A stretch of 64,000 nucleotides of DNA from assembly GCA_951406725.2 (NCBI GenBank), contig OX597816.1:158410001-158474000 (forward strand), given 5' to 3'. The notes under the pieces are model-generated. The model had not been told where the DNA came from. It ran no database searches and saw only the letters and a program-made list of their open reading frames with translations. The DNA is from Octopus vulgaris (taxonomy: Eukaryota). Positions 1-64,000 of this stretch are shown here, in pieces. A program made the translations under genes and the position numbers. Within the stretch, counting starts at the first letter, position 1. Each line of letters begins with the position of its first letter.

Positions 1-49
1 GTTTGATGTCAAACCCGGAGGACAAGTTAACGATTATGTGAAAGAATGG
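1..49 (+). CDS. MYDGF: MYDGF orthologue, first visible coding exon (5'-truncated by the window edge): FDVKPGGQVNDYVKEW
   Basis: The frame from nt 2 gives FDVKPGG, matching human MYDGF AFDVRPGG. Phase-0 donor TGG|GTAAAT at 49/50. The start codon and signal peptide lie upstream of the window. Confidence 0.9.
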
Positions 50-239
50 GTAAATAAATAAACACACTTCTATAATTTAACATCGATATTTTTTACTATA
101 TTCGAAAGTCGATCGTTACTCTTAACACGTGTCATGTACATAAGTTTTGTTTTGATTATAAACCATCTGTTTTCATAGCGGTTGCTTTATCTTTAACACG
201 CAGCACATACTTCAACAGCGAGATAACTGCTTTACTGTT

Positions 240-241
<2 letters not shown>

Positions 242-292
<51 letters not shown>

Positions 293-404
293 AGAAATTA
301 AATATAAAATATAAATTACAAAGTGGGACAAGAACGCAAAAACACACAAGGAGACGACACAAAAACACAGACGGGTCACTCGAAGCCTCTAATCTTCAGT
401 CGGG

Positions 405-467
<63 letters not shown>
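242..467. repeat. Two (TA)n microsatellites (242-288, 407-467)
   Basis: Seen directly in the sequence. Confidence 0.95.
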
Positions 468-479
468 GAGTTCGTGATC

Positions 480-619
480 AAATTCCACCGAGGTCGACTT
501 TGCCTACCATCCCTTCGGGGTCGATAAATTAAGTACCAGTTGCGTACTGAGGTTGATCTAATTGACTGGCCCCCCTCCCCAAAATCTTTTCGGGCCTTGT
601 GCCTAGAGTAGAAAAAAAC
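480..619 (+). mobile_element. SINE family B (core GCCTTTCATCCTTTCGGGGTCGATAAATTAAGTACCAG), 5'-truncated
   Basis: Matches many other copies in the window. Perfect 12-bp TSD GAGTTCGTGATC at 468-479 and 620-631. Confidence 0.85.
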
Positions 620-1356
620 GAGTTCGTGATCTGTTGATCTACGCGGAAATGTTACATTGTTATTAACTAAAAATATCTTTCATGGTTAGATTTGGTTATT
701 TCCGTAGCTGAAGATATCTACATTTCACTTCTATTACAGATATATGTAGCTATATATATATATTGGTTAAATCCTAATGTGATAATTTTCAGCTTGTTTT
801 TTTTTTATTAGTTACTTATTTGTTTTGTTATAGACGACATCTCTTCCTTTTCCCAGCCAGCTGGTTGTGGCCTTACTGGGACACACTGAACCATATTTAT
901 ATGCAGAAATATGAAAACCCAAATAGTTCTGGATGTTATTCAATGAAAAGGGCAAATCAGAAACCAAGTTGTGATAGTTCTAATATCCACATTTCATTAT
1001 ATTATCCTAATATCGATTTTTTTTTTTTTACTTTAATAAGCAATCTAACATTATTGATCTTCCCAATTTGTGTCAACGTGACCCAGCTGAGATCCTTACA
1101 TCAGATTTGCGATATATTAACGGGTATATCTTGAATTCCTAATCGTTTTCTCCCCTTTCTCCATTTCACATTTTTGTTCATAATATTTTCATTGCGTTTA
1201 TTTAATTTCATATATTTAATTCAGTGCATGTACCCAACAAAAACAAACTCCAAACCCCCCAGGCGGCGAATTCTCCGAGTTGTTAGATCGTTAGCCAGAA
1301 TGGTTTCGGGGTATTTCTTGTGACCCTCTGCACTTTGAGTTCAAATCCTACCGATT

Positions 1357-1403
<47 letters not shown>

Positions 1404-1543
1404 GTAATAATTATTCGGTTGCCATAATAAGACTCCAAGTTTCGGAGTCTTATCACAGCAACCGAATAATTGTCACTTATTATATTCATCTATTTACATA
1501 ATATAGAGGTCTCATTCATTCTTTTGTTGTCTTACCATTATTA

Positions 1544-1595
<52 letters not shown>

Positions 1596-1599
<4 letters not shown>

Positions 1600-2090
1600 A
1601 TGTGAACAACTTATCTACGCTTCGCGGACAAGATGACAAAAATATTGTCGAGAAGAGCAGCTAACATCCTTGTACTATCCACTCTACCTTTACGAGATTC
1701 TTAGGTGCTACGCCTTCATCCCAATTCAGCGGAGGAGAGATGCCGTTCGGTGGAGTTAGGACACTGGAGGGCTTAACAGGGATCTCTGATAATGACTGGT
1801 ACTTAGTCATCATTCACTCCTCTGCGTTGCGAGCAGGAAGCAACTTAGGTCTATCGGCGAAGCGACAGAGTTGGTGCTGGTGAATAATTCGTAACACATG
1901 GCGGACCAGACGAGCGATTTCCCCCTTTCAAATGAGAAATGGATTACCCATCTGGACGCGTGCTTTCGTCACGATCGAGGCCCGCAGACTCCAGATTTGA
2001 CGGGATATCAGTAGCTCCTTTTAAAGCTATCGTTCAGTGCAGCGCTTGAGGGAGCCGTTCTACACATGAGAATGAATGTGTTATAGTTTG
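1596..2090 (+). mobile_element. Possible LTR (1596-1896) plus PBS and leader fragment
   Basis: GC/CpG-rich block bounded by TGTAATG...CGTAACA (imperfect inverted ends), followed by TGGCGGACC at 1899 (PBS-like). Confidence 0.35.
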
Positions 2091-2104
2091 TTTTGTATAT
2101 ACTT

Positions 2105-2502
2105 TGAATCTTTTCAGTTTGAACGGCAGTTTTACTAGCGGTGTCATATGAAATTGTTACCCATAATTATGACCCTAGTATCGATCTATTGCACTTCAAT
2201 CTGTTTTAGGATTAGGGTTAGGGGTGGGGGAAGGGTATCTTTTTTTCTTCACAAATGTAAATAAACCCAATCTGTTTCTTAAACGAGGGATATATTCATA
2301 CGGTACAGAATGTTTTTTACTTCAATAGACGTCATTGATTGGTTGAAATTGCAGAAATTGAAGAAAAAAACCCAACAAATATCTTATAAAGCCAAGAGAA
2401 AAAGATGTTTTATAAACACATTCTACCAGTATACGAAGTCTAAAAGTGTTTAGTTGCGTGGAAATTATTTTAAAAAACTGCCGTTCAAACCGAAAAGATC
2501 CC
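2105..2502. mobile_element. Non-autonomous TIR element (MITE), ~400 bp
   Basis: ~28-bp inverted ends ATCTTTTCAGTTTGAACGGCAGTTTTT / AAAAACTGCCGTTCAAACCGAAAAGATCCC. A related end occurs near 39160. Confidence 0.75.
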
Positions 2503-2884
2503 AAATTTGCCAATTTTATCAATTTTATGATGTATTGATTTATTGAATATTTATAAAATATTTAAACTGAATGGAATTAAAAAATTATATATATTTGCAA
2601 ATGTGTTGTAAAAGATTTATTTACAACAAATGTCAAGCCGAAATGTCAGATGATTTATTGCTAATGTTTATAAATATTCAGATTCCTCATCTTTCAGGAT
2701 AAGGCATTTTAATATATTTATATCTTCATTATGCTTTTATCTCTGATCGTCATCAGTTTTCTATTCCTGGATATATGTATCGTATCAGACTGGATCTGAA
2801 ATAGAAACCCTTATATTTAGACTAAAATTTAGATATAATTATAGCCTGGCGTCATGTAGGTATTTAGAAACAGACATCTGAAGC

Positions 2885-3212
2885 AACCACATGGTTCTGG
2901 GTTCAGTCCCACTGCTTGATACCTTGAGCAAGTATCTTCTACTATTGCTTCGGGCCGACCAAAGCCTTGTGTGTGGATTTGGTAGACGGAAACTGGAAGA
3001 AGCCCATTGTACATGTGTGTGTGTGTGTTGGTGTCTGTGTTTGTCCCCCACCACTGCTTGACAATTGGTAACTTAGCGGTTCGGCAAAAGTACCCAATAG
3101 AATAAGTTACCAATCTTTAAAAAGTACTGGGGTCGATTCATTCAAGTAATAATTTTTCAAGGCAGTGCCCCAGCATGGCTGCAGTCTAATGACTGAAGGA
3201 AATAAAAGATAA
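2885..3212 (+). mobile_element. SINE family A (tRNA-like head, CORE-like ACCTTGGGCAAG segment, internal microsatellite, TAAAAGA tail)
   Basis: Collinear with the full copies at 41771-42160 and 46455-46865. Confidence 0.8.
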
Positions 3213-3227
3213 AAAATATAAATACTT

Positions 3228-3440
3228 TCTCTTTTACTCTTTTATTTGTTTTAGTCATTTGACTGCGGCCATGCTGGAGCACTGGCTTTAGTCGAGCAAA
3301 TCGACCCCAGGACTTTGTAAGCCTAGTACTTATTCTATTGGTCTCTTTTGCCGAACCGCTAAGTTACGGGGACGTAAACACACCACCATCGGTTGTCAAG
3401 TGATGTTGAGGGGACAAACATATAAACACACATACATATA
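3228..3440 (-). mobile_element. SINE family A, 3' half (host of the RTE LINE insertion)
   Basis: Tail-to-microsatellite part; the head half resumes at ~5715-5870. Confidence 0.8.
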
Positions 3441-5713
3441 TCATCATCATCATCATCGTCGTTTAACGTCCGCTTTCCATACTAGCATGGGTTGGACGAT
3501 TTTGACTGAGGGCTGGCGAACGAGATGGCTGCACCAGGCTCCAATCTTGATCTGGCAGGGTTTCTACAGCTCGATGCCCTTCCTAACGCCAACCACTCTG
3601 AAAGTGTAGTGTGTGCTTTTTACGTACCACTGGCACAGGGGCCAGTCAGACGGTACTGGCAACGACCTCGCTCAAATCTTTCTACACATGCCACCAGCAC
3701 AGGTGCCAGTAAGGCGATGTTGGTAACGATCACGCTCAAATGATGCCCTTTTACGTGCCACCGGCATGGAAGCTAGTTGGCTGCTCTGGCGACGATCACG
3801 CTTGGATGGTGCTCTTGGCACCGTACTAGCACAGGCACAAGTGCCAGTAAGGCAACGCTGGTAACAATCACACTCGAATGGTGCCTTTTATGTGCCACTG
3901 GCACAGAAGCCAGTTAGCTGCTCTGTCAACGATCACGCTCGTATGGTGCTTTTTGCACTCCGCTAGTACGGATGCCAGTCATCGAATGTGATTTTAATTT
4001 CACTTGCTTCAACAGGTCTTTGCAAGCAGAGTTTAGTGTCCAAGGAAGGAAAAGGTATGCATAAGCGGGCTGGTTACACCCCTGGCATAAGCCACAGGTT
4101 ATGGTCTCATTTGGCTTGCCGGGTCTTTGCAAGCACAGCATATTTCCAAAAGTCTCAGTCGCTAGTCATTTCCTCAGTGGGGCCCAATGTTTGAAGGTCG
4201 TGCTTCACCACTTCATCCCAGGTCTTCCTGGGTCTACCTCTTCCACAGGTTCCCTCAACCGCTAGGGTATGGCACTTTTTCACACAGCCATCCTCCTCCA
4301 TTCTTGCCACATGACCATACCAGCGCAGTTGTCTCTCTTGCACACTACATCTGATGCTTCTTAGCTCCAACATTTCTTTCAAGGTACCTACACTCTGTCT
4401 GCACACTGACATTACACATCCATTGGATCATACTGGCTTCATTCCTTGTGGGCTTACACATATCCTCAGCAGTTACGGCCCATGTTTCACTGCCATGTAG
4501 CATAGCTGTTTGTACACAAGCGTCATACAGTCTACCTTTTACTCTGAGCGAGAGACCCTTTGTTGCCAGCAGTGGTAAGAGCTCTCTGAACTTTGCCCAA
4601 GCTATTCTTATTCTAGCAGCTACACTTTCAGTGCATCCACCTCCACTACTGACTTGGTCACCTAGGTAATGGAAGCTATCAACTACTTCTAGTTTTTCTC
4701 CCTGGAATGTAGCGGAAGTTGGTCTCTGCCGTGTTTATTGCTCCCGAGCATCTGCCACATACAAAAGCTATCTTCCCAGTTAACCTTCCTTTGATATGAC
4801 TGCACCTCTTATGTGTCAATACACTGGGTACATCTTATAGAGTTTCTACCTACGCCTCTACTACAGATTGGACAGGGCCATCTACCTGAAGGGATTTGTA
4901 GTTTGCCTGCCTTCCTACATATTAGGACTTTGGTTTTAGCTAGGTTGATTCTAAGGCCCTTCGATTCTAATCCTTGTTTCCACACTTGAAACTTCTCCTC
5001 TAGTTCTGATAGTGACTCAGCAATAAGAGCAAGGTCATCAGCATAGAGGAGCTCCCAGGGGCATCCTGTCTTGAATTCCTCCGTTATTGCCTGGAAGACT
5101 ATGATAATAGGTGGGGGCTGGGGACTGAACCTTGGTGGACCCCTACCTCTACCCTGAATTCTTCAGTGTACTCGTTGCCAACCCTCACCTTACTTACAGC
5201 GTCCCTGTACATGGCTTGCACAGCTCTCACTAACCATTCATCTATCCCTAGTTTCCTCATTGACCACCAGATAAGGGATCGGGGGACCCTGTCAAAGGCT
5301 TTCTCCATGTCAACGAAAGCCAGGTACAGGGGCTTATCCTTGACTAGGTATTTCTCCTGCAGCTGTCTCACCAGAAATATGGCATCAGTGGTGCTTTTTC
5401 CTGGCACGAAACCAAACTGCATCTCATCCAAGCTGACTCTCTCCCTAATCAGTTGGGCTATGACCCTCTCCGTAACCTTCATTACCTGATCCAACAGCTT
5501 GATACCTCTGTAATTATTTGTATCTAAAGTGTCACCTTTACCTTTGTAGCAGTTGACTATTATGCTGCCACACCAATAATTGGGTATGACTCCTTCGTGT
5601 ATCACCTGGTTAACTATACGGGTGACTAGGCTATAGCCAACACTGCCAGATATTTTGAGCATCTCTGCAGCAATTCCTGATGGGCCTGGAGCTTTCCCTG
5701 TCTTCATGCTTCT
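3441..5713 (-). mobile_element. RTE-clade LINE, 5'-truncated, disrupted reverse transcriptase plus 3'UTR and (GAT)n tail
   Basis: ORF 5099-5782 carries NYRGIKLL, QFGFVPGKSTTDAIF, AFVDMEKAFDRV and GVHQGS. ELLYADDLALIAE lies near 5020-5055 after a frameshift. LRWYGHVARM/GRPRKTW lies at 4155-4412. (CAT)n on + at 3441-3456. Confidence 0.93.
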
Positions 5714-5714
5714 A

Positions 5715-5870
5715 ATATATATATATATACATACATATATATGACGGGCTTCTTTCAGTTTCTGTCTACCAAATCCACTCACAAGGCTTTGGTTGGCCAG
5801 AGGCTATAGTAGAAGACACTTGTCCAAGGTGCCATGCAGTGGGACTGAACCCGGAGCCATGTGGTTGGTA
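5715..5870 (-). mobile_element. SINE family A, 5' half
   Basis: Continues the SINE interrupted at 3440. Confidence 0.8.
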
Positions 5871-6166
5871 CTTAAAAACGTTGAGGTTAATAAGACCCCA
5901 AAACTATAATTATACAGAGATGACCCAAAGTCACCTGACAGTAAATAAAAACCATTTAATTCCAAGATTAAAAAAAATTATTTTATTTGCCACTTAGCTA
6001 ATAAATAGACAAATGTTGCAAAAAGAAAAAAAACGATGATTTTAACTCATAGCATTCAATTATTAAACATTCATAATTGGAATGAATAAATGAAATGGAA
6101 TATTAAGTAATTATCAAATTTTGATTTATTGTGGGTGACTTTTGGCCAACCCTATATATAATAATT

Positions 6167-6575
6167 CGTCATCATCAATTAATGTCTGTTGTCCATCTGG
6201 CATGGGTTAACAGTTTGACTGGGCTGGCATGCTGGAAGGCTGCACCAGGCTCCAGTCTGATTTGGCATGGTTTTCTACAGCTGGATGCCCTTCCTAACAC
6301 CAACCACTGTGTAATGGGTGCTTTTACTTGCCACCGGCCTGGGTGCTATTTGCGCGGTACCGGTATCTGCCATGACTGTGATTTTGCTTGGCTTGATGGG
6401 TCTTCTCAAGCACAACATAATGCCAAAGGTCTTGGTCATTGTCTCTGTGAGGCCCAACACTTGAAAGGAACTCGGCCACTTTGCCCCCATGAGACCCAAC
6501 ACTCAGCCACTTTACCCCCATCAGTCCCAATACTTGAAAGGAACTCAGCCACTTTGCCTCCACGAGGCTCAAAGC
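6167..6575 (-). mobile_element. RTE LINE 3'UTR fragment with short internal tandem repeats
   Basis: Homologous to 3441-4150 (TTTCTACAGCTGGATGCCCTTCCTAAC motif). Repeats of CTTGAAAGGAACTC(A/G)GCCACTTT. Confidence 0.7.
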
Positions 6576-6787
6576 TTGAAATTTTTGTGGAGGAGACTGG
6601 TCAGTTACTTCAACACCAATGCTTGACTGGTATTAATTTCATTGACCCCCCAAAAGGATGAAAAGCAGAATTTGAAGCCAGAAGAAGTGCTGTTAAGCAC
6701 CTTGTCCAGTATGGTAAAGATTCCAGCCTGCTTGTCACCTTATATAAGCCTAATCAATCAATGAGTATTCATGTAATTTTTAATAAT

Positions 6788-6930
6788 GAAAGCATGTGGC
6801 TGAGTGGTTAGGGTGTTTAGCTCATAATCATAAGGTTATGAGTTCAATTTCTGGACTGAGCAGTACATTGTATTCACGGGTATAGCATGCCATTTCATGT
6901 TGTTTCAGTCTACTTAGGTGAAAATGATTA
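6788..6930 (+). mobile_element. SINE family C, degenerate head
   Basis: A-box TGGCTGAGTGG and B-box-like AGTTCAATT; similar to 37738-38072. Confidence 0.6.
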
Positions 6931-7132
6931 TTGTCCAAGTGCTAGAGCAGCCTCTTCTCCCTCCTGCTGTCACATCTTCAATGTTTCACCGGGTTAAGAA
7001 AGTGGAGGGCTGAGTTGGTGTCTATATTTTCTCCCAACTGCAGAGGCTCCTTAAATAATTATGGAAGCATGGTACAGGCTACCATGTCATATTCACTTGT
7101 GAGTGATGGTTAAACTGATGTTCTTTCTTTTT

Positions 7133-7541
7133 CTTTTATTCTTTTACTTGTTTCAGTCATTTGACTGCGGCCATGCTGGAGCACCGCCTTTAGTCGAGCA
7201 AATCGACCCCGGGATTTTTCTTTGTAAGCCCAGTACTTATTCTATCGGTCTCTTTTGCCGAACCGCTAAGTGACGGGGTCATAAACATACCAGCATCGGT
7301 TGTCAAGCAATGCTAGGGTGACAAACACAGACACACAAACACACACACACACACATATATATATATACATATATACGACAGGCTTCTTTCAGTTTCCATC
7401 TACCAAATCCACTCACAAGGCATTGGTCGGCCCGGGGCTATAGCAGAAGACATTTGCCTAAGATGCCACACAGTGGGACTGAACCCGGAACCATGTGGTT
7501 GGTTAGCAAGCTACTTACCACACAGCCACTCCTGCACCTAT
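7133..7541 (-). mobile_element. SINE family A, full length
   Basis: Complete match to the other family A copies. Confidence 0.88.
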
Positions 7542-7623
7542 ATGTTCTTTAGATTTCAACAATATAGTTAGCTGCATTGTAGTTTTTGTACATGACTGTA
7601 GTGTTTCACTAATAAACTATATT

Positions 7624-8268
7624 CTTTTCTACTCTAGGCACAAGGCCTAAAATTTTTGGGGAGGGGGCCAGTCGATTAGATCAACCCCAGTATGCAACTG
7701 GTACTTGATTTATCGACCCCCGAAAGGATGAAAGGCAAAGTTGACTTTGGCAGAATTTGAACTCAGAACATAAAGACAGACAAAATACTGCCAAGCATTT
7801 TGCCCTGCATGCTAACGTTTCTGCCGGCTTACCACCTTTGCCCTGACTTAAATATTCTTTTCTACTCTAGGCACAAGGCCCCAAAAGTTTTGGGTAGGGG
7901 CCCAGTTGATTAGATCAACTCCAGTACACGACTGGTACTTAATTTAACGACCCCAAAAGGATGAAAGGCAAAGTTGACCTCGGCGGAATTTGAATTCAGA
8001 ATGTAAAGACAGATGAAATACTGCTAACATATCTGTCAGCTCGTTGCCTTAAAATAGTTATATTCTTTTCTACTCTAGGAACAAGGCTCGAAATTTTTGA
8101 GGAGGGGGTGGCCAGTCAATTAGATCAACCACAGTATGCAACTGGTACTTAATTTATCGACCCCCAAAAGGATGAAAGCCAAAGTCAGCCTCAGCGGAAT
8201 TTGAACTCAGAACGTAAAGACAGAAGGAATACCGCTAAACATTTTGCCCAGCATGCTAATGTTTCTGC
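7624..8268 (-). mobile_element. Head-to-tail trimer of SINE family B (subfamily B1)
   Basis: Three ~210-230 bp copies. The whole trimer is flanked by a ~22-bp direct repeat TGTTT(C/T)ACTAATAAACTATATT (7602-7623, 8269-8290). Confidence 0.85.
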
Positions 8269-8698
8269 TGTTTTACTAATAAACTATATTGTTGATGATG
8301 AGTGTTATTGGTGTTTAACCTCACAACAGCATTGATTGAGATGCATGTCCAAAGGCATTCCAGTTTTGACCAATTTGGTATTTTATTTTTATTTTTATTT
8401 ATTTTTTTTGTTATAATGTGCCATGGTCTACACTATCCAGTGTGTCTTTCCTATTTTAGAACAGTTTGTGTGAGTTGAGGAAGATTTGGCTGCTATTTCT
8501 AGCAGTTCATACAATCCCGTTGAGTAGTCATGGGCAATCTGCAGCCTACAGAATATTCTGAATGGCACACATAAACTAAAAATTACCTTGAATTCTTTAG
8601 TAATGCTGCCCACCTGGTAATGAGCCATGTCTCATGTGGCCTGTTTCTCACAAAAGGTGCCCATACCTGTTGTAGAGGCTCCTACAGTTACATATAAT

Positions 8699-8900
8699 CC
8701 TTTCTACTATAGGCCCAAATCCTGAATTTTGGGGGAGGGGGCCAGTCGTTTAGATCGACTCCAGTATGCAACAGGTACTTAATTTATCGACTCCAAAAGG
8801 ACGAAAGGCAAAGTCGACCTCAGTGGAATTTGAACCCAGAACGTAGTGATGGTCGAAATACAGCTAAGCATTTCGCCCAGTGTGCTAATGATTCTGCCAC
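8699..8900 (-). mobile_element. SINE family B1 monomer
   Basis: Family core present. Imperfect TSD CTACAGTTACATATAAT / CTACAGTTCCATTTAAT. Confidence 0.8.
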
Positions 8901-9023
8901 CTACAGTTCCATTTAATGTCGTGACATTGTAGTTATGTATTCAGGTGTTTTACATTAACTTTTTACATTACAGTTCTTTCAATTTCTATTTTTGATTTCG
9001 AAATCTTTTCTTTTCCTTTGCAG

Positions 9024-9074
9024 AAAGGCTTTCAGTGTAAATTTACGTATGTATGTCAAGGAGGAACCAAAGAG
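9024..9074 (+). CDS. MYDGF: MYDGF exon: KGFQCKFTYVCQGGTKE
   Basis: Polypyrimidine tract plus TTTGCAG acceptor and GTATGT donor; 51 nt, phase 0-0. Matches human DKYTCMFTYASQGGTNE. Confidence 0.95.
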
Positions 9075-9142
9075 GTATGTTTCTAATATTTTAGATTTAA
9101 ATTTCAAATGAAGATTTTTATAAAGTTTATAAGCTGAAGATG

Positions 9143-9348
9143 TGTGAAGGTAAATGGCTTAGTGGTTAGGGTCTTCAGCTCATGATTGTAAGGTTGTGAG
9201 TTCAATTCCTAGTGATGCATTGTGTCCTTGAGCAAGACGCTTTATTTTCTGTTGCTCCAGTTCACTCAGCTGGCAAAAATTCTGTGTCATGCTGAATCTC
9301 TCTGAGAACTGTGTTAAAGGTATGTGTGTCTGTGAAGTACTCAGCTCT
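9143..9348 (+). mobile_element. SINE family C, partial
   Basis: TGGCTTAGTGG A-box and CCTTGAGCAAG...GTTGCTCCAGTTCACTCAGCTG core. Confidence 0.7.
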
Positions 9349-9832
9349 TCTCTTAGGCCTCCGTTGGTCATGGCTGACCATGGATGATGTCGTTCATCCG
9401 TTGAGTTGTCTATTCAGTTTTTGCAATGCCTCCTATGGCTGTAGAGACCGATGCGAGAGTGGCAGTCTCGTTTGCAGCGGTCATACCTATACGTTGAATC
9501 TGGTCTGTTGGCTGTCATTTTTTTTCTGCAGGCTCGGTTTTCAGCTGCCACCACCCACTAATTCTCTTTGCCAGTCTGCAGTTGTTTGTGAAGAGTGCCT
9601 CTCCAGCTGGTTCGGTTGGCTGCGAGATTCTCCCAAGAATTAGTGTTGATGCCAAGTGCCTTCATATCCCTCCTGCACACATCCCTGTACCTCAGCTTCG
9701 GGTGGCCAATTTTTCTCCGCCCTGCGACAAGCTCGCCGAAGAGGATATCCTTTGGGATCCGACCATCTTCCATACGGCGAACATGGCCAAACCAGTGCAG
9801 CTGACGTTGTCTTAGCATGGTGAGCATGCTCA
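9349..9832 (-). mobile_element. RTE (BovB-like) LINE 3' fragment
   Basis: ORF 9558-9833: RQLHWFGHVRRMEDGRIPKDILFGEL...HPKLRYRDVCRRDMK. Confidence 0.85.
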
Positions 9833-9844
9833 CCTTACTCAGCT

Positions 9845-10040
9845 ACTGGAGCCCTCATGAAGTGTCGATCACTGAAAGTGGATGATACCTGTGGAAGAGG
9901 ATGACCCGAGGAGACATGGGATGAAGTGGTAAGGACTGATCTCAGAAAGTTGGGCCTCATGGAGGAAATGACAATGGACTGAAATGTCTGGCGATATGAA
10001 GTTCTTGAGAAGACCCTTCCACGTGAGCGAAAATGAGTTC
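9845..10040 (+). mobile_element. RTE LINE C-terminal fragment in the opposite orientation
   Basis: Encodes TCGRG*PEETWDEVVRTDLRKLGL, homologous to 4155-4260. Confidence 0.7.
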
Positions 10041-11117
10041 TAGAAGTGCTGTGTGTCCCACCTACACTTGACAAGAAAACTTCTCACACACTCTACCACA
10101 ACAAACCAAACTATGTCTTTGCATCTCTTCTCTTCCTCACATTTCCACTTCATGTACTATAATTACCTCCCACTTCCCAATCCTGTCCTCTTGGCCCTGT
10201 GCCACTGTATCATTGTTCTCCGCTAGCCCCCAACCTGTGTGTTCTATCCACATGTCCTGTCTCACTCTATTATTGCTATCTGCTAGCCCCCAACCTCAGT
10301 CAGCCTGGGGCTATAGCAGAAGACACTTGCCCAAAGTGCACGCAGTGGGACTGAACCTGAAACCATGTAACTTGGAAGCAAGCTTCCTAACCACACAGCC
10401 ATGCCCGTGCCTACTAAAATGTATGTACATAAGCGCAGCGCTATTCATGTGGTGAGCTTTCTACAGCTGGATGCCCCTCCTGACGCCATATATTTGGTGA
10501 GTTGTAATGAGATTGTGGTCACATGACCTGATAGATATAGAGACAGTTACAGTTTGTTATAGATTTTAGTTTGGAGGTGTGAAAGAGGTGTTTCTCAATG
10601 GTGTTCAGGGTATCTCAATGTCAATCTGAGATACATATAGGGGATGAGGCAAGTTGGAGAAGAGAGTTGATAGCAAAAAAATTTAGTTTCTGAGCTGGTA
10701 GTATTGATATGAGATGAGTGAGAGAGGGGTTATTATATTAAAAGGAATTTTCAGGATAAAAAGAGAATATTTACTAATAGTAGAGTTAAATATATTATAA
10801 AAGCTAATTTCATGACCTGCACGTGCACATACATAACACACACACACACTCGTGCAGTTGTGTGTAAGTTATGCAGGGACACGGACACACACACAGGTAT
10901 GCACACACATCTTCATTAATATAAGCCTCACAGTGAAAGTAGGCCCCATGGTTAATTCACAGGGTTTGTTTTTACACTGAGTTGAAATATGTATCTTTAT
11001 GAAACATATTTACGTGACTCGTCAAGCATAATTTATTCATAGCCCAAACTGTATTAGTACTCTAGCTTATTACCAGGAAAAGTTGGTTCCAAGATAATAG
11101 CCATATGTAATAATATA

Positions 11118-11570
11118 ATAATAATAATAATAATGAAATTATTGTATACAGTACTCAGGTGCACCACAACTTGTCAAAAGTGCGTATAAAGCATATGCAG
11201 TAATGTACAAATGTCTGGGAAGTGAATAGTGTATGAGTCAGATACATGCTTGCGTGTGTATAGAGGGGAGAAAATCAGGTATAGTGTTGGCGAATCTCAG
11301 GAAGCATGGAAGTTTTGAAGGATGCAGTGCTCCAACAACTAACAACTGATGCCGGCAATTTGTTCCATACTTCAGCAACTCTTAGCGTGAAAAAATGTTT
11401 CCGAAAGTCATGGAGCTGTGCTGTTTTCTGACTTTGTAAACATGTCTATGGGTGTTAGATAGGTGGAGTTTGAAAAGGTGCTCAGAGTTATTGTTAGTAA
11501 GATGGTTAATAATTTTGCGGGTGTCTGCAAGTCAGCTGCCAGACATCGGAGTTTCAATGTATCCATGCCC
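11118..11570 (-). mobile_element. CR1/L2-type LINE 3' end
   Basis: Reverse-complement homologue of 35480-35917, with (AAT)n tail. Confidence 0.85.
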
Positions 11571-11643
11571 ATGTATTTGTATCGTAAATTAATTTGCAAA
11601 ATCGTTGAGTCGTTTATATTCCAATGCTATCTCTTTGTTTCAG

Positions 11644-11781
11644 GAATGGATGATCACTTTGAAACGTAAGAAGAAATCTTTCTCATGTAGTGTTTATCGT
11701 CCAAGCGGTTCATCGTACCTGTTCTTTCAAGAGTTCAACCTTCAAATCCAAGGGGCACAAATCCAGGAAGCCAGTGCTTTT
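11644..11781 (+). CDS. MYDGF: MYDGF exon: EWMITLKRKKKSFSCSVYRPSGSSYLFFQEFNLQIQGAQIQEASAF
   Basis: TTTCAG acceptor and GTAAGT donor; 138 nt, phase 0-0. Matches human QWQMSL...FTCTIWRPQGKSYLYFTQFKAEVRGAEIEYAMAY. Confidence 0.95.
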
Positions 11782-12237
11782 GTAAGTTGTCTTTTCCTGT
11801 TTTAATTCATTGAATGATTTCTTCTCGATTTATCTTTTTTTTTCTCTTCTATCACCCATAATCCAAATCACTTGGGTAACTTTAAAAATAAATAACACAA
11901 AAGCCACCACAAAATGTTCTTTATTTTTGCTTAGTAATGATATCATTGATGAAAATATTTTGGTTTTGTTGGCTTCAATCGTTTTGGCAATATCAGATTG
12001 GACACCAAAGTAATCTGTTAAGCAAACAAGTGAGATAAAAAAACAGAAACGTCTAATTATTTGATGGTTGGATATATAAGATGGAGGAATGATAGTAGTA
12101 GGGCAAAATTCTTAATAGGTTTGATTACTCTGACAATCTCCAAACTATTATAGTAACTATAATTATTATAACATTAAACAACTTCTATGCAGACTTAGTG
12201 TTTCTAATATATTTTGTTTCATTTTCTTTTATACCAG

Positions 12238-12295
12238 GGCAATAGCAACGCTCTCAGTGCTGATGAATATCAAATTGACAAATCACAAAATTCTG
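12238..12295 (+). CDS. MYDGF: MYDGF exon: GNSNALSADEYQIDKSQNS(V)
   Basis: T-rich tract plus ACCAG acceptor and G|GTAAG donor; 58 nt, phase 0-1, which restores frame into the last exon. Aligns to human VPLKTEEFEVTKTAV. Confidence 0.88.
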
Positions 12296-13678
12296 GTAAG
12301 ATTTTGAAGTTGTAAATCTTAAAAATGAAAACATGTTACTTATAGGTTGAAAGTGTTGACTTTCTAACTGAAAGATTGTGTATGTAAACTTTGTTGTTAC
12401 TATTATAGTGTGTGTGTTTGATGACGAAGATTGGTAGTTTTTTTCTCTGTTATTCTGTATCACTGGATGACAAAGGAGCATGAAAAATGTTGAGACACAG
12501 TGAAACCATGGAACTCTTGTCAGTGTGGTAAACAGATGTTAGATGATGATGCGTGAGAGATGAAAGGATGAATAAGTGGAAAGATGTATGACCCTATTTA
12601 TTTCAATCATTTTTGCTGGAATATATAAATGCTGACTGTCTGGTTAAGAAACTAGCTTAGTAACCTTGTGGTTTTGGGTTCAATCCTGTGTGACACTTTG
12701 GGCAAGGATCTACTTCTATAGGCCCAGATTAACTAACGGTTTGTGAGTGAATTTAGTAGATGGAAATTGTGTGGAAAGCCTCAGTTATATATATCTGGAA
12801 TTTGAACCCGTTTCATCTGACTTTGTGCATTTAAATTATAATAAAGTGTTATTAGAATATTAAATGGAAAATAAAAATGAGTGAATTCAATATTAATCAG
12901 GTGAATATATTGGTTCATTTGTTTCAATATGTAGACTCTTCTTTTGCTTGAGTATGTGGTTTGTGCTGGACATTAATAGTGTATATTTGTATTTTATTGA
13001 ATAAGTATAAATTAAAGTGTATATCATAAATAGGAGACAAAGACTAAAGCAACTGTACAGATGTATTTATTGTCCCTTACCGTGCCCTTTGTCGTTTACG
13101 AAGACAAATGTTTCAAAAGTTTCATAAAACACTCAATGCTTGTCAAATTGTAAGCAAATAAAAGCCTAAGTTCACTGCTTTCTTTCTCGAACTGTTGGTA
13201 TACTTCAGTATGCAAGCTTTTATAACTTCTATTAATCAAAATTTCATTTCCAAAGCATTATTCAACCCAGGACTATGGTAGAATACATGCAATGTTCCAT
13301 ACAGTAAGACTGAATGGCTATTTTTAAATTTTAGGTAATCAAATGGCTGAATCTTGAGAACTATAAAATACATCAGAAAGCCTTTCTACACTCTATATAA
13401 TTACATAAAATATCAACACAGGCATGTATGTATTGGCGAAAGACATACACATTGGTAAGAAAGTGTGAATAAATCAGTGCCTTTCACTGTTCCCCTTAAA
13501 AATGAAGTGAACCTCTGATTGGCTTACTGGAAACCTATGTCACAATTTGTTCTCAAATACATAATTTATCAGAAGAAAAGTAGCTTGTTACTTCCCTTTA
13601 TTTTTATCATTTCTTCTATAGCCTATTTAACTTGTTACCTCCCTTCATTTTTAATTTTCCTTTTCTGTGTTCTTTCAG

Positions 13679-13764
13679 TGTCACACGTAAGAGGCAAATT
13701 CAAATCAGAACTTACAAAGATAGTAGTCAAGGGTTCATTACAAAAGAAGAAAAAGGAATTATGA
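13679..13764 (+). CDS. MYDGF: MYDGF last coding exon: VSHVRGKFKSELTKIVVKGSLQKKKKEL*
   Basis: TTTCAG acceptor, phase 1. Matches human VAHRPGAFKAELSKLVIVAKASRTEL, including the C-terminal xxEL motif. TGA at 13762-13764. Confidence 0.95.
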
Positions 13765-13954
13765 TTTTAAATGCACTGAAATTCCCTCATGTTCTAAATG
13801 GCATTTCTTGGAACTGCCTGTTATTGATCCTGTTTTCAAAACTCAGGAAACTTGTGTGTACGTTTGAGTTTGTATGTTTTATGTTTTCATGTATGTATAA
13901 TATGTTTATAATGTATGTTTATAAATGAAGAATATATTTGAGGTTTTTTTTCTA

Positions 13955-13960
13955 AATAAA
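13955..13960 (+). promoter_or_regulatory. Candidate polyadenylation signal of MYDGF
   Basis: AATAAA about 190 nt after the stop, followed by a T-rich downstream tract. Confidence 0.55.
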
Positions 13961-14818
13961 GATTTGAATAATAATTTTTAATTTCTTTATTCTTAATTGG
14001 GAGGATGTGTTTCTTGATTGAAAAACGAGGGCAGAACGTCCCACAGAATGACTGTTTAAAAAAGAAAATTGTTTCGGAATTAAATAAGATTTCTGAAGTC
14101 AGCAGTACTCAGCCTGCAGTCTTGCCAGTTCTTGGAGGGTTTGCAAAGTTTGTGCTGGAGATCTGTAAATTGTGTTCAAATTTTCTTAAGTAGACATACC
14201 TTTCATAAGCCAATGATTCATGGGAAAAATCATTTATAAATAAAGAGTCCTTTATAGCAAAAAAAAAAGTTAGGAACCATTCTTTCACGTATAGACTAAG
14301 GCAACGCAAACTCTGTTAGTGAATGAGTGAGCCTCTATGTGGTCACTCGACCTGCTAGAAATAGCATTCAAATCCTTAAATAACATTTTGCTGTTTTAAA
14401 AAGGATACATCATCATCGTCATTTAACATCATGTTCTATGCTGGAATGAGCAAAACGGTTTGATAATTCGATGGGTCCATCGTGCTCTAATTTCTGCTTG
14501 GTTTGTATGGGTTGATGCTTTCCTAAGGCCAACCACTTTTCAGTATGTACTGGGTGTTTTTTTTCATACCACCGGCATTATGAGGTCACCATGTAGTTCC
14601 TAAGACTATAATGCTTGAGGTTGGGATGGGGATGTCTTTATGCGACAACATTAGGGGTGAAAGAATGAGAGAAAGGATGCACAGTGTAGGATGACCAGGC
14701 TCTTGCAGAGGAGCTACATAGTTACATTTAGAGAAGAGAAGGTAGACATAATTATTGGGAGCTGCAAATCCAAGTGGCTTCTCAAGGTACAAAGTGAGTA
14801 GGAGATATAGATAGGATA

Positions 14819-15050
14819 AGGCGGCGAGCTGGCAGAAACGTTAGCACACCGGGCGAAATGCGTAGCCGTATTTCGTCTGCCATTTCGTTCTGGGTCCAAA
14901 TTCCGCCGAGGTCGACTTTGCCTTTCATCCTTTTGGGGTCGATAAATTAAGTACCAGTTATGCACTGGGGTCGATATAATCGACTTAATCCGTTTGTCTG
15001 TTCTTGTTTGTCCCCTCTGTGTTTAGCCCCTTGTGGGTAGTAAAGAAATA
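14819..15050 (+). mobile_element. SINE family B (subfamily B2), full-length monomer
   Basis: Runs from head GGCGGCGAGCTGGCAGAAACGTTAG to 3' end GTAAAGAAATA. TSD GATATAGATAGGA on both sides. Confidence 0.88.
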
Positions 15051-15654
15051 GATATAGATAGGAATAGGTGGAATAGAGGGTGGGTAACAACTGTAAAGAT
15101 TTGATAGGAAAGAATTGCTATAATCGTAATTTAGCCTGATTAGAGTTGACCTGTGGTTATGAAACAATATATCCAGTTAAAAGAATATTCTGAAATAAAC
15201 TAGCATACACAGACTATAGAAGGTAGGGATAATTGTTGTTGCTTAATCCCATGTAAACCCTGATTCAGATAATCTATACTGAAAGGATTTCCAATCATGA
15301 TCAGCCATACTGCTAGGATTTTAAAAGATGTTAAGGTGTGATTTAACTGAGATTTGGCTGCTGTTTCTAGCAGCTTGAGAGACCATGTAGAAGCTTTTGT
15401 GTTGACCCAAGGAAAGGACTGCAATAAACGCTGGTTGTTTAGTTACAAGTTAATCATGACTGAGTAGCCATATGATCAAAGACATTCCAACTATGACCAT
15501 TCAGTCTTTACAGGGTATGAAGGACCACATTATCAACTGTAGACACCGAGAACAATGGGAAGGTGCATGCTGAAACACTCAGATCGCAATATCGGCGTCT
15601 ATTCTCTCTCTCTCTCCCTCTCTTTGTCTCTGTCTGTCTGTCTATCTCTCTCTG

Positions 15655-16080
15655 AGTAGATTTGGTAGATGGAAACTGAAAGAAGCTCGTATATATATAT
15701 ATATATATACACTCACGGAGTGGTTGGTGTTAGGAAGGGCATCCAGCCGTAGAAACACTGCCAGATAAGACAGGAGCCTGGTGCAGCCTTCTGGCTTCCC
15801 AGACCCTGGTTGAACTGTCCAACCCATGCTAGCATGGAAAACGGACGTTAAACGATGATGATGATATATATATGTGTGTGTGTGTCTGCATTTGTCCCTC
15901 TCCAGCATCGCTTGGCAACCGCTGCTGGTGTGTTTACATCCCTGTAACTTAGTAGTTCGGCAAAAGAGACCGATAGAATAAGTACTAGGCTTATAAAGAA
16001 TAAGTCCTGGTGTCGATTTGCTCGACTAAAGACAGTGCTCCAGCATGGCCACATCCAAATGACTGAAACAAATAAAAGAA
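15655..16080 (+). mobile_element. SINE family A interrupted by an RTE 3' tail (15710-15863)
   Basis: SINE halves are collinear on both sides. The insert ends GGACGTTAAAC(GAT)n inside the (TA)n tract. Confidence 0.8.
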
Positions 16081-16089
16081 TATATATAT

Positions 16090-16252
16090 GTGCAGGTATG
16101 GCTATTATGGTCAGAAGTTTGCTTCCCAACCACATGGTTCCTGGTTTAATCCCACTGTGTGGTATCTTGAGCAAGTGTCCTCTACTACGGTAAATCAAAG
16201 CCTTGTGACAGGCGTCTATGTATATATATATTGTGTGTGAGTGTGTGTACGT

Positions 16253-16293
<41 letters not shown>

Positions 16294-16660
16294 CGTGCAT
16301 GTGAGTGTGTGTGCATGCGTGTGGGTACGTGCGTGCTTGTGGTGTGTGTGTGTACGTGCGTGTGTGTGTGTACGTGCGTGTTTGTGTGTGTGTGCGTGCG
16401 TGTGTGTATGTGTGTGTGTGTATAAACGTACAGAAAATAAGATAGAGATAGGTAAGCGAACAATAACGTGTATGTGCCTTTGCTTTTGTTCCACTGCTTG
16501 ACAACCTGTGTTGGTTCGTTTATATCCCCGTAACCTAGCGGTTCGGCAGAAAGAGAACAATAGAATAAGTACCAGGCTAAGTAAAAAGCAAGTACTGGGA
16601 TCGGTTTGTTTGACTAAACACTTCATGGCCGTAGTCTAACGACTGAAACAAGTAAAATAT
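16090..16660 (+). mobile_element. SINE family A with an expanded internal (GT)n/(GTGC)n microsatellite
   Basis: Head at 16090-16210 and tail half at 16485-16660. Confidence 0.7.
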
Positions 16661-16735
16661 ATATAAACGTGTGCGCGTGTTTGTGTGTGTGTGTGTTTGC
16701 GTGTGTGTGTGTATGTGTGCGTGCGTGTAGCGAAT

Positions 16736-17606
16736 ATCTACTACATATGTGGGAAATCCTGTCCGGTTGTGTTTGGGGAGTTGTTAGTTAACTCCCCTTA
16801 CATCGTTTTATCGATTTCGATTAAACTTGACACGTGAGTAGAACACATGTCAGGGAACCACATGGCATACTCAGATTGTTGAAAAAAAAAAATCGATAAC
16901 GGTCCCTGGAAGGGATCCTTATATATCTGATATATTTCATTTTATCAGCCAAGGGAAATAATCCATTCCTTTTCTTAAATCATTTGGTATAAATCAAATT
17001 GAGTATGCTTATTTCTTAGTATTTGAACTGTTAGAATTATTTTCGCAATTTATCCAGTACAACCCTTAAACAAGTAAATAGTATTTTCCTAAACAATAGA
17101 TCCACTTATTTCGGTTAGTGACTTATTCACGAATATACCTACACTGGAGCCGCTGAGGGTAATATTCTCTGGGAACGCACAAAATCCATTTTCAGAGTTA
17201 TTTACTTTGAATTGTTATTATCTCATATCTGATTAGCCTGTTATTACGTAACATGCTTCACGATTTTAGTATACATATCTTATTAGTATTTTCTCCTAAG
17301 TTCTGTATACTCTGGGAACGCATTAAAGCTCTTTTCAGGGCTACTTTATTTGAATTCTTACTATCGGATAACTAATTTCATGTTATTACATAACTGACTT
17401 CACAATTTGGGTATTCATAACTTATTGGGAATTCCTACAAACAAGATCCTGTGTAAGACAGTTCGATATTCCCTATGAATGCACAAAAACCATTTTAAGG
17501 GCTACATAATTTGTATTGTTGTTATTGGATTAGCGAAACAATTATGAGAATGGAACCAAAGGATAAGCCCAGCTTTCCCGGAAATTACCGGGTATGTCAG
17601 CTAATA
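16736..17606 (+). mobile_element. Non-autonomous Helitron-like element with three ~150-bp internal repeats
   Basis: 5' end a|TCTACTACATAT. 3' hairpin CCCGG-AAATTA-CCGGG followed by CAGCTAAT (CTAG-like). Internal repeats start near 17165, 17310 and 17470. Confidence 0.55.
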
Positions 17607-17860
17607 ATATAATATATACGCATGTGTGTGAAGACGCGTGGCCTAGTGAGTAGGGTGTAGCACTTACAATTGTAAGATCGTGGTTTCGCTTCACAGACCG
17701 GGCGGTGCACTCTATTCTTGAGCAAAACTCATCATGTCTATTTAACACAAGACTTGTTTGTAAATAAACATGGCACCAAGAATAATAACACATTACAAAA
17801 ATGAGTAAGAATACCATACCTTTGTAATCCTAACTTCTTTTTAGCTTTTTTCCTATTTTC

Positions 17861-17940
17861 GGCTACTGACGAGTAACGTTTGACAACCCAGATTCTTAAA
17901 ATGAAATTATTGTCTTTCTGTATGAAACGATTGTATAGCT
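17861..17940 (+). ncRNA. Minimal type I hammerhead ribozyme motif, Penelope-like pLTR relic
   Basis: GGCTA-CTGACGA-(long stem II)-GAAA-C-GATT-GTA^TAGCT. Core intact; stem I GCTA/TAGC. Confidence 0.6.
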
Positions 17941-18137
17941 ACCTGAATAAAAAAAAATATCATCCATATTAACATCTAATCTTCCCCATTTATGTAAAAT
18001 ATGATTGGATTTGTTGAACTTTGTTTAATAAGTTAAATCATATACTTAATATGAAATAATGGAATAATTACTATGAAGCACTGTGTGGAATATATTGTAT
18101 AAAGGATCGTGGGTAAGGCCAGAACAATGCAAAGTAA

Positions 18138-19102
18138 ATGCAAGGGAAATCACAAGAAAACAAACATATGAATTAATGTAGACTTACCTTGCATTCAATA
18201 TTTCAGGGTTTTGACCCCATTTTCAAGTCAGTTTCTTGAAAATGGGGTCATAACCCCGAAATATTTATTTCTTTATTACCCACGGGGACTAAACATAGAG
18301 GGGACAAACTAGGATAGACAAAGGAATTAAGTCGATTATATCGACCTCGGTGCGTAACTGGTACTTATTTAATTGACTCCGAAAGGATGAAAGGCAAAGT
18401 CGACATCGGCAGAATTTGAACATAACAGCAGACGAAATACCTATTTCTTTACTGCCAACAAGGAGCTACACACAGAGGGGACAAACGGATTAAGTCGATT
18501 ATATCGACCCCAGTGCGTAACTGATACTTGATTTATCGACCCCGAAAGGATGAAAGGCAAAATCGACCTCGGCGGAATTTGACCTCAGAATGTAACGGCA
18601 AGCGAAATACCTATTTCATTATTACCCACAAGGGGCTAAACATAGAGGGGACAAACAAGGACAGACATAGGTATTAAGTCGATTACATCGACCCCAGTGC
18701 GTAACTGGTACTTAATTTATCGACCCCGAAAGGATGAAAGGCAAAGTCGACATCGGCGGAATTTGACCTCAGAATGTAACGGCAAGCGAAATACCTATTT
18801 CTTTATTACCCACAAGCGGCTAAACACAGAGGGGATAAACAAGGACAGACATAGGTATTAAGTCGATTACATCGACCCCAGTGCGTAACTGGTGCTTAAT
18901 TTATCGACCCCGAAAGGTTGAAAGGCAAAGTCGACCTCGGCGGAATTTGAACTCACAACGTAACGCAGACGAAATACCGCTAAGCATTTCGCCGGGCGTG
19001 CTAACGGTTCTGCCGGCTCGCCACCTTATAATCCCGAAATATTGAATGCAAGGTAAGTCTACATTAATTCATATATTTGTTTTCTTGGAATTTGCTTTGC
19101 AT
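18138..19102. repeat. ~187-bp palindrome (arms ~90 bp, loop 18228-18234) interrupted by a SINE tetramer
   Basis: 18138-18227 is the reverse complement of 18235-18265 joined to 19044-19102. Confidence 0.85.
18266..19027 (-). mobile_element. Head-to-tail tetramer of SINE B2
   Basis: Junctions GAAATAC|CTATTTC at 18440, 18610 and 18794. TSD ATAA(C/T)CCCGAAATATT at 18250-18265 and 19028-19043. Confidence 0.9.
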
Positions 19103-19499
19103 ATGTAAGCCATGCCTTGAAATGTGTAACGGCAGAAATTAAATTGTAAACAATTATATGGTAAACAATAAAATGGATTTGGTACATAGCAGGATGGAAT
19201 GTCAGCGTCGTAATCAATTTGTAAGGATTGGTTCTTCGTTGATTGCCATTATGTAAAGATGAAAGAACAGTGATTGAAATTGTGAAGAAAATATTTATAT
19301 GCCGTTACACTGAATATACCTTGCCTCGACGGGCAAGAGGTAAAGTCCAAAAGCATGCGAAGTAAAAAGGTTAATTTTGGCCTCTATGTTCTTATTGTAG
19401 TAGTAAACCATAGAGAGAGATATGGTAATGTGCAGAGAAGAGAAAGCGAGTTAGTGAAAGTGAGAGAGTGTGGGATGAAACAACTGATTTGTTGGTGAG

Positions 19500-20267
19500 T
19501 TACCGTAGTTGTCATTTTCGTGCCCTTATCTCTAGAGACGCACATATCAGAAATAGTTTAAAAAAACTCCGTTCTGGAGATTTTTCACTCAAAGACGACC
19601 AGCGTTCTGGTCAACTTACTGAAGTTGATGATGACCGAATCAAAGCCATAACTGAATCTGAGAGATTGCAGAGACGTTAAATGTATCACACACAGCAATT
19701 GAAAATCACTTAAAATGTCTTGGACTCGTTAAGAAGCTCGATTATAGGGTTCCACATTGATTGCAAGAGATTCACTTAACACAACGAATCAATATTTGCG
19801 ATATGCATCTCAAACGCAAGGAAATCGACTGGAGGAAAAAAAAAAAAACGACCAGAATTGGCAAATCGTAAAGGAATCGTGTTCCACCATGACAACGCTA
19901 GACCACACACGTCTTTGCTAACTCGTGAAAAATTATTGGAGCTTGGTTGGGAAGTGATGTCACATCCACCATATAGCCCTGACCTTGCACCATCAGATTA
20001 TCATTTATTTCGAAGTTTGCGAAATTCTTTGAATGGTAAAACTTTCAATAAGGAGGATGACCTGAAATCGCACTTGCATCAGGTTTTGGCTGATAAGGAC
20101 CAGAAGTTCTATGAACGGGGAATCATGAAGCTGCCAGAATGATGGCAAAAGGTCATCGAACAAAATGGAAAATGTATAACTGATTAAAGTTCATTCTTTG
20201 CATGAAAAAAGAAATGACTTTTATTTCATACTAAAAAAATCGAAATTACTTTCTTGCCAACCCAATA
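19500..20267 (+). mobile_element. mariner (DD34D) transposon relic, internally deleted, with right TIR
   Basis: ORF 19858-20142 carries HDNARPH and HPPYSPDLAPSDYHLF. N-terminal HTH remnants at 19540-19800. TIR CGAAATTACTTTCTTGCCAACCCAA plus TA. Confidence 0.92.
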
Positions 20268-20639
20268 CAATGGAAAATAACACGCGTTTGATCAGAAATT
20301 CACCCATAACCAATAAACATATTTAAATATACTACATTAATAAAAGTTAGGTTTACATAAACGTGTTTACGTACGTCCATGTTTGTACAGATTAACCGAA
20401 TAATTCATGTTTTGTGTAAATGAGTAAATGAATGAAGCAAACAGCAAGATACTATACAGAAAACTTCAAGTTCACGTACAAATAACTAGTCTCCATTAAT
20501 AGTTAACTGTTTTTCTATGTATTCTGCTTTTCTCCCATTTATTAACTGCTACCTCTTGCAACCTGTAAAGTTACTCCCCAGACACTAAATTATATTTTTT
20601 CTCAAAATACGATGCCAAAATTAAATCTTAATCTGAACT

Positions 20640-21100
20640 GATGGAATCGTTAACACGCCGGAAAAATGCCTAGCGGTATTTCGTCCGTCCTTACGTTCTA
20701 AGTTCAAATTCCGCCGAGGTCGACTTTGCCTTTCATCCTTTCGGGGTCGATAAATTAAGTACCAGTGAAACACTGGGATCGATGTAATCGATAAGTCCTC
20801 TTCCCCAAATTTCAGGCCTTGTACCTTTAGTAGAAAGTATTATTTATCTCTCCCACCCTTCCCCGCTTTTAGCTGTTAGCTTTGGCGGCGCGCTGGCAGA
20901 ATCGTTAACATGCCAGACGAAATACTTAGAGGCATTTCTTTCGGCTTTAAGTTCTCAGTTCAAATTTCGCCGAGGTCAACTTTGTCTTTCATCCTGTCAG
21001 GATTGATAAAAATAAGTACTAATTGAGAACTAGGGTCAACGTAATCGACTTAACCGCTCCTATAAAATTCCAGGTCTTCTACCTATAGTAGGAAGAATAT
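20640..21100 (+). mobile_element. Two adjacent SINE B1 copies (20640-20840, 20884-21100)
   Basis: Family head, core and 3' end are recognisable in both. Confidence 0.75.
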
Positions 21101-21853
21101 TTCTATAAACACTGGTTTCTGACGATGCTCTAAGGTCAAACATATCTTGATGAGGATATCTCTTTTAAATCGACTCCTGTTTTGAGTTGGTAATCATTCT
21201 TTCGACTCTAGAAAGATGAAAGGCAAAGGTAACTCAGGCAAGGGACATGACTAAATACCAAAAAATAATTTGGTACAGTACTCAACAGATTCTCACATCA
21301 ATTGCCTTTATTCCTGCAAATAATTATTTTTAATTTCGACCACAATGCCACACGTGTTGGTATACAGTATGGCCGAACATAGCGACTCTCGTATTTCCTG
21401 TTCCAGCTCGGCAGCAGTTGAATGACTGAAACAAGTAAAAGAGTAATTTAGTCAAGCAACATTCGCCAGAGAATATATAGTATATTTTCCCCTAATATAA
21501 GTCATGCTGCACATTTATACAGCGACATTCATACAAGCTCCACCACGCCACACCACACAAAAACTGCAACACATCTATCCTCGTTTATGACGGTTGTTTG
21601 TTTACAAGCAAAAAACACCGTATTAAGTGAATCAGTGATAAATGAATAATAGAAAATATGGAGGAAATAGGTTAGGTTCCGAGATCCCAAGTTGTCCTGA
21701 GCATTGTGGTTGGTTGCTGGGGTGTGCTTTTGCGGTCCAAGAAGAATCTTTGACTGAGTGCCGACCAGTGTTATCACAAATCAATCCGTGATAAGCGTAA
21801 CACGATTTACAAGTGAGCGTACTATGTCATCGAGGATCAATGATGAATGAACG

Positions 21854-22149
21854 TGGAGGCACATGACCTGGTGGTTAGAGCAGCGGACTCGCGGTTGAGG
21901 GATCGCAGGTTCGAATCTCAGACCGGGCGATGTGTGTGTTTATGAGCGAAACACCCAAGCTCCACGTGGCTCCGGCAGAAGGTAATGGCGAACTTCTGCT
22001 GACTCTTTCGCCACAACTTTCTCTTACTCTTTCCTCCTGCGTCTTACAGCTTACCTGCGACGGACCGGCGTTCCGTCTAGGTGGGGAACCTACACGCCAT
22101 GGAAACCGGGAAACCGGCCCTTATGAGCTAGGCATGACTTGAGAAGGAA
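21854..22149 (+). mobile_element. SINE family D (tRNA-derived head), full length
   Basis: A-box-like GGTGGTTAGAGC and B-box GGTTCGAATC. Perfect 16-bp TSD CAATGATGAATGAACG. Second copy at 59765. Confidence 0.9.
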
Positions 22150-23429
22150 CAATGATGAATGAACGAGGATAGATGTAGACAGGAAAAAAAAAAGACAGAA
22201 CAAAACCTAGAAAAATATTTAATAAATATTTGTTATGAGGACCCACAAGTGTAAGTTGCTGGTCTTCGGTCAAAATTTTTGCCTCGGAACTTTCGAAGTT
22301 GTGACAGTTTCCAGTAATTTATTTCCACAAGGAAAAGTGGATTACAGCCAACACTACATTGGGATAATCTGGAAAATATTTTGTCCTCGTAACAAGAGCT
22401 CGTTGTAGCTCTCTTGGTCGGCAAAGTGACAGAATTGTTCGGGCGTCGGATAGAATGCTCCGACTCTTTGAGCTCTAAAATCATTTCCATCGAAGTTAAC
22501 TTTGACTGCCATCCCTTCGGATTCAATAAAAATGTACTAGTTCAAAGCAGCAGCTTGGCAAAACAGTAAAAACGTCGGACCAAATGTCTAGTGATATTCA
22601 TTCCAGCTCTTTCTGTTCTGAGTTCAAATCGCATTATGGCCTGTATGACCTGTGCTGCTCGGTTTAACACAACCATTTGGCGCCTCGTGTGCTTTCAGCG
22701 GATTTCTAAGGATAACTTCCCCTTCTCTCCTACCAGAGGCTTTACAACGAGTCGTAGGTTTGACCCCCTCTTCCTGATTAAAAGATAAAAAAAAATCTCC
22801 TAAAGAAAAACATTTTGCAAAAACAAAAAAAAAAAAGTAATTTTGGTATCTATCTCCCACATGTTACGATCTCTTAAATCATAGTATTACTCCTTGCTTG
22901 TAAGTACAGTTAAATGTACAGTTAAATGTGGCAGACGAGTACAAAAGATTCTCAAGGAAATTAAAGTAAGAAATATGGTTTACTGTGTTACCAGCACTTG
23001 AAGTTTGTAGAGGCTTCCACACTAACAAATTGATGGTATAAATTATAGCCAGGTTTAATGTTTGAGTCTGTCTCAGATCAAGACACTGCAATTGACTTGA
23101 CAGATTTTAGGGTTTCAAAAGAAAAGTCGATTATACATGGATCGTTTTATTTCGTTTGTGATTGTTAATCTTGTTGCTAGGGATCTTGTATCGAAGACGG
23201 ATGAGATAGTGTTACGAGGTGGATTAATGTAGATGACGCTGTAGCTAAAGTTTGTTATTATAGTGACTCAGAAATAATGCAGATCGTTGAAAGTCTTGAG
23301 AAAGAAAATAGTGGAGAGGAAAGCAACAATGAAAATGAGAAAGATGCAGCAGAAAGTATTTTTACAGATAGGTTAATTCAGTAAACGGGCAAAGTGTTAA
23401 AGTGTTCAGAACAACACAGTTTTATAACT

Positions 23430-23795
23430 CCGTCTAGCAATCTTCGCTCACTATTACTGGAGGGTCGTTGGGGTAGAGTCCTCAGGGATCTTCTCCATAA
23501 GATCCTACCTGAAGCAACTGCCATTAGACTTTCCAGCTGGATTCCCAAGCTCTGACAAACTGAGACTGGATATTATCCACTCATCTCTAGGTCTCCTGCC
23601 GGTTGGCTTGGCTTAAAGAATCCGCGTTGCGATTCTTTCCTACGACATTCTAATCAGATGTCTAATAAAATGTCTGACCTTTCAATGCAGAAGAGCAGCG
23701 GTTCGACCCTGCTCTCCAATTAACGATACTCTAGAGGTCTTTCGGAGGAACTCCATTTCGGCGGCTTATATTCGCGATCGTACTCTTTCGTTCAT
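23430..23795 (-). mobile_element. Degenerate RTE-like LINE 3' fragment
   Basis: Decayed LRWFGH- and GRPR-like remnants on the minus strand. Confidence 0.45.
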
Positions 23796-23797
23796 AA

Positions 23798-23940
23798 CTC
23801 TTTTACTCTTTCACTTGTTTCAGTCATTTGACTGTGGCCATGCTGGAGCACCGCCTTTAGTCGAGCAAATCGACCACAGGACTTATTCTTTGTAAGCCTA
23901 GTACTTATTCCATCGGTCTCTTTTGCCGAACCGCTAAGTT
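23798..23940 (-). mobile_element. SINE family A, 3' fragment
   Basis: Matches the family tail region. Confidence 0.8.
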
Positions 23941-24689
23941 AACTCGGAATTTTGTCAGTGAACAGGTCGCGGTCTCAAAGCGACGAAAATATTTTGACTA
24001 ATTAAATTTAAATGTTGAAGTAAATCTAACGGTTTTTGTGTATTTCTTAAATGGCTTATAAACACCTTCCACGCTGCAATTGTTTTCGTTCCAGCACACG
24101 ATCTCAGATCAGGTCACTTGCTATGCAAGTACATCTCAGTAACATTTTTTAGAGTTGACTAAAAATCTTGCAGCATAAAACCTGACATTTGAAAATTCAG
24201 TGTCATCGAACTCTGTTCACCCAAATGAGCTCCTGTCGTCATCACCAGTTCCTGAAGAAGATAAAAGTGCAAGTTTCGCCTCTAGTTCCTGTTATCTTAG
24301 TCACTTTACAAGATGAAGGTGGGATCCTACCATTCCTCACTTTCTCATATAAAACTGTATATTTTCAATATCACTAATAGATTGGATTTGGGAGATGTGC
24401 GTCTGTCACTTTTGCTCTTTCTATACATACGTATCAATTTATGAATGTATATATGTACAGTGCGGCAAAATAACCTTCCATTCACCTATCTACTAATTTC
24501 AGGTCTTCTCTTCGGAAGCTGCAGTGATGAACTTTTTTGTTTACATGATTCAACAAAATTACGAAACCTGTATCCTTTATTTTATATGTTCTTTTTAAAA
24601 TTTCACTTACAGTTTTCTCTTAAAGTCTCTTTTTTTCCCCTTCAAAGCCAACTTGTACAGATTTACTGGTAAAATGAAGTCATCAGCTG

Positions 24690-25260
24690 TTGTATAAATG
24701 TTCTGTATTAGTCTGGTCACCAAGGATCCAACAAAACTCACTAAACTAGCGTTCCACAGTTGTCAACGATGCTGCATTAATGACGGTCGATTGCTTATGA
24801 AGCCATGAGATGAATACGTAGCACTTAAGTCGAGCAAGGGAGCGTTTCTTATGACTTTCTACTATCTTTAGCCTATTAGAGCAAGTTGGACTCTAAGCTG
24901 CGGCGAAGGCAACAGATTAAGAACTCTTATAGAAAAGCCTAAGGTGTGTTGTTCATTAAGGTAGTAGCAAGCGTTTGTACGAACCTTTTGCTATCGGCAT
25001 CTGCAAAAAGATTGGCTGGTTCTACGCAAGCCTTCACCGCTGAAAACAAATCATTGGCATGGGTAGTCTAGTCTAACGGCCATAATATTAACCGTTAGAC
25101 CCTCATACGTCGAAGCCAATGGGAGAACCCATTACTATGTATGTATGCATGTATGTATGTATGTATGTATGTATGTATGTATGTATGTATGTATGTATGT
25201 ATGTATGTATGTATGTATGTATGTATGTATGTATGTATGTATGTACGTACGTAAGTATGT
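24690..25260 (+). mobile_element. Probable LINE 3' end running into a (TATG)n microsatellite (25137-25245)
   Basis: GC-richer decayed segment ending abruptly in a long tetranucleotide array. Confidence 0.4.
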
Positions 25261-25470
25261 ATTTATGTGTGTTTGAGCGTATGTATGCGTGTGCATGTGT
25301 AAGAAAGAGGAGGAGAAATACAGTGAAGACAAGAGGAAGCAGTATTTTGTTGTGTAAATGCAATTGTGAATGTATGTAAATTGGTACACATATGAGCTGC
25401 ATATAAAACGCGCGTGTGTGTGTATGTGTGCGTGTGTCTTGAGTGTTTTTGTGTGTGTATGTGATACACG

Positions 25471-25519
<49 letters not shown>

Positions 25520-26547
25520 GTATCTTTGATGCATGTTTTGTTTGTATAGGTGTGTATTCGCGGTCATCTATGTATAAGACATGAGCGGGAGGAGGGGTGA
25601 ATGTATATGTGAGTGTTAGAGTGAATGTTCGTTAACTCAGTTGTCTAATAACCCAACATGCAGCTAAGCTAGTAACTCTGGACTAATTGACATTAAGTAG
25701 TGTATAAAAGTAGAAGAGGTGATGCATAGTTTACCTGTAGCAGAGCATCAACTTAGCTTACACACACACACACACATATATATACATTAATCAATAGATC
25801 TCTCTCGATCTCTATCTTCGCTATTTTCTGCTTGATTTAGGTCAGTTTAGTAGCATATGGCGACTGGAATTACACGTTAGCCGCCACCCCGAGTCGTGCA
25901 CCAGCGAGCTTTGGTAAGTGTCTTCATATTTCAGACATATATATTCAACAAATAGACTTTTGAAACTTTCTTTTGTATATCTTCACTGAGAATACTTTAC
26001 TTTCTCGTTATTTCACTTCTAACACCATCATTGTCTACATCTATATCGTTACATTTACAATAAATATCCATAACTAATAATGCTTGTAACACCGTTTAAC
26101 AATTTCAAATAGCGAAGACAAACAATGATAGTTTGCTTGCACAATGGTTTCTTTGGTGGGGCATTTCGGCGATTGAATCAGGGATGCTTGGTGTATATTT
26201 ATCGATCTTAAATGAGAGGAAAGTAAAGTGGACCTCGGTTGGATCTCGAATTTAGAAAGCAAACAGAAAACCCCCAGAAAAAAAAAAGTGAAAAAAAAAA
26301 AAAGAAAAAAAGAAAAGAAAAAGAACTCAATGAAAGTTACTCCTTTGCTTTACCATTCCTGCTAATTCTGTACGCGGGAGATACAAATAGGGCTACCTGA
26401 CTAATAAACCAACGGGGGTCTGTGTAAAAGAGGAGTGAGTATCGAGTGGCGTTCATGCCTCTCTTAAAGACAGCGAACAAACTGAAATAAAATAGCTATC
26501 CTATAGTCTGGAAAAGAAACTGTGTTGGAGACTTAATTCGCAACATC

Positions 26548-26776
<229 letters not shown>

Positions 26777-27169
26777 CAGTTAAAGAAATGACGTGAATGT
26801 TGAATTTTGTCATCCAGACTATAATTTATATGGATAGATGTCTGTGTGTGTAATTTCTGCTCAGTACTTTTGTGCTAGTGATGGTGTTGGTGTCAAAGAT
26901 GGACAGCATTGTATTTTCCCCCACTTTTAAAATATTCTAGCAAAAGAAACAAAAATATCATCCAGGGAGAATGTCTCGTAGAAAGAAAGTATTTTACAAA
27001 TTAAAAATTTCTTCAAGTTTGTATTTCTCTCGTTTTCATATTAGTAATTCCCTACCGTTTGTTGCAACACTGACTCTCAAGTATTTATTTGTCGATCTCT
27101 GTTGACTGAATGTTTAAGTTACTTTTTCATGTCAAGGGACGCAACTTCAAACACAGTTTTGTACTGGTA

Positions 27170-27319
27170 TACACAGGCACATACACACACGAAGGCACAC
27201 AGACATGCGCGCGCGCACACATACATATGCATACACACGCACACACGCATGTACACACACATGCGCACACATACACGCACACAATACCCCATGCACGCGC
27301 ACACACACACGCACGCACG

Positions 27320-27363
<44 letters not shown>

Positions 27364-28014
27364 GACACACACACACACACTCAGACTCACACACAAGGTA
27401 CTCTTAAAATTGAATTAAAAACTCTTGATAACATTTGGCAACATTTATTGACAACGCAAACGCTCACTATAGGTGTAAAATCTATTTGTGGGGCAGAAAT
27501 ATAGTCACTATGTATGTATGTATGTATGTATGTATGTATGTATGTATGTATGCATGTATGTATGTATGTATGTATGTATGTATGTATGTATGTATGTATG
27601 TATGTATGTATGTATGTATGTATGTATGTATGCATGTATGTATGTATGCAAGTGTGTGTGTATGTATATGTGTGTGTGTGTACGTATGTATGTGTATGTA
27701 ATGTGTGTGTAATTTGTGTGTGTGTGTGTAGTGTATGTATGCAAGTATGTACGTATGTATGTGTGTATGTATGTATGTAATTGTGTGTGTATGTATGTAT
27801 ATGTGTGTATGTATGTGTGTGTATGTATGTGTGTATGCATGTATGTATGTGTATGTTTGTATGTATGTGTGTATGTATGAATTTATGTATGTGTGTATGT
27901 ATGTGTGTATGTATGTATGTGTGTATGCATGTATGTATGTAGGTAGGTATGTATGTATGCATGTATGTGAGTATGTATGTGTTTATGTGTGTGTATGTAT
28001 TTATGTATGTATGT
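27170..28014. repeat. Compound (CA)n and (TATG)n/(TG)n microsatellite field
   Basis: Seen directly in the sequence. Confidence 0.95.
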
Positions 28015-28535
28015 CAAATCACTTCTGAGGTCTCTTGTGGGTGCTACTGGTAGAAAGAATTCAGTAGAACCAGCTGCATAGCCGAATCGTCGGCGACGAA
28101 ATCGGTGCCCTTGCTTGGCTTGCCTGGTGAGTATGGTTGCTAGAAACCCAGGACAGAAAACAAGACTCGTCGAATGGATGGACGATCCCAATATAAGTTC
28201 AATGAATACCAAACAGTAACACGGGCACTCAGAAAATCTGAGTAGGTGCCTGGTGTTGTGGAAGACCGCTCGGAGTGAGGCACCCCTCAGTTTTGTCTCT
28301 TGGGGAACGTCCCTCTAATATAAATCCGGATATCAGGGAAAGGCATTGGACATTTTGGGAATCTTTTACTTGCGCTTGAGATCACGGAGCAAGATATCTT
28401 GCTTCGGCTTGTCTTTGGATCATGTCAAAAGGGTAGGGAATGTCAATGAAGTGTCGTACAAGTCTTATTGGACTTAAAATTTTGCACAGAAATTGTTTTG
28501 TCGGTGATGATCATACTCGCCTACGAGTTAACAAC
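28015..28535 (-). mobile_element. Probable RTE-like LINE 3' fragment with (CATA)n tail
   Basis: Minus-strand remnants resembling RLRYLAP, RGRSPRDKTEGCLT and RRFGYAA abut the tetranucleotide array. Confidence 0.45.
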
Positions 28536-28667
28536 CTTCATGTACGTATGTGTGTCATTGTTCAGCTTTATTTCAAGATTTCTTGCCAATAGAGAGAGAG
28601 CCAGATTCTTACCTAGATCCAAGGCTCCGTCATTGGAATTTCAACATCAACAACAGGGTATTTTTGT

Positions 28668-29230
28668 TTGTATGTATGCATGTATGCATGCATGCATGTA
28701 TGTATGTATGTATGTATGTATGTATGTATGTATGTATGTATGTATGTATGTATGTATGTATGTATGTATGTATCGCTTGTGACCCTGACATATGTGCTCG
28801 AGATAGGAAAACGTTTTTAACATTGCAATGGCTTTATTTTCGTCACTACAAGAGCTTGTAGCATATTTAAGTAGCCCATGCAATGCCCGCGTGGGCAAAG
28901 ATTCTGTAATGTATCCACCTACACACACACACACACACAGGCACAGCAACCGACTTTCCGGACACTAACAGTCTGGAGCCGCATGTAATTCGCATTAATT
29001 TACGAACAGGAATTTCAAATTCCCGCGGCCGCCATATTAGTTTACTGGTACCTTGCACAGACTAGTATCTTGCACACTAAATATTAATAAACTCGTATCA
29101 TTTATACGAATTTCATTTAATCATTTAATTAGTTTGTTAACCAAGGTGACAACTTCTGGTTCGGAAAAATCAGCAATCCGGAAAGGCTTTCGAACCAAAG
29201 GTTCCGCATAGTCGATTGTTGTACCTGTAC

Positions 29231-29314
<84 letters not shown>

Positions 29315-30047
29315 ATTATAGACACACACACACATATGCTGAATGGTTGTATTTACAGAAACCATGCTTTATTGAAATAAACTGTGAATATGAATGTACT
29401 CCGACCGTGACCTTCACGCCTTATTTTCGAATATAGTATGTCTAGGACAACATTATGTAATGTGTCCTATCTATCTAAAAGAGTTCGGTGAGATTTCATA
29501 GATCTTTGTTATTCCTAGCGAATTAGGTGGCCACGTATTTTAATACACGTGCGTAATATGTGCACCCACGCATGAATGCACATTTGTATGTATGTATGTA
29601 TGTATGTATGTATGTATGTATGTATGTATATGTATGTATATGTATGTATATGTATGTATGTATATAGGCTAGACATTTTTCTATGCCCTTACTTACAATT
29701 ATATATATGTATGTATATGTATGAATGCATGCTCGTATGTATATATGAATGCACGCATGTATGTATGAATTTACGTTCATATATATATGCATGCATGTAC
29801 GTACGTATGTATCTATATACGTATGTTCGTGTGTATGTTTGCATGTATCTATGCATGCATGTATGAATGCATGCATGTATGTATGTATACATGTTTGTAT
29901 TTATGTATGTTTGTATTTATGTTTGTATGTATGTTTGTGTGTGGGTGGGTGTGTATATACATGCACATATACTTACACATACATACATACATACATACAT
30001 ACATACATACATACATACATACATACATACATACATACATACATACA

Positions 30048-30078
<31 letters not shown>

Positions 30079-30090
30079 GTATATGTATAA
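28668..30090. repeat. Microsatellite cluster: (TATG)n 28668-28773, (GT)n 29233-29312, degenerate (TATG)n 29586-29960, (CATA)n 29978-30075
   Basis: Seen directly in the sequence. Confidence 0.9.
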
Positions 30091-30917
30091 ACCAATGCTA
30101 AAAGTTCTTAATCTTTTTCTGACTTCATGGCGCACAAGAGATTAAGCAGTAAGCAATTAGCAGCATACTGGAGATTAAATAAATGAATAAAAACAAAAAA
30201 AAAAAACAAAAAACAAACAAATCACTGGCTCACTTCACATGGAAAATTTAACAAAATTACATCTTGAAGGTAAAATTATGCAAAAAAAAAAAAAGATAAA
30301 AAGAAAAGATAAAACGAGAAAAAAATCTATTGCGTGCTTTGTTTTAACAACCGTTTCTTTGTTACAACAAAATCCTGAAAAACACGCTCGAGTAATTAAT
30401 ATGAAGTTTCAAAATCCTTAAATTACATTTTCCAAATCCACGGAGTACCATCTAAATTGGTGTTTCTTTACCATTCTTTTCTTGCTTATGGACCCCTTTG
30501 ATTCCTATCTTATTCAGGTGGACCCTCATATCCATTCAATGCTTTTAAAAAGAATCCTATCATATTTTTATGATTAAATATTATTAGGAATTGTTTTCAA
30601 AAAAATCCCTAAAATATTTTGTGCATTGAAGTGTAACCAATTTATTGCACAGAAAATTTAACAACAAAATCTTACATGAACCTTCAGGAATCATGTGGAC
30701 CCTGGTTGAGAGCCATTGATCTAGATACCCACCATGGTACCCCGTTTGAGAGCAACTGACTTATGACGTTGGTGCATTTTTCTTCACCAATTTTGTTTTG
30801 TTGGTTATTTCCGATTATCGCTAGAAGATAATTGTGCCAATATCAGGAACTCTTGAAGAGAATGATAGCATCACTTGTTGATGTCATCTCCAAGTCCGTA
30901 TGACGGTCTTGAGCTCA

Positions 30918-31806
30918 ACATCGACCCCAGTGCATAACTGGTACTTATTTAATCGACCCCGAAAGGATGAAAGGCAAAGTCGACCTCGGTGGAATTTGAA
31001 CTCAGAACGTAGCGGCAGACGAAATACCTATTTCTTTACTACCCACAAGGGGCTAAACACAGAGGGGACAAACAAGGACAGATAAACGGATTAAGTCGAT
31101 TACATCGACCCCAGTGCGTAACTGGTACTTATTTAATCGACCCTGAAAGGATGAAAGGCAAAGTCGACCTCGGCGGAATTTGAACTCAGAACGTAGCGGC
31201 AGACGAAATACCTATTTCTTTACTACCCACAAGGGGCTAAACACAGAGGGGACAATCAAGGACAGATAAACGGATTAAGTCGATTACATCGACCCCAGTG
31301 CGTAACTGGTACTTATTTAATCGACCCCGAAAGGATGAAAGGCGAAGTCGATCTCGGCGGAATTTGAACTCAGAACGTAGCGGCAGACGAAATACCTATT
31401 TCTTTACTACCCACAAGGGGCTAAACACAGAGGGGACAAACAAGGACAGATAAACGGATTAAGTCGATTACATCGACCACAGTGCGTAACTGGTATTTAT
31501 TTAATCGACCCCGAAAGGATGAAAGGCGAAGTCGATCTCGGCGGATTTTGAACTCAGAACGTAGCGGCAGACGAAATACCTATTTCTTTACTACCCACAA
31601 GGGGCTAAACACAGAGGGGACAAACAAGGGCAGATAAACGGATTAAGTCGATTACATCGACCCCTATGCGTAACTGGTATTTATTTAATCGACCCCGAAA
31701 GGATGAAAGGCAAAGTCGACCTCGGCGGAATTTGAACGTAGCGACAGACGAAATACCGCTAAGCATTTCGCCCAGCATGCTAACGTTTCTGCCAGATCGC
31801 CGCCTT
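30918..31806 (-). mobile_element. SINE B2 tandem array, 184-bp period (one partial plus four units, one complete head)
   Basis: Junctions at 31027/28, 31211/12, 31395/96 and 31579/80, spaced exactly 184 bp. The full head is present only at 31757-31806. Confidence 0.92.
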
Positions 31807-32159
31807 CTCAAAGCTCTTACTACTTTCGTCAGTTTGTTGACGTGGTCTGCAGTAGAAATAAATAAATTTATTAAATAGACAAACACCTTCTCATCTCTCC
31901 TAGCCTCGATTCGGTGAAAGATAGAGGATATACCAACTGGAAGGAAAGAAGGCTGTACTAACACTCAGTTGGTTTTTTTTTTTTCATTTTCAGCAAAATC
32001 GTCTGGGATAGCGTGAAATTGAGTGTCTTGCTCAAGGACACATCACGCCGCCCAATCTAGGAATCGAATGCATAACCTTATGATCATGAGATCAGCACTC
32101 TAACCCCTAGGTAGAAGAAACCAGCTGAAAGATTTGATATAATGCTAACGACTTGATAT

Positions 32160-32700
32160 TGCTCGTCATGATCAGGTATCGTCTGCTCTCATCAAGTTGA
32201 ATCGCCATGTCTTTTTTTTCTTGCCCTTATAATCCAGTGTATCTATATCTGTGCAGTCCTTGATATTATTTATCTACATATTTGGTTTTCTTTCCCTTTT
32301 GCCTTTGATTAACAGTCTCAGAAAATAATTTGTTTTTAATTAAATGTTCAAATTTTGTTTAGTTTTCTCTTTTTGTTGTTGTCTAATAAACTTTTCTTTG
32401 ATTTTTTTGTATGTTTTTTTTTAGTACTTCGTCACTGGATATGGGTTCTCTTTATGATATCCTCAAAAGTCTTCTTCATACCCACATCCCAAAAGCTTGT
32501 AACATATTTGATAACGCTTTTGTAATGTCCTTGTTTCAACTCCATATAGTAGAGTATAGTAGACTCCATATAGTAGAGAAACATTTTCTACCAGTGACAT
32601 TAGAACCATTTTTTGTATCTGGCTTCAGATTATGGTTATGGTATCTGGAATTTCTATCAAATCGAAAACATTCAATTCTATTTCACACACTTGTAGAACA
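32160..32700 (-). mobile_element. Degenerate RTE LINE fragment
   Basis: Minus-strand translation ...LLYSTIWS*NKDITKALSNMLQAFGMWV*RRLLRIS* resembles the RTE LYG.E.W...AFEMW.YRR.LRISW motif. Confidence 0.65.
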
Positions 32701-32708
32701 TGACCGAT

Positions 32709-32739
<31 letters not shown>

Positions 32740-32754
32740 TTCATTGCAATCTAG

Positions 32755-33260
32755 TTAGACTTTGATTAACTCCCTCCTATGCTGTCACATTTCTGACAGT
32801 TTTCTTAATTAAAAGTTGTTCATTATATATTTAAACTCTTTTCTACCCAACCGCTTGTTCAGAAGTGATGTGATTGTTTCTCACAATACTCTTGGAGAAA
32901 CTTTTCAGACAGGTTGTGCGCCTTTTATACATAAGATTCTGGTATGCAATTAGCCGGTAGTTTTTCGCTTTGCGGTTGGCATTGTTTTCTGGATGACAAT
33001 TTTGTTTCTGCCACCACCAAACACTTTGTTATGTTTATAACTCCAATAAAAGCCTGTTGGTAATGATCAATAAGGCATACAGAAGGTCAGTTTTTTTTGT
33101 ACCAATGTCTGACATCAAGTCTCTTCCTGATACTTTCCTGTCCTGAAGTTCTTAAACCACAGTCCTCACCATTGATACTTTATGCTCTTGGTTAAATACA
33201 GAAACAATACTTCTGTCGGTTTTCTTCAAGCTACCCAATATTCTAATAAACTCCTTTGAT
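32755..33260 (-). mobile_element. Degenerate R4/Dong-like (R2-group) reverse transcriptase fragment
   Basis: Minus-strand KNYRLIAYQNLMYK...CEK..HITSEQAVG*KRV*IYNEQLLI resembles NYRPITCL.TMYK...EQKG...DQLLI. Confidence 0.5.
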
Positions 33261-33479
33261 CTCACTCTATTGTTGTTTTTTTTTATTCCAGAGGATGTTT
33301 GAATCTTCCCGAGAAGAAACCTCTTTGACATTTACTAAATTTTCGCTCATATTTGAAAACTGCTGATTGGTTTCGAATAAGGACGTTTCCTGTTGATGCC
33401 AGGGTCTTAAAGGCTTTAATACACACACACACACACGCACACATGCACACATATACATGCATACGTATGTATGCGTGCA

Positions 33480-34347
33480 TACTAGGTGCATTCCAAAGGT
33501 TTTGACTTTTTAAAGAGAGGCAGTTATAAATGTTCTAGATTATTTATAACTTTAGTATATCCTTACCATGGATCAATTAAGTTGATTAGCCAACTTTTGT
33601 TATTCCAGATTGAATGAGACGGCTGTAGCAGCACTTTGAAATCACCCTACTAAACACAGCTTGTCACAACTGACTAGTTTGCAGAATGCAGCCGGGACAG
33701 GGAAACAATTTGGAAGCTCTCTATGCAATAAAGTTTTGTGATAAACGTGACAAAAAACACTATAGAAACTTATGAAAAGCTCCAGACTGGTCATGGATTA
33801 ACTTGTATGAATCGAGCATCTGTTTTTCGCTAGCACAAGAGGCCAGGCAAAGCAAAACAACCGGGGAATTCATGACGATTTCCATTTATTGGAAGCAAAG
33901 TCATCATTTACATCGACTGAGTTCTCTCTAGCCAGACGGCCAACAAAAAGCACTTTGTGGAGGTTTTGAGGGAGTTCAGGAAGAGATTTGGTCGCAAAAG
34001 GCCAGGATACCTGCACCAATCCACAATTTCATCCTGGTAATCAATTACTTGACAGAGATGGGCATCAACATTATACCTCAGCCTCCTTACAGTTCAGACA
34101 TTGCTTCCTGCGATTTTTGGTTGCACCCCAAACGGAAGGAGAAAATGAAGGCAGCTGTGACAAGGGTCCTGGACACCTTTACGTAGGAAGACTTCCATGG
34201 AACCTTCACGAAGTGGCCAGAGCACTATCACAAGTGCACTGAAGTCAGAAAATCCTATTTTGAAGGAGATTAGACTTTTGTACTTCTTTGAAATTAATAA
34301 ACGCCTCTCCTGAAAAATCTTATAACTTATGGAGTGCACCCGGTGTA
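33480..34347 (+). mobile_element. Internally deleted mariner with both degenerate TIRs
   Basis: Ends TAGGTGCATTCCAAAGGTTTTGACTTTTT / AAAAATCTTATAACTTATGGAGTGCACCCG. Remnant PQPPYSSDIASCDFWLHPK at ~34076-34132. Confidence 0.75.
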
Positions 34348-34544
34348 TATGTGTGCGTGTGTATCATCACCAGGTAACATTTTAAACAGCTAAGATTTTA
34401 AACATTGACCTGGACATAACCAACATTAGTTACTGAATATGTATGTAAACAACGACCTGTACTACAAAATGGAAGGGACCACATAGAACCTTGATGCCGG
34501 TGACCGTTCCACAAAGCATTCTAATAGCTGTAAGCAATGACACA

Positions 34545-34922
34545 TAGTTAAGAAACTCGCTTTGCAACCACATGGTTTCAAGTTCGGTCCCTCTGCGCAG
34601 TATCTTGGACTAGTGTCTTCTACTATAGCTCCGAGTCAACCAAAGCCTTGTGAGTGGATTTGGTAGACGGAAACTGAAAGAAGCCCGTCGTACATATGTA
34701 TATATATATGTGTGTGTGTGTTTGTGTGTCTGTGTTTGTCCCTCCAACATCGCTTGATAACCGATGCTGGTGTGTTTACGTCCCCGTAACATAGCGGTTC
34801 GGCAAAAGAGACCGATAGAATAAGTACTAGGCTTACAAAGAATAAGTCCTGGGATCGATTTGCTCAACTAAAGGCGGTGCTCCAGCATGGCCACAAATGA
34901 CCGAAACAAGTAAAAGAGTATA
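34545..34922 (+). mobile_element. SINE family A
   Basis: Collinear with the family consensus seen in this window. Confidence 0.85.
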
Positions 34923-35134
34923 GGTGCAATGTCATTAAGTTCTGTCGTCATTGTGTACGTCATATATTGTCGGTTAATAGGTGGCTTACGATGCTATTTG
35001 TTTAATTAATCATAACATTAATTAATTTACTCGAAAGACAAAAAACAAAAACAAAAACAAAAACCAACAACGCAATTTACAAAAGTGAACAGTTATAGAT
35101 TGTTTCGATATAAGACAAAATAAGCAAAAACGAG

Positions 35135-35918
35135 AGGACCTACTCCCTCCACAACACTAGTCTCAAAAAGTCTTCATGTGAACGTGACCTGGGTGTTATT
35201 GTCGACAGTGATTTGCGTTGGACAAAACACATCGCTAAAATTGTCAAGAAGGCTGAGGGTGTCTTGGCATCACTCACCAAATCCTTTGTGAGCCGCTCTC
35301 CGACTATCTATCTGCGGCTTCATACAGCTATGGTAAGACCTCACTTGGAATTTGCATCACCGGCCTGGAGCCCCTATCTTGCCCAGGATATCAATCGTCT
35401 GGAAGCTGTTCAGCGACGTGCAACCAAAAGAATACCCTCCATCAGGCATTTGCCATATCCTGAACGCCTTACTTCCCTGGGCATGGACACATTGAAACTC
35501 CGACGTCTGGCAGCTGACTTGGCAGACACACATAAAATTATCAACCATCGTACAAACAATAACTCTGAGCACCTTTTCAAACTCCACCCATCTAACACCC
35601 GTGGACATATTTACAAAGTCAGAAAACAGCACAGCTCCCATGACTTCAGGAAACATTTTTTCACGCTGAGAGTTGCTGAAGCATGGAACAAACAGCCGGC
35701 ATCAGTTGTTAGTTGTCGGAGCACTGCATCCTTCAAAACTTCCATGCTTCCTGAGATTCGCCAACACTACACCTGATTTTCTCCCCTCCATACACACACA
35801 AGCATGTATCTGACTCATGCATTGTTCGCTTTCCAGACATTTGTACATTACTGCATATACTCTGACAAGTTGTGGTGCACCTGAGCACTGTATACAATAA
35901 TTTCATTATTATTATTAT
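35135..35918 (+). mobile_element. CR1/L2-type LINE, 5'-truncated, ORF2 C-terminus plus (ATT)n tail
   Basis: ERDLGVIVDSDLRW, VRPHLEFASPAWSP, LEAVQRRATK, TRGH and FFTLRVAEAWN motifs (ORF 35213-35776). Confidence 0.92.
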
Positions 35919-36145
35919 AAAAAAAAAATTTAATTAGGTATTCACTAAGCAGCGTTGAATGAAATATAGTTATGTAAGTCATATTTAATAGGCTCGTGTA
36001 CATTAGAACATGGAAAAGCAATACGCTACACGAATTGTCCTTATAGACAATATGGATGTAAACACACCATTAAGCTATGAATGACTTCACTGTACCGTAA
36101 GACGCATGCGTTTCCACGTTTATCTGCTTCGCCAGCTACGTATAT

Positions 36146-36550
36146 CTATTTCTTTACTACCCACAAGGGGCTAAACACAGAGAGGACAAACAAGGACAGA
36201 CAAACGGATTAAATAAGTACCAGTTACGCACTGGTGCGTAACTGGTACTTATTTAATCGACCCCGAAAGGATGAAAGGCAAAGTCGACCTCGGCGGAATT
36301 TGAACTCAGAACGTAACGGCACACGAAATACTTATTTCTTTACTACTCACATGGGGCTAAACAAGGACAGACAAACGGATTAAGTCGATTATATCGACCC
36401 CAGTGCGTAACTGGTACTTATTTAATCGACCCCGAAAGGATGAAAGGCAAAGTCGACCTCGGCGGAATTTGAACTCAGAACGTAACGGCAGACGAAATAC
36501 CACTAGGCATTTCGCCCGGCGTGCTAACGCTTCTGCCAGCTCACTGCCTT
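36146..36550 (-). mobile_element. SINE B2 dimer
   Basis: Junction GAAATAC|TTATTTC at ~36331; a single head at 36500-36550. Confidence 0.85.
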
Positions 36551-36952
36551 TATCCGCTTCATACCACTAAATTCTGGTCTCTGTTATATAAGAATAGCGA
36601 AGGGTACATTTGTTGATGTGCGGAAAACTTTGTCAAACTGGAATAAATTAATTAGGATCGCACAAAGTAGCGTTAAATGAAATATAGTTATGTATGGTCA
36701 TATTTAACAAGTATGTGTACACTTGCACATATAATTTTGCCGTAAAAATACTATACTTTCATGTTTAGAGTATTTGAAAGTTAAAAACAAAATCAAAAAT
36801 GAATAACTTCATTTTTATGCCCTCCTCTTCCCACGTTTTTCTCTGGTTTTAATCGATCTTCTTTAAGTAATTTTTCTTGTCACAACTCAAGCCAGTCATT
36901 GGGAATTATAACATTATTCCTTCTTCAAAAATTTCAATCTGGATGCCCCAGC

Positions 36953-36957
<5 letters not shown>

Positions 36958-37036
<79 letters not shown>
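36958..37036. repeat. (AG)n microsatellite
   Basis: Seen directly in the sequence. Confidence 0.97.
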
Positions 37037-37040
<4 letters not shown>

Positions 37041-37182
37041 TGGCAAGAATTCATAAAGACGGCTTTTTTTTCTGATTGACAGCGTTAAGATAGCAGACTC
37101 AAAGCAATAGAAAGTAGAAAATCGTAATATATTTTTGGCGTGAATCGGTGAATACTGATAATAAAGATAAATTATCTTCATA

Positions 37183-37487
37183 GCACCACCATGACCACCA
37201 TCACCGCCATTATCACCACTTCCTTTATCAATATCACAATTGCTATCACTATACCACCACCGTTATCACCATTACAATCATAAAAACGATAGCCATAACT
37301 GCAACCACCACCACCACCACCACCACCACCACGAAACGACGACTACCACCACCACTATCACCAGACCACGACACCCAAACCACCACCACTACTACTATCA
37401 TTACTGTTACCACCATCACAACCACCACCACTATCCACTATCGCCATGACCACCATCACCATCACGACTATCACCACCACCACCACC

Positions 37488-37528
<41 letters not shown>

Positions 37529-37600
37529 AGATCACCGCTGCCATTATTACCACGACCCCTAACTCTACAGTTAGCCTTCTACCACCATTACCAACACTAC
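37183..37600. repeat. (ACC)n/(ACT)n low-complexity trinucleotide tract
   Basis: Seen directly in the sequence. Confidence 0.9.
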
Positions 37601-37737
37601 ATTTTCTTTCAGTTCAATTATTCATCTTGCATATCGCCTGTTTGCTCCACAATTACTGGCCTTAATATTTATAATTTTATTGGTACTATTTATTATTTTA
37701 TTGTTATCTTTTCATTATTAATATAACTATTATATAG

Positions 37738-38073
37738 TGAAGGCGCATGGCTCAGTGGTTAGAGGGTCGAACTTACGATCGTGAGGTCGTGAGCTCGAAT
37801 CCCGGACCGGGCTGCGTGTTGTGTATTTGAGCAAGACACTTTATTTCACGTTGCTCCAGTTCACTCAGCTGTAGAATGAGTTGCGACGTCACAGGTGCCA
37901 AGCTGTATCGGCCCTTGCTTTTCCCTTGGATAACACTGGTGGCGTGGAGAGGGGAGGCCGGTATGCATGGGCGACTGCTGGTCTTCCATAAACAATCTTG
38001 CCCGGACTTGTGCCTAGGAGGGTAACTTTCTAGGTGCAATCCCATGGTCAGTGTCGTGGCCGAAGGGGGTCTC
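37738..38073 (+). mobile_element. SINE family C, full length
   Basis: A-box TGGCTCAGTGG, B-box-like GCTCGAATCCC and core GTTGCTCCAGTTCACTCAGCTG. Confidence 0.8.
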
Positions 38074-38175
38074 ATATATTATTCTCTATTGAGATTTCAT
38101 GAGCATATGGCATATGGCGGGTTGGTTTCTTGCGATCACAAAGTGAAAACATTGAAAATCTTAGTAGTAATTCGC

Positions 38176-38236
38176 AACAAACAAACAAACAAACATACAT
38201 ACATACATACATACATACATACATACATACATACAT

Positions 38237-38275
<39 letters not shown>

Positions 38276-38335
38276 CATACACACACATACATACATCCAT
38301 GCATGCATACATACATACAAACAAACAAACAAATA
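38176..38335. repeat. (CAAA)/(CATA)n/(CA)n microsatellite
   Basis: Seen directly in the sequence. Confidence 0.95.
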
Positions 38336-40034
38336 TATATGTGTGCCTGTTCCCAATCACATGGTTTCGGGATCAGTCCCACTGCGTGACACCTTGGGCA
38401 AGTGTCTTCTGCTATAACCTCTGGCCAACGAAAACCTTGTGAGTGGATTTGTTTGGTTGCAGCTGTGGAAATATTTAAGTTTATTGAATTTTTTTTTTTA
38501 ATTTGGTGTATTTATGTAGTTTTCCAAGCTGAATCTCAGGAGATATTTTGCTTTTTCCAGAACATTAAAAAAAGAAAAAAAATATTATAGAGATTTGAAG
38601 CTTGATAATTTTCAGCTAGTCAGAAAAAAGGATTTGGAAGTACTTTAATACGAAACTAAATATATCAACTTCTGCTTTACGCACGACATATAACTCCTCA
38701 TAACTTTTTTCATTTTTGGGAATTTTCAGAAAGTATTCTACACTCGGGATTCATACGATTAAGCAAATAAAAAAATTGTAGGGTGCGTGATTTAAGGCCT
38801 ATTTAGCCGTTATTTTTAGCACATCTCTCGACCAGGATACAAGCAACAGATGGGGACAAGTAAAACATGAAAAGAAGCTAAGACAGCAATGGTATAAAAG
38901 TGAATTGAAAGAACATTGTCTTTTGTGAAGAACATGCATTTGGTGGTAATGTGATTGGTCTACGTAGAAATGATGTTAATTTTGCATGTGCACACGTTTT
39001 CCAATTGGGGCTTTACGGTTAGTAAATGGGGAACCGCATTGGTATGGCGGACCGGAGATTGGTCGGGAGTGGTTATGTCTATGCGACTAATTATCATTGT
39101 GACCATAGATACACATACTGAAATTGCTATTTCAGCGACATCAGTTTAAATAAAAAACTGGGATCTTTTTCATTTTGAAGGCCAGTTAACTACAAATTTG
39201 AAACTGCGTATACTGGGTAGAATGTGTCAAAAGAAAACAAACAAAATTGAAAACAAAATTATTCGTAACTTAAATGTAGTTTAATTTTTACGAATTTTAA
39301 CCAATGAAATCCCAGCATTGCTGCGTTATCGAATATTGATAAAGAAATATAGCAGACGCACCACACACACACACACACACACACACATTTGCACAAGCAC
39401 ATAGTAATTAATATATAAGCGTACACACACATACAAACGGACATACACACACACACACACACACATAGTAATTAATATATAAGCGTACACACACATACAA
39501 ACGGACATATACATATACGCACACAAACAAAAATACACGTTTTGCCACTTGCCGCAACAAATTTGCACAAAAGGTAAATAGACCAGAAGGGGGCGGGGTC
39601 AATGTTTCATCGTTTCGGGGTCGATAAATTAAGTACCAATTACGCACTGGTGTCGAGGAATTTTTTCCCAATTTATATCACAGCTTCCGACAAGCTGGGG
39701 GCATCCTTTTATGAAAAAATATTTCGCAAATTTTTACAATACGACTCACACTCCACGCGCAAACTCGAGACCGATTTAGGCATATTATTGTTTTGTTTTT
39801 GTTGTTTCTGGCCCTTCAAAACCATGGGAGAAGCCCCAAAAACTGTGAAGAAAAAAAATGAAGATAATAAATATTTGAATATTTAATTTGTTTTAAATAT
39901 GCTTTAATTTTCGCATACAGTCTCTTTTTATTTGCATCATTTACAAAATAATACAGCAAATGTGGAGGAAAACAGGGGGGAAAAAAAAAAGAGTCAATAA
40001 TCAAAATAAAAGAAACTGGTGTCGCTTAAGGGTA

Positions 40035-40560
40035 CTGGTTGTTTGTTGTGCCGTGGCTGAGAGTTGATGAATGAAAATGTTTCTTGGCTGCGTGGTGAAA
40101 TAACTTAACAAAACCCGCGAACATTTAACAGAAGATTTTATCATGATACATAGTGACAATCTGCGTAGACCATTTACTGATAACAACAGCAATGATTACA
40201 GACTGGGAGAGAGATTACAGAGAGCTATTGATACGGTAACATGCAGTTAGTCCAGCATATCTGAAATCAACTAAGCTATCTTCATGGCAATGAAGGTTCT
40301 GGGTCATCTGTCCTAGGCCGTCACCATTGGCCATCTGCTTGGCAGCTCATGTTACTCAGATACCTCAACATTCTACAAAGAGTTTAGGCGCCAAAGCGAC
40401 TTTTTATAGGATACAAGGTGAAGATTCTAGAAGATTATATTGCACCACGGCTTGGCGCTGGTTGGTTGCTTACTAGATTATGTGAAACTACTGTGAAACT
40501 GGCTGCGTATCCAGGAATACGGTTTCGAATCATCGCTACACTGGTATCATTTTATGAGGC
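40035..40560. repeat. Dispersed repeat of unknown class, homologous to 49510-49953 plus 50970-51050
   Basis: Shared blocks AATGAAAATGTTTC..GCTGCGTG, GAACATTTAACAGAAGA, AACAACAGCAAT(G/A)ATTACA, CATATCTGAAA and TTTTATAGG. Confidence 0.6.
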
Positions 40561-40817
40561 AATCCAACTCACTCACGTCATTGCCGTTAATTGTTTTGGA
40601 AAGCAACTCAACTTTAAAACGACCTTAAAATCTACTCTGAAAATAGAACATTAAACATATACAACCTTTCTCGAGAAGCAGGTGACACTCGTAAAAAAGA
40701 ATTCGAGGTAATTCTTCCTTAGTCGTACTGTTCAGAAAGTTCTGCGGGTTACAGTTTGACCATGGCTGAGTTACACTGTTAAAATAGTTATATACTGTTA
40801 AACTATCGCGGAAAAAT

Positions 40818-41122
40818 TGTGAAGACGCGTGGTTTAGTGGTTAAGGTATTCGTAAAGTCGTGAGTTCAATTCCTGGCGACGCGTTGCGTCCTTGAGCAAG
40901 ACATTTTATTTCACGTTGCTCCAGTCTACTCGGCTGGAAAAAATAAGTTGTACCTGTATTTCAAAGGGCTAGTCTTGTCACTCTCTGAGTCTGCCTGAGA
41001 ACTACGTTAAGGGTACACGTATAAGTGGAGTGCTCAGCCACTTGCACATTAATTTCACGAGCAAGCTGCTCAGTCGATCGTATCAGCTGGGACCCTCGTC
41101 ATCGTAACCAACGGAGTGCTCC
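40818..41122 (+). mobile_element. SINE family C variant
   Basis: tRNA-like head plus core. Flanked by the imperfect direct repeat TATCG(C/T)GGAAAA. Confidence 0.75.
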
Positions 41123-41770
41123 CTCTTTTTTTTTTTATCGTGGAAAATAATGTAAGAAATGAAGATTTCAGACGTTTCATCAACAGAGAATTTATTTTCA
41201 ATTCATTCATAAAAATAACAGAAGAAAACAACTATCATGACGTGATACCGTTTTTCTTGCGCATTAGCGGTGCAGGTGAAGTAGAATAATTACAACCTGT
41301 GGAAGATTAACCTCCTATTTATTCTACAATGTTCGCCAAGTAATTATTAAAGAATAATAAAATAAAAGAGTAATCAATCGAAAACTCGCAAGGAGACTGA
41401 TTATTCATTCTTTACTTCTTTCTCACAGTTAAAGATAATAATAACGATTTCTTTACATTGCCAAGAAAAAAAGAAAGAAAGAAGCCAAGGAAGAGAGAAA
41501 AAAGAAAGATAAACTTTAGAGTAAATGAGGAACGTTTGATGGTTCAAATAAACAATGAAGTTCGATTTATGAGCAAAATTTGGATGGGAAGTGAGCAAGT
41601 TTCTGGATTAAAAACGTAGAACAGAAAAATTCGTTGACTTTTTGCCATACAGAGCAGAATTATGTTCTCATAAGATTTATCATAACATGTCTCTTCTAGT
41701 ACTTATTATTAGAGCTATTACGGGTAGCAGGGCAGCATATTAAATACATTAGTGTGATGAATTTAACTAG

Positions 41771-42160
41771 ACGCAGGAGTGGATGTGAGGCAAGTAGCTT
41801 GCTTACCAACCACATGGTTCCGGGTTCAGTCCCACTGCGGGGCACCTTGGGCAAGTGTCTTCTTCTATAGCCTCGGGCCGACCAAAGCCCCTTGTGAGTG
41901 GATTTGGTAGACGGAAACTGAAAGAAGACCGTCGTATATATGTATATATATATATATGTTTGTGTGTGCGTGTTTGTGTGCCTGTGTTTGTCCCTCCAAC
42001 ATCGCTTAACAACCGATGGTGGTGTGTTTACGTCCCCGTAACTCAGAATAAGTATTAGGCTTACAAAGAATAAGTTCTGGGGTCGATTTGTCCGACTAAA
42101 GGCGGTGCTCCAGCATGGCCGCAGTCAAATGACTGAAATAAGTAAAAGAGTAAAAGAGTA
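41771..42160 (+). mobile_element. SINE family A, full length
   Basis: Runs from head to (GTAAAAGA)n tail. Confidence 0.88.
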
Positions 42161-42359
42161 AGGAGCCACTAACTTTACGTCAGTGACGTTACCGTTTCGT
42201 AGGATCAGAATAATCAAAGATAAAGTTATCGATATGACAACTTCAGTTTTCTTCACATTGATGAAAACTAGCAAGAAAAGGAAGAGTAGGTTCAATCAAA
42301 TTGATTAATCGCTAGTACGATCACACTTTTCCAGAAAATAGCAGACAGCCGACTGCTAG

Positions 42360-42851
42360 GAAATTTGGAGGAGGGAATAGTCGATTACATCGACCCAGTA
42401 CTCGACTGGTGCTTGATTTATCAACCCCGAAAGGATGAGAGGTAAAGTCGACCTCGGCGGAATTTGAACTCAGAACGTAGCGGCGAGCGAAATACATATT
42501 TCTTTACTACCCATATGGGGCTAAACACAGAAAGGACAAACAAGGACAAACAAACGGATTAAGTCGATTATATCGACCACAGTGCGTAACTGGTACTTAT
42601 TTAATCAACCCCAAAAGGACGAAAGGCAAAGTCGACCTCGGCGGAATTTGAACTCAGAACGTAGCGGCAGACGAAATACCGCTAAGCATTTCGCCCGGCG
42701 TGCAAACGTTTCTTATTTCTTGAATGCCCACAAAGGGCTACACACAGGGGACAAACAAGAACAGACAAAGGGATTAAGTCGATTAGATCGACCTCAGCGC
42801 GTAACTGGTACTTAATTTATCGTGCTAACGTTTCTGCCAGCTCGCCGCCTT
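42360..42851 (-). mobile_element. Composite SINE B cluster: B1 plus B2 plus a nested truncated B2
   Basis: Junction GAAATAC|ATATTTC at ~42495. Nested insert 42713-42821 flanked by GTGC(A/T)AACGTTTC. Confidence 0.85.
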
Positions 42852-43853
42852 TGTAAGTATATTTTTTACCACCATGGATATAATCAGGAAATATGGCATA
42901 CATAGAATAATTATAATTGAGTTTTTATCAAATTTCTTGTTGCCTATGATGAAATGAATATCAACTTTCAAATGAAAAATATTTACCTTAAAGTATAGTT
43001 AAATAAAACATGTATATTTGCAATAAATGTATGTTAGTGTTCTAAATGTTTTCAACATAATCGCACTCTACTCTATCGAGGACTTATCTCCGAAAGTTTT
43101 GATCTCTCATGACCAGTCATTTCCTCTTCCTCCTCAAGCAGAAAATATAACATGAAATTTTGAAGAAAAAAAAAATGAGGAAACAAAGCCGACTCGTGTG
43201 AATTTTCCGAAACTCCTCTCCACAGCATCGAAAAAAAAACTTCCCCAACAAATTCCGATATAATTGGAATCTTCACAATCTGAAGCATATTTGTAGAAAA
43301 TTTCATTAAAAAAAATCCATTTTGCTGAAAGTTACGAAGAAACAAAGTCGTGGAGTGGAGTACACCTGTGAGCACCGGGCAAGCTATGGGCGCTTGCCCG
43401 GGGTCCACAAGAGTCTAGGGACTTCATGCAAATGTATGTTGCAGTTGTCTTTGTAGGGTTCTCAGGACATTATTTTGTTCGGGAGCTTATAGTGTTGTTG
43501 AGGCGGTCCTAGTTACTGTTTAGGATCTTTTTAAAAATTTCTTCCAACCACTTACAGTATTTCAAATTTTCACCTCATTATTTATTTTTTTAAATGTAGT
43601 TTTGCATTCTGATAACGAACATCACATTCATTTTTTTCTCTAGAAATTAATAAGCAAGTTGCATCAGTGAAAAGTTTGAGAGAACTTGGTGAAAATTTGA
43701 AATACTTTAAGTGGTTGGAAGAAATTCCACAAGATCTACTGTTAAGTGAGCGATCGACCTGCAAGGAATAACAGCCAAATACCCCTCCAGTCACACTACC
43801 GTTTATAAAAGACACATTAGATATGTAATCCCGCGGTATACTGTGGCAGAAAC

Positions 43854-44270
43854 CAGGGCTGGATTAAGACCCTAAGCACTTAAAAGATTTTGGTGTCCCC
43901 ATAAAAGATTATGTAATTCGAAATATAAACCATAAAAACCATAAAATTAATTTTTATTTTTCGAAACGAAACAAAAGAGTAAGAGGGAAAATAATGTTTA
44001 TTTTTGTATACTTCCATTTTGTTTATGTTTGAAAAGTTCCCTCCTACTTTTTGAATTGCAAACTCTTTTATCAGATCCTCAAAATTAATCTTTGGTAACA
44101 CATCTGCATCTATACTTAGTAGAGATAAAGGCATCCCGAATATTATTTTAGCAAGTTTAAAGTGATTTATTTTTGTGTCGTAAACCATTTACCATTTCTG
44201 TGGTGTCCCCTCCCCTTCCCTTGATGCCCAAAGCACGTGCTTATTTTGCTTAATGGTTCATCGAGCGCTG
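43854..44270 (-). mobile_element. hAT deletion derivative
   Basis: 8-bp TSD GCAGAAAC (43846-53, 44271-78) and CAG...CTG imperfect TIRs. Retains the transposase C-terminal dimerisation remnant LSLLSIDADVLPKINFEDLIKEFAIQK. Confidence 0.85.
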
Positions 44271-44621
44271 GCAGAAACTGGCGGGGAGGTCGTTGTTGAA
44301 TCGAAAGTGTTTCATCAGAGTTCTACTCGACAGAGCAGATCTTAAGCTAAATAACAAGGTCGTTGACGCCGCTGCTGATGGTAAAGACGACGAGACAACA
44401 ATAACTAGAGCAACATCAGCTGTTTGTGATATCAGCCTCCCCATTGCTAAAAATATCAAATATTTCACTTAAGTTGTTTGACCCAGAATTAATTCGACTT
44501 AGATTAAAATTTTCCAGTCTAGTAACTTTACCTTTAACTGCGTCTGTTTACGTCTACATAACGTGTTTAGTGTATGTGTATGTGTTTGTGTGCACATGCA
44601 CTCGTGCGCGTGTATATGTAT

Positions 44622-44835
44622 ATTCTTTTATTCTTTTATTTGTTTCAGTCATATGACAGTAGCCATGCTGGAGCACTGCCTGTAGTCGAGAGCAAATTGA
44701 CCCCAGGACTTATTCTTTGTAAGCCTAGTACTTATTCTGTTGGTCTCTATTACCAGTATCGGTTGTCAAGCGACGTTGGGTGGGGGATAAACACAGACAG
44801 ACAAACACAAACACACACACACACACACACACACG
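44622..44835 (-). mobile_element. SINE family A, 3' part
   Basis: Matches the family tail half. Confidence 0.7.
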
Positions 44836-44929
44836 ACATCTCCAGCGTCATCAGATAAATATTCACAGATGATTCCAATCTTCAGTAAATTATGATTGGA
44901 GAAGACCTCACTGAACCCTAGTCTGAGCG

Positions 44930-45490
44930 ACATGCTGTAAGCTAATGGGCGGACAAAAATAAAATGCAAAATGGAGGAAAATCTGAAATGAGATGCATTT
45001 TGGAAAAAAAGACTGCGCTCAAACAACCACATTCTCTTCCTTCATGAGAACTACTGATTGCACCCAGTGATATCAGGTACTTAGGGGTGGTTGTTGAGAG
45101 GAATCTCAACTGGAATGTCCACATCAACAATAAAGTCGATATGGCTCGCAGGACGAGTTCCTGGATCCTCAGAACTGCCCGTGCCAGAAAGGAAGGTGTC
45201 ATACTTTCCCCTTTTTCCTCCTTTTTACGGCCACACCTAGAATACTACTGCCCCTTGTGTTCCTCCATCACCAAACAAAACTTAACGAGAGTTGAGTCAC
45301 CTCAGAGGGAATCACTAAAAATATAAAAGGCATGGCGGATCTTGACTGTCGAGACCGGCTGAAAACTTTGAAACTTTATTCTCTCTAACGCCGCATCGAG
45401 CGCTACATCATTTGTACAATGTGTGGAATATATCACCAGCAGTGTCTAAACGACCTTAACATCATTATTCATAATTCATTCAAGGCTGGG
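44930..45490 (+). mobile_element. Old CR1/L2-type LINE fragment
   Basis: YLGVVVERNLNWNVHINNKV and FLRPHLEYYCPLCS motifs. Confidence 0.8.
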
Positions 45491-45827
45491 GCTGATCTTG
45501 AGAAAGTCTTTGCTGATCTTTAAAAAGTCTCATCTTCCTTCTGTCTTGGGACTCCATCAGACGTGCTGCAGCGTTCTTTTGCTTATATTGAGAAAGTCTC
45601 ATCTCCCTTCTCTCTTGAGACTGTATTTGACGTGGCTGCAGCATGCGTTTGGGGATCTTTGGAAAGTGTCATGACCCTTCTGTATTGAGGGAGAAATGTA
45701 AATAGTGTACATAAATCGACTGAGTGCAAAAATTTAAAATAAGTAATGTTGTAGGGAGAACGTACAAATAGCGTAAAGATAAAGATATTTACGCACGAAA
45801 AAATTGAAATACACTGAAGTTAATTTT

Positions 45828-45974
<147 letters not shown>

Positions 45975-46139
45975 TAAGAAACAGGCATAGACTTAAAGAG
46001 AGGAAGTATTGCAGAAGATGAAAATGAGAAAAAGAAGGAGAAGAGATACATAAACAGAGAGAGAAAAGGGAAAGAATCGCTTGAAAACTGTAGACGTCAA
46101 AGGGAGTAATCGGTTGAAAACTACAGTTTTTAGAGAAAA

Positions 46140-46388
46140 ACACACGTGAAACACCTTTTTTCCCAGTCGGTTTCTCGCATTACGCGGGAGCTCTGGGCAA
46201 ATGTCTTATAGTGCATGACCATCCTTGGCACATAAGTAATGTGTATGTAAAGTTTGGTAAAAATTGGTTGAAAATTGTAGAAATGCATACGTACTACACA
46301 GACAGACACAGACACACACACAGACACACAGTCACACAGAAACATACACATACACACACACATCCTTTGTTTTATATATATATATAGA
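46140..46388 (-). mobile_element. Helitron-like 5' portion
   Basis: Minus strand TCTATATA..., then a microsatellite, then CAACCAATTTTTACCAAACTTT. Same layout as the 16736 element. Confidence 0.4.
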
Positions 46389-46454
46389 TTAAGTTCATAT
46401 TTCTGAGCATAATCTCTTCAGAGGGGAAAAATATACACTTAGATCTTTTGTATA

Positions 46455-46865
46455 CTCTTTTACTCTTTTATTTGTTTCACTCATTTGACTGCGGCCATGC
46501 TGGAGCACCGCCTTTAGTCGAACAAATCGACTCCAGGACTTATTTTTGTAAGCCTAGTACTTATTCTATCGGTCTCTTTTGCCGAACCGCTAAGTGACGG
46601 GGAGATAAACACACCAGCATCGGTTGTCAGGCGATGTTGGGGGACACACAGACACAAACATATACACACACACAAATATATATATACATATACATATATA
46701 CGACGGGTTTCTTTCAGTTTTCGTCTACCAAATCCACTCACAAGGCTTTGGTCGGCCCGAAACTATAGTAGAAAACACTTGCCCAAGGTGCCACGCAGTG
46801 GGACTGAACCCGGAACCATGTGGTTGGTTAGCAAGCTACTTACTACACAACCACTCCTGCGCCTA
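46455..46865 (-). mobile_element. SINE family A, full length
   Basis: Complete match to the family. Confidence 0.88.
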
Positions 46866-47224
46866 TGTTTGTAAATTCATCACAAATGGATCTACAAACA
46901 AACATACAAAACATCTAATTGTATATTTCCCCCCTCTGAAGTGATTACGCTCAGAAATATGAAGTCAATATTTAATTAATTTCATTGTGTATAATTGAAA
47001 CAGCTGTAAGGACTGATGCTCGATTTGTTGCTGATAATAAACTTTTATTAACTTCAAAATCTCCATTTTCTTCTTCTTCCCTTACTTGAATATAAATTAC
47101 TCACCTATTATTTTTGGGAGATTAATTCCTCCTTAAATGTTAGGTAATTAACCAATATTTCCTCGGATGACACCATCCCTTCATGAGAGTAACATAACCT
47201 CTAACTGAATTCTCTCTCTCTCTC

Positions 47225-47278
<54 letters not shown>

Positions 47279-48204
47279 CTTTTATCTTTTATCTCTGTCC
47301 TATCATGCACGAAGAGATTTATTTGCCTTTACCCACTTACACATACATATGTTCATGCACTCGGTATCTACTTTTTATATCTAAATGTGCACCTCTCTCT
47401 CTCTCTCTCTCGACACACACACACACATTCATTATTATGCATGTATTTCTATTTTTATCTGCCAAACATACATACATACCTACTCATGTAATACACACAT
47501 ATGTATACATACTAAGTATCGGCGATTCTCCTCATTGTATATTGTCAGGTTAAATCAGTGTTTTTACTCCCACACAGTACTTATACTTTTACAAATTTTT
47601 GTTTCATACTAACGTGTTTATATTTAAACCTACCTGTAATGATACCGAAAAGATTATAATAGCATTTTCTTGCAAATAACATATTAATACCATTTCATCA
47701 TCATCGGCACATTCAAACTATTATAATCATTACATAATACAGGTAAACAATAATACTAACATGTCATTAAAATTAATCACCTTATTTTAAGTACAGTTTT
47801 GAGTCAATAAATATAGTAATATCACTTTGAACATCTTACTGGGCGGGCCAAGAGTCACGCACAAAGTAGGTTCAATACACCCCGGAATTGTCAAAGACAT
47901 ACTTCGATTTTTCTAAAATTGAATGACATAAGATAATGATGAGTACACACGTACTTGTACATGATGAATAAAGTTAATAATAATACTAACATAACGAGCC
48001 AAATAGCTAGTTCTAAAATTTCTAAACGAGATATAAATGGTAACACTTCTAGACGGTAACATTTTTTGCCATTATAACATGTCTGTTCTATAAAGAACTA
48101 TGTTACTACATTTTAACTACAAGAAACGTCTTTTCCTGCTGGTTAACAATACACAACCTGTATCCAATATATTGTGAGTAAGGGAACGAATCACTTCTCT
48201 AACA

Positions 48205-48600
48205 TAATCCTTTCTACTATAGGCACAAGGGCTGAAATTGTTGGGGAGAGAACTAGTCAATTACATCGACTCTGTGTTTTACTGATATTTAATTTATCGA
48301 CCTCGAAAGGATGAAAGGCAAAGTCGACCTCAGCGAAATTTGAACTCAGAACATAGCGGTGGATGAAAAGCCGCTAAGCATTTTGCTTATTTCTTTACTG
48401 CCCACTAGGGGCTACACACAGAGGAGACAAACAAGGACAGACAAACGGATTAAGTCGATTATATCGACCCCAGTGCGTAACTGGTACTTATTTAATCGAC
48501 CCCGAAAGGATGAAAGGCAAAGTCGACCTCGGGGGAATTTGAACTCAGAACGTAGCGGTAGACGAAATACCGCTAAGCATTTCGCCCGGCGTGCTAACAT
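48205..48600 (-). mobile_element. SINE B1 plus B2 dimer
   Basis: Junction GCTAAGCATTTTGC|TTATTTC at ~48386. Confidence 0.82.
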
Positions 48601-49953
48601 CTCTTTCCTTTAGACGAAGTCTATTCATAACATAAGCGGTTTACCGGTGCAAGAAATGAACAAACAAATTATTTGTTGATGTGTGCTAATATCTGCCTAC
48701 CAGATAGATAATTTATGAGGTGCACACAGAACAGTGAGAATGCAAACAAGATCTGTGATCGTGTTAAATTCATCGGTCCAACGTGGATGATTTGACTGAG
48801 GAGTCACACAATAAGGTCGAAACACTACGGTGTCTCAAAGTCCCCTTATACAGTGAATCGTGTATGTTATGAACTCAGATCGTCTAAAGGGAGGAAATGT
48901 TTTCTGATGATGAAAAACAGCAGCGATCTGCTATTCACGTTCGAAGCCACTCGAACGTATTGAGAATGAATGCGTTATTGTTTGGATTGCCGCTGTTCTG
49001 CGTACATTTAATGAATGATTGATTGAAACTTATTATTGATATAGATATTAATTTCCAATAGTGATGCATTCCCTCAAATTTTGGAGCAGGAGAAATGACA
49101 ATTATATCAACCTCTGTACTTGACTGGTACTTTATTTTATCAATCCTTATAGAATAAGGTTTACCATTGTGGGATTCAAATGTCAGAAACGTAAAGTGGT
49201 GTAACTAAATGCTGCATGATACTTCAATCAACATTCAACCAGTTCTACTAATTAATCGTCTTTTTATCTGCTACGCATCATATTCTACTTATTAACTTCT
49301 AGGTTATCCACCATTCTAACGATCCTACCAGTCCACAACCATTATATTAAGCAGTTTATTAATTCTGTCACTCTGCAGTGAATATTGTAAATATGCACAC
49401 TTGAGAACAAAGGAATAATTATCGCCATCATTACTGCTTCCATTTCCTTCAGTTATTGGTTTTGTCGGGAGTGTTGCTGGCATGCCGTGTCATCAGATGT
49501 TATTGTGCTTTGTCGATGCTGCTGTGGTTGGTGTTTGAGTTATAATCAATGAAAATGTTTCATGAGCTGCGTGAAGAAGTAAATGAACGACATCCACGAA
49601 CATTTAACAGAAGAAGACAAACAGCGCTGGCCTTTTACAGTTAACAACAGCAATAATTACATATTGGGTGAGAGATACTGCTCTGAGTTTACATGGCTTG
49701 CTCAACATATCTGAAAACAATTGCGCTATCTTCGTGATGACGGAAGTTTCTGGTTATCTATCTGCGCCTTCTGTCTTAGCTGCCTTCTTGGCTTGTCTGG
49801 TTGGGCCTTCTGTTAGCAAGAGTGTAGGCGCATATTGCTCAGCAACTCTTTCAACACTCTGCGATTAATTAAAAGTGGCCTTTTATAGGGCACAAAAAGG
49901 TTCTAAAGACTGAATAACGCGATGGCTTGATGTTGAGGATTGCTTAATAGACT

Positions 49954-50962
49954 TGTAGCGTAGACACGGGTGAAATTCCCCTCTCCCATTTATTATATAT
50001 ACGTGCATTCGAACGTAACAGGGAACAGCTAGCCTTTGGGCGCTATTTGGATCCCGTTGTATCCACTACTCTGATTGGTTGGTATTGGCGCAATTTGTCT
50101 CTTATTCGATTGTGCCAACTGCCGTGTATAACCAGTTGGAAGCCCTAAATAAGATCACGTGGGACAACATATTTACTTTTAGCCTACAGTTCCTTATAAA
50201 AACTCAACTTTTCCTCCTTCCACTGACCACAAGACACAGCCAGTTCCAGCGACAGTCAGACAACACCACAACAACAGCCACGTTACGACCCACCAATTTC
50301 GTCCAACAGCATTACGGCAACCCCAGTCTTCGTCGCCACATCACGTCCTTAACGTCGTCAACATCATCTCTCTACGTACACAGCTCAGCAAGCAATTCAC
50401 CCAGGTTCTAACACTTCACTGTTCGTGAATTACTTCACCACGGATCAACAGCGAATATACAATCTGCATGAACTCCTGTACCAAGTGACCCAGGCAGCAG
50501 CATCACAGCCACGACTTCATGTACGACATATACCTGTAACCGGCTCAGCGTCATGGACGCGACTTCTTCATACAGTATTTTAACTACCGTGTGCTATTGA
50601 CTACGAACTGGTATCATCTTTTGTCTTTGAACTTACTTCTCACTATAGACTCTTTCACTGCCTCTTTTCTTCATTGCCATCCTTATATGAACTTAACACA
50701 CGCGTATACATCCATGCTTACACACACATACATTTTGTTCTCATGACGGCCTGTCTATTATTCTGTATACATGACGCACACACAGACACACATTTTAACA
50801 TATCAATAAATCTTCTCTTAATCATTCTACGTGGATGTGTCTCCTTTTTCCAATTTCTCTCTATTGTATGATGTGGTACAAAAGAGCCATTCTCGTCACT
50901 TCATATTACGCGGTCCTTACAAATTGATGACCCGACTTGGAACACGCATGTCACGGTCCATT
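49954..50962 (+). mobile_element. Gypsy-like LTR (49954-50921) plus PBS-like tail, inserted in an older repeat
   Basis: TGTAG...TTACA ends, AATAAA near 50805, then AAT-TGATGACCCGAC (PBS-like). ATAGACT on both sides. Confidence 0.6.
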
Positions 50963-51243
50963 ATAGACTGATCACGTAAAACTATTGTGGATCGGTCGTG
51001 ATGTCGGATCGGTTACCTAGTGTTTAGGTTTCAAATCACCGCTACAGTTTCTTTTGATCGAGTATAAATGACATGTATATTTTAGAAGAGGGAACATGTT
51101 TCCAAGGACATTAACAAAATAAAATATGTCAGTTTATGTAACCGTGCGCGCGCACGCGTGTGTGCAGATCGAAACTACGTATTGGTCTGATTCAAATGCA
51201 CAAAATATAGTAACTACACAATATGTTGTACGACGTTAATTCA

Positions 51244-51755
51244 CCGTAAATCCTCGTTTATAGTCCGCCCTTGAGTATAATACATAGGGGATTTTAAGGA
51301 GTTTGTACCTCTGAAAAACCTAAACCTTGTGTATAATACGCACCCCTTCTCTAATTTGAGTAAAGGAGGTCTATATAACGTCCTTGGTTTGTAAAAATTT
51401 ATACGGTTACGTACCTTATTATTATTGTATATATAACATAATGCTACGTGTAGCTTTTTTTGTGCATTTTGTTTGTAGAAAATAAAGAAATAACAGTAAT
51501 AACGTTTAATAAATGTTGCTTACTGCAAGTTATGGATGATTCTTTTATGACTTCATTGCTTTCAGGCTTAGCTTAAGGTATTTTCACGCCCGACATCACA
51601 AAATACGTCTGAATAAACATTGCCGAACAGCAAATAGAGACTCGGACATTGCTTAGAAAATAATTTTCATTTTTAACCTCGTATATAGAACGCACTAGGG
51701 ATTTTGACCTTTAAATTTTGGGGGGAAAATGCGGATCATACTCGAGGATTTACGG
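51244..51755. mobile_element. pogo/Tigger-type MITE
   Basis: TIRs CCGTAAATCCTCG / CGAGGATTTACGG, TA at the right end, and subterminal TATA..ACGCAC repeats. Confidence 0.8.
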
Positions 51756-52259
51756 TACTTACTGACAGGCGACATTTCATTCCTCTGATACACCAAGTGT
51801 CACATCTGGGTGTCTCTTCATTTGTCATTTTCAGCTCAGGCATAAGCAAATAAATTCTATAAATATTTCCCCTAAAATATTTCCATCTCAAACGAGCTTG
51901 CCAGCCTTTCTCGACTTCGAGAGAAATTACAAGAACATCGTGGGTTCAGAAAATGATATCTTTTATCTGAATTGCGAGCGAGTGATTAAAACCATATCCA
52001 TGTCTCATTTTAGCCCGAGCCTTCCAGCCATCAATAGCTATACGTTTTGTAAAAATCTGGCTTTTTAATCTCGTATGCCTTTTAACATATATATATTTTC
52101 AACTTCCTAAAATTTTTTATCCATTTTTTTTATCAATGTATAAGGAGTATAATTCTAAAAATATAGAATTGGTTTATTTATGTGCTTATTGATAAGTCTG
52201 CGTGGGTTATGTAAATATTTTTTACCGATGATTAAATCTGGATATCCGTAAATGTATAC

Positions 52260-52596
<337 letters not shown>

Positions 52597-54263
52597 CAAG
52601 AGAACATGTACGGTTTTGATTACACTATAAAGATGAATGAAATTCAACGGGAATACAAATTCAGTCAGCGGGAGATTAACGCATGAGAAACGAAATAGAT
52701 GTCTGACCGTATTTCATTAAGATATTTTAAGATATTTTTCTCCGTCTCGTACGCATTTAAAAGACGGGATCAGTTCTATTTACTGGTTGAATCGCTTCAT
52801 CTTGTTTTGCTGGAATATTCTACGAATCAGCGATAACGGGCAGAATAATCAGGGTGTCAGCTACGATCAAGAAAAGACTTCGTTACCTCCAACGCAGTCA
52901 TTTGATAATTTCTTTGAGATTAGTGGCTTTTATTTTTACATTTAATGTTTTATTATATTATTATATTCATCGTATTTTTTGAATAAGAGGAACATACTGA
53001 CGTCACTGAATCGTTCGCTTTATGTTTTACATCTTGTGGCATCGCTCCAAAACTAGATAACGAGGGTGCTATCAAATCTGACATCAATGCAATCCTCTCG
53101 ATATTTGCAAACCTCTCAAGCAGAAATTTCATTAAGATTTTATTTTCCTTCCTACGCCCGTCTCACTTTCCACTTATCATTTACCTTATTATTATTATTA
53201 TTATTATATTTTTTCTGGTTGTTTTATTGCAACCATTTCCACACCTGTACAGGTACTTATAATATGTAACATTTCGTTCCCTCCTTTATTATATATTCTT
53301 CAAAAGAGATCTTTCAAAAATAGAAATAAATGGATTAATAAAATGAATTCTTGAGTGGTTTAGTAACATTCTATTAAGCATTTATCAAAACCCTCACCAT
53401 TATATTGGTATGAAGTGTGAAAATTTTAAGGAAACGGAAATAAGATGTTGTGATAGTCATATCAAGAACATTAACAGCTGAGGTAACTAAAGCAGTATTG
53501 TAGTGTGGGTTTTGGCCATCCTTTCTTATAAAATTAACATAACTTCGACTACTAGAAACATGCACTAAAGGGATCACCCTGTGCGGTCCGTACACTCCGC
53601 ACAGCTTATGCCAGCCACTGGAGTGAAGGTACTGATTACTCAAGCAGTTGCCGGGAGTGTCATCTGCTCGAAGATGCCACATCCTGTGTGTGGAATATAT
53701 TTTTTTTCTAGAATATAAATTGGACATGAGCGATCGTTGTATTCTTTCTTGTCTTCACAGCCAAACGGGTGGGTGGATTCGCGTGAAAAATGGCACACAT
53801 GTGGAGACGGGTGCATAGATTGGAATGCGGTTTGTATTTTTTCCTAGCCCCCATACTTAAATCGATTAAAACTTTTTCTAATGGAATTCCCGTTTATTCC
53901 GCCACACAGCCAGTATATACCATATCGCTAGCAACAAGGGGAGTACAGGATGACAGTCAGCCAAAACTTTCGCTATGCTGTCCCTCTTCTTTCACCGCTT
54001 TGTGGGGTTAATAATCTTAATTTTTAGTTACAGTTTCTCATTCAAATTACATAATAGGCAGAATTGTCAGATTAAGGCAGTAGGGTGTTTTGAGGGAGAT
54101 TTGGCTGCTATTTCTACCAGGTCTAGCTACCATGTAGAGGTCTGAACTTAAGTTTCATTCGCATATTTGCATTTCGAAAATTTAACATAATCTCTTCCAT
54201 AAATCAACTAGCGTAAAAATGTTATACAATGAGCACGCACACATGGACGCACGCACGCACACG

Positions 54264-54315
<52 letters not shown>

Positions 54316-54682
54316 CACACACACATACACACGTCCATTTCATATATAGTCTTTCAATTTCTGCTCTCTGCAAATAAAATTTTTACAGATACAACTGCTT
54401 ACAAAAATAGGGATTAATGTATAATCTCTTTCTATGTTCATAATTAAATCAATGTTTTAATGATTAGACAGAGGTCCAATACAATAGCTCTGAGAAACAG
54501 ACTATGTACAAATTCATTCTTCACAACTCCTGAAGCTGTTTTCTGACAAGGAGGTGGGGAGTCAGGAAATGTTCATACAGCTGGAGGCTCCAATCAAAAC
54601 AGGGGACCCGAAATAATAAAGTTGAGAAACGCTGTTATAGATTATGCCTAACCGAAAACGATCACAGCCACATCATCCACAC

Positions 54683-54713
54683 AGACCGGGTGAAACCGGG
54701 CTTAGCTGCTAGT
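54683..54713 (+). mobile_element. Helitron-like 3' terminus
   Basis: CCGGGTGAAACCGG hairpin followed by GCTGCTAG|T. Confidence 0.45.
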
Positions 54714-54857
54714 TCTAAATATAAAAGGAGGTTAAGATGAAAATAATAAATGCTTTATTCCATGCCTTTATAAATGTTCATAGAGGCATGGAATAAAAAC
54801 ATCTTATGAAATCTCAGATTTCTTTATTCTTAGTGACCAGATTCGCCACTTTCTTTC

Positions 54858-55245
54858 CTAACTACGTTAAGGGTACGCATGTCTGTAGAGTGCTCAGTCA
54901 CTTGCACATTAAGATCATGAGCAGGCTGTTCCACTGGCACGGGAACGAAATTTGTTTACAGGATACAAACCCAGGTCCAAAACTTTTTTTTACAAACAAG
55001 GTCTTAATGGTTTATCTATTTATTTTTGTTCTTTGAGAAGGAACCTAATCTACATTTTATACAGACCACTTTTTGCACACTGCTTTTTAAACACGAGAAA
55101 AGTATGCAGGGGTGCAAATTTTAATTTTGCAGCCCACAAAAGTTTTGGGAGGTGTGCTTGCACCCCCGGCACCTCCTATATTCGAACTCGTGGACTGTCC
55201 CGTTGATCGGGTCAACAGGAACCCTCGTCGTCGTAACCAACAGAA
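54858..55245 (+). mobile_element. SINE family C 3' part split by a ~260-bp DNA-transposon-like insert (54932-55191)
   Basis: Both flanks are collinear with 41000-41115. The insert has CAC...GTG ends and an imperfect 8-bp repeat GGCTGTTC/GACTGTCC. Confidence 0.55.
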
Positions 55246-55274
55246 TACCAGTATGTATATAAATGTGTGTGTGT

Positions 55275-55321
<47 letters not shown>

Positions 55322-55327
<6 letters not shown>

Positions 55328-55858
55328 GTCATCCAATAAATAATGCGGTTTTTTCAATTGCATGAATTAAAAGTTGGAGGGGGCAGGATAAACTACCTAC
55401 ATCAACTTACTATAAATGCAGTCAGTAACTTTATTTCGTCCTTATTCTTAGTTCAAGTTTTGAAGAGTGCAGTTCGATTTTAACGGAGCATATTCAGCGT
55501 ATTTTCTTTTATGAGTTCAATAAAGGCAACAACTCATCGGAAAGTGCAAGGAATATTAATGCAAGACATGGGGATCGGACAATAGGCGTAGGCCAGTGTT
55601 AACGGTGGTTCTAGAAATTCCGAGCCAGAAACTACAGCCTTGTAGACGATCCTCGTCCTGGAAGATCTGTAGCGCTCGACAAGGACGTCTTGCAAAGCCT
55701 GGTGGAACAAAATCCCATCGTAACTGTTGAGGAAATAGCAGAGAAGTTTAGATGTGGTCATTCAACCATTCATCAACACCTGTGTGCCATCGGAAAGGTC
55801 ACCAAACTGGATCAATGGGTTCATCACAAACTTTCTGAGTTTAATCGCGTGCAGAGAC
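55322..55858 (+). mobile_element. mariner 5' half (left TIR plus transposase N-terminus, pseudogenised)
   Basis: TA-TTGGGTCATCCAATAAATAATGCGG TIR at the end of a (TA)n tract. FYEFNKG, DDPRPGR and KLDQWVHHKL (WVPHEL motif). Confidence 0.88.
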
Positions 55859-56134
55859 AATTATGTGATGCATGTTAGTATGTATATATATGTATGTACG
55901 CATGCCCACCAATTTCTTTTTTCATACATTAAATTCGAATATAAGCATAATCTACACCATCAGAATGTTTGAGGGAGTGTATACTCATTCAATTCATTCC
56001 CATCCATGGAGACTACTCTATTTTCAATAGCAATTCATCCACATGCAAAATTTCGTTGAGCTGGGGTTATAGAAGAAGGAGACACCTGGCCAAGGTCCTG
56101 TACTAGTATCTTCTGTACTCCAAATCTTCTTCCA

Positions 56135-56512
56135 TTATTTCTTTATTGCCCATATGAGGCTAAACGTAGAGCGGACAAACAAGGACAGACAAAAGGATTA
56201 AGTTGATTACATCGACCCCAGTGCGTAACTGGTACTTAATTTATCGACCCTGAAAGGATGAAAGGCAAAGTCGACTTCAGCGGAATTTAAACTCAGAACG
56301 TAATGGCAGACAAAATACCTATTTCTTTACTACCCACAAAGGGCTAAAGACAGGGGACAAACAAGGACAGACATAGGTATTAAGTCGATTACATCGACCC
56401 CAGTGCATAACTGGTACTTAATTTATCGACCCCGAAAGGATGAAAGGCAAAGTCGACCTCGGCGGAATTTGAACTCAGAACGTAATGACAGACAAAATAC
56501 CGCTAAGCATTT
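56135..56512 (-). mobile_element. SINE B2 dimer
   Basis: Junction AAAATAC|CTATTTC at ~56318. Confidence 0.85.
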
Positions 56513-57227
56513 TTAAGGAAGTCTTCTTTCTTATTAAGGCAGTATTGTATGTCTTGGTGGAAGATTTGGCTACCATTTTTTGCAAATTTAGTGATGCTTT
56601 GGTGTTAAATCAGAATGAGTGTTAGAATTTGCTTGCAAAAATCTATATCTTTGCAAATTCTATTAATTCCTACCACATCTTCATAACTGCACTTAATACC
56701 CCAAGGGGGAAAAAAACATTTTTCTTTTCAGTCAGTAGTAAATAAAGAAGAGCCACCAATAGAAGAGCTAGTCTGTTAATTGCTTCAAACAGTTTTGACA
56801 TTTTCGTTTATTAGAATATCATGTCAGGAAACAAAGCAGATTTAATTTTCTCTTTTAATTCTCTGTATACTGTTTAGTGTATACACAGATTAATCTGTTC
56901 TAATCACCTAATTCGTATAATGATCAGGTTTTTCAGGGTATTTTTCTTCCTCTCTTTAATCTGTTGGTCGATACTCTAGATTTAGTTAAAGACTTCATCA
57001 ATTCGTTTGACCCAAGGTTTAATCTTACTAATATAGGAGAAGTATTTTAAGATACTTCTTTTAGGTACATAATTGTTTTGCACACACAAATACACAAACA
57101 CAATCACACACTTCCAACAAACACGAACACAAACAGTCTCTTTCTTTCACTCATGCATGCATGCATGCACACATGCTTATATATATATATGTATGTATGT
57201 ATGTATATATACATACATATATATATC

Positions 57228-57403
57228 TTAAAAGCACCCAGTCCACACTGTAAAGTGGTTGGTGTTTGGAAGGGCATCCAGCTGTAAAAATCCTGCCAAA
57301 ACAGTTACAGAAGTCTGGTGCAGGCTTCTGCCTAGCCGGCTCTTATTAAACCATCCCACCCATGCCAGCATGGAAAGTGGACGTTAAACAATGATGATGA
57401 TGA
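57228..57403 (+). mobile_element. RTE 3' tail fragment within (TA)-rich sequence
   Basis: GGAAGGGCATCCAGCTGTA...GGACGTTAAAC(GAT)n. Confidence 0.75.
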
Positions 57404-57624
57404 TATATATATATATGACCCTGCTGTCTGGCATTCGCCATGATAGATCGCTAGCCACTAAACCTTTTTTCATTTTCTCTCCTTGTTTATTTCTGTGTTC
57501 CTTTCTATTGAAGAGCATAGGGTCAAAAAGTGAAAGACTTTCTCACTTCCCGAGCGTTAAACTAATATATCTGTTTGTTGTTTACACACCCGTCTTTGTC
57601 TTTTGTTTTTTGTAAATTCTCACT

Positions 57625-57843
<219 letters not shown>

Positions 57844-57991
57844 CAGATGTGCACATAATAGTAATCATTAGAAGTAAAAATACATAATAGCATAATGGAA
57901 TATAATACCTCTCTCTCAGCTAAATCAGTCAGTTGTTATACTGGAGTCTCCCTGGGCAACATGTTTATCAAAACTGCTACTTAACACTGAT

Positions 57992-58039
<48 letters not shown>

Positions 58040-58339
58040 GTGTGTCTGTTTCTGTATCTATGTCTAAGAAATGAGTTTAGAATGATGAAAGCGTATTTGC
58101 CATCAATATGACAAGTACAGCTGAATCTATCGTGAAAATAAAGAGGAAATTCCGGGCATGGAAGCTAAGCCAAGAAACAAGAGGCCTTTTGCGCAATGAT
58201 GATGGTCTTAGAAATGGCCTCATTCGATTTTCAGAAAAGTAGTAGGTAAAAACTCCGTACACTGTACTGAAAGTGAGCCATGGACACACTAAAGATGTGA
58301 CCGAATCACAAGCAAACTATCAAGGAACATAAGTCTTGT

Positions 58340-58735
58340 ATGTGATTGATGCGCTGGAGCAGTATGTTCAATGAACGCTCAAGAAATAGACTCCTTTGAA
58401 TGCCTGGATGGTTCACTTGAAATAATTTATAGATTTTGTTACCTAGGAGATGTAGTTATTAAGGAAGGTAGTTACTTCAAAATTGTATCAACAAGAGTAA
58501 GAACAGCTACGGGTATTGGTGCCATATAAAAACACTGGTGCTGGTACCACATAAAAAGGGCTGGTGATGGTGCCTCGTAAAAAAGGCTGGTGATGGTGCC
58601 ACGTAAAAGTACCCAGCACACTCTGTAAAGTGGTTGGCATTAAAAAGCACATCCAACTGTAGAAACTAGGCCAAAACAGACTATGGAACATGGTGTGGCT
58701 CCTGGCCTTACCAGCTGCTGTCAAACCATCCAATG
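58340..58735 (+). mobile_element. RTE LINE fragments (ORF2 remnant plus 3'UTR repeats)
   Basis: LEIIYRFCYLGDV remnant and repeated GGTGCCACGTAAAA motifs. Confidence 0.6.
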
Positions 58736-59764
58736 CCTGTGACTTAGTGGTTCATCAAAAGACACCAATAGAATAAGTACCAGGTTCATGAAAAAGAAAA
58801 AAAAAAGTACTGGCATTGATTCATTTGACTAGAAAAGAGAATTGTTCAGGGTGGTGCTCCAGCATGGCCACATGACTGAAATAAGAAAAAGATAGAAGGT
58901 AAAATATTTTTGTCACAAGTTCCCAATCTCTGATGTTCAAAACCTAAAAATATATTACAGTGACCATTTTTCCTAACAAGAAGGAAGGAAAAAAACTTCA
59001 AAAACACAGAGGTGCATAAACAAAGCATCTCCGGTCAAGCTGTTTCAACCAAAGCACAGAGAGTTACTGAGTGCATGTTGTACCTCTAAGCAATTCTTTT
59101 GATATGTACATAAGTAATTCTGTCATTATTTCTTGTTAATCTCTAGTTAAAACTGTGTCAGATTACACAAGCTGCTTTTCTTGCTACCTTGAGGGTGAAT
59201 CCATTGCAATTAGGAAAAGAAGAAAATGATTGAATTATTATTGAAGTTTGATCAACAACACAATATTTAGGTATACATAATTAATTAATTAGCTGAAAGA
59301 CAAAAACAAAAAAAAAAAAAACAAACGAACAAGCAGAGAAGAAGCATCAGGTGAGCTGAAACAGAATAGGAATGTTTTCTATGCACAACATTAATTTTGT
59401 ATGATAGGTAATTATTGAAAACTTGTAATGTAGTTTACATAGGTGTTTTTTTTTTCTGTTTTAATAAGTATTTTAATGTAAAAGTAACTTTACTTATACA
59501 CACAGTGTCACACACACATTTAGATATTGTCGTTGTCATGGTCATTGTCGTCATTGTTGTCGTTGTTATTGTCATCATCATCATCATCATCATCATCAAC
59601 ATCATCATCCTTTAATGTCTGTCTTTCATGCTGGTATTGGTTGGCCAGTTCAACAGGAGCTGACAAGCTGGAGGGCTACATCAGACTGTATTGTCTACTT
59701 TCACATGGTTCCTACTGCTGGATGCCATTCCTAATGCCAACCACTTTACATAGTGTACTGGGTG

Positions 59765-60066
59765 TGGAGGCACATGGCCTAGTGGTTAGAGCAGCGGACT
59801 TGTGGTTGAGGGATCACGGGTTCGAATCTCAGACTGAGCGATGTGTGTATTTATGAGCGAAACACCTAGGCTCCACATGGCTCCGGCAGAAGGTAATGGC
59901 AAACTTCTGCTGACTCTTTCACCACAACTTTCTCTCACTCTTTCCTCTTGCATCTTGCAGCTCAACTGCGATGGACCAGTGTCCTGTCCAGGTGGGGAAC
60001 CTATACGCCAAGGAAACGGGGAAACCAGCCCTTATGAGCCAGGCGTGGCTCGAGAAGGAACAAACA
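59765..60066 (+). mobile_element. SINE family D, full length, nested in the RTE 3'UTR
   Basis: Perfect 15-bp TSD ATAGTGTACTGGGTG (59750-64, 60067-81). Confidence 0.9.
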
Positions 60067-60299
60067 ATAGTGTACTGGGTGCTTTACACATGGCACTGGC
60101 ATGGGTGCTTTATATGTGGCACCAGCACACATGAGCCTGCAAGAAAAAGACCTCTCAGCTGACAGAGAGACATGCCGATATGTATGGATGGCCATGATTT
60201 TACTTAGCTTGACATGTCTTCTCAAGCACAGCAAATTGCCAGAAGCCTTGGCCCCTAGTCATCTCCTCAGCAAGGCCTAAAATCTGAAGATCCTTTCTC

Positions 60300-60595
60300 A
60301 TCTGTGGCAGTTGCCAGCGCTGCCTGACTGGCGTCCATGTCGGTGACACGTAAAAGCTCCAACCAATCGTGGCCGTTTGCCAGCCTCATCTGGGCCCTGT
60401 GCCGGTGGCATGTAAAAAGCACCCACTACACTCACGGAGTGGTTGGCGTTAGGAAGGGCATCAAGCTGTAGAAACACTGCCAGATCAGACTGGAGCCTGG
60501 TGTAGCCTCCTGGCTTCCCAGAGCCTGGTCGAACCGTCCAACCCATGCTAGCATGGAAAGCGGACGTTAAATGATGATACTGATGGTGATGATGA
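60300..60595 (+). mobile_element. Younger RTE 3' tail inserted antisense into the older RTE
   Basis: Reverse complement of 3441-3700, with (GAT)n tail. Confidence 0.8.
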
Positions 60596-61469
60596 ATTAG
60601 AGATTGGCACTTCTTTATGCAGCTGTCCTCATCTATATGCATCACATGACCAAACCAGTACAGTTTTTTCTCTTGCACAATACATATGGTGCCTCTTATA
60701 CCCAATTGTTCTCTTAAATCATTTACACTGTCGTACTTGCACACAAATGTTAACCATCCAGTGGACATATTGGCTTCATTTCTTTCAAGGCTTTGCATAT
60801 CCTCAGTAGTCATAGCCCATGTCTCACTGCTATGTAGCTGCCTTTCACTCTGAGTGAGCTACACTTCCAGAACTATCTCCTCCAGTGCTAACTTGGTCCC
60901 CCAGGTAATGAAAACCATCTACTATTTCTAAGGATCCCACTGGGCATTTGAGGAAGTCTATTTTTTGTACATTTCTAGTGTTTATTGTACCTACACATCT
61001 GTCACATACAAACACTAATTTCTCTGTTAATCTTTGTGGGATAACACTGCGCCTCTTATGTGTCCATAGCTTGCACTGGGTACAACATATGGAGTTTCTA
61101 TCAACACCCTTTCTGGATATTTTCTAGATATTGATCCTTGAAGGGATCAGTGATTAGTCTTTCCTACTTGCTAGGACTTAAGCCTTTGCTAAATGTCTAA
61201 TGTCTCTCTCCTTCTCTCCCCTATCTCTCTCTCCATATATATCTATCATCATCTTCATTTTATATATATATATTTATATATATATATATATATATATATT
61301 GTCAGTGAATCATAAATCCGAGAAAGAAGCATACCCTAAGTTATAGAGCAGTAGAGTATATAAAGATGTATATGGCCAGTCTATGGAGTTACCCTGGGCT
61401 TCATGTCCATAAAGCATTTAGTTTACATTATTTCTTCAGACACTAAACCTGTTGCCCTATGGCATCTCT

Positions 61470-61875
61470 AGCAAGTGGCCTTTCTAGAGAATGGTGAAGG
61501 AAAAACTTTGTTACTCTGCCAACAACAAGGGAGTGTCTCCCTTTGACAGCTATTTGTAATGGACCCTGTTAGTGTGTGGATCTCTGGACGCCAGCAGGAA
61601 TATGTCTTTATCTGTTTGGCTATGCACAGTTTACAATGCTTGGTCCCATTTATGTTGAGGCCTGGATTTTCTAGGATTTTCGATGATATTACGTGGGGAG
61701 TTCTGTCATCTTTCAGCTGCCAGACATGGCTGGCTAAGAATGTAGTGTATATCCTTTCCAGGATCCTGAAAGAGGATCTGTGGTTGGAGAGGGACTGCTT
61801 GAACATGTTATCGGAACATCTGATGTATCTCCATGTGCAAGTGTTGGTGATGCTGTTTCTGCTGATGTTGATGCT
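61470..61875 (-). mobile_element. Penelope-like element GIY-YIG endonuclease relic
   Basis: Minus strand WRYIRCSDNMFKQSLSNHRSSFR...LASHVWQLKDD...KILE...NGTKHCKLCIAK matches the PLE pattern YIG.....FK.R..NH.SSF...LS.H.W.LK...C.LC..EK. Confidence 0.75.
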
Positions 61876-62847
61876 GCTGCTACCGCTGTTGTTGGTGCTG
61901 GTGTTGGTGTTGACATAAAGAGGGGAATTACATGGTTAAAAGTTTGTCGAAGAGGTAGAGAGAAAGAGAGAAATATAAAGTGCTCAGCAGAGGGAAGTTT
62001 CAAAATCATATAATATATTATCATGATTGGAAGTGAAATACATTAATAAAATAAAAATAAAAATGCAAATTATCTCTTTTTTTCTTAAATAGCTTCTCTT
62101 AATCCTTTTCATTCTATGGGATTTCCATGGGTCCCACTAGTACTATTAATTGGAGTTTGAAAGTTTGTGTGAGGAAGGACAATTGGTTGGTTGACTATAA
62201 AAATATGAACAGATCATCCAAAATATTAAGAATGATGATAACAATGATGATAGTGAGTGATGACATAGATATGAATGATGATAGGTCAAAGGAGATTGGG
62301 ATGGAATGTCCTGTAGAGCTTCTGTAGAAGGTTTGCCTCTTAGGAATGGGAAAGATCACCAGAAGGATTTTGAGCACTTAATAGCTGATTAAAATCATGT
62401 GGATATCTAAGGTTACAGGTAGTAACCCACAACTCACATAAATTCCACAAGGAATTAAACCAATCTCGCATCAAGTCGAATATTAATAATAAAATTTCTC
62501 AGAAAAAAGCTATGCAAAATTTTTTACCTACACCAATTTTCTATTAATAATATAAATTTCACATTTCAATAATACTCTTCTGTGAATTCCTCTTATTTTA
62601 ATTTCTTTTAACCCACCCCTCCTCCTCACCCTCATCACCACCACTACCACCACCAGCAAGTTACTCATTATATTTCTTCCACACAATGATTCCATGCATA
62701 TAATTGGCATCTACAGTTATAGAACTCAAGTCTGACTGGCAAAACTTCAAAGATTTCTTAGTAAAATTTAATTTTATACTCTATATATATGTATCATGTA
62801 CTTTCCGAGCTAATGTTTGAATCTCTTATAAAGTACACACACAAATA

Positions 62848-62898
<51 letters not shown>

Positions 62899-63096
62899 CA
62901 AAGTGGAGTTGTGGGGTACCGCACGAGTGGAATTATATATGAAAGAAGGTTTGAAAATGCAATTTAAAAGATGTTTATTTACTTTACCGGTTTCACTCTT
63001 TGGAAAAAGATTGTCAAAAGTAACATGTGGAAGTTTGGTTGCGTTAATTATTGGTTGTTGCAAATTGCTACATTATATATATATATATATATATAT

Positions 63097-63480
63097 ATAC
63101 AGTCTTTGGTAACAGGGACATGTTAAGGACATAAAAAAGTTCAACAAGTTCCTTAAAATATTGGGCACAAAAGATTACATAAATAATCGTTCTCAAGGAC
63201 ATACTTAAGATAGTTTCCAGGAGGAATTGATATTGGTACTGTATCTGTATATTCAAACATGCACAGAATATTGGTTGACACAGAGTACTATAATCCATAT
63301 AAATATACAGTCTTTGGTGACAACAGTATGTTGAGAATATAAAAAAGTTTGACATTGAAATAATGGGCAGAAAAGATTAAAACAAATACATTATACATCT
63401 CAGGGTAATTTCCAGGAGGAATTATTAAAAAAAGTTCAGTATACACATACAGAATATTATGAGTTCAAAAAGATTTACAT
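63097..63480. repeat. Diverged ~209-bp tandem duplication
   Basis: TACAGTCTTTGGT...ATAAAAAAGTT...TGGGCA.AAAAGATTA...TTTCCAGGAGGAATT occurs at ~63097 and ~63306. Confidence 0.7.
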
Positions 63481-64000
63481 TATTATAGTGGTGAAGTTAG
63501 AACTAACCTGTCTGTTTTAGGAGAAATGTGGAATTGAAAAGAATGTTCCCTTTTTCTTCTTTTTTTGGCTCTCCTTCAAGCATCAGTGATTTTGGGGTCA
63601 GAATGAGGTAAGTATGTGTGTCTTTGTGTGTATGTGTGTGTGCATACATATATATGTGGTGTGAATAGATGTGTCTGTGTGTCTGTAATATTTGGTAGGA
63701 AGGTGTCTGTTTGTCAACCGCGTGTGTGGTTGTCATGGTGTTGTGTGTGTGTGTGTGTGTGTGCGTATGCATGTATGTGTGTGGATGGCATTTGACATGG
63801 TGCTGTGTGTGTATATGTGTGTCTGTATGGAGATGAGATTGGTGTGAGTGTGTGCGTCCCTGTGTGTGTGCATATACATGTATACATGTATCTGTGTGTG
63901 TGTGGGGGCTGTTTTTGATTGGTTCCAGGGTGGTGTAAATAGATGTGTGTTGTTTAAAGAATTTTTTGGGGTAGGATGGTGTGTGTATATGTGTGCCCGC

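Follow-up and report, generated by a model that had tools for sequence, protein, structure and literature searches.

A young octopus SINE joined to related copies at one fixed nucleotide of their head: arrays probably seeded by insertion into resident copies

The array at 30918–31806 and the other SINE loci of the window

The window, a stretch of 64,000 nucleotides of Octopus vulgaris DNA in G000:C3, carries a head-to-tail SINE array on the minus strand at 30918–31806. A consensus of 231 nt was obtained from 148 full-length copies of the SINE; positions 48–231 correspond to a unit of 184 nt. The break between AAATA and GGTATTTCG was assigned to consensus position 48 because monomers end at AAAGAAATA. 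The sole head of the array (31758–31804; consensus 1–47) contains the A-box-like motif TGGCAGAAACG; an inverted repeat, CGAAATGC-TTAGCG-GTATTTCG, occupies 31749–31770, and the target motif GGTAT begins at 31757, which is consensus position 48. Unit 1 (31581–31757; consensus 48–231 minus 7 nt through a deletion) has retained the B-box-like motif GTTCAAATTCC and has the 3′ end AAAGAAATA. It is followed by three units of 184 bp: unit 2 (31397–31580), unit 3 (31213–31396), which has the rare variants 92A, 100C and 177A in common with unit 2, and unit 4 (31029–31212), which has 177A in common with units 1–3. Unit 5 (30918–31028) stops at about consensus position 157. Units 2–4 differ pairwise at 4–6 positions per 184; variant 177A, present in units 1–4, is rare overall (10 of 330 units), and other variants are patchily shared. 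The long-tail 3′ ends at 31581, 31397, 31213 and 31029 (minus strand) are each spaced by 184 and the only head starts at 31804, in agreement with the original prediction of an exact 184-bp period and a head confined to the 5′-most copy. Neither a tail nor an outer target-site duplication (TSD) was found for unit 5; the host family of this array therefore cannot be named, and its seeding is inferred from other loci.

The other arrays of the window also lie on the minus strand. Four units with three joins at position 48 are present at 18266–19025, 12–25 differences apart and with an outer TSD, AATATTTCGGG(A/G)TTAT (16 bp, 1 mismatch). Dimers with a single 48-join were found at 36147–36548 and, with a partial head and units 20/182 apart, at 56136–56512. 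At 42360–42849, head positions 1–27 are followed by a 5′-truncated C-type copy inserted at position 15, with duplicated AGAAACGTT(A/T)GCA, and then by a unit of short-tail-type core, attached through a 48-join; both a 15-join and a 48-join are thus present in one locus (42360–42851). At 48205–48604 an older short-tail unit follows a long-tail copy, with the join at position 33. A full-length monomer on the plus strand (14820–15050) has a 14-bp TSD, AGATATAGATAGGA (GATAT, a near match to GGTAT). Ten position-48 joins (3+4+1+1+1) were counted at the five loci for which head-to-tail arrays with ten fixed-point junctions had been predicted; in two of the ten, T or A replaces the first G. The expectation of one fixed point of joining holds in that position 48 is dominant, but this position is not unique, joins being found also at 15 and 33.

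Within unit 2 of the dimer at 36147–36548 there is a small internal inversion (36207–36230). Full-length short-tail copies, at 7670–8268 and among the short-tail matches listed, often stand head-to-tail with few AT-rich bases between them and form a second, looser tandem. Fragments of a young, abundant LINE family (949-aa frame, (ATT)n tail) and of a second RT element were located at 35138–35773, 11278–11531 and 5114–5716 and in L273–L295.

Junction frequency and target motif

The genome-wide count of junctions that the original prediction had called for gave 44,881 exact matches to the 18-mer junction AAAGAAATAGGTATTTCG in the 2.8-Gb genome, and 0 matches to the reversed-pattern control. Of 61 long-tail 3′ ends in 664 kb, made up of the window and three unselected 200-kb blocks, 31 are joined to position 48, 5 to position 15 and 1 to position 33, and 24 enter flanking DNA; without the window the corresponding numbers are 21, 4, 0 and 20 (n=45). 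About half of the young SINE copies are fused with relatives at a single fixed nucleotide. The site depends on the subfamily: among 106,996 exact T-type tails in the genome, 38,694 are joined exactly at 48 and 485 at 15, whereas exact joins of the CAA-type tail number 716 at 48 and 2,411 at 15 (odds ratio about 270). In the sister subfamily the start is AGAAA and the join falls at position 15 in place of 48. Ends of the short-tail family showed 0 joins at 48 among the 100 matches listed.

TSDs were detected in 30 of 50 monomers and in 0 of the shuffled control. Their 5′ copy, which is derived from the target, begins GGTAT-, TATAT-, AATAT- or AGAAA-like, some monomer loci in this survey having been preselected for GGTAT on the 3′ side. 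T-type ends at loci that were not preselected matched G, G, T, A and T in 21, 13, 21, 22 and 22 of 28 cases, and the match of the flank was near background past base 5. G was the first flanking base at 21/28 T-type but 9/39 C-type ends (p=5e-5). Ordinary insertions of the young subfamily also start at GGTAT, and the GGTAT motif at position 48 is a DNA target.

Heads interrupted at this position were searched for with a pattern of head, GGTATTTCG, 0–16 arbitrary nucleotides and a new head, which gave 91 matches genome-wide and 0 in the control. Thirty of these loci, representing 23 distinct places, were fetched. At 19 of the 23, a host head is followed by a 14–17 bp TSD, a full-length long-tail insert and the host resuming at position 48; the other four comprise one insertion elsewhere, one C-type copy and two short-tail inserts. 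Variants private to the host flank the insert on both sides in L098, L102, L105, L110 and L113. Such unsealed events, in which host head and TSD are retained, are a minority, with 4 among 90 oldest-family loci and 1 among the 104 other arrays.

Host choice depends on sequence. Joins in copies of the oldest family number 245 with GGTAT and 22 with GGCAT, even though C is present in 27 and T in 5 of 40 monomers of this family. Heads are also strongly preferred: in 600 kb, about 28 head sites carry 21 joins, whereas the roughly 940 remaining GGTAT sites carry 3 insertions, an enrichment of about 200-fold that is inflated somewhat by local duplication. Pairing over five bases does not explain this enrichment; more extensive pairing, a more efficient completion where there is homology, and Pol III chromatin are possible contributors.

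The junction had been predicted to lie at the loop of a hairpin at the anticodon-arm position of a tRNA-like head. The inverted repeat is present, but its DNA fold is no better than that of shuffled sequences (z −0.52), and the hairpin was rejected as the determinant of the site on this ground and because GGCAT heads pair better in the stem yet are less often joined. GGCAT is found on both sides of the join in L450 and L454, and is therefore not simply overwritten; in L321 and L404 the two sides differ. ARAGORN and Rfam each gave 0 matches for a tRNA-like head or anticodon arm, and box-like motifs were recognised by eye at consensus 11–21 and 75–85. Inverted priming through the complementarity of GAAATA and TATTTC was rejected as well, 0 inverted joins having been found.

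Further arrangements were noted. At L208 (G000:C1:1948009) a long-tail copy with a TSD is inserted at GGTAC in the antisense strand of another SINE copy. The head-plus-TSD segment (65–67 nt) of an unsealed 48 insertion is tandemly amplified in L113–L119 (G000:C5:87874181-87875489), in L096/L097 and in L103, and a 27-nt version of it occurs in L123–L126.

Age of the hosts and origin of the arrays

The 664 kb contain 25 multi-unit loci, and in 13 of them the last unit is headless and belongs to an older short-tail family. The 54 older last units examined belong to at least three families and form no sibling clusters; among older last units, 6 of 703 pairs were sibling-like, and all are different. 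The age of the outer TSD was determined for arrays ending in the oldest family. From 245 such loci, 90 were taken. Of these, 75 carried a head but showed no retained host head, and a complete 5′ end together with a non-repetitive flank was present in 45 of the 75. In the 75 arrays, first units are young (divergence 0.048) and last units old (0.124). The TSD mismatch rate was 0.07 for young monomers (95% interval 0.05–0.10, n=43), 0.18 for the arrays (0.13–0.25, n=45) and 0.21 for oldest-family monomers (0.14–0.29, n=23); the Fisher test gave p=4e-5. The mismatches were distributed along the TSD, and the result was the same with the first three bases skipped. The outer TSD is as old as the oldest-family host and older than those of young monomers; the young unit was therefore a later addition to a copy already resident. 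In the younger short-tail family the signal has the same direction and is weak (1.68 vs 1.25 mismatches, p=0.04, n=38): the test is strong only for the oldest hosts and cannot separate models for dimers of two long-tail units.

We consider it probable that the arrays were seeded by a young long-tailed SINE added, most likely by target-primed reverse transcription, at GGTAT (position 48) of a resident copy of its own or of older families with the same head, and that longer arrays, such as that at 30918–31806, then likely arose by local duplication. This account rests on the fixed site, the later addition to old hosts, the TSDs of 14–17 bp in the unsealed class, the subfamily-specific motifs, the mosaic structure of the heads and the shared rare variants. 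Later addition and the TSD-bearing inserts at 48 also speak for site-specific targeting by the SINE of its own head, which the original prediction had offered as its alternative.

The heads of the 75 arrays are donor-type near the site and partly host-type at the 5′ end. The host share is 0.36 at positions 3–12, 0.51 at 13–22, 0.09–0.18 at 23–42 and about 0 from 43 onwards; positions 5–24 are intermediate between both families (p=0.003 and 0.0008), and positions 37–64 equal the donor. A template switch from one SINE RNA, at position 48, to another that ends in GGUAU, or joining of a cut fragment by RtcB, would insert both units together and account for a single donor-type head, mixed families and the seamless majority of joins; U6/L1 chimeras, reportedly made by RtcB (PMC6789731), provide a precedent. 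Such a route is nevertheless unlikely: it expects a young outer TSD, where 0.18 and not 0.07 was observed, and an all-donor head, where the distal head leans to the host family (T at position 19 in 41/74 array heads vs 14/50, p=0.003), and it leaves the TSD-bearing inserts at 48 unaccounted for.

Gene conversion from a donor array (DNA or multimer cDNA), in which an old copy would be repaired on a dimer template and would inherit the junction, keeps the old TSD and produces a mosaic head, and repair of LINE breaks by conversion is cited in the accessible part of PMC1920257. The starts of the last units in the 75 arrays bear on it in both directions, since 11 begin with the donor-type CCGC but 24 with TCTT and 13 with TCGC, so that the host resumes within about 15 nt of the junction at most loci. 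Conversion as the origin of the arrays is also opposed by the preference for GGTAT hosts (245 vs 22) and by the TSD-bearing inserts and monomer target motifs, which require a nick at 48, and we regard it as quite unlikely. The 11 donor-type starts hint at longer RNA extensions or at later conversion.

Even less probable are a few composite source genes, each a young copy with a downstream unit, transcribed by Pol III read-through and retroposed whole. A run of four T, the terminator, is absent from both consensus sequences, and neighbours in long arrays share rare variants, as this would predict; the 54 older last units are, however, unclustered and from at least three families, and outer TSDs are old. 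Composite sources may contribute to arrays of long-tail units only. The original prediction, that the RNA is cut in the loop and ligated into a 184-nt circle or chained by end-to-end template jumps, is contradicted at datable loci by the mixture of families, the host's age of the outer TSD and the TSD-bearing full-length inserts at exactly 48; a circle copied as in retrozymes would suit the fixed unit ends, a unit that folds with its ends paired and the 4–6/184 differences among units 2–4 at 30918–31806, but it expects identical, headless, permuted units in place of the observed head, mixed families and neighbours differing by 8.2% (random pairs 9.8%), and with no hammerhead core detected by two regular expressions on both strands of the doubled unit or by Rfam (0 matches) it is very improbable. 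Judged from sequence, cleaved or circular RNA would not be needed and does not appear to fit arrays of mixed age.

The insertion into resident copies favoured here may proceed as follows. A LINE enzyme, the putative partner, would nick the head at position 48. The SINE RNA would end in GGUAU, probably because source copies read through into the next unit; as neither consensus contains a four-T run, source copies inside arrays would do so and thereby gain a 3′ extension. The GGUAU end would pair with the nicked strand, and the cDNA, copying the whole head, would anneal to the homologous host head and overwrite it outward from the site, with repair favouring the donor near the site. Annealing of this kind would leave a seamless join and a single head. 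The sister subfamily would take the same route with AGAAA at position 15. A variant in which the host head is kept and sealing occurs only at a 15-nt overhang was rejected, heads of short-tail-ended arrays being mostly donor-like: their divergence is 0.090 (n=44) against 0.080 in young and 0.171 in old monomers, a young-only head variant occurs in 9/44 of them vs 0/83, variants of the last unit at 48–64 (the TSD zone) are rarely present in first units (14/110), and head divergence per locus does not follow the last unit (rho −0.06). Given such donor-like heads at old hosts, a long conversion tract would be needed.

No partner LINE with a shared tail was found in 30 RT loci or beside RT fragments of the sampled DNA. 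Two candidates were rejected, the abundant 949-aa family ending in a different stem and (ATT)n, and RTE-like loci ending in (GATA)n or (GA)n. A CTTGT loop is kept in long-tail and short-tail tails with differing stems (GCCC/GGGY vs AGGC/GCCT; for example at 15026–15050 of the window), and this hairpin is likely the one recognised by the LINE.

Later growth is indicated by the units themselves, the comparison of which within and between arrays had been suggested beforehand. Neighbouring long-tail units differ by 8.2% on average, random pairs by 9.8%, and 2 of 65 neighbouring pairs differ by under 1%. Rare variants are common to neighbours in 4/28 dimers (random 7%), but in 12/30, 13/21, 5/6 and 4/4 cases in arrays of three to six units; longer arrays share them, dimers little. 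Divergence is slightly lower in first than in last long-tail units (0.038 vs 0.048, n=56, p=0.01). Sampled arrays have 2–6 units, with one 8-unit locus, L332. Variant 177A in units 1–4 and the patchwork of shared variants indicate that the array at 30918–31806 most likely expanded in place, either through unequal exchange or because its own transcript was inserted again.

Held more tentatively, at somewhat less than even confidence, is the proposal that the SINE programmes its own target: read-through would equip the 3′ end of the RNA with a guide of at least five bases directed at its own head, and annealing of the cDNA to the head would complete insertion, so that each subfamily homes to one nucleotide of its relatives, replaces old Pol III promoters and seeds tandem repeats. 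Copies landing in heads would gain the 3′ extension that directs their progeny to heads, which would close a feedback loop. If this is true, the self-targeting SINE is a natural RNA-templated, homology-sealed insertion loop that uses a non-site-specific LINE enzyme on a scale of 100,000 copies.

The feature is real and of large scale, and a variant of known retrotransposon biochemistry. A search of the open literature found no description of a SINE that homes to a single nucleotide of its own family; the arrays may be noted elsewhere, in subscription papers, repeat databases or the first paper on octopus SINEs. Self-homing is most likely a route from dispersed to tandem repeats and a case of RNA-guided insertion. 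The route from dispersed SINEs would be a concrete one, the link from SINEs to tandem repeats being poorly evidenced according to the consulted portion of a squamate study (PMC10702118). For non-LTR integration, tens of thousands of natural events bear on the extent to which the RNA 3′ end selects the site and on the way in which the 5′ join is sealed, and the pair of near-identical subfamilies that differ in their site is a ready test case. The feature also suggests that RNA homology can direct an ordinary LINE enzyme. Young SINE promoters overwriting old ones would confuse the dating and counting of repeats in the octopus genome.

Comparison with known systems

In being dispersed, non-coding and of high copy number (106,996 exact T-type tails) and in having TSDs of variable length, the element agrees with LINE-mobilised SINEs. 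Octopus tRNA-derived SINEs, OK, OR1 and OR2, were reportedly described by Ohshima and Okada in 1994; we take the present element to be an octopus SINE. The texts consulted that cite these SINEs do not refer to arrays. The SINE is also of very high copy number in four other organisms (L086:2800-8800, runs X16–X19), with a different tail variant at loose ends in X18. When contigs of the four other runs were searched for orthologous dimer alleles, the matches were swamped by paralogues.

Zepp of Chlorella is said to be a retroelement that accumulates inside its own copies, autonomous, of L1 type and clustered at chromosome domains. Self-insertion is common to both, but the octopus SINE has a fixed five-base site, while Zepp is autonomous and clustered, and we know of no fixed five-base site for it. 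Retrozymes are tandem small units of a non-autonomous retroelement; the octopus SINE differs from them in showing neither a hammerhead core nor long terminal repeats, and in its heterogeneous units and putative Pol III head. In chimeras of the U6/L1 type both parts are inserted together and the TSD has the age of the insertion, whereas the octopus arrays have a TSD of the age of the old unit.

Squamate SINE-derived satellites, as far as the part of PMC10702118 considered here describes them, consist of units repeated in tandem that fall short of the SINE in length, one terminal unit being extended, are explained by duplication and unequal recombination, and form long arrays that are subtelomeric. 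Octopus arrays share the layout of a unit shorter than the SINE and one extended terminal unit with the satellites in that account, but have mostly 2–6 units in the sampled DNA, appear dispersed, mix families and bear an insertion signature. True SINE-derived satellite DNA was also encountered, in the form of a long 115-bp satellite with the 3′ tail of the oldest short-tail SINE family (G000:C1:8504855-8513498 and 7545277-7547485; L436–L445). A 101-bp tandem of the short-tail SINE 3′ part lies at G000:C1:15779660-15780305.

Pairing between the 3′ end of an element and its target is described, in the excerpt of PMC6007223 at hand, for RTE-, L2- and CR1-type elements, the I factor and R1Bm, the start of the TSD matching the 3′ terminal sequence of the element, and coexisting SINE types differ there in TSD start. 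RTE-type pairing, in that description, involves one to few bases of a microsatellite-like tail, whereas the octopus SINE has a five-base motif equal to a site in its own head, and about half of its copies end up in relatives.

The closest parallel is that to R2 elements with upstream 28S sequence, for which, in the available text of PMC3774820, the cDNA is proposed to anneal to the homologous upstream target, with uniform joins and a minority of duplicated-target joins. Set against that text, both systems have a fixed 3′ insertion site, a 5′ join probably sealed by homology and a minority of duplicated-target joins. The octopus SINE is not an R2/SIDE element, and its target is a SINE head in place of 28S rDNA. 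It further differs from R2 in being non-autonomous, in inserting also at ordinary sites with 14–17 bp TSDs, and in that its site follows the 3′ end of the subfamily.
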